Source of the DNA: Planctomycetota bacterium
GTDB lineage: Bacteria; Planctomycetota; SZUA-567; H5-PLA8
Direction: 5' to 3'
Length of the DNA: 40,295 nt
Assembly (NCBI GenBank): GCA_038227875.1
Contig: JBBRPR010000071.1
Span: 1 to 40,295, forward strand
The notes below the pieces were generated by a model. That model saw nothing but the letters and a program-made list of their open reading frames with translations. It did not search any database and had not been told where the DNA came from. Every line of letters starts with the position of its first letter. The first letter of the stretch is position 1. The translations under genes were made by a program, and so were the position numbers. This document shows, one piece after another, positions 1 to 40,295 of the stretch.

Positions 1-139
1 GCGGCGACGAGCCCTCTAAATCCGAAACTAAATAGTCGTCTCACCAGGCGGAATAGACATTCCAGCAGGAAGCAGTACGTTGGGCAGAGTGCTACGTTTT
101 TCGCCCGCCCTCCGCTCCAGTTTTCGACCGCCGTTTACA
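1..139 (+). mobile_element. Right end of an IS21-family-like insertion sequence (terminal IR with internal repeats)
   Basis: Ends in ...GTTTACA (TGT on the - strand). Two 19-nt imperfect direct repeats, gctacgtttttcgcccgcc (91-109) and gctccagttttcgaccgcc (114-132), precede it, as is typical of IS21 ends. A + frame GDEPSKSETK* ends at 35 and may be the IstB tail. Confidence 0.7.
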
Positions 140-431
140 GTTTGACGGCAATGAAATCGGCACGAAAGCCAAACAGGCCGCCGACGCGATCCGCAAGGAC
201 CCCAAGATCGTCAAAGAGTTGGAAGCCGAACAGATGTACAAGCAGATCCTGGCGATGGAAGACGGTTTCAAACCCGTCGCCGGCAAGAAGGATCCGAAGG
301 CCGCCGCCTTCAAGAAACTCAACGCCCAGAGCATCGCCACGGTCATCGGCGGCTGCCAGCAATTGATCCAACGCTACCCTGGCACGCAGGCCGCCCAAAA
401 AGCCGACGCGCTGATGACCGAATACAAGTGA
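140..431 (+). pseudogene. 3' remnant of a helical hypothetical protein gene interrupted by the IS
   Basis: Host-like codon usage begins exactly at the IS end (FDGNEIGTKAKQAADAIRKDPKIVKELEAEQMYK...YPGTQAAQKADALMTEYK*). No convincing start or RBS. Confidence 0.65.
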
Positions 432-521
432 GGCGATTTTGAATTTCCGCAGCGCGAGCGGAGCGGAAGTACATCACAAAAATTATGAGCTAAGTTTCTG
501 CTCGGTGTTAAACCTTGGCGT

Positions 522-1310
522 ATGTCGAAACCGACGTCTACCCCTCACAATTGGCTGCAGTTCAGCCTGGGCTCGACGGTCTTTATCGTTCTGCTGACCA
601 GCATCATTCTCTTTCTCAATCTTCGCCCCGCGCACATTAGCAGTATTAGAAATTGGGAAGGTACGACCACCGTAAAATATGTCGGCCCGGGATGGCCGTG
701 GTCCCTTTATGAGGGAAGCGTGGGGTTCCCTACAGATTCGGGATTCAAAGCGGTCACCATCTTTAATGACGGTGTGAGGAGGTCCGAACTGAGTTTGAGC
801 AGGAAAGATCGTGTGGCCGGATGGGCCGTGAACGTCATGATCTGGTTTAACATGGTTGGAATAATGTTGCTGGTGACCGAGCGGATTTTCAGGAAATCAC
901 GCACGCCCGGACTCTCCGCCGAATTGCCAGGTCAGCAAACTGAACAGCCAGCACGAAAACCCATCGGCAAAATAACGTGGGGAGTATATCTGATCGGCTT
1001 AACCGTGATAGTTTGGCTGAATGCTCGTCCTCAATCGTCATCGGAGATGAATGGAGTTTCGCAGGAGGTTCCTGTTGGCAATACCTTTGATTCGGCACTG
1101 GGGGAACGAATCGTCCGTGGTTTCGGATGGCCGTATACCGCTCTTGCTGACTGGGGCCCGGCAACGTCGCCGCGCTCTATTTTCATTTTCTGGAAGTACT
1201 TCGGTGTCGATATTTTAATGAGCGTAACGCCGGTGGTCTTAGTGTTTTTGATTGTTCACGGTTTGACCCGCCGTCGCTTGCGCACCGGTCATCTGCCACC
1301 ACTGCAGTAA
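522..1310 (+). CDS. Hypothetical membrane protein with two similar modules
   Basis: 262-aa ORF with about four hydrophobic segments and the repeated pattern TM-LN..P...GWP(W/Y)...TM. Confidence 0.75.
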   Translation: MSKPTSTPHNWLQFSLGSTVFIVLLTSIILFLNLRPAHISSIRNWEGTTTVKYVGPGWPWSLYEGSVGFPTDSGFKAVTIFNDGVRRSELSLSRKDRVAGWAVNVMIWFNMVGIMLLVTERIFRKSRTPGLSAELPGQQTEQPARKPIGKITWGVYLIGLTVIVWLNARPQSSSEMNGVSQEVPVGNTFDSALGERIVRGFGWPYTALADWGPATSPRSIFIFWKYFGVDILMSVTPVVLVFLIVHGLTRRRLRTGHLPPLQ

Positions 1311-1374
1311 CACGTGACTCGGAACATCGATGGCCGTGCCGATCCAGTCCGCAGCAATGGACTTGTATTTTGAA

Positions 1375-2601
1375 TCATTTTGTACACGGAGGTGGCGGCG
1401 TATCGTCCCAGATTCCCACCCATTCGTCCCAGTATTCTGCGTCGAAAAAAAGGAGCCACGTGCGCTTGGGAATCTTTTCAGCTTGCAGCACGGTCTTGAG
1501 TAGTCGAATGGCCTTGGGAAGATCCACAATGGCCAGCAGGATGTAAGAATAAACATGTCCAGTTCCACCGCCGATGACGCCGCCGGCTCGGTTGCGATTC
1601 AGTTCGTCATCGATTGCGTCTTCGATCGCACCGCGATCCTTAACGTCAGAGAACGCGCGACCGTCGATTTTCAGGTACGTGAACAGTTCCCCGCATTTCG
1701 AAAATCGTCCTGAAGCGAAGTCGGTGGAAAGAATGCACGCTTCGAAAATTTCGGAGTGAGGCGAGGTTCCCACATACAAATCCACCCACAGGGGGTAGTC
1801 GTCCATTGGCGGCAGCTTGCGATCGATTTTGAACAACTTGCCGACCACGACTTTTCCATCTGTATTGGGCGCTTGCGGCGGCGGATCCCATTCGAAAAGC
1901 GGTTTGGACGGAAGTTGATCGTGAACGGAAGCAATCAAAGCATCGACCGTTCGTTTTAGTTCCGAAATGGGCAGAAACGTTTTGCCATCTTTCTCGCGTT
2001 GAAAGAGACGAAAAAAGCGTTTAAACACGCCGAACTCTTCGATCGTGATGCCATTTCCAACCCAGCGATTCAATACTTCATCGCCGAGAAGACTGATCGC
2101 GGCGTAAACCGATGCGCCCTCCGACTGCCCCTGACTCAGCGTTGTGGCGAAGGTGAGCTCGATCTTCCGGTTCCGGGTGAGCCGTGCGCGGAACTTCAAA
2201 TCGCTCGCATCGGTGCCACCTTTGGCCTTGACGATCAGGAGTGCAGTGTCCAACTTCTCTGGAAGGCGGTACGGATAGAATTCCCATCCGGAAATTTCCG
2301 GCGCACGCTTCACCAGAGTGTCGATAAATGGCTGCGCGTGCCGCTTTCCCTCGCCGGAAAATACCAACCTGCGGCCTTTGATGCGGATCGCAGGTCCAAA
2401 TTCCCACTGAACCTTTTCCGGGAGTGCGTCGAGCAACTGCACCATCCAACCGTACAAATCCCATTGGGCGCGGTTTTGAATGTGAGCTTCGATGTCGGGG
2501 ATTTTCTGAGCGAACTCTTTCCAGAATTCATCGATGCAGCGTTCGAAATGCCGGCGGTCTTTCAACGCTTCCGGCAACGTTTCTTCGCAAAACCAGCGCA
2601 T
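1375..2601 (-). CDS. Hypothetical protein, possibly toxin-immunity-like (DUF695-like C-terminus uncertain)
   Basis: Long ORF (ATG at 2601, alternative start 2646). Motifs FW..F, WEFGP, LV..APE..GWEF and GGGTGxxYSYI recall uncharacterised immunity-type families. Confidence 0.7.
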   Translation of the reverse strand: MRWFCEETLPEALKDRRHFERCIDEFWKEFAQKIPDIEAHIQNRAQWDLYGWMVQLLDALPEKVQWEFGPAIRIKGRRLVFSGEGKRHAQPFIDTLVKRAPEISGWEFYPYRLPEKLDTALLIVKAKGGTDASDLKFRARLTRNRKIELTFATTLSQGQSEGASVYAAISLLGDEVLNRWVGNGITIEEFGVFKRFFRLFQREKDGKTFLPISELKRTVDALIASVHDQLPSKPLFEWDPPPQAPNTDGKVVVGKLFKIDRKLPPMDDYPLWVDLYVGTSPHSEIFEACILSTDFASGRFSKCGELFTYLKIDGRAFSDVKDRGAIEDAIDDELNRNRAGGVIGGGTGHVYSYILLAIVDLPKAIRLLKTVLQAEKIPKRTWLLFFDAEYWDEWVGIWDDTPPPPCTK

Positions 2602-2666
2602 GCAAAGTCCCCGGACTACGAGATTACACTTTGAGAGCCCACCCAAAATTTACCCTAAAAATATTC

Positions 2667-2695
2667 TTGACATAGCCTACTTTACGGTCTATAGT
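2667..2695 (+). promoter_or_regulatory. Sigma70-type promoter
   Basis: TTGACA (2667-2672), 17-nt spacer, TATAGT (2690-2695), with an AT-rich upstream tract. Confidence 0.7.
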
Positions 2696-2713
2696 TATTA
2701 ATTGAAGTCCGAA

Positions 2714-2725
2714 GATCTTTGACAA
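2714..2725 (+). promoter_or_regulatory. boxA-like antitermination motif
   Basis: GATCTTTGACAA resembles boxA (GCTCTTTAACAA) and lies about 12 nt after the predicted transcription start. Confidence 0.4.
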
Positions 2726-2834
2726 CTCCAGAGCTCCTCGAGCGTCGACCCCGCACCACCGGTCACCGCAGCGTCGTGCCTACTCACGTCACGGCGCCCA
2801 AAGCGACCAGCGCACATGGAAGGGAGGGGCGGGA

Positions 2835-2967
2835 TACAACATCGATGTTGTACGGAAAACAGTCCGCCCCCCGTTTCATGTAACATTTTGTAACATTCTG
2901 TCACATTTGCCTATGAAGATGGTGTTGTACTTCACACGGTGCAAACGACCCAGATGTTACATGCGGC
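2835..2967. repeat. 133-bp direct repeat, copy 1
   Basis: Aligns without gaps to 3538-3670 with 6 mismatches by eye. Confidence 0.95.
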
Positions 2968-3461
2968 GGAGGTCGGTAGTGAGAAATTCCAAGAGTTCGT
3001 TGAAGTGATCAAAAACCATTTCCGAATGTCCAAAAGTAGTGAACGATACGTGGTTCGCTGCTGAATTGAGTCCAGTGCAAATAGGTTTCATTACCGTCGT
3101 CCAAATCGACTCCCAGTAAAGACAGTTCATCCCAAGTGACGGCACCGACGATAGAGTCTTCCCAATACTCCTTTCGAATTTCAAGTTGGGTTAGGATTTC
3201 GACACTGCTCCAAACGTTCTCCATTTCCCACAAGGATAGCCACTTTTTTCCAGGCTCCGCACCGAACCAAGTGCCAGCAAATTCAAAACGACATTTAAGC
3301 ATCGGTGATGGAATTCTATAGATATCCTTTTTAAGAGTAGGAATGCGCCAATCTTGGCTGGGAAAAGTCGGTTTTGTATAGAGCTGTCCTGCGCGGTCGG
3401 TTTCTTCTTTAAGAATACTCAGCAGTGTTCTGGTTTTCGTCGCGATCTCATCGTCAGTCAT
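2957..3461 (-). pseudogene. Frameshifted small acidic/aromatic protein, SMI1/KNR4 (SUKH)-like immunity candidate
   Basis: Removing one base from the A4 run at 3032-3035 joins ORF 3009..3461 to the tail of ORF 2957..3184, giving ...EPRIVHYFGHSEMVFDHFNELLEFLTTDLRRM*. Confidence 0.6.
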
Positions 3462-3537
3462 AACTATCAATTTCCGAAAGTAGACATCCGGCCGTTGCGA
3501 AAGTTTTTGGCCCCCGACGCACCTCAGCCCGGAAGAG

Positions 3538-3670
3538 TACAACATCGATGTTTTACCGAAAACAGTCCGCCCCCCGTTTCATGTAACATTTTGTAACATT
3601 CTGCAACATTTACCTATGAAGATGGTGTTGTACTTCACACGGTGCAAACGACCCAGATGTTACACGCGGC
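3538..3670. repeat. 133-bp direct repeat, copy 2
   Basis: Same orientation as copy 1, offset 703 nt. Confidence 0.95.
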
Positions 3671-3679
3671 AGCGCGACT

Positions 3680-3709
3680 AGACCTTTGTGCCCAAAGGCA
3701 CAAAGGTCT
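3680..3709. terminator. Perfect 13-bp hairpin, possible terminator
   Basis: AGACCTTTGTGCC-caaa-GGCACAAAGGTCT. Lies downstream of the esterase stop (-) and just after repeat copy 2 (+). U-tract is weak. Confidence 0.5.
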
Positions 3710-3753
3710 GTTCGACCACTTAGGCTCAGACTAAGTCGTGCGCGCCCCCATCT

Positions 3754-3783
3754 CTGGCCCCTGGCCCCTGACCCCTGACCCCT
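3754..3783. repeat. Heptamer tandem repeat (CTGRCCC)x4
   Basis: ctggccc ctggccc ctgaccc ctgaccc. Confidence 0.9.
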
Positions 3784-3803
3784 CGGGCCGCAAGGCCCGC
3801 GCG

Positions 3804-5657
3804 CTAGCTCGAGAACTTCGGCAGCACCACTTCGCGCTTCTTAAGCTGCTCCTTCGTCACGTCGAGCCGTTCGAAACGCGCAAAGAAGCCCCACGCTTTG
3901 CCGCCGTTCAGGTCCATCGCGATGGCGATCTTGTGCGCGCCTTTGTTCAGGTCCAGCTTCACGGACTTCGCATCCATGATCGCCGGATTGATGCCGGCCA
4001 TGTCGGTGAAGACCGCCGCGTCGTCGACCCACACCCGCACCGGCGCGTCGTAACCGAAGCGCAGCATCAGCTTCATGTCCTGACTCAAGTCCAGCTTGCC
4101 GAAGAAGACGGCCTGTCCGGAGTTGTTCTGCCATTCGAGGTGATTGTCGACGAAGACGCCATCGTACTTTTTCTGGCGCAGACCGTACTCCGGCAGCGGC
4201 GATGGCGCGTCCCACGCGTCGATCGACTTGCTGGCCGGAAGAATCGTGCTGACCTGCCAGTTGTTCAAAAATCCCGTGGACGTGCCCGGCACGCTCAGCG
4301 TCTCCGGTCCAAGAATCGGAATCGGCATGTCGCGCTTGTCGGTGATGTTCAGGTACGGCGTGAAGCCCACGCCATACGCCAGGTTCGAATTGAACGTGTG
4401 GAAGAAATCGGCCTCCAGCCGGATCGTATCGCCCTGCAGTTCCGTCTTGTAGACCGTGTTCGTGTCGCGATGATCCTGGTCGACCAGCGTGAAGCCATTG
4501 GGATCGCCCTTGCTGATGAAACCGCCGACCACATTTTTGAACTTCAACACCATCACTCCGGAATTGCTGCGCGACGTCGTTCGTTTCATCGAGACGAATT
4601 CCGGCGCCGGACACTCCTTCTTGTTGCCGTAGACGTAGTAATCCGCCAAACGTGCCAGGCGGATGCCCAGCCGCTCGTACGGAATCGCGCCGATGTGAAT
4701 GGCGTCGTCGAGTCCCAAGTCGCCGGCCGACGCGCAGGCCACATTCTTCAGATGCTTGTAGAGATTGGCCTCCTGATCCTGAACGCTGTTCCACCAGCGC
4801 GCATCGGAATTGAAGGTGTAGAACTTGCCAATCTGGACGAGCAAAAACGGCAGCGCCGGCTGCTTCAGATCGGTGCGGATCGCCGTGATCAGTTCCTTCA
4901 TGCGCTGCGTGTAGAGCGGCGCGTCGTTGGCGTTCGCGTCGGATTCGCCCTGGTACCAGAGCACCCCGGCGACCGGCTGGCCGCAGGCGTCGAGCGACAG
5001 TTTCATCGAACCGTAAAGCGACTTGCCGCCCTCGTCCTTTTTGGCCGGCGACCACTGCTGCATGCTGGTGCCGCCGTGCGCGGTGCAGATGAATCCCTGC
5101 GGCACGCCGCCGCTGCGCTTGACCATCTCCTTGCCGAAGTAAACCGCCGGGCCCACGCCCTTCAGCGCCGCCTTGCGCACCTTCTTCAGCTCTGCCGGAG
5201 TCCGCTGCACGGTGTTGTGAACCGGATCGGGCGAGTCTTCCAAAAAGTGAATCGGCTCAACGGCGACATCCCAGTGGCGGTCCATGTAAAACGCATGAAC
5301 CTTCGGGTGCGGCGCCGGTGCGTCGCTCAGGTTTCCACAACCCTGCATGTTGCTCTGCCCGGCCAGCAGCCAGACGTCGCCGACGCTGACGTTCGCGACC
5401 GCAACCTTCTCCGAGCCGCAGGAGAGCGTCACCGTGTACGGTCCGCCGACCGGCACGCCGTCCAGCTTCGCCGTGAACGATCCGTCAGCGGCGCGGCCGA
5501 CTTTCTTCTCCGACCAGCCTTTCACGACTTTCTTGCCGGCGGCAATCGTGACGTTCACCGCGCCGCTGCTCTCGCAGGTCCCGGTTACCGTCGCTTTCGC
5601 GCCGCCCTTTAAACGTTGCAACACCTGACCCGTCAGTAAGCCATGGCTAACGATCAT
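3804..5657 (-). CDS. Sialate O-acetylesterase (SASA/SGNH) family carbohydrate esterase
   Basis: GDVWLLAGQSNMQG, VLWYQGESD and DAIH catalytic motifs, plus an extra C-terminal beta domain. Confidence 0.9.
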   Translation of the reverse strand: MIVSHGLLTGQVLQRLKGGAKATVTGTCESSGAVNVTIAAGKKVVKGWSEKKVGRAADGSFTAKLDGVPVGGPYTVTLSCGSEKVAVANVSVGDVWLLAGQSNMQGCGNLSDAPAPHPKVHAFYMDRHWDVAVEPIHFLEDSPDPVHNTVQRTPAELKKVRKAALKGVGPAVYFGKEMVKRSGGVPQGFICTAHGGTSMQQWSPAKKDEGGKSLYGSMKLSLDACGQPVAGVLWYQGESDANANDAPLYTQRMKELITAIRTDLKQPALPFLLVQIGKFYTFNSDARWWNSVQDQEANLYKHLKNVACASAGDLGLDDAIHIGAIPYERLGIRLARLADYYVYGNKKECPAPEFVSMKRTTSRSNSGVMVLKFKNVVGGFISKGDPNGFTLVDQDHRDTNTVYKTELQGDTIRLEADFFHTFNSNLAYGVGFTPYLNITDKRDMPIPILGPETLSVPGTSTGFLNNWQVSTILPASKSIDAWDAPSPLPEYGLRQKKYDGVFVDNHLEWQNNSGQAVFFGKLDLSQDMKLMLRFGYDAPVRVWVDDAAVFTDMAGINPAIMDAKSVKLDLNKGAHKIAIAMDLNGGKAWGFFARFERLDVTKEQLKKREVVLPKFSS

Positions 5658-5829
5658 TATTTTGGATCCTCAAAGTTTTGGGTGGATGCGCTTGGTTTAC
5701 GACCAATCCCCGCGTCGCGCAAATAGAGGAAACGGGATCACAGTCAGTGCCATTCAAAATAGTGGGAAAGGACCGCCGCCTGCCGTGTCTTGATGATGGA
5801 ACCAGAGCTTCCCTTATTGAGGAGATCGC

Positions 5830-8155
5830 GATGACATCCTGGCAAACACGATTATTGGTCCTCCTGCTCAGCGGCGCTGCGTTCGGAACCGCCCGGGGTC
5901 TGGCGGCTCAGGATGCTGCGGCGCCGGAGGCCGGTGAGATCACCATCCGGCATCTCGACAAGGGGGCAGCCAGTTCCAAGGCGAAGGATCCCATGCTCGG
6001 CGTCAGTGTGCAGAGCATCGATGTCGACGCGGACATTCAGGGTCTCAACGCGCGGACGACGACAACCTACGTCTTCAAAAACGATGCGGATAAGCCGGCG
6101 GAATGCACGTTCACCTTTCCGCTTCCCGAAAATGCCGCCGTCGATCGCTTTGCGATGACCATCAACGATAAGGAAATGCTGGAAGGAACCGCCGTCTATT
6201 CCGGCGACGCGGAGGCGATCTATCGCGATCTGCTCGACGGCAATGACGGCACGTGCACGGCGAAAGACAAAGTGAGCAAGGTGACAATCGTTGCTTCCCT
6301 GGGCGGTCGAGGGAGCGGCGGAGGCGGGTCACTGGCGCCACGACCTACGGTGCCACAGGGACTCCCGGCGCACACGGTTCCGACCTCTCATCAGCCGCTC
6401 ACCGCTCCGATTATGAGCGCTCCCGTATCGCATTCGGCGCCGCAGATCATCGACAAATTTGGGACTCATACCCGCGAGACAGGATCGTACTCCGTCGCCA
6501 ATTCTCAACCGGTGACCTACGGCATGACCTACCAGACTGGATTTGGTTCGTCCAATCCGGTCTCCGTCTCGACTCCCGGCTTCTTGATGAATTCAAACCT
6601 GCATGAAGCGCCAGCAACCCACATTTACATGCCCTACAAAGATCCCGGCGTGCTGGAACGTATCGGCACCGATCTTTACCGTGCGACCGTGTTTGCTGTT
6701 GAACCGCACAAATCGAAAACGATCGTCGTCTCCTGCGTTCATCCGTTGGCGGTGAGCCGCAATTCGCCGGACAGCACCGAGGCTGTCTACCGCATTCCGT
6801 TCATGGGACTGGGTGGCCTGGTTCCCGCGCCGCGCGTGACGCTCCACTCGGTGCTCCGCAATCCGGCCGCGGACGCCACGGTCAGAGCCTCGCTGGATTC
6901 CAACATCACGCGCAAGGGCGGGGACATGCTGATCGTGACCGAAGTTCAGAAACCCACCGATCGCATGGCGTGGACCATCGCCGTGGGCACTCCCGCCGCC
7001 GATGTACTCAACGCCAGCGGTTGCGCCGTGCAGGCGTTCCGGCCGGATAAGAATGAACCGGGATACTTTGCGCTGACGGTTTTGCCGAAAGACGGCGCGC
7101 AGCCGGACATTCGCCGCCCGATGGACACGGTCTTTGTCGTGGATTGCAGTGTGGCCGTCAGCGAAAGCGACCGTAAGTCGCGCCGGGAATTTCTCGACAC
7201 GTTGCTCACTGCTTTCAATCCCGACGACCGCTTCGCCGTGGTGGCGCTCGGTGCCCAGCCGCTAGATCTTCCCGGCGCGCTGCAAGCGGTTGACGGCACG
7301 TCCGTCGAGCGGACACAGTGCCTGATCGACGGTCTGGAATCCAATGAACGACCTGACGTTCGCGCCGGATTCGAACGCGTCCTGGAACTCTGCCAGCCGC
7401 AACTCGAGCGCCGCGTCAATGTCGTCTTCCTCGGAGCAGCGATTGCCGAGAACCATCCCGAATGGCGGGGACGGATCCGCGAGGTTCTTACGGCCCGCAA
7501 CGCCGGTATGTTCGCCGTGCGCCTGGGCTCTCATTTCTCCATCGATCCGCTCTTCAATGGCGCCCGCGACGCGAATACCCTGGCGGAACTCTCCGGAGCC
7601 CCCGTGACGGAATTGGCGCCGGGAGTCAGCGCGGCCGATACGGCCCGTCGGCTGCTGACCCGCTTGCACGGAATCGTGCTGCGTGATGCGGCCCTCGAGT
7701 TAACGACCGCCGACGGCAAAACCGTGACGCACGCCAATCCGATTCAGGGCGGCTTGATGCTCGGCGAGAGCAGCACGTTTTACGGCACGTACGCTGGAGC
7801 CGGTGCCGCGCGCGCCGTGTTCACCGGCACACTCAATGGCGCTCCCTATCGCAGGGAATGGAACATCACGCTGCCCGCTGAAGAAAAGACCAACCCCGCG
7901 CTGGCAAAATTGTGGACGCGAGCTCAGGGCGCGCTGGCCGCCGATGGAGACTCGCCCAACATCGATCTGTATCTCACTGCGATCAAGAACCAGGTCGTCA
8001 ATCGCAACGTCGCGTTCCTGGTGCTCGACGGCGAAGCTCGCTACAAAAAGTTGAACATCGCCCGCCCGGCCGATGGCTTCCACGTCGCACCGCTAAGCCC
8101 GGATGTTGCCGGTGCAGCGCGCCCGGAAGACGAAGTCATCGGCGAACGGAAATAA
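5830..8155 (+). CDS. Secreted VIT-domain and vWA-domain protein
   Basis: GGAG RBS before ATG 5830 and a signal peptide. VIT motifs FTFPLPENAAVDRFAM and DPGVLE, vWA-like VFVVDCS and DRFAVV, and LAKLW.R. Confidence 0.85.
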
Positions 8156-8159
8156 CGGA

Positions 8160-9803
8160 TCAGTCTTTCCGTTCTGACCCCTGGCCCCTGACCCCTGACC
8201 CCTGCTGTTTAGCTTCCTGGTAGATGGCCTTCATCTTGGCGTTGAACGGATCGTCCCACCAGCCGCGGAAAAGGAGGATGTCGCCGCGCTTCACAGCCTG
8301 GACCAGTTCGGCGTGCTTCTCATCGACAGGACCGTCGGCAACGTAGATGACACTGAACGCGTCTGGGTACACACGAACGGCGTAGTCGGGTGCCGACGAG
8401 AAGCCCAGTCGCAGTTCCTTATAAGGGGCGGTGTAGGCGTAGTGCTGAATGTTCGCGTGCTCGGGGATCAGCAACACATCGGGGTGAGCTTCCGCGAGCT
8501 TCTTGAAAATCAACGGGTCGTGAACGATGCGGCCATTGAGATCGTGGTCGATGTCCGAGTCCACGTAAAACAGCGTGCAGCCCCAGCGCTTCGAGGCGTA
8601 CGTGATCTTCTCGTTCAGGTTCTGAAAGATGTCGCGGACGTCGATCTGCCGGACATCGTTGGCGTACGGGTGGCGCACGGGCAACTGCGGCCGCACGCAG
8701 ACGCCGATGCGCAAGCCGGCGGCTTTGAACTTCGCGAAGAACTGGTCAGCGAGCGGCTCCATCTCGGTCGGCAGCGAGCGCGGGTCGCCGAGGTAACTGG
8801 TGGCGTGCGGAAATTCCTGGCCCTCGGTGTCCCAGACGATCGCGCCTTGCGCGTCGGCGTCCTTCATCACGCGGATGCTGTCGTCTGCGAATTTCAGCAG
8901 CTTCTCCTTGAACGCGTCCATCCCTTCCACAGTGGTGATGTCGAGCTTCTTGTCGAGAAACCAGCCTCGAGGATTGTTGCCCTTCGCGCCGGTCTCCGAG
9001 GAGCTCAAGAAGAGCGCAGCGATCGGGCGGCGGTCGGGCCATTTCAGCGTCGCGGGGAAAGCCGTCCGATAGCGGGCAATCACGTCTGGGGCCAGGTCGC
9101 TCTCGGTCGTGCCAGCCTTTCCGAAGCGCAGAGAGATGTGGTAATGATCGTTGCCGTTGGGATAGATCGGCCGTTGGATGTTCGCGAAGAAATCCGCGAA
9201 GCGCGCGCGGCGTCCGGTGTCGACCACGACCGGATAAACTGTTTTCTCATTGTCCTCGGCCCAGGGAATGCCAAAGTGCAGCCGTCTGAAAAAATCCTCG
9301 TTGCAGAGCACCATATTTCCCGTGCCGTAATCAGCGCGCAGGATTGTCGGGCCGCCAATGTTCGGCTCGATCGGCGGGTAGACGAAGTTCGACGGCTTCT
9401 TCGGAAACTTGACGGAGAAGAGCGTCATCTCCACCGATGAAATGGCCCGCGCCGAGGTATTCGTGATCGTGACCGTGGCGTCGAGCCGGTTGTCTTTGAC
9501 CGTGTAGGCGCAGAGGATCTCGCCCCACGCCCAGGTTTTCTTGATCGTCCGGGCGTCGCGATCGACGGTCTCCTTGCCGAGCGCGAGATCGGATTTCATG
9601 ACCTCGCCACTTTCGGTGGTGAAGTAGACGTTCTCAACACTTAGTTTGCCATTGGCGAGAAGCTGGGTGCCGTCGAAGGTCAAGGCGCTCAAGCCAGCGT
9701 CGTTGAAGTCGATGGCGACGGCAGGCGGATCGGCTTGTGCGAACGCGTTTACGGCGCAGATGCAGAGTGCGCACCCGAGAATCCCATAGCGTGTTGCGTT
9801 CAT
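8160..9803 (-). CDS. Secreted hypothetical protein, possible TIM-barrel glycoside-hydrolase-like fold
   Basis: GAGG RBS before ATG 9803 and a signal peptide (AFA). Motifs IVWDTEG, WGCTLFYVDS and LLIPEH. Confidence 0.75.
   Translation of the reverse strand: MNATRYGILGCALCICAVNAFAQADPPAVAIDFNDAGLSALTFDGTQLLANGKLSVENVYFTTESGEVMKSDLALGKETVDRDARTIKKTWAWGEILCAYTVKDNRLDATVTITNTSARAISSVEMTLFSVKFPKKPSNFVYPPIEPNIGGPTILRADYGTGNMVLCNEDFFRRLHFGIPWAEDNEKTVYPVVVDTGRRARFADFFANIQRPIYPNGNDHYHISLRFGKAGTTESDLAPDVIARYRTAFPATLKWPDRRPIAALFLSSSETGAKGNNPRGWFLDKKLDITTVEGMDAFKEKLLKFADDSIRVMKDADAQGAIVWDTEGQEFPHATSYLGDPRSLPTEMEPLADQFFAKFKAAGLRIGVCVRPQLPVRHPYANDVRQIDVRDIFQNLNEKITYASKRWGCTLFYVDSDIDHDLNGRIVHDPLIFKKLAEAHPDVLLIPEHANIQHYAYTAPYKELRLGFSSAPDYAVRVYPDAFSVIYVADGPVDEKHAELVQAVKRGDILLFRGWWDDPFNAKMKAIYQEAKQQGSGVRGQGSERKD
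8174..8204. repeat. Heptamer tandem repeat (CTGRCCC)x4 inside the 3' end of a CDS
   Basis: ctgaccc ctggccc ctgaccc ctgaccc, translated on the - strand as QGSGVRGQGS. Confidence 0.9.
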
Positions 9804-9822
9804 GTAGTGCCTCGGAGTGGAG

Positions 9823-10497
9823 TCATAGTGCATGGCGCCGCCAGAAATAGAACACGATCGCAATGCCGGCGACGAGCGGCACGAGCAGCCAGAGTGAATC
9901 GTCGTCCTTCTTTGGAGTCGGAGGGCGGGGCCGGTCCTCGTCGTCGTCGCAGTCCGATTGTGGCTTCTGAGCCGGCGGCTGTGCGGGATCAACTTGCGGT
10001 TTCAGGCGCGGGTCGTTGAACATCACCCGGGCATCGGAGAACGGCGGCTTCGCGGCGCGGCCGGTGATTTCCGCATACAACCGCGCGCCGGAATCCCACG
10101 CCGCCCATTCGCCGTCGCTGCTGATCTGGAGCACGTCCTGCGAGAAGTAGTCGCGCGCGATCAGGAGACATGCGGTGACCACGCGGTCGTAGGGCTTCCA
10201 CTGCGTCTTGCAGAAGTTGAAGCCGATCTTCTCCGGAAATGAGAACGGTTCGTGCGCCATCTCGCCGACGCCGTTGAACTCAATGACGTACTTTTCGATC
10301 GTCGGCTGCCCCTTGCCATTGGAGCCGGCAAGATTTCCGCGCTCAGAGGCGACGACCTTCGCCATCTCCGCGATGCATTTCTCGAGAGCGTCCTTGGGGG
10401 GCGGTTCGAGCCACTTCCAATAATGCGTGTACCCCGCATGCGCCGCATGGGGCGCGAGAAGGGCCAGGAGAAGCAGCAGTGATCGGGCGGAGCGCAT
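9823..10497 (-). CDS. Exported, C-terminally anchored 'GYTHYW...FCKT..KPYD...SSDG' family protein
   Basis: Signal peptide ending AHA, then the conserved domain, a Pro/acidic linker, a TM helix and a basic tail. Confidence 0.85.
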   Translation of the reverse strand: MRSARSLLLLLALLAPHAAHAGYTHYWKWLEPPPKDALEKCIAEMAKVVASERGNLAGSNGKGQPTIEKYVIEFNGVGEMAHEPFSFPEKIGFNFCKTQWKPYDRVVTACLLIARDYFSQDVLQISSDGEWAAWDSGARLYAEITGRAAKPPFSDARVMFNDPRLKPQVDPAQPPAQKPQSDCDDDEDRPRPPTPKKDDDSLWLLVPLVAGIAIVFYFWRRHAL

Positions 10498-10553
10498 AGA
10501 ACGCTCAACCGTAGCGCTTTTTTGAAGCCGATGCAATATCGCCTAACGGGCTG

Positions 10554-11039
10554 CTAAGGGAGAACGCAGTTGCCGTTTCGGCGTGCTTCTTCGGCGGTCT
10601 GGACTTTTCCGCGCCAGCCGGTCCAACGGGTGGGGACGGATTCGGGCAGAGTGGGCGGCGCGCTCAGTTCCTTCGCGACTTCGGTTTCGAGGTACGTCAT
10701 GAACGGCGTGCCCGGGAACTTGATGGTGCGGGTGCAGAGGCAGTCGTTGCAGTGCGGGTAGCCTTTGCAGTAGCGCGGATCGCGGGCGTCGCCGATCTCG
10801 ATGGCGTGGAGGAACGGCTCGAAGTACTCGATCTCCATGTCCAGCGCGACGTCGCTGGCTTCGCGGCAGTAACAGGTTTCGACCCAGTGGATGATGCCAT
10901 CACTATCGACGTTGCATTCGCGCAGGTATTCGCCGAGGTCTCCGAACGGAAAACCGCGGCCGAACGAACCGTTGGCCAGCGCGGTTTTGAGCGCACCGGC
11001 CTGGCCGGGTTTCAAGCGAGCGGAAACGAGGTAGCGCAT
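10554..11039 (-). CDS. Cys-rich hypothetical protein
   Basis: 161-aa ORF with host codon usage and motifs WVETCYC and CKGYPHCNDCLC. Confidence 0.8.
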   Translation of the reverse strand: MRYLVSARLKPGQAGALKTALANGSFGRGFPFGDLGEYLRECNVDSDGIIHWVETCYCREASDVALDMEIEYFEPFLHAIEIGDARDPRYCKGYPHCNDCLCTRTIKFPGTPFMTYLETEVAKELSAPPTLPESVPTRWTGWRGKVQTAEEARRNGNCVLP

Positions 11040-11159
11040 AGTCGAAGTTCCTGGCCCGTCTGAAAGTCATTCTAAACCTGCTTAATCCAGATCGCGAGTA
11101 CAAGGTGCTGGCACTTTGAGATCTTGGCGCTATGAAAGCCAAGACCAACCTCCCTGAGG

Positions 11160-12254
11160 ATGCCGATCATGCTGACCAAAGATGGCTGTCGTGCCCGCCA
11201 GCAGCGCCTCGTCAAGATTCTCGAACAGAAAAACCTCGACGGTGCGGTCATCACCAGCCGCAAGCATGTCTACTATTTCACGGGCTACTTGAGCCATTGG
11301 AATCACGCGCCGGCCGCCTACATTTCCCGCGCGGGCAAGGCCACTCTTGTCGGCTGGCTCGGCGATGTGGGCGAGTTCGCGGCCGACGAGGTCGTGAAGT
11401 ATCCGGCGCACCGCTTCAGCACCATGCCCCCCGATCAGGCGCGGCACGCGGCAAGCTCGCTGGAAAAAGTGATCCCGAACGGCAAGAAGCTCGGCGTCGA
11501 TCTGGAAGGTCCAGCGGCGCTGGGCCGGCTGGCGGGGCCCGACGCGGTCGACATCACCACTGAGATTCTCAACCTCCGGCAGCGCAAGGACGCGGATGAA
11601 ATCGAGTGTCTGAAGAAATCGATCGCGTTGACCGAACTGATGTACCGTTACACGAAAGAGACGATCACGCCGGGCCTCAATGAGATGGACTTGTTCACAC
11701 AGCTCCGCACCGTCGCGACGTTGGCCGCGGGGAAGGACCTCGAGTTTTTCGGGAACGACTTCCGCTCGGGCGAGGGCGGGGGCGCGGCGCGGCGGCGCCA
11801 GATGAAAGAAGGGGAGCTCTATGTCCTCGACGCCGGTCCGTGCCTGGACGGTTATCACGCCGACAACTGCCGCACCTTCGCGGTGAATCACAAGCCGACG
11901 GAAATTCAACAGAAGGCGTGCAAGGCAGTCATCGGCTGCCTGGCGCATGTGGAAGCGCTGGTCAAGCCGGGCATTCCCGCCGTCTCGCTCTACCGCGGGG
12001 CCGACGAGTACTTCAAGGCCGCCGGTTATGCTGGCATGGTCCATCACCTTGGCCACGGCATCGGTCTACAGCCTCACGAAGCGCCGCAGTTCAATCCCGA
12101 ATACAATTCCACGATGAACGTCGGCGACGTCTTCACCTTCGAGCCGGGACTGTACGCGCCGGAATTGAACGCCGGCATCCGCCTCGAGCAGGATTATCTA
12201 CTGACGGAAAAGGGTTTGGAACGCCTGACGCATTTCCCGCTCGAACTGGCGTGA
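11160..12254 (+). CDS. Xaa-Pro peptidase (M24B) family protein
   Basis: Creatinase-like N-terminus, LDAG...YHADNCRT, HHLGHGIGLQPHEAP, TFEPGLY and GIRLEQD. Confidence 0.95.
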   Translation: MPIMLTKDGCRARQQRLVKILEQKNLDGAVITSRKHVYYFTGYLSHWNHAPAAYISRAGKATLVGWLGDVGEFAADEVVKYPAHRFSTMPPDQARHAASSLEKVIPNGKKLGVDLEGPAALGRLAGPDAVDITTEILNLRQRKDADEIECLKKSIALTELMYRYTKETITPGLNEMDLFTQLRTVATLAAGKDLEFFGNDFRSGEGGGAARRRQMKEGELYVLDAGPCLDGYHADNCRTFAVNHKPTEIQQKACKAVIGCLAHVEALVKPGIPAVSLYRGADEYFKAAGYAGMVHHLGHGIGLQPHEAPQFNPEYNSTMNVGDVFTFEPGLYAPELNAGIRLEQDYLLTEKGLERLTHFPLELA

Positions 12255-12292
12255 TGGAATGTCGAAAAGGGAATGTCGAAGGGTGACGGGCG

Positions 12293-12808
12293 TCACATGC
12301 TCGACAAGCCATCCTCCGTCCGGTCCTTGCCGACGGGCACCAACTGCCACGGGCGGTGTTCGGTGGACCAGCGCGCTTCCAATTCCTTCAAGCGGGTCTG
12401 AAACGCATCTTCGGGGATCAGCTCCACGTTGCCGCTTTGGAGCAGGACCTGGCGGCCAATTTTACGCTTCTCGGGCGGAACGTTTTCGAAGAGGACCATT
12501 GTGTCGGCGGCGTCGGTGGCTTTGACTTTACTGATGTAGACGTAGCCGACCTGTTCCGGCCATGATGGATTGATCGCCAGGCCCGGTCGGTCGGCGAGCA
12601 GCGCATTCGGGTCGTCGGGATAACCGGCGGACTTGATCAGATCGCCCATCTCTTTGAGATTCTTCGCGCTGTAGCCGCGCCGTTCGATTACGCCACTGCG
12701 GGCGGTGCCGCGGAGCAGCAGAAATCCGCCGATGCCCAGCAGCCCGCTGACCACGATGAAGGGAATCGCGAAGTTGAACGGTTTGGGCTTGGGAGGATCC
12801 GCAGTCAT
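12293..12808 (-). CDS. Hypothetical membrane-anchored protein
   Basis: N-terminal TM helix. Starts 2 nt after the FIST gene stop, so probably co-transcribed. Confidence 0.75.
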   Translation of the reverse strand: MTADPPKPKPFNFAIPFIVVSGLLGIGGFLLLRGTARSGVIERRGYSAKNLKEMGDLIKSAGYPDDPNALLADRPGLAINPSWPEQVGYVYISKVKATDAADTMVLFENVPPEKRKIGRQVLLQSGNVELIPEDAFQTRLKELEARWSTEHRPWQLVPVGKDRTEDGLSSM

Positions 12809-12810
12809 CG

Positions 12811-14034
12811 CTATTTGTTACGGAAGATACCGAAGCAACTCGTGAAGCCGTGGATGTGTGTCGCGCCGGCGACGGGACCGATCTCCCCGTTGCAGAAAAA
12901 CCCGGCCAGCGGCACGTCGCCGACTTGCGCGAGGAACGCTTCGGTGTCGTGGTCTTCGCGGCCGTAGAGATGCTTGCCGCGGCCGAGGCACGAGAAAAGC
13001 AGCGCGCCACGCGCGGGCGGCGGCAGCGACTCGCCGTTGAGCGCGTTCAGGTTTTCCGTCGAATAGCGCCGCAGCATCGCGTCGAGGTCGGCACTAGCGG
13101 CGTTGGCGTCGCGGAGATGGAACTGGACCGTCTGCCCTTCGCGCAGCATCGCGGAGATCGCCAGCACCCCTTTTTCGGCGTCCATGCCCATGAGATTGCG
13201 GATCAGGTAATCGCCGGGTTTCGGCTCGCCTTCCTTAAAGGGGTCCATGACCAGACCCAGCAGCAGGGAAGTCTTGATCAACTGCTTGTCGGAATCATCC
13301 GCGGCTTCGAACAGCTCGCTTAATGCTTCCAGCGCGCGCCGCTTGTCGAGTTCGATCAGGATGTTGCGGTGACACTTGGTGATCTTCATCGGCTTGCCGA
13401 TCGGGCGGCAGCCTTGCGCGACGAGCGTGTCGATGCGGATGTCGCCGCTGAGCGCCAGGCCGACGGCGCCGTCGCGGTAGTGTTGCTGATCGAGATACAG
13501 AATGTTCTGTCCTGGGCCGGTCGCGCCGCTGGCAAGGCCTCCGATTTTCACGGAATTGGGGTATGCAAAGTCGAGTCCCGCCAGCATTTCTTCCACGCCG
13601 ATGGAGAAGGGATCAGCCAGCAGGACAAACTGCGCATTCTCTGCCGCTTTGACGCCGGTGGCCTCTTCCCACGCGCGGGGGCCAGCGTCGAGATCGGGAA
13701 GCTTGTCGTTTTCGAGGCGGATGGGTTTGATCTCGACGTTGGGCAGAATCGCAGCCGTGAGCGAGAGCGCGGCCTTGTGTTCGGCTTCCTTGCCGGCGCC
13801 GATCACGCCGCCGCCGGAGCAGCCGAGGATATGCTTGGGGTTCAATTCCAGCTGCACGCCGGTGCCGATGCGTTCGTAGTGATTTTTGTGCTGCGGCGAG
13901 ACGAACATGAAGACAACGTCAGGCTGCGCACCGCCGAGTTGTTTCTTGAGGTCGGCGATGGCGTCGGCCAGCGCATTCTCGGACAGCGACGTGAGACACA
14001 ACGCCGAAGCGAATTTCATCCCTGTTGAACTCAT
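12811..14034 (-). CDS. FIST N/C domain protein
   Basis: GCSGGGVIG, LLADPF, IGGLAS, QGCRPIG, FSCLGRG and GFFCNGEIGP motifs. Confidence 0.95.
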   Translation of the reverse strand: MSSTGMKFASALCLTSLSENALADAIADLKKQLGGAQPDVVFMFVSPQHKNHYERIGTGVQLELNPKHILGCSGGGVIGAGKEAEHKAALSLTAAILPNVEIKPIRLENDKLPDLDAGPRAWEEATGVKAAENAQFVLLADPFSIGVEEMLAGLDFAYPNSVKIGGLASGATGPGQNILYLDQQHYRDGAVGLALSGDIRIDTLVAQGCRPIGKPMKITKCHRNILIELDKRRALEALSELFEAADDSDKQLIKTSLLLGLVMDPFKEGEPKPGDYLIRNLMGMDAEKGVLAISAMLREGQTVQFHLRDANAASADLDAMLRRYSTENLNALNGESLPPPARGALLFSCLGRGKHLYGREDHDTEAFLAQVGDVPLAGFFCNGEIGPVAGATHIHGFTSCFGIFRNK

Positions 14035-14126
14035 TGCTACTCCGAAAATGGATCAGCACCAACCCCCGATGCAATCCATAATCTCCGCAAGATAACCCAA
14101 TTGCAACCGATATACTTATGGGAGAA

Positions 14127-14206
14127 TGCAGGCGCGACGCCGGCACCACAATTTCAATGCAGGCCAGAGGCCCGCACCACAATTGTAGAGCAGGCTCCCG
14201 CCTGCA
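14127..14206. repeat. Cluster of three REP-like palindromic units
   Basis: tgcaggcgcgacgccggcaccacaa (14127-14151), tgcaggccagaggcccgcaccacaa (14158-14182) and the inverted ttgtagagcaggctcccgcctgca (14183-14206). Confidence 0.75.
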
Positions 14207-14238
14207 AGAGTTCGTGCTCGCGATTGGATAGGTCAATC

Positions 14239-14979
14239 ATGGCGCAACCCATTCCCCGGTTTCTGCCGTTTAGACTTGCCGTGATTCTCGGTCTGGCCGC
14301 GGCGGCGTTGGGGCTGGTCTCGAGTTGGATCACCGGTGCGCTGGGCTCGTGGCTGCCGTTTTCGGGCGCCATTCCGCTCACGTCACTGCCGCATGTGCTC
14401 TGCGGTCTGACCGTGGCGCTGGCGGCGCTGCTGGCACCGCTGGTGACCGATAAAAACGCGCCGCGGCTCTCGCTCACGCAACTGGCGTTTTCGGCGCTGT
14501 TTCAAGGCGCGATGTTCCAATTTTTCCTGATGGTCACGGCGCGTCTCGTGCCGCTGGATCCGGCCGGCATTGCGCTCAGCGCGCTGGCGATGTCGCTTTT
14601 CGCGCTCTGTTGCCTGCTGATATCCGAAGCGCTGCCGCGCGCGTACACGGGGCTGGTGTTCTTCTGGGTCATCGTGCTGCCGATGATCTGTTACCTCACC
14701 GCCGACATTTATCTGACCGGCCCGGGAAGTTCGAAGAGCTGGCAGGGCGGGGAGCAGTCGGGGTTGATCTACGGCCTGACGCACGCGGTACTGATGCTCT
14801 CCCCGGGAACGGCGATCGCGGCGATGCTCGACGGCGCGTTGCCGGATGGCTCGTACGCGCTGCCGGGAATTGCATTTGGTTCGCTGCTGCTGCTGGCGGC
14901 GGCGCTGGTGTTCCTGCGCTTGAAGCTGGCGGCGCGCGAAACGAAGGCGCCCGCGACCGTGTCCTTCGAAGTCGCCTGA
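14239..14979 (+). CDS. Integral membrane hypothetical protein (about six TM segments)
   Basis: Very hydrophobic ORF. ATG 14239 lies downstream of the REP cluster. Confidence 0.8.
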   Translation: MAQPIPRFLPFRLAVILGLAAAALGLVSSWITGALGSWLPFSGAIPLTSLPHVLCGLTVALAALLAPLVTDKNAPRLSLTQLAFSALFQGAMFQFFLMVTARLVPLDPAGIALSALAMSLFALCCLLISEALPRAYTGLVFFWVIVLPMICYLTADIYLTGPGSSKSWQGGEQSGLIYGLTHAVLMLSPGTAIAAMLDGALPDGSYALPGIAFGSLLLLAAALVFLRLKLAARETKAPATVSFEVA

Positions 14980-15029
14980 CCCTGGGACGAATATTTACGC
15001 GGAGGTTCCGCCGGGATCGAGAGTTGTTC

Positions 15030-15308
15030 ATGAAATTGTCCGTCGTCGTCCCCGCCGCTGCCACGGCAATTTACGTCGGGGTGATACTGTTCATTGTCTA
15101 TTCCGAGCGAGCGCAGATGTCGGGCGGGTTCATTACGCTGCGTGGCATGGGCTCATTCCTGTTTACCTTTCCCAGTTCGATGCTGTTTGAATACTTCAGC
15201 CGCTTCGACGTGATGAACAATCTGCAGGTCGGGGTGTCGATGGTCTTGAACGCGGCGTTGATCTACGCGCTGCTGTTCGGGGTGCTTAAGCTTTTTCACG
15301 TGAAGTGA
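15030..15308 (+). CDS. Small membrane protein
   Basis: 92-aa hydrophobic ORF MKLSVVVP...LFHVK, the plausible part of ORF 14610..15308. Confidence 0.7.
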   Translation: MKLSVVVPAAATAIYVGVILFIVYSERAQMSGGFITLRGMGSFLFTFPSSMLFEYFSRFDVMNNLQVGVSMVLNAALIYALLFGVLKLFHVK

Positions 15309-15359
15309 AATCCGCAATTCTAAAATCCCAATTCCGACCGCGTTGAGTATCATCCTTTC

Positions 15360-17195
15360 ATGGCCGCAGAAACCAAGCCCGCTCCCAAACCCCTGAAACT
15401 TGCCAATGCCTGGCGCGATTCCCGAGAACTAATCTGGACGCACCGCTACCGATTGTTGCTGGGACTGGTGCTGTTGTGCGTCGACAAAGCGTCGGGATTC
15501 GTGCTGCCGTACAAAAGCAAATACTTTGTCGACGAAGTCATCGGCAACAGGCGTCCGGAACTGATCTGGCAGCTTGCGGGCGTGATTGTCATCGCGACGC
15601 TGATCCAATCCGCTGCGTCCTTCACGCTCGCCCAGGTGCTCGGCGTCGCCGCGCAGAAGGCGATCACCGACATGCGCAAAAGCATGCAGGAGCATGTGCA
15701 GCGCCTGCCGGTTTCGTACTTCGATTCCACGCAGACTGGCGTGCTGCTTTCCCGCATCATGACCGATGCGGAAGGCATTCGTAATCTCGTCGGCAACGGA
15801 ATTGTGCAGCTCGTCGGCGGTGTGGTGACCGGCATCGCGGCGATGGTGGTTCTGTTTTATCTCAATTGGAAACTGACCACCATTACGCTGGCCATCCTGG
15901 GCTTATTCGGCGCCGTGATGACCTGGGCCTTCAAGACCCTGCGTCCGATTTTTCGCGAGCGCGGCAAGATCAACGCGGAAGTCACCGGCCGGCTGACGCA
16001 GTCGATCGGCGGCGTGCGCGTGGTCAAGGCCTACACGGCTGAAAAGCGCGAAGACCTGGTCTTCGCGCGCGGCGCCCACAGTCTTTTCCGCAACGTCGCG
16101 CGGACGATTACCGGAACCTCCGGGCTGGGCGCGTTTTCGAATCTGATCATCGGTGCCATCGGGGTGGTCGTGGTGATCATCGGCGGGAATGCGCTGCTGG
16201 CCAATGAAATGACCCCGGGCGACGCCGTGCAGTATGTGGTCTTTGTGGCCATGCTCGCCATGCCGGTGATCCAGATTGCGTCGATCGGTTCGCAGATCAC
16301 GGAGGCCTTCGCGGGTCTGGATCGTATCAACGAAATCAAGCGCCTCGCTCGCGAAGACGCCGACACGACCCGCAAAGCGCTGACGACTGTCCGCGGCGAC
16401 ATCGCCTTCGAGAACGTCACGTTCGAATACAACAAGGGCGTGCCGGTGCTGAGGAACGTCAACTTTTCCGCGCCCGCTGGATCGACCACGGCGCTGGTCG
16501 GGTCCAGCGGCTCTGGAAAAAGCACGGTGATCGGTTTGATCATGGCCTTCCATCGTCCGCTCTCCGGCCGCGTGACGATCGACGGCATCGATCTGTCGAC
16601 GGTGCGGCTCCACGACTACCGTTCGCGGCTGGGCGTGGTCCTGCAGGACAATTTTCTCTTCGATGGCTCGATCGCGGAGAACATCGCCTTCGCGCAGCCG
16701 CACGCGCCGCGGGCGGACGTCGAAAACGCCGCGCAGATCGCCCATTGCCGGGAGTTCATCGATACGTTCGAGAAGAAATTCGACACGGTCGTGGGCGAGC
16801 GGGGCATCCGTCTTTCCGGCGGGCAGCGCCAGCGCGTCGCCATCGCCCGCGCGATCCTCGCCGACCCGCGCATCCTGATTCTGGACGAAGCGACCTCGAG
16901 TCTCGACAGCGAAAGCGAGGCGATGATCCAGGACGGCTTACGCACGCTCCGCAAAGGCCGCACGACGTTCGTGATCGCGCACCGCCTCTCGACGATCCGT
17001 AGCGCCGATCAGATCCTGGTGCTCGAGAATGGCGAGATCGTCGAACGCGGCACGCATCACCAATTGATGGAACTCAACGGCCGCTACCGCGACCTTCACG
17101 ACCGGCAGTACAAGTTTGAGCAGGACAGATTCGTCAATCCCGGCGAGGAATTACCGAGCTTGGATGGGAAAACTGAGTTGAAAGCGAAAGTCTGA
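15360..17195 (+). CDS. ABC exporter, fused permease/ATP-binding (MsbA/MdlB-like)
   Basis: TM domain, Walker A GSSGSGKST, signature LSGGQRQR, ILILDEATS and IAHRLST. Confidence 0.97.
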   Translation: MAAETKPAPKPLKLANAWRDSRELIWTHRYRLLLGLVLLCVDKASGFVLPYKSKYFVDEVIGNRRPELIWQLAGVIVIATLIQSAASFTLAQVLGVAAQKAITDMRKSMQEHVQRLPVSYFDSTQTGVLLSRIMTDAEGIRNLVGNGIVQLVGGVVTGIAAMVVLFYLNWKLTTITLAILGLFGAVMTWAFKTLRPIFRERGKINAEVTGRLTQSIGGVRVVKAYTAEKREDLVFARGAHSLFRNVARTITGTSGLGAFSNLIIGAIGVVVVIIGGNALLANEMTPGDAVQYVVFVAMLAMPVIQIASIGSQITEAFAGLDRINEIKRLAREDADTTRKALTTVRGDIAFENVTFEYNKGVPVLRNVNFSAPAGSTTALVGSSGSGKSTVIGLIMAFHRPLSGRVTIDGIDLSTVRLHDYRSRLGVVLQDNFLFDGSIAENIAFAQPHAPRADVENAAQIAHCREFIDTFEKKFDTVVGERGIRLSGGQRQRVAIARAILADPRILILDEATSSLDSESEAMIQDGLRTLRKGRTTFVIAHRLSTIRSADQILVLENGEIVERGTHHQLMELNGRYRDLHDRQYKFEQDRFVNPGEELPSLDGKTELKAKV

Positions 17196-17197
17196 GT

Positions 17198-17274
17198 GGC
17201 AGTTTTGAGTTTTGAGTTGTGTTCGCAACGGTCGTACAGCCAACCCGACAGGAAACTCAAAACTCAAAACTGCC
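17198..17274. repeat. 21-bp perfect inverted repeat built from a heptamer, between convergent genes
   Basis: GGCAGTTTTGAGTTTTGAGTT (17198-17218) and AACTCAAAACTCAAAACTGCC (17254-17274). Confidence 0.9.
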
Positions 17275-18615
17275 CTACTCCCCATCGTCTTCCTGGAATT
17301 CCGCTTTCGGCCACCAGGTGAAGGACTTCTTACCGCGGCCGCTGCCGATCTGGCCCCAGCGCGAGATGTAGCCGCGGCAGTCGATGTGGACGTGGCTCTT
17401 CACCGAATCGTCGCCGTCCCATTCGTAGACGCCGATGCCGCCTGGAACGACTGCGCCTTCCAGTTCCAGCTCGCGGCAGGCGTTGCCGATGATGATGCCG
17501 TCCTTCTTGTCGACCTTGCCGTCGCCGTTCAGGTCGTCCATCTTATGGTCGCCGTCTTCGTCGATGCAGATGTCCACGGCGTCGCCGTAACAATGGCGCG
17601 AATACGCGGCGCCGCCGATCTGTTTGTTGTATTCCGGCGTGCGGAAACCGCTGGTGATCCAGAAACGCGTGACCTTCACGCCCTTTTCGCGCAGGCGTTC
17701 GCGCAGCTTGACCAGCTTCTGAATCAACGCGGGACAGATCGGGATGACATCGGTGTGGCGCTGCGTCGTGAAGATCTTCTTGCCGTCCGGTCCGTGGTAG
17801 TCCTTGAAGGCGATCAACTGTTCGAGGTCGAAGTCTTCACCGAGATGCAGCTTGCTGGTCTCCGGCGTCAGGATCGCAAAGAAGCGGGGGATCTGATAAC
17901 CGGCGGCGTTTTCTTTGACGCGACGCACGGGCGATTGCTTCGGGTCCAGATAGTTGCCGATCGGCTTGCCGTTGACGCGCACGCTGGTCCGGTCGCTTTG
18001 CGGATGAAACTGCGCTTCGGCCATCACCAGGACATCCAGCCCCAACGGCGGAGGCAGCGTCGGCGGCGTGGCCATGGCAACATGACGTTCGTCCAGAGCC
18101 AACGCGGGAGTTCCCACTGCCGGCGCGAGAGGCGAGGGGAGTGGGGCGCTGGAAGCGGAGTGGGGGAGCCACGTCAGGTGATACAATCCGGGCTGATTGG
18201 GCGCGCGGCACGACTGTTTCCAGCCGGTGGTGGTGTGCGAGGCCGAACCGATTTCGCCACCTTCATGATCCCAAATCGCGCCGTTGGAGGTGTCGGTGAG
18301 AGAGCCTTGAATTTCGCCGGGCTCGACTTCGATCTCGAAACTGGCTCCGGCGGGAAGGTAAGCCACGCCATTGAGCGCCACTTTGCCGGAAAAGTTTTGC
18401 GCGCCGCGGCGCACGCGTTCGTCGCCGATCGAGAGCTTCCAGCCACTGAGCGCCAGCGTCGGGTTACTGACAGGGATGGGCTGCTGAAAAGGAGTGTGGG
18501 TATCGATGCTGCAGACGGCGAGTACGATCATCAGCGCCACGACGGCCAGAATGATGGGAATAGTCGCCCGCGGCCAGCGGGGCAGACGTGGAACGGTTTT
18601 GGAAGCGGAAATCAT
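17275..18615 (-). CDS. Peptidase M15A (D-Ala-D-Ala carboxypeptidase-type) domain membrane-anchored protein
   Basis: ITSGFRTPEYN, SRHCYGDAVD and HVHIDCRG Zn-ligand motifs, with an N-terminal TM helix. Confidence 0.9.
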   Translation of the reverse strand: MISASKTVPRLPRWPRATIPIILAVVALMIVLAVCSIDTHTPFQQPIPVSNPTLALSGWKLSIGDERVRRGAQNFSGKVALNGVAYLPAGASFEIEVEPGEIQGSLTDTSNGAIWDHEGGEIGSASHTTTGWKQSCRAPNQPGLYHLTWLPHSASSAPLPSPLAPAVGTPALALDERHVAMATPPTLPPPLGLDVLVMAEAQFHPQSDRTSVRVNGKPIGNYLDPKQSPVRRVKENAAGYQIPRFFAILTPETSKLHLGEDFDLEQLIAFKDYHGPDGKKIFTTQRHTDVIPICPALIQKLVKLRERLREKGVKVTRFWITSGFRTPEYNKQIGGAAYSRHCYGDAVDICIDEDGDHKMDDLNGDGKVDKKDGIIIGNACRELELEGAVVPGGIGVYEWDGDDSVKSHVHIDCRGYISRWGQIGSGRGKKSFTWWPKAEFQEDDGE

Positions 18616-19007
18616 GGTGTTCCCCAACTTTAAGCGAACGGAAGCGGAGGGTCCGAAACGAGCACTACTCATTATCGGCTGTTCACTTGTGTCGGGTTTA
18701 GGGAATGCTTCAAGTTCCGTGGGATTTCCGCCGAACGTGTTAAGGTACTTGGCACTCTCGTGCGTTCGTGATTTTTTTCAATGCGCAAAGTAGGAGAAGC
18801 GCTAAGCTCTTGGCTGTACAATCGTCTACACTAAAGACAGTAGCTGCAAGATTTTCATAATCTTGTCAGAGCGCACTTGACAGACTTAAAAATAGGCTAA
18901 AGTCCCTAAGTGGATTTTAGGTAACGTAGGTAAATTCTTAGGCTTGCGACCGCTGGCCGGGTGTTCGTGTTGACCCGCCTTGGAGGCCGCAGTTGAGAGG
19001 AACCGAC

Positions 19008-20891
19008 ATGCGACTGAAGTTGTCGTCTGCGCTCACCATCGCGATGGCTGCCGCACTCGTCCGTATGCCCACCTGTACCGCTGGCGAAGAAATGCCGCCA
19101 CTTAATCAGGTGAAGGACATGCCGGATGGAATTCAGCCGGACGATAAGGCCTACATTGAGCGCGTCCAGGCCGACAAGGCCAAGCAGCTTGAGGCCATGA
19201 AAGCGGGTTACGACCATCTCGCCAGCACCGCCAAGGAGCTGAGCGAAAAGCGCGAGAAGAGCTTGAACGTGCTCGGCAAGGCTGAAGTCACGGTCGACGA
19301 GGACACCAAAGGCGTCGACGAGCCGAAATCGGCGGAAGCCGCGCTGGGCCTGAAAGAAGGCCGCCGGGTTCGCGATGCGTACGAAATCAGCCCCGACGAT
19401 TTCGATATCGCCAGCCACGACATCTGGTCGATCAACGTCACCGACTTCAAGTTCGATGCGCCGCAGTACGTCACGGCCAACCAGAACTACGGCAACACCA
19501 AGACGTGGTTTGGCTTCACGTTCTCAATCACCAACACCACGCCCAAGCGTCGCCGCATCTCCCCGACCTTCACCGCCGTGACCGACAAGGGCGTGTTCAA
19601 CATGGCCGTCAGCGGCATCATCCCCGAACGGATGATGGCCGATTCGCTCTTCCGGCCGCTCGGTGATTCGACCGGACTGGCCGACAAGGAAATGCTGGGT
19701 CAGCGCATCATGCCGGTGGAATCCTTTATCTCGCTCGGCACGTCCCTGCTGGATCCGGAGACGGGCCTGACCAAACCATCCGCCATGCTGGAATCCGGCG
19801 GCGCGACCTTTGAACCCGGCCAGACTCGCACCGGTGCGGTGATCTGGACGAACTTCTCCAACGAATTCACCGAGCTGAAGATCGTCGTCAGCGGCCTGAC
19901 CAACGCTCATCACTACGGTTCGCAGCTGGTGACGGCGGCGGGCAGCACCGATCTGCCGAAGATCAACAACGACGGCGAGAAGATGCGCCGCGTGCTGGTG
20001 ATGACCTTCTCGCGCAAGGACGACGAATTTGACATCCACCGCTCAGAACTGAAGTTCCTCAATAAGAAGTTCGAATATGTCTGGTCGTGGGATCAGGACA
20101 TCAGCGTGCCGCTCCCGACCGATGCGAAGGATCCGCAGATCAAGGTTCAGACCATCAAGTCCGGCGGTGGCAGCGAGAAGACGATGTGGGCGTTCCCGTT
20201 CACGGTCAAGAATTCGACGCGCTATGCCCAGTCGCTTTCGATCAACAGCGTTTCCTATGTCTGCCCGGTTGAAGTCGATGTCGGCGGCGTCAAGATCCCA
20301 ATCACCGCGAAAGTCGTCGACGACGGCAATTCCACCATCTACAAAGCCGCGTTGCTGAAGGCGCTCACGAAGGAATCGCCGCGCGACCGTTACGAATCGA
20401 AGACCGCGCCGGAAGACGCCGAATCACGCGTTGCCCGCCGCAAGTTCACCTTCGATCCGGGCAAGGGTTTCGATAACGAACTGTGGGCCGCGTTTGACGA
20501 AGCCGATGTGGACTGGAACGACGTCCGCCTGCAGGTCGAATCGGCGCTGACCGACAAGGTCGACAAGAAGGCCGTGGCCAAGGACACGTGGGAGAAGGTC
20601 GCCGCCGCGATTGCGCCGGAGAACAAGGATCTGCCCCAGAAGAACCCGGGCTTCCTCTACGATCCCCGCCGCCGCCTGACCGAAGAAGAATTCACGGCCG
20701 TCAAAGATCAGGTCAAGAAGGGCATCCCCGCCGCGCTCGACGCCGCCAAGGCGAAGAAGACGGTGGTCGCGTACTTCGACTGCACCAGCGGCCTCTCGAC
20801 GGGCGCGTACCGCGTCAGCCGCAGCTACCGCCTGCCCGGCGTGGTCGATGATGCGTGGTTGAAGGCGTGGGAAGAGCTCGACAAGGATTGA
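19008..20891 (+). CDS. Large secreted hypothetical protein
   Basis: GAGAGG RBS, signal peptide, strong codon bias and its own terminator. Confidence 0.85.
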   Translation: MRLKLSSALTIAMAAALVRMPTCTAGEEMPPLNQVKDMPDGIQPDDKAYIERVQADKAKQLEAMKAGYDHLASTAKELSEKREKSLNVLGKAEVTVDEDTKGVDEPKSAEAALGLKEGRRVRDAYEISPDDFDIASHDIWSINVTDFKFDAPQYVTANQNYGNTKTWFGFTFSITNTTPKRRRISPTFTAVTDKGVFNMAVSGIIPERMMADSLFRPLGDSTGLADKEMLGQRIMPVESFISLGTSLLDPETGLTKPSAMLESGGATFEPGQTRTGAVIWTNFSNEFTELKIVVSGLTNAHHYGSQLVTAAGSTDLPKINNDGEKMRRVLVMTFSRKDDEFDIHRSELKFLNKKFEYVWSWDQDISVPLPTDAKDPQIKVQTIKSGGGSEKTMWAFPFTVKNSTRYAQSLSINSVSYVCPVEVDVGGVKIPITAKVVDDGNSTIYKAALLKALTKESPRDRYESKTAPEDAESRVARRKFTFDPGKGFDNELWAAFDEADVDWNDVRLQVESALTDKVDKKAVAKDTWEKVAAAIAPENKDLPQKNPGFLYDPRRRLTEEEFTAVKDQVKKGIPAALDAAKAKKTVVAYFDCTSGLSTGAYRVSRSYRLPGVVDDAWLKAWEELDKD

Positions 20892-20912
20892 TCAGCACGG
20901 AATTCTGCTCGA

Positions 20913-20944
20913 CAAAAAAGCCCTGCGATTGCAGGGCTTTTTTG
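20913..20944. terminator. Bidirectional rho-independent terminator
   Basis: AAAAAAGCCCTGC-gatt-GCAGGGCTTTTTT between convergent genes. Confidence 0.9.
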
Positions 20945-20973
20945 TTTGGCGCTAATCAATCGTCCTGAAAATT

Positions 20974-22521
20974 TTACGCGTGCGACAAGCGACGCGGCAC
21001 GGCGATGTCCGTCTCGACCAGCCGGTAATGCAGCCGTTCGATCAGCTCGCGCCGCAGGCCTGCGTGCGCTGCGCTGTGCCAGAGGTTGTGCAGTTCGTGC
21101 GGGTCGTTGGCGAGGTCGAAGAGTTCTCCGAATTCCGCCGCCCCACGCGGAGCCGTGTACGTCGTGAGCTTGTGAATCGGCGTCACCAGTGTTCTCAAGC
21201 GCAGGCCGAGGTAGTCTTCATCGTTCTCCACCACCACGCTATCCTGAACGGAAGCGGCAGCGCCCGTCAGCAATGGCGCGAGCGACCGGCCGGGCCACGC
21301 GGGCGGTTGCATGGGCGCTTCGGCGCTCGCCGGGCCCTCGGGGACTTTGACGCCGGCCAGATCGAGAATCGTCGGCGCGATGTCGAGAATGCTGGCCAGT
21401 GCCGGCGTCTTCTGCGCCGGGAAGCGGCCGGGGCAACTCCAGATCATCGGCACGCGCAGCAGACCTTCGAAATGGAACGGTCCTTTGTTCAGCAGGCCGT
21501 GATCGCCCAACATGTCGCCGTGATCGGACATGAAAAGCACGACCGTATTCTTTGCCAGGCCCCTGGCGTTGAGCGTGTCGAGAATCCGGCCGATGTGTTT
21601 GTCGGCCAGCGAGACCATGCCGTAGGTGTACGCGATGATCTCGCGGCGCTGGGCCATGCTCATGCGGGTTGGGCTGACGCGCCCACTGAGCTGCAATCGA
21701 TGCTCGTAAATTTCTTTGAAGAATGGCGCGAGCGTTTCCAGCTCTCCGTCGCGGGAGACCGGCGGCACGACGTCGTCGGGCGAATACATGCGATCCCACG
21801 GTTGCGGCGTCCAGTACGGGTGATGCGGGTCGGGAAACGAGCTGATCAGAAAAAATGGCTCCGTGCCACGCTGCTTGTTCAGGTATTCAATCGTGCGGTC
21901 GGCGATGTACGTGGTGTGATGGTAAGGCTCGTCGAGCACCGCGCGGCCGCAATGTTCCGCGCCCAGTGGCGACGGCTCCGGGCGTTCCGACTGCAGACGA
22001 GCCCATTCCTTCGGGTGCTTCTGCTGAAGCCACAACGCGTAATTGCCCTGGGTGGAGGGCCCGTGGCCCAGCGTGACGTCCACCTGCTGCAGACCGTAAT
22101 ATGGCGTGGGGATGCCGCTGATCTTTCCCTGCTGCCAGAATTCGACGAGCTCTGGAAAATTCTCCGGCGTCACGGACGCGCCGCGAACGTCGTCGTTGAC
22201 ATGGTAGTTGGTGAGATGGATCTTGCCGATCGACGCCGTCTGGTAACCGGCCTGCGCCAGCGCGCCGGGCATCGTCGGGAGCGACCGGTCCAGCGGGATG
22301 CCGTTGGTGCGGACCTGATGTCCGCGTGGCGTAAGTCCAGTGTAAAGCGTCGCGCGGCTGGGCATGCAGAGCGGACAGTTGACGTACGCGCGCGGCACGT
22401 GCACGCCGCTGGCCGCGAGACGATCGAGGTTCGGGGTCTGAATGACGGGATTACCCGCGCAGCCAAGATGATCGGAGCGCATCTGGTCGGTGCAGATGAT
22501 CAGAAAATTGGGGCGATCCAT
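20974..22521 (-). CDS. Formylglycine-dependent (Cys-type) sulfatase
   Basis: RPNFLIICTDQMR, CMPSRATLYTG (CxPxR), GKIH, DPHHP and SDHGDMLG. Confidence 0.96.
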   Translation of the reverse strand: MDRPNFLIICTDQMRSDHLGCAGNPVIQTPNLDRLAASGVHVPRAYVNCPLCMPSRATLYTGLTPRGHQVRTNGIPLDRSLPTMPGALAQAGYQTASIGKIHLTNYHVNDDVRGASVTPENFPELVEFWQQGKISGIPTPYYGLQQVDVTLGHGPSTQGNYALWLQQKHPKEWARLQSERPEPSPLGAEHCGRAVLDEPYHHTTYIADRTIEYLNKQRGTEPFFLISSFPDPHHPYWTPQPWDRMYSPDDVVPPVSRDGELETLAPFFKEIYEHRLQLSGRVSPTRMSMAQRREIIAYTYGMVSLADKHIGRILDTLNARGLAKNTVVLFMSDHGDMLGDHGLLNKGPFHFEGLLRVPMIWSCPGRFPAQKTPALASILDIAPTILDLAGVKVPEGPASAEAPMQPPAWPGRSLAPLLTGAAASVQDSVVVENDEDYLGLRLRTLVTPIHKLTTYTAPRGAAEFGELFDLANDPHELHNLWHSAAHAGLRRELIERLHYRLVETDIAVPRRLSHA

Positions 22522-22526
22522 GGGTG

Positions 22527-22554
22527 GCTCTTGGCTTTTAGCTCTTGGCTCTTG
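22527..22554. repeat. Heptamer tandem repeat (GCTCTTG)x4, one degenerate
   Basis: gctcttg gctttta gctcttg gctcttg in the metF-sulfatase gap. Confidence 0.8.
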
Positions 22555-22572
22555 GGGCCCGTCGGGCGATCG

Positions 22573-23472
22573 TTAGTCCACGTGCCGGAGATTGATATTC
22601 TTCAAAATATCGCGCACGGGCTTGGCCTTGTTCATCGAATACAGATGCAGACCCGCGACGCCGAACTTCAGCAGGGCCTCGCACTGCTTTGACGCATAGT
22701 CGATGCCATACGCGGTGACGGCTTCGTCGTCGTCGCCGAACTGGTGAAGTTTCGCCAGGACCTCCTGCGGCCAGCGCGCGCCGCAGAGCTTGGTGATGTG
22801 CTGGATCTGTTTCGACGAGAGCATCGGCATCACGCCGGGAATAATCGGCACGGTGACGCCGAGTTTCTTCGTCATATGGTCGTGAAATTCGTAGAAGTCG
22901 GCGTTATCCCAGAACAATTGCGTCAGCACGAAATCAGCGCCGGCATCGATCTTCTGTTTAAGGAATCCCCAGTCGGCAAGTTTTCCCGCCTTGCAAGCGA
23001 TGTGCCCTTCGGGGAAGCCGGCGGTGCCAATGCTGAAGCCGCCCTTCTGTTTGATGAATTCGACCAGCTCGCGCGAGAATTCGAAACCGCCTTCGGTCTT
23101 CTTGAATTCGCCGATTCCACCGGGAGGATCCCCGCGCAACGCCAGGATGTTCTGAATGCCCAGCGCTCGCGCCTGATCGAGAATCTCGCCGATCTGCTGC
23201 TTCGTTGCATTGACGCAGGTGAGATGGGCCATCGTCGGCAGCTTCAGATCGCGCTGCATGTGTTCGACCAGGGCCAGTGTCTTGCCCTGTGTGCTGCCGC
23301 CAGCACCGTAGGTGACCGAGCAGTAGTCGGGTTTTAGTTTGGCGATCGAAGGGAGCGTTTTTTCGAAGAGAGTCTTCTCGGCCTCGGGCGTGCGCGAGGT
23401 GGAGAACTCAAACGAGATTACCGGCGTCTTCGTCGCTTTGGCCTGAGCGTAAATATCGCGAATGTATTTCAT
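22573..23472 (-). CDS. metF: 5,10-methylenetetrahydrofolate reductase
   Basis: ISFEF, SVTYGAGGS, AHLTC, ILALRGDPP, AGFPEGH, KIDAGADFVLTQLF and GLHLYSMN. Confidence 0.95.
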   Translation of the reverse strand: MKYIRDIYAQAKATKTPVISFEFSTSRTPEAEKTLFEKTLPSIAKLKPDYCSVTYGAGGSTQGKTLALVEHMQRDLKLPTMAHLTCVNATKQQIGEILDQARALGIQNILALRGDPPGGIGEFKKTEGGFEFSRELVEFIKQKGGFSIGTAGFPEGHIACKAGKLADWGFLKQKIDAGADFVLTQLFWDNADFYEFHDHMTKKLGVTVPIIPGVMPMLSSKQIQHITKLCGARWPQEVLAKLHQFGDDDEAVTAYGIDYASKQCEALLKFGVAGLHLYSMNKAKPVRDILKNINLRHVD

Positions 23473-23613
23473 GCGGACAGAGTTTAGCGGCGGGAGCGGA
23501 ACGTGCAAATGAACAGCGATGGTCAATTCTGAGATTCAATGATTCGAGACGTGCGACTCTTGTCGCACGCCAGGCGAATCCGCATTAAAACAAGCAACCA
23601 ACGTCCACTCGCA

Positions 23614-24021
23614 CTACTTCCCGGCAACGTCAAATCGCAACAGCTCCTTATTGGTAAGGTCATTGAAGACGAAACCAATTGTGACCCCCTTGTCTAACAG
23701 TGTTTTTAAATCTGCATTTTTTCGCGTGTCTGCGATCATTTCAGCTTTCGTAGCTTCGAGCGCATCGTTGAGTTCCTTGCCCACCATCTGCAGTTTTGTG
23801 GTGATTGTAAAATTGCACGTCACACGCATTGGGCCAGGCGTAAGACTGTCCATGCGGAGCGCCGCGTTAAGTTGCTGGGGGCACTTGGCGTTGACTTCGG
23901 AGCACTCTTTCTCAAGTTGGCTCTGAACACTGGGTCTGAACACGCCAGCCATCGCGAGCGAAACGCCGATCAGAATTCCAATCCCCTTCAGAGTTGCATT
24001 GCCGCGCGGCATTCTGTTCAT
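23614..24021 (-). CDS. Small exported or membrane-anchored hypothetical protein
   Basis: GAGGGG RBS before ATG 24021, a hydrophobic N-terminus and a N..CP...D/N...RMDS-type motif. Confidence 0.75.
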   Translation of the reverse strand: MNRMPRGNATLKGIGILIGVSLAMAGVFRPSVQSQLEKECSEVNAKCPQQLNAALRMDSLTPGPMRVTCNFTITTKLQMVGKELNDALEATKAEMIADTRKNADLKTLLDKGVTIGFVFNDLTNKELLRFDVAGK

Positions 24022-24261
24022 ACTGAATTCCCCTCTCAGATAACGGCATAAAAAGTCCACGGAGCGTCGCTGCCGAAGCGAGAAACTCCGTCCCGATGCC
24101 CAACTGGGTCGCGGGAAACTCAATTCGTATTTACGTGAAACGAAACGCGCGAACAATATAGAAGGGCTAAAAATGATGAATAAAAGTGATTCACGAGTGC
24201 GCACGGAACAGGTGCACCTATAGGGCAGATTTCAATCCAGCGAATCCGCAATGAGGTCGCC

Positions 24262-25881
24262 CTATTTAGCAGGTAGCTTTAGCTCAAGCACCTTCATCGC
24301 CTTCGTCTTAATATCCACCACGCAGATGCGGTGGTTGTCGGTGTCGGCGATGTAGAGATGGCCGTCCAGGAACGTCAGACCGCCGGGTTCGTAGAAGCGC
24401 GGGGTTTTCTCGTCGCCTGGGCCGGGTTTGCCGTCGCCCAGAAATGTCGCGACGGATTTCTTCTCCGGGTTGATGGTTTTGATTTTGTGGTTGTACGTGT
24501 CGGTGATGTAGAGCGTGCCGTCGACGTACACAACTCCCAGCGCGTGCTGCAATTTTGCCGTGCCGAGCACTCCGTCGATGTCTCCGAAGGCGAAGAGTCG
24601 GCCCTGCTGCAGGTTGGGGAAACCGATTAGCGTCCGCGCGGTTTTCTCTTTCAGATCCAGCGCGCGAACGGCGGAGGCTTCACTGTCCGCAACGTAAAGC
24701 GTGTTGCCGTGAAGCGACAGGCCGCTGGGTTGCGCGTAGGCAGATTGCGCGAACGGGCCATCGACGATGTCTTCCCGGCCGTTGCCGGCCAGAACCTGGA
24801 TCTGCTGCTTCGGCAGGTCCATCACCCAGATGCGATGGTCGCCGGCCATGGCAATGTAGAGCGTGTTGCCATCCTCGCTGAGCGCCAGATCCCACGGCGA
24901 ATCGAGCGTCGTGGTGCGCGCCGGTCCGCCCGATGGGGCGCGGAGCTGCACGCCGGTGCCGGCGATCGTTTCCACGGTTTTCGCCTTGAGGTCCACTTTG
25001 CGCAGCGCCTGATTTTCACAATCGGCGACGTAGAGCGTGTCGGCGATGACGGCCATGCCGTGCGGCATGTGGAAATTCGCAGTCTTGTAGTCGCCGTCCT
25101 TCAACGCCGATTGTCCGCCGCCGATAACATCGGTGACGACGCCGTCGATGCCGCTGACGAGGATGCGATTGTTGTTGGTGTCGGCGATGAAGAGCCGCTT
25201 GGGCTCGGCTTGAGCCACGATCTTGGCCGGGAATTTCAGCAGGGTTCCCGGACCCGGTTCCGGCTTGCCGATGACCTTGTCGCGGTCGATGGCTTTCTTC
25301 GCGTCGTAGACTTTGATCAGCGCTGCGATGTAAGCGTCGAGGACTTCGTATTTACCTTCGCCGCTGACGGCACCGACAAACTTGCCTTCCGGATCGATCA
25401 GCGCGAGGGTCGGCCAGGATTCGACGGAGTAGCGATTCCAAATTTCAAACTTGCTATCATTGGCGATGGGGTGGGTGAGTCCGTAGCGCTGCGCGGCCTT
25501 GCGGATATTCTCCGTTGCGCCTTCGTTGGTGAACTTTGCCGAATGGATGCCGACGACCGTCAGCTCCTTGCCATATTTCCCTTCCAGCCGTTTCAGGTCG
25601 GGAAATATGTGGACGCAGTTGATTCACCCGAACGTCCAGAAATCGAGCAGGACGATCTTCCCTTTTAGGTCCGCAATCTTCAGGGGCTTGTCGGTATTGA
25701 TCCACGCCTCCGCACCGTCAAAATCTGGAGCGGCCTGGCGGGCGGGATTGTTGATCTGGGCGAGAAGTTCATCGTCGGCTGCACCGAAAACGGAACGCGC
25801 CGGAAACGCCAGCACCGCGTTGAACAGCAGGACGACAGCGGCGGTCCGGGCGATTCGCCCCTTATTAGTGATCACGGTCAT
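24262..25881 (-). CDS. Thioredoxin-like plus NHL-repeat protein (NHLRC2/SOQ1-like architecture) with in-frame TGA, probable selenoprotein (UINC)
   Basis: One frame from ATG 25881 (GGAG RBS) with a single TGA at 25626-25624: [23 protein letters not shown]...VGIHSAKF...SWPTLALIDPEG, followed by six NHL blades. 539 aa with readthrough. Confidence 0.9.
25572..25609 (-). promoter_or_regulatory. Candidate bacterial SECIS hairpin
   Basis: mRNA CAUAUUUCCC-18 nt-GGGAAAUAUG forms a perfect 10-bp stem starting 14 nt after the UGA. Confidence 0.6.
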
Positions 25882-26071
25882 GGTGTGAACTCCAGAGTGG
25901 CCAGCGAAAAGGCTATCCTTTTGGGTCATAGGGCGCGAGCGAAAAGAGGTTCGTTATCCATGGAATGCAACGCTGAACGGACCGAATTTATTCCGGATCA
26001 ACTGGGAAAAGTGTGGCCGGACGCTATCGTTAGCGGTTATCCCGAAAGTCCAGTTGAGGAGAAGCTTACCG

Positions 26072-26599
26072 ATGCGTCGCGCCCTGGTCATCCTGCCGCT
26101 GTTGCTCTGTGGTTACGTTCAGGCTGAAACCGTGTTCATGAAAGACGGTCAGTCGGTGGTCGGCGACGTGGTCTGGCGCGGCCGCGCGGGCGTTGAGCTG
26201 CGCATCGCGCCGGGATGTGTAGGCGACGGCAAGAAAGTCTTCATCGAAACGAGCAAGATCGAATCGGTCGGTGACTGTGCGGACTGCGGCGGGGAGTACG
26301 GTATCAACGAGGTCCCGGAATCGCGCCTGGAATTCGAAAAGCGCATGCACGAACGCGGCCGCGTCTATTACAAGGACCGCTGGGTACGCGCCGATGAACG
26401 GGACGCCGACGAAGCACGCCTGAAGGCCGAGAAGGAAAGGGCCGCCGAAAAAGCATCCGAGAAGATTGTCCCCCTGACGCCGGCAACGCCGCGCGCGGCG
26501 CCGCGCAGCACGCCGGCACCCGACAAAGCGCCTGCGACTCCGTCGACGACAACAGCTCCTGCTCCCGCGCCAGCTCCGGCCACTCCGCCGGGGAAATAG
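26072..26599 (+). CDS. Secreted hypothetical protein with Pro/Ala-rich tail
   Basis: GAGGAG RBS, signal peptide VQA|ETVFMKDG..V.G, and a G.V.YKDRWV motif. Confidence 0.8.
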   Translation: MRRALVILPLLLCGYVQAETVFMKDGQSVVGDVVWRGRAGVELRIAPGCVGDGKKVFIETSKIESVGDCADCGGEYGINEVPESRLEFEKRMHERGRVYYKDRWVRADERDADEARLKAEKERAAEKASEKIVPLTPATPRAAPRSTPAPDKAPATPSTTTAPAPAPAPATPPGK

Positions 26600-26602
26600 C
26601 GC

Positions 26603-27271
26603 TTACTTCTGCGGCTTGCCGCGGCCGAAGTCGATCACTTCCGAAATGACCGTCAACGCCGTGATGGTGTTTTCGAAGTGCTTGCTGACGGGCGGCGCCT
26701 TCTTATTGCCAAATTGAATCGCAGGAAGCTGTACGCCGTCGTCCTGCGCCTTTGAGATTTTCACAACGCCGTCGAACGGCACATCCGCAGAGATCACCTT
26801 CTGATACTTGGCGGTCTTCACGTATTCCACAGTGAGTCCGTTGGACGAGGTTGAAAAGCTCCGCAATGTCGTCTCGCCATCCCAGGTTTCACAGGCGGCG
26901 GTGCTGGAACCAATTTTTCGCGTCTCGGTTTTCGTTTTCTTCATGTTCAACTCAAGCCCTGGAACCGCCGGCCCCGGGTCTCCCGCGCGGTGGTATTTCC
27001 GCGTGTTTTTGTGAGCTGCGTCTGAATCTTCCACGGTGACGAAGTCGTCCGAGATCTCCTTGATCTCTCGGCGGCTGGTGGTTCCGCTGGGATTTTTGAC
27101 GACGATAAAATCACCGACGAGCGCCGTCTTCACCCACGGTTCGAAAGGAAGTTCGCCCGTTTGCCCGTTCACGGACCCCGGCGCCACTCCGACGAATGAG
27201 TTCGCGGCGTGGAGCTGTGTGGGAATTAGAACGACACCGGTCAACAGCACATTTAGAAGGAGTAGTCTCAT
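26603..27271 (-). CDS. Secreted hypothetical protein
   Basis: GGAG RBS before ATG 27271, signal peptide LHA|A, and a beta-rich body with S.DVPFDGVVK. Confidence 0.75.
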   Translation of the reverse strand: MRLLLLNVLLTGVVLIPTQLHAANSFVGVAPGSVNGQTGELPFEPWVKTALVGDFIVVKNPSGTTSRREIKEISDDFVTVEDSDAAHKNTRKYHRAGDPGPAVPGLELNMKKTKTETRKIGSSTAACETWDGETTLRSFSTSSNGLTVEYVKTAKYQKVISADVPFDGVVKISKAQDDGVQLPAIQFGNKKAPPVSKHFENTITALTVISEVIDFGRGKPQK

Positions 27272-27375
27272 ATCGTCTCCGTGAATACGCGTGAAAGATG
27301 CGCACACGTGTGACGCGAATAGTGCGGTTGCATTACAGCAAAAGTTGAATTCGCGGAGCCACCGAACGCCGCGCG

Positions 27376-28653
27376 TCAGCGGTGACTCGACTTCTGCGGC
27401 GGCGGCGGAAAATCTTTTCCCGCTTCGTTGTGCTGCACCGTCCGGCCGCCGGATGCGATGGAACGCGCGGCCAGATCGGCGATCAGCACGCAGCGCCGCG
27501 CTTCTTCTGGCGTGGCGCGCTGCAGGGGATCGCTGCCACCCAGGCCCAGGATATCGGCAATCAACGCGATGTCCGCACCACCGTGACCATGCTCGCCGGA
27601 ACCCAGCTCGCATTTGATGTGCTCGGTCTTGCCGTCTGGGTTGAGCACGCGCAAGTACACTTGGCCGTCATAGGAATTCAGTCCCAGTTCCGCGCGCCCC
27701 AGGGTCCCGGTGAAATGGAAGTACCAGAATTCGCGCGGCGAAAACGTGACCAGCGAAAACGCGGCCAGCGCGCCTTTCTTGTATTTGATCCGTACCGTTT
27801 CATGATCGTTGACCGTGTGCCGGTCGGAGAAGACGCACAGATCGCGCACGTAACCGTCTTCGCCTTCCGCTTCGCGGTACATGCGCCGGTAGACGCCGTC
27901 CCATTTATCGATATCGAAAACGTGCGGGCACTCCTTGGCGACCGCACAGCCTTCGCACTTTTCGGCGTGATTCAGTTCCGGGCGCGGCGTGTAGAAACTG
28001 CGTCCGCCGGCGGCTGAGACTTCCAGGGGTTCATCGTCGAGAATCCAGTTCATCACATCCAGATGATGGCAGCACTTGTGGTTCATCAGGCCTGCCGACT
28101 TCGAAAAATCGGAGTGCCAGCGGTGGAAGTAATCGCCGCCGTGCGAGTAATCGAGCACTTCCGCGGCTTCGACGGAGATCACCGTGCCGATCCGTCCCGA
28201 CCGAACCAGTTTCGCGCAGGCCAGCGTGTAATCGTGATAACGCATGTTGTGGCCAACGCGCACTTCCTTGCCCGTGTGCTTCATCGCGGCGATGACGCGG
28301 TCGCATTCCCACGCGCTGGTGGCCAGCGGCTTGTCGACGACCACATTCAATCCAGCATGTAAAGCGGCAACGATTGTGTCGGCATGCGTGTAATCGGGGG
28401 TGGTGATGATGCACCAATCGGCCTTCACCAGGCGCTGAGCTTCCGCGATGTCTTTGACGACCGGCAGCTCGGGCAGGCCGATTTCCTTCGCGCCCACGCG
28501 GCCGCGCGTCAGATTCGAATCGACCAGCGCTGAAACTTCCGCGCGTTCTGCAAATTCCGGCAGGCCTTTATTTTTCATGCCGCGCAGACCTTTGGCGAAG
28601 CAGCCCAGCCCGCGGTTGCCCAGTCCGACAATGATGAATTTGATTTTCTTCAT
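27376..28653 (-). CDS. Gfo/Idh/MocA family NAD(P)-dependent oxidoreductase
   Basis: IVGLGNRG Rossmann motif, TTPDYTH, VDKPLA, GHNMRY, HKCCHHLD and HGHGGAD. Confidence 0.95.
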   Translation of the reverse strand: MKKIKFIIVGLGNRGLGCFAKGLRGMKNKGLPEFAERAEVSALVDSNLTRGRVGAKEIGLPELPVVKDIAEAQRLVKADWCIITTPDYTHADTIVAALHAGLNVVVDKPLATSAWECDRVIAAMKHTGKEVRVGHNMRYHDYTLACAKLVRSGRIGTVISVEAAEVLDYSHGGDYFHRWHSDFSKSAGLMNHKCCHHLDVMNWILDDEPLEVSAAGGRSFYTPRPELNHAEKCEGCAVAKECPHVFDIDKWDGVYRRMYREAEGEDGYVRDLCVFSDRHTVNDHETVRIKYKKGALAAFSLVTFSPREFWYFHFTGTLGRAELGLNSYDGQVYLRVLNPDGKTEHIKCELGSGEHGHGGADIALIADILGLGGSDPLQRATPEEARRCVLIADLAARSIASGGRTVQHNEAGKDFPPPPQKSSHR

Positions 28654-28763
28654 CGCTTACGATCTCCCCGCGCGCCGGAAGTGAAATTTCCATCGAATAT
28701 GTTGTCAGACATGATACTGTATGGCGGTTCAACTGTCCTGCTGAAAATCGGAGCATCTTTGCC

Positions 28764-30125
28764 ATGCCCAACACCGCGCTTCAGACCGTACAATCCATTG
28801 CCGACACTTGCCGCACCGCCACCGTCGATGGCATTGAACTGGTGGTCTCGCGTTTCGAAAAGAACGACGGCTATCCGTTCATCGACACCAAGCTGAGCAC
28901 TATTACCGGCGAGAATTTTCCAGAACCGGCTGATCTAGAAGCCGACTTCCGCGGTCGCAGTGCAGTCTTTGGCTGGATCCAGGGGCGCGGTCTGGAGGCG
29001 CTCGCCGGACACGCGACGTACCTCGCCGAGCGCGAAAGCAATGCGGTACTGGCTGCGCGCTGCGATCGCATGCTCGACGCCGTGGCCACACGCATTGCCG
29101 CGTTCGCTGCCGCCAACCGTGGCCGCTTTGTCTTTCTCTTCACGCCCGATGGCCGACCCTTCCGCTGCGGAGCGGACGGCCGGCGGGAGTACGTCTCGTC
29201 TTCCGATGTGCCTCCCGGTTTTGCCGATCTTTTCACAGCGAAGGGTCTGGCCGCCGCGGGAGTCCGCCGCAAGCGCTCAGACTGGAGCGCGCTCGGCATC
29301 GCCACTTTCCGCGCCGCAACGGAGGCCATCAACAAAGGGACGTTTGCCTCCGATCAGATCTCCTTCGATCCCAAAAATCCCGCCGTTCCCGTGCCCGGCA
29401 GAGTCGCGCAGGGACCGTGGATGATCGCACTCGGCGGGTACGCGTTGCTGTGCGAACTGTTTCCTGAATCCGAGGAGTGGGTGGCCGGCGGCGCAGCGTA
29501 TCTGCGCCGCGTAGTCGACCGCCACGTCGCGTTGTGTGACGACGGTCCGCTGAAGCGCTTCGATTTTGTGGAAGCCATCGACGTTGCTGGAAAGCCATGG
29601 ATGGATCAGGGCAAGATCGTTCAGGACCCCGGCCACGCGCTTGAATTCACCGGACTCGCCGCCCGCTTTCTGCTGAACGCGAAGGCGCACGGCAATCGTG
29701 CCGACTTTGCAGCGCTCAAGAAGCAGTGCCAGGAATTGCTGCCCGAGGTATTCCTGGCCGCGTTTGCGAATGGCTTTCAGCCCAGCGTCGGCGGCGTCTG
29801 CAAGACATTCGATCTCGTCGCGCGCAAGCCCATCAACGACGACATGCCGTGGTGGCAATTCCCCGAAACTCTGCGCGCTGCGGCGCTGCTGTTGCGCCTG
29901 GCGCCCGCACATCCCCGCCGGGATGAAGTCGCCAGCGCCGCCATCGCTTGCGCACGGGCGTTTTTCGGACCGTACCGTTCTGTGCGGCCGGGCCTGTTCT
30001 ACCAAACCCGCGACGCGCGCGGCGAACCGACGCCTGTTGTTCCCGCCACGCCCGATGCCGATCCCGGCTACCACACAGGCCTGTGTTTGATCGACGTGGT
30101 CGATGCGTGCCGCGAGAAGCGTTAA
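28764..30125 (+). CDS. AGE family (N-acylglucosamine 2-epimerase/isomerase-like) alpha6/alpha6 protein
   Basis: WIQGR, DPGHALEF, WWQFPE and DPGYH motifs match the AGE catalytic His pattern. Confidence 0.8.
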   Translation: MPNTALQTVQSIADTCRTATVDGIELVVSRFEKNDGYPFIDTKLSTITGENFPEPADLEADFRGRSAVFGWIQGRGLEALAGHATYLAERESNAVLAARCDRMLDAVATRIAAFAAANRGRFVFLFTPDGRPFRCGADGRREYVSSSDVPPGFADLFTAKGLAAAGVRRKRSDWSALGIATFRAATEAINKGTFASDQISFDPKNPAVPVPGRVAQGPWMIALGGYALLCELFPESEEWVAGGAAYLRRVVDRHVALCDDGPLKRFDFVEAIDVAGKPWMDQGKIVQDPGHALEFTGLAARFLLNAKAHGNRADFAALKKQCQELLPEVFLAAFANGFQPSVGGVCKTFDLVARKPINDDMPWWQFPETLRAAALLLRLAPAHPRRDEVASAAIACARAFFGPYRSVRPGLFYQTRDARGEPTPVVPATPDADPGYHTGLCLIDVVDACREKR

Positions 30126-30153
30126 GTTTTCATTCATCCACGAAGGAGTCGAC

Positions 30154-31344
30154 ATGCCGCTGAATCGAAGCGATCTCAAAAAATTCCGCGAAGCCGGCCT
30201 CAATGGTGCGACGTGGTTTACCACCAGCCAGGTGCAGATGCAGAAACCGTACTGGGACGCGAATCACGGCCGGTTTATTTACGACCGCCATCTTCCGACA
30301 GGCAACACCGTGCTTGGTCTGAATTGGACACAGGGCCGCGGCATCTTCTGTCTGCTCGCCGCGTTTGAACTCACCGGCAAGCCCGGCTATCTCGAAAGCG
30401 CCATCCGCGCGGCCGAATACATCAAGATCCTCCAGATCTACGATTGTCCTGACAATCCGCGCCGCCAGTTTGCGATCCGCGAGGAAGTGCCGCAGAGCCG
30501 CCGCTCCGCGCCGCGCGACGCGACAGAAGCCGCGCTGGGTTTGCTTTTCCTCTATCGCGTCACGCGCGAGCCGGATTATTTGCGGCGCGCCGTGGACTAC
30601 GCCACGTGGTTAGAACGCAACGTTTGGAATAAATCCAAATGGCCGATCGGCGTCGTCTCGCTCGTCGACGAAAACCACAGCACCACCGAGTACAGTTTTC
30701 AGACCGCGCACGCGGCGCTGTTCTACTATTTGTTTCTCGCCACGAAGAAGAAGGCATATTTGCAGCGCGTCCGACATCTCGCGGACGAAGGGATTCGCCG
30801 CTACATGCACGCCGACGGATCCATCCGCACCGCGCAGTACGACCCGCACCATACGCTGCCCGGCGGCGAAGTGCTGAATGATGACGGCTACATGGCCAGC
30901 GTCCTCTGCGCCTACCAGGCTTTCGGCGACAAGAAGTACCTCGACGTGGTGCTGAGCCACTCCCAATGGCTGCGCATCGCCATCCGTCCGCCGCTGCCGA
31001 TGCTCAGTGCGCTGCCGTGCATGAGTACGGTCATGGTCGAACTCAGCGCCATCACCGGCGATCCAGTCCATCGCGATTGGGCCGTGAAGATGCTGCAAAA
31101 ACACGTGCTGCCGCTGCAGGTGAAAGGCAAAGACCCGAAGACTGCCGGCGCCTTTCGCGGCGAAGATGAACCCGTCGAATACTACGGCCCGAAGACCGCG
31201 AAGAAGACCGATTTTATCACCACCCGTGTCACGGCCTACGCCACGCTGGCGTGTTTAAAACTCGTCGGCATCGTCGGTCCGTACTACGGCTCCGTCGGCT
31301 GGAACCGCAAAGTCCGAAAGGTACACAAACTGACTGTAAGTTAA
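30154..31344 (+). CDS. Alpha/alpha-toroid (six-hairpin glycosidase-like) hypothetical protein
   Basis: AAGGAG RBS and repeated L..A(Y/F)..TG...YL..A helical hairpin signatures. Confidence 0.8.
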   Translation: MPLNRSDLKKFREAGLNGATWFTTSQVQMQKPYWDANHGRFIYDRHLPTGNTVLGLNWTQGRGIFCLLAAFELTGKPGYLESAIRAAEYIKILQIYDCPDNPRRQFAIREEVPQSRRSAPRDATEAALGLLFLYRVTREPDYLRRAVDYATWLERNVWNKSKWPIGVVSLVDENHSTTEYSFQTAHAALFYYLFLATKKKAYLQRVRHLADEGIRRYMHADGSIRTAQYDPHHTLPGGEVLNDDGYMASVLCAYQAFGDKKYLDVVLSHSQWLRIAIRPPLPMLSALPCMSTVMVELSAITGDPVHRDWAVKMLQKHVLPLQVKGKDPKTAGAFRGEDEPVEYYGPKTAKKTDFITTRVTAYATLACLKLVGIVGPYYGSVGWNRKVRKVHKLTVS

Positions 31345-31541
31345 GTTTCGACGTCGCAGCCGCCGATTAGTTGGCACTGCGCAATATGATTCTGTGCTAT
31401 CACCGGTTGTTTTGAAAAGTATATAAGGCTTTATATAGTCAATGCTTGAGTGAATGGTAAATAGGTTTCGGTGGGTATAATTTTTTAAACAATATATTAA
31501 ATAGATCACTCAATATAATGATTTAGGGTGTATGTGAACGC

Positions 31542-32813
31542 ATGAGCCTTCGGTCTAAACATTCCCAACTTCACCGCCTCCTGCGGGATAAAATTGTTAA
31601 TGGCATCTGCCCGCCCGGGTCGCGGTTGCCCACGGAAACCGAGCTGATCGAAGAACATCAAGTCAGCAGCATCACGGTCATCCGCGCCTTGAACGACTTG
31701 GCGCGCGAAGGACTGATCGTACGTCGGCGGCGAAGCGGCACCTTTGTCGTCGATCCCACGCACCGACCACTGATCGCCGGGCGAAACCTGCGGCTGGCAC
31801 TGTTGATCGACCAGTCGATCCTGCCTAATTTTGAATTCATCCAGGGTTTTCACCGGGCCGTCATCGACGGTGTCCTTCAGGGCTGGGGCGTTCACACGAC
31901 GCCGACAGTCGCCAGGGTGCCTCCCACGGAAGTTACGCGTGCGGTCTGGAAAGCACCACTCCGCGGGGTGACGGTGGAAGCCATCGGCGAAGAGCACGCC
32001 ACGCGGCGCAAGCATCCGCCGATCGAGGCCATTCGAAACGGCGGCTACGACGGCGTGGTGGCGGTGAGCATTGTGGTTGAATCGTTCATTCAGCAACTGC
32101 AGACGTTGAAAATTCCCTGCGTGCTTGCTGATTATCTGAACATTCGATCAGCCCTCAATTCGGACCAGGTGTACTTCGACCCGATGCCCGGATATTTCGC
32201 CGCGGTCAAGCATCTCTCGCAACAAGGCGCGCGGCGCATTCATTATGTGGGGTGTCTGCTGCGCGCGCCATCGGAGTCCGCAAAGCTGATGTCTGCGGAT
32301 CCGGACCGTTTCAAACCCGAGCGCGGCCGTCGCGATCCTGACAGCCTGTTGCGTCTGAACGCATACCAGTTGGCGCTGAAAGAACTGGACCTGCCTGAAT
32401 CGGACCGCAGCATCCATTTCACGTGGCCGTATTCGCCGTTCATTCAGAACCTGGCCGAGGAGCTGGCTGCGCTGCCGGCAGGCGAGAGGCCCGACGCAGT
32501 GGTCTGTCACTCCGCCGACACGGCCAGGATCTTCATTGAAGTCTTCGCCTCGAAAGGGCTGCGGCTGGCCGGCACGGGAGCGGCAGAGTTCGGGTACCTC
32601 GGATCGGCACTTCCGATCTTCGCCAGCGGAAAAGCCATGGGTGAGATCGCTGCTTCGCTGGTCGTGTGGAAGCTGCAGCAGCCCAGCCGCGCACCGCTGC
32701 GCGTGGGAGTGCCCATGCATTTTCCGCCGGTGGAGGACGCATTCAATGCCGGGTTGCGGACGGACGCAACGATCGTCGACAGCAGCGGCAGCGTGGCTAC
32801 GACGGCGCACTAG
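31542..32813 (+). CDS. GntR family transcriptional regulator with LacI/PBP-like effector domain
   Basis: PGSRLPTETEL...VSSITVIRALNDLAREGLIVRRRRSGTFV wHTH, followed by AVKHL..QG.RRI and RPDAVVC. Confidence 0.92.
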   Translation: MSLRSKHSQLHRLLRDKIVNGICPPGSRLPTETELIEEHQVSSITVIRALNDLAREGLIVRRRRSGTFVVDPTHRPLIAGRNLRLALLIDQSILPNFEFIQGFHRAVIDGVLQGWGVHTTPTVARVPPTEVTRAVWKAPLRGVTVEAIGEEHATRRKHPPIEAIRNGGYDGVVAVSIVVESFIQQLQTLKIPCVLADYLNIRSALNSDQVYFDPMPGYFAAVKHLSQQGARRIHYVGCLLRAPSESAKLMSADPDRFKPERGRRDPDSLLRLNAYQLALKELDLPESDRSIHFTWPYSPFIQNLAEELAALPAGERPDAVVCHSADTARIFIEVFASKGLRLAGTGAAEFGYLGSALPIFASGKAMGEIAASLVVWKLQQPSRAPLRVGVPMHFPPVEDAFNAGLRTDATIVDSSGSVATTAH

Positions 32814-32858
32814 GCACGCATTGACAAGCCCTATTTCCAAGTTGGATGGGAGCCAATC

Positions 32859-35828
32859 ATGAAAACACGCGGTGCATGCAGACTCGCACTCGTTGCCATC
32901 CTGGCGATGGCAGCAGGCAAGTTCCCACCGGCGGTCTTTGGGGCCGATGAGACTCAGGAGCGGAAAGTCAGCCGCGAGGAGATTTACGAGTTCGCAGAAA
33001 AGCCCCGGATTGCGATCAACGGCAGCGACGTGGAGATCACATTTACGGCGAAGGCCCACTGCGACGCCACGGTGGCCATCGAAAACGCAGCGGGCGAGAT
33101 CGTTCGCCATCTGGCCTGCGGAGTCCTGGGCGACAAAGCGCCGGCGCCCTTTCAGAAGGGATCGCTGCGCCAGTCCCTGCGCTGGGACGGCAAAGACGAC
33201 CGGGGCAAATATGTCGACGACCTGGGCGCACTGAGTGTACGCGTGTCGCTGGGCCTGCAGCCGAAGTTTGAAAAGAGCCTTTATGAAGAGCCCAAGCGGC
33301 GCTATTCGCGTGAGGGTGCGTTGTTCTGCCCCACGGCGGAGGGCGTGTATGTTTACGACGGCGGCAACGGCGCCGACTTCGTGCGGCTCTTCGACCACGA
33401 CGGCAACTACAAGCGCACCGTTTACCCATTTCCGGCCGACAAGATCAAGGATGTTGCCGGGCTTTTCTGGCACGACTATCCGGAAGACGGCGCGCACCTG
33501 CCCATCAAGCCGAATTTCCTGCAGAATTCGCTGCTGACCGGCGGGACACAAGCGTTCAACATGATCAATTATCTCCCGGCCGAAAAAATGTATCGCACGG
33601 TCAACGCCTCCAAGGGCACCTGCCACTTCGGCATGGAAGGCCGTGGCGCCATGACCATGGCGGTCCGCAACGGGCGGATTGCGCTGGCCAATAATCTCAT
33701 CAATCGCTTCGCCACCGACGGCAGTTCGGGCGGAATGCAGTTGAGCGGTCCCCGCACCGTTCCCGCGATCACGGTCGAGAATGTCGATTACGGCAACAAG
33801 GTGGATGTTGCACCGCATAGCTCGGCACTGAGCCCCGACGGAAAAACGCTCTACCTGACCGGATATATTTTCAGTCACAAGAGCCTGGCCAGCGCCGACA
33901 TCATCAAGAACGGGAGATGGGCCTGCTTTCACGGCGTGTACGCGCTGAGCATGGATAGCGACGCGCCGCTGAAACTTTTCGTGGGAAGCGACAAGGTCGA
34001 TGAGGCCGGAAGCGACAACACGCACTTCAAGGTTCCGGCGTCGGTGGCCGTGGATAACACCGGGTTGGTCTATGTGGCCGACTATCTCAACGACCGGGTC
34101 CAGGTGTATTCAGCAGTCGGCGAATTCGTGAGAACGATCAAGATTTCCCGCCCGGCGCAGCTCTTCATTGACAGCGAACATGGCGAGCTGATTGTGGCCA
34201 GCTTCGTCACGTACAATGTGTTTCAGCAATCGACGACACCAGCAGAGACTGTGCCGGCGACCCTGACACGCATGGGACCGTTGAGCAATCCGGTGAAGAT
34301 TGTCAGTTATCCGTTGCCCGTTCAATCCTATCTCGCCACGCCCAATTATTTCTTTTACATGGGCTGCGGCGTTCCGATTTCGCTGGGGTACGACCCTCAC
34401 GGCGCGAGCCCAACGCTGTGGATCACCGAAGAATACCCGATGGAAAACGTGATGACCCGCGGACACGCCCGTTCGAACGTGCGGCTGTTTGAAGTAAAAG
34501 AAAAAACGCTGGTGCCCAAGCGCGATTTCACGGCTGATGTGAAGAACACAAGCGTGCGAGCCGAACCGGCGCACATTCCGCGGCAACGGATGAATGTGAA
34601 TCCCCGCACGGGAAAACTGTACCTGTGCGAAGACCAGAGTTTGGAAATCTTCCAGCAGGTCATCGAGTTGGATCCGGAGACGGGAAAACAAACGCTCCTC
34701 GACCTGCCGCTGGATGTCGAGGACCTGTGCATCGATTCGCAGGGCCTGTTTTATATGAAAACCTACTCGGCACTGGTCCGCTACAACTTGGATGCCGGCA
34801 ACACGTGGCGCGAAGTTCCCTGGGATTATGGCGAGGAATTCAGCGGCAAGGATAACAAGCTGACGGCGTCTGTATCTTCCAGCCGGCGCGAGACCGAGGC
34901 GCAATCGGCACTGCCGCTGCCGGCAAATGGAAGCTGGCATCACGGCGGGATGTTCGTGTCCTTGAAAGGCAACCTGGTTGCCGGCTGCAAGTACTGGCTG
35001 CCCGGCTGGGAAAAGACTGTCGACAAGACCGAGCGGGCGTCCGCCGTTCCAAACGGCCGAGTCTACGCGCCGGCATTGTATCCGGGCCGCAGTGTGGGCG
35101 GACGCGGCGGCGGCATCTTCGTTCACGTCTGGGACCCTCGCGGGAAATTGCTTTATGACGACGCCGCGCCGGGATTGGCTGACAACACCTACGGCCTGGG
35201 TCTCGACGCCGACGACAACATCTATGCCCTGTCGGCCGGCACCCGGGTTTACGCGGGGAAAAAATACTTTAATGATATGAGCGGAACCCTGCTTAAATTT
35301 AAACCCAAAGTGCTGAAGATTGTCAGCACCGACGCGACGCCGGTGCCGATGCCTTCGAATGAAGTACCATCCCGCTCACCGGACCTGGCCAATGCCGCGC
35401 AGGGCAACGCGTGGATCCAGAACGACAGCGTCGAATGGACTTTTGGAGGCGTCGGCTTTTGCGGCAAAAATATGGGGGTGGGGTGCGCGTGCTGGAATTG
35501 CCGCTTCGGCTTCGATTACTTCAATCGTTCATTTGCACCCGAACTGGACCGCTACAGCGTGGCGGTCCTGGACGCCGCGGGCAACCTCATCGTCAGGGTG
35601 GGCAGGTATGGCAACGCCGACAGCGCCGGACCCGACAGCCTGGTACCGATGGGCGGCGACGAAGTGGGTTTGCTGCATGGCGCATACGTGGCGGTGGATA
35701 CCGACAAGCGCATGTTCATCGCTGATCCGATGAACGGGCGGATCGTGAGCGTGCGAATGGGCTATCACCAGACGGAGAAGGCGTTGATTCAGTCGATACC
35801 TGATTTTAAGGCGATCGTGCGCAGGTAG
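32859..35828 (+). CDS. Large secreted FlgD-Ig-like plus NHL/beta-propeller protein
   Basis: Signal peptide, IVRHLACG...WDGKDDRGK, and NHL blades PASVAVD..GLVYVADYLNDRVQVY and MFIADPMNGRI. Confidence 0.85.
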   Translation: MKTRGACRLALVAILAMAAGKFPPAVFGADETQERKVSREEIYEFAEKPRIAINGSDVEITFTAKAHCDATVAIENAAGEIVRHLACGVLGDKAPAPFQKGSLRQSLRWDGKDDRGKYVDDLGALSVRVSLGLQPKFEKSLYEEPKRRYSREGALFCPTAEGVYVYDGGNGADFVRLFDHDGNYKRTVYPFPADKIKDVAGLFWHDYPEDGAHLPIKPNFLQNSLLTGGTQAFNMINYLPAEKMYRTVNASKGTCHFGMEGRGAMTMAVRNGRIALANNLINRFATDGSSGGMQLSGPRTVPAITVENVDYGNKVDVAPHSSALSPDGKTLYLTGYIFSHKSLASADIIKNGRWACFHGVYALSMDSDAPLKLFVGSDKVDEAGSDNTHFKVPASVAVDNTGLVYVADYLNDRVQVYSAVGEFVRTIKISRPAQLFIDSEHGELIVASFVTYNVFQQSTTPAETVPATLTRMGPLSNPVKIVSYPLPVQSYLATPNYFFYMGCGVPISLGYDPHGASPTLWITEEYPMENVMTRGHARSNVRLFEVKEKTLVPKRDFTADVKNTSVRAEPAHIPRQRMNVNPRTGKLYLCEDQSLEIFQQVIELDPETGKQTLLDLPLDVEDLCIDSQGLFYMKTYSALVRYNLDAGNTWREVPWDYGEEFSGKDNKLTASVSSSRRETEAQSALPLPANGSWHHGGMFVSLKGNLVAGCKYWLPGWEKTVDKTERASAVPNGRVYAPALYPGRSVGGRGGGIFVHVWDPRGKLLYDDAAPGLADNTYGLGLDADDNIYALSAGTRVYAGKKYFNDMSGTLLKFKPKVLKIVSTDATPVPMPSNEVPSRSPDLANAAQGNAWIQNDSVEWTFGGVGFCGKNMGVGCACWNCRFGFDYFNRSFAPELDRYSVAVLDAAGNLIVRVGRYGNADSAGPDSLVPMGGDEVGLLHGAYVAVDTDKRMFIADPMNGRIVSVRMGYHQTEKALIQSIPDFKAIVRR

Positions 35829-36157
35829 CTAAAAAGGAAAGTATCGCGCGCGCCGAAGTTCTGCGCGATTGCGTTCGGACACTAGCGCCGAAGCCAAATT
35901 GGATTCAATCCCGTTGGCGCAGCGGACTCATTTCTATAGGAAGTCGAGTCGGCCTTGGTGCCGCTTGCAACGAGTTCACAGCCGCTGAATACCGAAGACT
36001 GACAAAGCATTCGCAGATCAACTACTGTCGGATCGCTGGCGTCCTGCTGCAGTCTTCACAATGCGTATCAATTTCAATGGTTGTGTAAACTATCGCGACC
36101 GCATCCTACTGGCATTGTAAGTGCACTAGGGAGTGAATAACTCGCCTAGGAGAACTT

Positions 36158-39088
36158 ATGAAACCGCTGAGCGCCGCCGGATTGGGAATGTCTCTTCGCT
36201 TGAATGTTGGAACGATTCTTGCCGTGGTCACTCTTTCTCTGGCCATGGCCTCTTCAGTGTTCGGCGCATCAATCGCCATTATCCACGACGGCACTGCTGG
36301 AATTGAAGCCGACGTGCTCGCCAACGTCAGTGCCAAGCAGGTGACCGCAGGCAACACGGTATCGTCGTTCACGTCCGTTGCGGCTGCCGGAGTTCTCTCT
36401 ACGTACGAACAGATTTGGGATATCCGTTTCAACAATCCCACTCCACTCACGCCAGCTGATCAGGCGGCGTACCAGAGCTACGTTGGCGGAGGTGGCAATC
36501 TTTTTCTCGATGGCGAAAACGCCGGGTTTGCCACACGAAATGACAGCCTCGTTTCGTTTATCTCCCTGCTGGGCGGAGGAAACTTGATCCTGAACACTCC
36601 GGCCAACACGGAAACAGTCAACGCTCCATTAAATGCCTCCATCGCCGGCTCCAGCATCACATATTTAGCGGCAAATGGTGCTCTATTCGCAGGAAAAGGA
36701 TCCCACATCACCATCGACAGCAACGGCATCGGTGCCGCGCTGCTCTTTGGTCCTGGAAATTTGACCAATGCGCCGCTCGGCTCGGTGATTGTGGTGTTCG
36801 ACGTGAACTTTCTTCAGGCCAGTGCAGACGCGGCAAGCCAACAGCTGATCGCCAATATCATCACCTACCTCAACACTCCGACTATCGTGCCCAGCGACAC
36901 ACTCCTCGCCTTCTGGAAAGGCGGGGTGAACAGCCTGTGGTCCACAAAAAACGGAGGGACCACAAATTGGTCCTCGGCCCAGGCTGGCACGACGGACTTG
37001 GGCAAGCTACCCAATAGTTTAACCTCCGATGTGACCTTCTCTGCCACCGGCGCGGCCAATCAGAATTCCGTATTGGGAGCAGACTTTACCATCCGGAGCC
37101 TGACGGTGAATGACCCGGCTCCCGTGACCATCGGCGGCCTGAACACGCTGACGATTGTCGGACCCATCACCGTCAATAGCGGGGCGGGGCTGCTCACGCT
37201 CAACTCCGGCGGTCTGGTGGCTTCCGCGCCCACGCCAATGTTTACGGTTAACAATAGCGCGGGAATGGTCGTCAACAGTGGTCTCGGCAGCTCGGGAACC
37301 TCCGGCCTGAGTAAATTCGGAACCGGCACACTGACTCTTTCCGGGAGTAACACGTATACAGGACCCACCGTTGTGAATGCAGGCACGCTTCTGTTTACCC
37401 GTGAAGTCGCCCTCTATAACAACGTTCCCGCGAACTGGAACTCGGGAAAAATCACCGTTTCAAATGGCGCGACACTGATTCTCAATGTGGGCGGGACGGG
37501 TGAATTCACGTCGGCGGATGTGGACATCCTGAAAGCGATCGGCACCGGGGGTGGCGGCCTATTGACCGGCTCCACCTTTGCCTTGGACACCACCAATGCC
37601 GCCGGTGGAAAGTTCACCTACGTCAACAACCTCACCAACACCAACGGCGGAGTCAACAGTATCAACCTGACCAAATTGGGCGCCAATACGCTGGCCCTGA
37701 ATGGAGCCAACTCGTACACGGGCATCACCACTGTCTTCGCGGGCACTCTGCAGTTTGGCAAGGAAGTCTCGTTCTACAATAACACGCCCGCAAGCTGGAC
37801 AGCGGCGAATATTAAAATCGCCAGTGCGGCGACCCTGGCGCTGAACGTAGGCGGCCCGGGAGAATTCACGTCCGCGGACGTGGATAGCATCAAGACCATC
37901 GGCAGCCCCTTCTCCGGATTTACCGGCGGCTCCATTCTGGGGCTCGACACCACGAACGCGGCCGGCGGGCAGTTTACATATGCCACTGTGATTGGAGATC
38001 CCAATGGCGGGACCAATAGTATTGGTCTCACCAAACTGGGAACAAATATGCTGAACCTCACCGGCGCCAACACGTACACGGGACCGACGACGGTGAACGC
38101 GGGCACGCTACTGGTTAACGGCAGCATCGCATCCAGCAGTGCGGTCACCATCGGCACCGACGGTGCATTGGGCGGAACCGGAACTGGTCCGGGCACGATC
38201 ACCGCCAACGGCGCGATCGCCCCGGGCGCTGGGTCAGTCTCGGGTACCTATGCCATTTTGAATACCGGCAGCATCACTTTTTCCAGCACGGGATCGCTGG
38301 TGGTGAACGCGGGTGCGGGATCAGCAAACAACGATGCAATCACATCCACAGGCGTGGTCCAACTGGCGGGCACGCTGACGGTGAATGCTACGGGGCTCAA
38401 TCAACCCAGCTACGTCCTGATCTCGGCCCCTTCCATTTCCGGAAAGTTTACGACGGTCACTCCTGTCGCGGGCTACATCGTCTCCTATGCCACGCCAGGC
38501 CGGGTCACCTTGGTCCAAACAGTTCCGATTGTAGGCGCAGGCGTGGATAGCGACGGCGACGGTTTTTCAGACACGTTCGAAACCGCGGTGGGAAGTGATC
38601 CCAACAATGCCATCAGCACACCAACCGGTCAGCCCATCACGAACAGCTCCCTCCAGAAACTGTCGGTCGCAAAGACCGCGATCAAGCAGAACTTCGCCAA
38701 GGCCGGGAACGACGCCATCAGCCTGAGCGGGGGATTGCTGATACCTGACGGCACAGTGGTGGGCGGCCAAAAAGTTTATGTGGATATCGGCGGTGTTACC
38801 GGGTCGTTTACGTTGGACGCGAAGGGAGTTACCCCCAAGGCCAGCAATAGCTTCGCCGTCGGCGTGAAATCGGCCAAGGGAGTGGTCTTGCTGCAGGTGG
38901 CAAAGTTCGCCGTGAAGTTTACGAAGGGCTCTTTTGTCACGGCCTTGGCGGCACATGGACTGGTCAACGCAACCACGACCACGCACGTGACGATCCCCGT
39001 GTCGTTGGTCTTTAACGGTGACGTTCTACAGAAGCAGGTGACCTTGAGTTACAAGGCATCCGCAGGCAAGGGCGGCGCGGCGAAGTGA
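36158..39088 (+). CDS. Surface protein with autotransporter-associated beta-strand (PATR) repeats
   Basis: AGGAG RBS, three K.G.GTL.L.G.NTYTG.T.V.AGTL repeats, a DSDGDGFSD..E...GSDP Ca-binding-like motif, and a Lys-rich C-terminal domain. Confidence 0.9.
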   Translation: MKPLSAAGLGMSLRLNVGTILAVVTLSLAMASSVFGASIAIIHDGTAGIEADVLANVSAKQVTAGNTVSSFTSVAAAGVLSTYEQIWDIRFNNPTPLTPADQAAYQSYVGGGGNLFLDGENAGFATRNDSLVSFISLLGGGNLILNTPANTETVNAPLNASIAGSSITYLAANGALFAGKGSHITIDSNGIGAALLFGPGNLTNAPLGSVIVVFDVNFLQASADAASQQLIANIITYLNTPTIVPSDTLLAFWKGGVNSLWSTKNGGTTNWSSAQAGTTDLGKLPNSLTSDVTFSATGAANQNSVLGADFTIRSLTVNDPAPVTIGGLNTLTIVGPITVNSGAGLLTLNSGGLVASAPTPMFTVNNSAGMVVNSGLGSSGTSGLSKFGTGTLTLSGSNTYTGPTVVNAGTLLFTREVALYNNVPANWNSGKITVSNGATLILNVGGTGEFTSADVDILKAIGTGGGGLLTGSTFALDTTNAAGGKFTYVNNLTNTNGGVNSINLTKLGANTLALNGANSYTGITTVFAGTLQFGKEVSFYNNTPASWTAANIKIASAATLALNVGGPGEFTSADVDSIKTIGSPFSGFTGGSILGLDTTNAAGGQFTYATVIGDPNGGTNSIGLTKLGTNMLNLTGANTYTGPTTVNAGTLLVNGSIASSSAVTIGTDGALGGTGTGPGTITANGAIAPGAGSVSGTYAILNTGSITFSSTGSLVVNAGAGSANNDAITSTGVVQLAGTLTVNATGLNQPSYVLISAPSISGKFTTVTPVAGYIVSYATPGRVTLVQTVPIVGAGVDSDGDGFSDTFETAVGSDPNNAISTPTGQPITNSSLQKLSVAKTAIKQNFAKAGNDAISLSGGLLIPDGTVVGGQKVYVDIGGVTGSFTLDAKGVTPKASNSFAVGVKSAKGVVLLQVAKFAVKFTKGSFVTALAAHGLVNATTTTHVTIPVSLVFNGDVLQKQVTLSYKASAGKGGAAK

Positions 39089-39102
39089 TGTAAGGGGTAC
39101 GC

Positions 39103-39138
39103 ATAAGACTTCGCGCTTGAGGCAGCGCGAAGTCTTAT
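39103..39138 (+). terminator. 15-bp perfect hairpin, probable terminator
   Basis: ATAAGACTTCGCGCT-tgaggc-AGCGCGAAGTCTTAT, 14 nt after the PATR gene stop. Confidence 0.75.
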
Positions 39139-39204
39139 ATTAGTCACGGTCTTTACACGCGTGTTCGGTCCTTACCGTTTCCGACCCGTCGCGTCCACAC
39201 GCAT

Positions 39205-39501
39205 GTGTGGCCGAGCATGTGGTATAATAAAGATGCTTGGGGATTTTTACGGCACGCAATAACAATATGGAGACCTATCGAAACGTTGAGAAAACGGCGC
39301 ACGGCTAACCCTGAAGGCCATTCATGGGGCGTGGGACGAGTCCGCTTTAGGAAGGCGGGAATAATAACGATCTTAAGTTTATTGATCGCAGCAGTACTGG
39401 CTATCGCCATCGATGTCGCATATCAAGAACATCATCGGGCGCAGCAATTGCAGCTAAAATTGGATCGGGTTCAGTCGAAACCGCGATCAACAATACAGTA
39501 A
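39205..39501 (+). CDS. Possible small single-TM protein (start uncertain)
   Basis: ORF with one strong hydrophobic helix followed by a coiled-coil-like tail. AT-rich, with no clear RBS. Confidence 0.35.
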   Translation: MWPSMWYNKDAWGFLRHAITIWRPIETLRKRRTANPEGHSWGVGRVRFRKAGIITILSLLIAAVLAIAIDVAYQEHHRAQQLQLKLDRVQSKPRSTIQ

Positions 39502-39583
39502 CGCGAGTCATACAAACCATTAAATGCATCAAAGATTCACGGCTACGCCATGGGAGAATTCGTCATAATACTTATGGGAAAGT

Positions 39584-39627
39584 TGGAGGCCACGGCCGGA
39601 GTCGAACCGGCGTATAACGGTTTTGCA
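39584..39627 (-). mobile_element. 3' half of tRNA-Cys(GCA), i.e. att site of an integrated element
   Basis: The - strand reads T GCA AA ACCGT TATAC GCCGG TTCGACT CCGGC CGTGGCC T CCA. The D-arm and 5' acceptor strand are absent. Confidence 0.85.
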
Positions 39628-39819
39628 AAATGTTCTACTACCTATCAAACTTTAAACGACGTAGTATAAATGTAGTAGGAAAAGTTCCCGAGGCTTTGAG
39701 AAAATCACCCGTGCCCTCTGCCGATCCAACTATCACGATCTGAATGAGCCGCATTTCCAATTAAAGACACCCGATGGTAAGATAGTTAAAGTTTTCATTC
39801 CTAAGCCAAAGGTAAAGCC

Positions 39820-39967
39820 ATGAAAAAGAAATATTTTGAGCGCTGGAACTGGGAGCTTGATTTGGGCGAGGAAGAGCTTTTTGATTCCGATAATTTGTCG
39901 CCAAATCATGCTGTGGTGCTGTTTGACTATTGGGGGCGGATTTATCGGGTGGAGGAGTATACTCTAA
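39820..39967 (+). pseudogene. 5' part of a small acidic/aromatic ORF truncated by an IS
   Basis: MKKKYFERWNWELDLGEEELFDSDNLSPNHAVVLFDYWGRIYRVEEYTL runs into the IS end. Confidence 0.5.
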
Positions 39968-40295
39968 CAGCCCGTTGAAAAATGGCAGTTAGAACGTCCG
40001 GATGAGCGTCATATTGACAACACCGGAGAGCCGCGAGATGTCGATGGGCAAGCAGGACGAAAAGCAGGAAAGAGAATTCTGGATTGTGGTCGATGAGATG
40101 GCGGAGGCGCCCGGGCGTCCATTTTACAAGCGTTTGAACATCATTTTGCAGAAACTCGGGTTTGACCAGCGCGTCCACGAGGTATGCGCGAAATTTTATA
40201 AGGATGGCGGACGACCGAGCATCCCGCCGCCGGTGTATTTTCGCATGCTGATGCTGGGCTATTTCGAAGGATTGAGTTCGGAGCGCGACATTGCA
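39968..40295 (+). mobile_element. Left end of an IS1182/IS5-like insertion sequence
   Basis: CTAA followed by CAGCCCGTTGAAAAA, an IR-like end, about 70 nt upstream of the transposase ATG. Confidence 0.75.
40038..40295 (+). CDS. Transposase N-terminus (DUF772/InsH-N type, IS1182-like), runs off the window
   Basis: MSMGKQDEKQEREFWIVVDEMAEAPGRPFYKRLN...FYKDGGRPSIPPPVYFRMLMLGYFEGLSSERDIA. Confidence 0.9.
   Translation, partial: MSMGKQDEKQEREFWIVVDEMAEAPGRPFYKRLNIILQKLGFDQRVHEVCAKFYKDGGRPSIPPPVYFRMLMLGYFEGLSSERDIA

Follow-up and report, generated by a model that had tools for sequence, protein, structure and literature searches.

A predicted exported selenoprotein of the SOQ1/NHLRC2 family encoded in a Planctomycetota genome

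The window analysed here is a stretch of 40,295 nucleotides from a Planctomycetota bacterium (contig JBBRPR010000071.1), and its minus strand carries a frame that runs from ATG codons at 25929 and 25881 to a TAG at 24264-24262. On translation, this 1.6-kb frame contains a lone in-frame stop, a TGA at 25626-25624 that lies inside FG-TGA-INC, and is otherwise free of stops and frameshifts. Two listed open reading frames, 25624..25929 (the end of which includes the TGA) and 24262..25218, share the frame; the stretch between them holds no other stop, and 25218 is merely the first GTG that the ORF lister accepted as a start. The initial annotation had read the two as a single gene interrupted by one TGA and otherwise undecayed, and translation bears this out: a Pfam Thioredoxin_8 match at residues 90-183 spans the TGA, NHL repeats follow it, and both halves make up one architecture. 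The coding sequence is placed at 24262..25881 (minus strand; 539 codons plus TAG), with selenocysteine (Sec) at residue 86 when translation starts at ATG 25881, which is preceded at a distance of 8 nt by GGAG (25893-25890). Starting instead from the upstream ATG 25929 would give 555 aa with Sec at residue 102, and inspection of the sequence before that start revealed no GGAG-type motif. The TGA is not a chance stop, since it is the sole stop in the frame and sits on a column that is Cys or TGA in every homologue read.

Public gene calls represent the window gene as a 318-aa piece and near relatives as proteins of 440-450 aa that start after the TGA, and in public protein sets such entries, cut short at the N-terminus, go under the names 'thioredoxin-like domain-containing' or 'YncE beta-propeller' protein. 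Fragmentation of this kind had been anticipated from the sequence, and it is almost certain that gene callers have wrongly split one selenoprotein gene.

The product belongs to the SOQ1/NHLRC2 family, as had been suggested from its CCINC-type motif. In the 555-aa numbering, which is used for the domain limits that follow, it matches SOQ1 (7djj) with E 1.1e-113 over residues 66-552 and NHLRC2 (6gc1) with E 2e-107 over residues 66-549, and both alignments run unbroken through two domains. A thioredoxin-like domain of TlpA/DipZ type occupies approximately residues 66-215 (25285..25734, minus strand) and matches Thioredoxin_8 (55.4 bits), AhpC-TSA and Redoxin, with hits to PF00578 (42.4 bits), PF08534 and PF13098. 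It is followed at approximately residues 230-552 (24274..25242, minus strand) by a six-bladed NHL beta-propeller (Pfam NHL, 110.9 bits), which matches the NHL domains of SOQ1 (7djm, E 3.7e-67) and NHLRC2 (6g7w, E 9.2e-64). A structure model (pLDDT 93.2, pTM 0.91) shows six four-stranded blades and superposes over both domains on SOQ1 7djk (TM 0.95, rmsd 1.7 Å, 41% identity) and on NHLRC2 6gc1 (TM 0.94, 39% identity); the thioredoxin-like domain is thus predicted to pack against the propeller as in the SOQ1 and NHLRC2 crystal structures. Within the model, Sec immediately precedes the thioredoxin fold's first helix and the motif lies between strand 27-33 and helix 38-41. The motif, FG-U-INC, places U on the first cysteine of CxxC and fits a (C/G)-C-(I/V)-N-C-type pattern, and alignment A3 shows no variation in the W-P of the cis-Pro loop or at C40 and N39.

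SOQ1 (7DJJ, 7DJK) is the best match among solved structures, and the two proteins are alike in location, on the opposite side of an energy-transducing membrane, SOQ1 in the thylakoid lumen and the window protein by virtue of its predicted signal peptide. They differ in that SOQ1 has Cys where the window protein is predicted to have Sec, in that motif position 1 is Cys in SOQ1 but Gly in the window protein, and in that SOQ1 has, in addition, a HAD domain at its N-terminus, a membrane helix and a C-terminal domain. The window frame ends after the propeller, 453 residues past the active site, and so lacks this beta-stranded C-terminal domain (CTD) with its Cys pair. The absence is no bar to family membership, because the CTD is reported as not conserved across the SOQ1/NHLRC2 family (PMC6107167, available text); it is carried by 1/33 Sec forms versus 54/91 Cys forms. 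NHLRC2 (6GC1, 6G7W) shares the CCINC-type motif in a cleft between the thioredoxin-like domain and the propeller, and its bacterial homologues are described, in the available text of the same report, as lying outside any conserved operon (PMC6107167), as does the window gene. More distant resemblance is seen to the C-terminal thioredoxin-like domain of M. tuberculosis DipZ (2HYX, 5CYY; 2hyx E 1.1e-25 over residues 66-214), whose x-C-I-N-C motif is given as SCINC (PMC6107167, available text), and to ResA/TlpA, which the thioredoxin-like domain matches at 1e-7 to 1e-12. DipZ, ResA and TlpA act as reductants outside the cytoplasm and are supplied by CcdA/DsbD-type membrane domains, but have Cys only and no propeller. 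The window protein is neither ResA (NCBIfam NF002854, 59.8 bits against a cut-off of 170) nor TlpA (NF047696, 35.1 bits against a cut-off of 230), and by sequence comparison its relation to them is one of fold and superfamily only.

The UGA at 25624..25626 (minus strand), read as Sec, forms the N-terminal residue of a UxxC (U-I-N-C) redox motif, and comparison with homologues agrees with the placement originally proposed, on the N-terminal Cys of CxxC. A sister-genus genome (G001) carries TGA at the same column in a protein with 66% identity over residues 47-553, and three other genomes (G010, G002 and G017) carry Cys. In a sample of 401 genomes from the phylum, 96 of which contain an orthologue, 17 rows had a TGA and all 17 were inspected: 16 place it exactly at the Sec column, giving 16/96, and the remaining one (G140) has its TGA elsewhere and CC-INC at the motif. 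A cross-phylum scan of species-representative genomes, with loci from Chloroflexota, Gemmatimonadota, NC10 and Dormiibacterota, found TGA at the column in 17/80 loci and Cys in 63/80. Among the homologues read, the aligned residue is Cys or TGA and never Trp.

The machinery for Sec insertion, for which the initial annotation had proposed a search, is present in the genome: tRNA-Sec (71.5 bits against a cut-off of 47, anticodon TCA), selA (530.7 bits), selB (307 bits, or 343 with the C-terminal part) and selD (301.6 bits) all score above their curated cut-offs. The genome, at 88% completeness and 4% contamination, is a draft in 176 contigs, and because the Sec genes lie on other contigs, their co-residence with the selenoprotein gene depends on binning. 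Across the phylum sample, selA occurs in 16/16 genomes with a U form versus 288/401 overall. The same genome encodes a SelW-like protein with C-T-L-U, a canonical CxxU. An in-frame TGA was sought in three FdhA-like genes, one CMD-domain gene and 11 other AhpC-TSA-domain genes of the genome and was found in none, and the selenoproteome seen in this genome is therefore small. TGA is an ordinary stop here, ending 3/10 window ORFs checked as well as the SelW-like gene, which excludes its use as a genome-wide sense codon.

The initial annotation made no mention of a SECIS element, and a candidate was identified downstream of the UGA. This candidate bacterial SECIS hairpin (25572..25609, minus strand) begins 14 nt past the UGA with a 10-bp stem (CAUAUUUCCC/GGGAAAUAUG), above which lie a 2x2 internal loop, a 2-bp CC/GG helix and a 10-nt apical loop (UGAAACGGCU). 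It folds at -17.1 kcal/mol (z = -4.85), with 0/200 shuffles folding as well; a 73-nt fold that includes the flanks reaches a z of only -1.46. The hairpin is kept in G001 through two compensatory pair changes relative to the window genome and is absent from the Cys forms. In an alignment of 11 related Sec forms, the structure pairs 72.7% of cells versus 33-51% when it is slid, and three pairs show compensatory change; the structure behind these counts was taken from the window's own sequence, which biases them in its favour. Judged from these alignments, covariation lends the putative hairpin moderate support. More generally, the mean folding energy of the 54-nt segment downstream is -17.4 kcal/mol for 16 Sec forms versus -6.3 for 28 Cys forms, and the cross-phylum means are -13.2 for Sec forms (n = 17) versus -6.1 for Cys forms (n = 63) and -7.4 for 36 GC-matched Cys forms. 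When RNAalifold was applied to the set of 11 related Sec forms, it missed the hairpin and returned an unrelated 4-pair helix, and in its fold of five 'NVAQL' forms the INC codons pair with the AQL codons and show zero compensatory changes; a fixed-register hairpin for these five forms performed no better than controls. A different hairpin, with an AGUU loop, is found in many other Sec forms of the SOQ1/NHLRC2 family, and the hairpin of the window's clade is for this reason less well corroborated. Rfam, searched with 25450-25700 and an E limit of 10, yielded no matching family.

The N-terminus (MTVITNKGRIARTAAVVLLFNAVLAFPARSVFG, then AADD; 25783..25881, minus strand) resembles a signal peptide, in that a basic n-region (K, R, R) precedes a hydrophobic core whose 15-residue Kyte-Doolittle maximum is 2.23, and a similar hydrophobic segment is found in most close homologues. 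The export signal proposed in the initial annotation is thus plausible on hydrophobicity, charge and homologue comparison, and cleavage would probably occur before AADD. A DsbD_TM gene (101.6 bits) lies elsewhere in the genome (G000:C4:47181-47810). The six neighbours in the window (a sulfatase, metF, three hypotheticals and a GFO oxidoreductase) were not found by tblastn at the loci of 31 relatives (~1.5 kb of flank each), so that this comparison yielded no conserved neighbour giving a functional hint, and a scan for terminators and promoters around the gene returned nothing useful.

Taken as a whole, the locus is very probably a single, genuine selenoprotein gene, whose product belongs to the SOQ1/NHLRC2 family and is predicted to be exported; the 539-aa selenoprotein with a thioredoxin domain and a propeller that had been deduced from the sequence finds support in the column, the Sec machinery, the hairpin and the family match. 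A nonsense mutation could in principle have inactivated a former Cys-form gene that now yields at most fragments. The fragmentary gene calls (318 aa in the window and 440-450 aa from after the TGA in relatives) would suit such a pseudogene, as would the lack of an RNA run among the sequencing runs listed for the window sequence, but decay is very hard to reconcile with the same codon at the same column in 16/96 phylum orthologues and 17/80 cross-phylum loci, with 1.6 kb free of any other stop or frameshift, with conservation on both sides of the TGA (66% identity to G001 over residues 47-553), with compensatory changes in the hairpin and with complete Sec machinery in the genome. Still less credible is an assembly or sequencing error concealing a true TGC or TGT. 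The genome is a metagenome-type draft, and the sole run whose sequence is identical to the window is possibly the one from which it came; however, a 321-nt contig from a different study (X3/X4) spans 25522-25841 at ~97% identity with nine differences, none of them listed at 25624-25626, so that the TGA is kept in independent data at the contig level, and TGA also stands at the column in G001 and 14 further phylum genomes. Contigs from a further set, X2, leave the TGA uncovered.

The UGA might also be read through without Sec, either by a near-cognate tRNA inserting Trp or Cys or by Cys carried on tRNA-Sec when selenium is scarce, such that the finished product would in effect carry Cys or Trp. 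In favour of this reading, UGA is leakier than the other stops, and in some systems Cys can enter at Sec codons when selenium is limiting. Against this, U forms occur only in genomes with selA (16/16), a SECIS-like hairpin goes with TGA and not with TGC or TGT, the aligned residue is always Cys and never Trp, and TGA is a normal stop in the genome, which together leave non-Sec decoding about as improbable as gene decay.

On the selenoprotein reading, the mRNA UGA (25626-25624) would be decoded as Sec by ordinary bacterial recoding, in which SelB, recruited by the candidate hairpin (25609-25572) 14 nt past the UGA, would deliver Sec-tRNA(Sec). The product, 539 aa before signal-peptide removal, would consist of a U-I-N-C thioredoxin-like domain packed on an NHL propeller. 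After export through the Sec translocation pathway, the selenolate may attack an oxidised substrate in the cleft between the two domains, for which a disulfide, a sulfenic acid or, by SOQ1 precedent, methionine sulfoxide are candidates. The resolving Cys, three residues on, would then make a selenenylsulfide, and a CcdA/DsbD-type membrane protein, such as the one encoded elsewhere in the genome, would re-reduce it. In SOQ1, the thioredoxin-like domain is reported to be redox-active and the lumenal domains to have Msr activity, with CcdA as the proposed donor, and the C-terminal domain is reported as the seat of that activity, receiving electrons from the thioredoxin-like domain (10.1101/2024.11.01.621559, available text). 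For NHLRC2, the available text of PMC6107167 reports insulin-reductase activity as absent, describes the biochemical function as unknown and records its authors' doubts about a role in thiol-disulfide exchange.

A wider proposal, tentative and rather unlikely to hold in full, is that Sec marks the second position of CC-I-N-C as the catalytic nucleophile of all SOQ1/NHLRC2 proteins, the human one included. On this view, the bacterial forms with two domains would be self-sufficient reductases outside the cytoplasm that act directly on a propeller-bound substrate, possibly protein methionine sulfoxide or sulfenate, and Sec might compensate for the missing C-terminal relay domain, a suggestion that arises from the rarity of the CTD in Sec forms relative to Cys forms.

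The window gene is best seen as encoding a thioredoxin-fold UxxC protein by the standard bacterial route of Sec recoding. Known bacterial selenoproteins of this type include, in the available texts, the 'Prx-like thiol:disulfide oxidoreductase' (PF00578), the 'Thiol:disulfide interchange protein' (PF13098) and the protein called 'Thiol-disulfide isomerase-like' (cd02966) (PMC13188914), together with the Trx-like and Prx-like 1-3 groups of the GOS survey (PMC2398784). The window protein resembles them in having Sec for the N-terminal Cys of CxxC in a TlpA/Prx-like fold, homologues with Cys in other organisms and a hairpin shortly after the Sec codon, but is set apart by their descriptions, which are of a thioredoxin fold with no NHL propeller. 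The terms 'NHL' and 'propeller' are absent from the main texts of PMC13188914, PMC12013277, PMC9312934 and PMC2398784, and 'NHL' is absent from PMC13326102. The motif strings CUINC, GUINC, CUVNC and GUVNC had 0 matches in four GOS supplement files, where line wraps could hide them. A Sec form of the SOQ1/NHLRC2 family was not found named in the accessible selenoprotein literature; the BSepDB family table, which lay outside the search, may list it.

A widespread selenoprotein family has been missed because its relatives are stored as N-terminally truncated proteins. When Sec naturally takes the place of Cys, this classically points to a residue that acts in redox catalysis. In the present case, the predicted Sec falls in the motif of a family that includes NHLRC2, the protein of FINCA disease, which in the available text has no known activity and is doubted by the authors to be a thiol-disulfide exchanger (PMC6107167), and SOQ1, which was only recently proposed as a methionine sulfoxide reductase (10.1101/2024.11.01.621559, available text). 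To the selenoproteins of a phylum where 288 of 401 sampled genomes have selA, the gene adds a predicted one that would be exported, and the bacterial Sec forms offer a tractable system for testing the redox function of SOQ1 and NHLRC2.

The frame that runs on the minus strand from an ATG at 25929 to a TAG at 24264-24262 contains a single in-frame stop, the TGA at 25626-25624 (motif FG-U-INC), upon translation of the window. The ORF pieces 25624..25929 and 24262..25218 constitute one frame that is broken only at this TGA, as the initial annotation had claimed, and the downstream piece begins at 25218 because the first GTG is found there. ATG 25881 is preceded by GGAG at a spacing of 8 nt and ATG 25929 is not, so 25881, also the start in the initial annotation, is taken as the start codon, giving a predicted product of 539 aa with selenocysteine (Sec, U) at residue 86. 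On read-through, Pfam Thioredoxin_8 is matched at residues 90-183, across the TGA, followed by NHL repeats. Close relatives in public protein sets are 440-450-aa truncations that start past the TGA. An assembly error at 25624-25626, the alternative raised at the outset, is countered by a contig of 321 nt from another study, which spans 25522-25841 with 9 differences, none of them listed at the TGA; an assembly or sequencing error at the codon is very unlikely.

A full-length orthologue is present in 5 genomes among 40 relatives. In G001, which belongs to the same family but to another genus (66% identity), TGA occupies the column of the window's TGA, and G010 (58% identity) and G002 (57%) possess FG-C-INC at the active site; the G017 orthologue, YC-C-INC, is one among the Cys rows, and its genome is flagged as unpublished. 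In a sample of 401 genomes of the phylum, Planctomycetota going by the nearest named hits, an orthologue (E ≤ 1e-40) was found in 96, and 17 of these 96 rows contain a TGA. All 17 were read; 16 of them have the TGA precisely where the first CxxC cysteine stands, within the motifs FG-U-INC, YG-U-INC, YC-U-INC, YC-U-VNC, FG-U-VNC, FC-U-INC and SC-U-INC. The G140 orthologue (L075, G140:C11) is a Cys form, CC-INC, with an in-frame TGA upstream of the domain, ~30 codons before the active site (…WLNSP-TGA-NVSLKELRG…) and within the query-aligned region, which could mean that the gene is broken or starts later, or could have another cause. Cys was present in all 26 stop-free phylum rows read, out of 79 such rows. 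A cross-phylum scan of species-representative genomes from all phyla yielded 80 loci, 63 with Cys and 17 with TGA at the column: 8 from Dehalococcoidia, 3 from other Chloroflexota, 2 from Gemmatimonadaceae, and one each from NC10, Dormiibacterota, Planctomycetota and an unclassified bacterium. The search match of one Sec form, L064 (G244:C339), holds one TGA, at the Sec column, and one TAG. Only TGA or Cys was found at the column in the rows read, and the TGA is not unique to this strain, being shared with the Sec forms among phylum orthologues (16/96) and cross-phylum loci (17/80).

The window's genome (G000; 9.34 Mb, 176 contigs, 88% complete) possesses all four components of the Sec machinery that the initial annotation had named, each above its curated cut-off: tRNA-Sec (71.5 bits, anticodon TCA), selA (530.7 bits), selB (307 bits) and selD (301.6 bits). 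The selD match (G000:C10:153331-154248) lies inside an open frame of 750 aa, against 311 positions in the SelD model, and this large excess suggests a fusion protein; Ndh-SelD fusions are described in the GOS paper (PMC2398784). A SelW-like gene at G000:C19:35022-35231 (locus L157:201-440; Pfam Rdx, 64.2 bits) reads canonical C-T-L-U via an in-frame TGA and terminates at another TGA, and by its sequence is a second selenoprotein gene of this genome, where TGA elsewhere is a normal stop. In the phylum sample, selA is present in 16/16 U-form genomes vs 288/401 overall; among Cys-form genomes, it is present in G002 and absent in G010, G082 and G053.

Folding places a candidate SECIS hairpin at 25609-25572 on the minus strand, beginning 14 nt past the UGA. 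The 10-bp stem (CAUAUUUCCC/GGGAAAUAUG) is followed by a 2x2 internal loop, beyond which a 2-bp CC/GG helix closes a 10-nt loop (UGAAACGGCU). The hairpin's energy of -17.1 kcal/mol (z = -4.85) was equalled by 0 of 200 shuffles. The G001 stem, UAUAUUUCCG/CGGAAAUAUA, carries two compensatory changes, with U:A replacing the basal C:G pair and G:C replacing the C:G pair at the top, and the same site in the closest Cys forms (GUGAUCCCC…AAGAAAUAC) is unable to pair. In an alignment of 11 related Sec forms, pairing in the window register reaches 72.7% of cells vs 33-51% when slid, a count that favours the hairpin since the structure was derived from the sequence of the window; compensatory change is seen at three pairs, of which pair 27-46 is CG in four forms and GC in four. 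RNAalifold alone did not recover the window hairpin from the alignment of related Sec forms. In the 54-nt stretch that follows the codon, Sec forms fold on average at -17.4 kcal/mol (n = 16) vs -6.3 for Cys forms (n = 28) in the phylum sample, and at -13.2 (n = 17) vs -6.1 (n = 63) cross-phylum, or -7.4 for GC-matched cross-phylum Cys forms (n = 36), with p-values that exaggerate the contrast because relatives are not independent. Sec forms outside the window's clade mostly possess another hairpin, ~21-27 nt after the UGA, in which a 6-8-bp stem closes an AGUU loop (…CGC-AGUU-GCG…) and encodes P-Q-L-R or A-Q-L-R. It occurs in 14/17 cross-phylum TGA loci (L094, L095, L105, L124-L126, L130, L133, L135, L144, L146, L147, L149 and L154) and also in L070-L074, and all five 'NVAQL' Planctomycetota Sec forms have GCAGUUGC. 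SOQ1/NHLRC2-type Sec forms therefore seem, from these sequences, to carry at least two candidate SECIS designs, of which the window's is the less widely attested.

The best solved relative by sequence is the SOQ1 lumenal region (7djj, E 1.1e-113, residues 66-552), and human NHLRC2 (6gc1) matches at E 2e-107; the thioredoxin-like domain alone matches the DipZ C-terminal domain (E 1.1e-25) and also ResA/TlpA. An AlphaFold model made from a 14-sequence alignment (pLDDT 93.2, pTM 0.91) comprises a thioredoxin fold, with the Sec position directly before its first helix, and then six four-stranded blades, and superposes in both domains on 7djk (TM 0.95) and 6gc1 (TM 0.94). Unlike SOQ1 and NHLRC2, the window protein stops right after the propeller and lacks their C-terminal domain (CTD). 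It is encoded by the sole Trx-NHL gene of its genome, the 18 other matches being NHL-only save one short thioredoxin-domain match. From ATG 25881 the N-terminus reads MTVITNKGRIARTAAVVLLFNAVLAFPARSVFG|AADD, with a similar segment in most close homologues. MTVITNKGRIARTAAVVLLFNAVLAFPARSVFG looks like a Sec-pathway signal peptide, in keeping with the initial description, and the extracytoplasmic location proposed with it is retained as a prediction. Four of the 'NVAQL' Sec forms are without an N-terminal hydrophobic segment and one has a membrane anchor. The G001 Sec form (L024) begins MRRAIALGAC…, with a lipobox-like L-G-A-C, and the G010 orthologue (L025) contains …LLFCGC…; the orthologues may include lipoproteins as well as soluble periplasmic proteins. 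In the window protein the N-terminal segment contains no Cys.

The neighbouring genes (metF, a sulfatase, hypotheticals and a GFO-type oxidoreductase) give no hint of function and are not conserved beside the orthologues in the relatives' loci searched, an absence of conserved context that agrees with PMC6107167. The divergent neighbour at 26054-26599 (plus strand, 181 aa) begins with a signal-like segment and ends in a low-complexity tail rich in Pro, Ala and Thr; neither it nor the ORFs at 23614-24204 and 26603-27613 (both minus strand) match Pfam.

Sec is associated with absence of the CTD (~140 aa), scored as present where >550 residues follow the active site: 0/16 Sec vs 20/28 Cys forms bear it in the phylum sample and 1/17 vs 34/63 cross-phylum, or 1/33 vs 54/91 pooled over all orthologue loci. 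The lone CTD-bearing Sec form, L148 (FG-U-VNC), has 590 aa after the site and a weak downstream fold (-8.8 kcal/mol). A quick tree splits 19 CTD-less rows from 25 Cys forms with 99% support, the CTD-less side holding all 16 U forms and the Cys forms G179, G010 and G002. The association therefore reflects for the most part a single old subfamily and not repeated independent events. G010 and G002 together form the sister group of G000 and G001 (support 100), and the tree requires at least 2-3 switches between U and C.

In the model, the UxxC site of the thioredoxin fold faces the propeller, in a genome equipped for Sec. SelB would bind the candidate hairpin and insert Sec at the UGA, and the protein would then be exported; the selenolate could attack an oxidised substrate held in the Trx/propeller cleft, the Cys at +3 would resolve the adduct to a selenenylsulfide, and a CcdA/DsbD-type membrane protein, for which the DsbD_TM gene at G000:C4:47181-47810 is a candidate, would re-reduce it. 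SOQ1 provides a precedent: a preprint (10.1101/2024.11.01.621559) reports that its CTD holds methionine sulfoxide reductase activity and is supplied with electrons by the Trx-like domain. Since the window protein lacks the CTD, its UxxC site would have to act directly on a substrate or on a separate partner.

The homologue column, Sec machinery, hairpin and different-study contig together support the hidden UxxC Trx-NHL selenoprotein originally proposed, and the gene very likely encodes a genuine selenoprotein that has been mis-annotated. The recoding is of the standard kind, and the commonest type of bacterial selenoprotein has Sec in place of the first CxxC cysteine of a TlpA/Prx-like thioredoxin fold (PMC13188914, PMC2398784). 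No record of a Sec form of the SOQ1/NHLRC2 family was found in the literature searched, and the term 'NHL' does not occur in the main text of the selenoproteome papers PMC13188914, PMC12013277, PMC9312934, PMC2398784 and PMC13326102; the BSepDB family table could list such a form under a generic thioredoxin-like name. The first motif position is Gly in the window protein and in many Cys forms, and the Sec form bears on the chemistry of NHLRC2/SOQ1, suggesting that the catalytic nucleophile sits at the second position of the motif.
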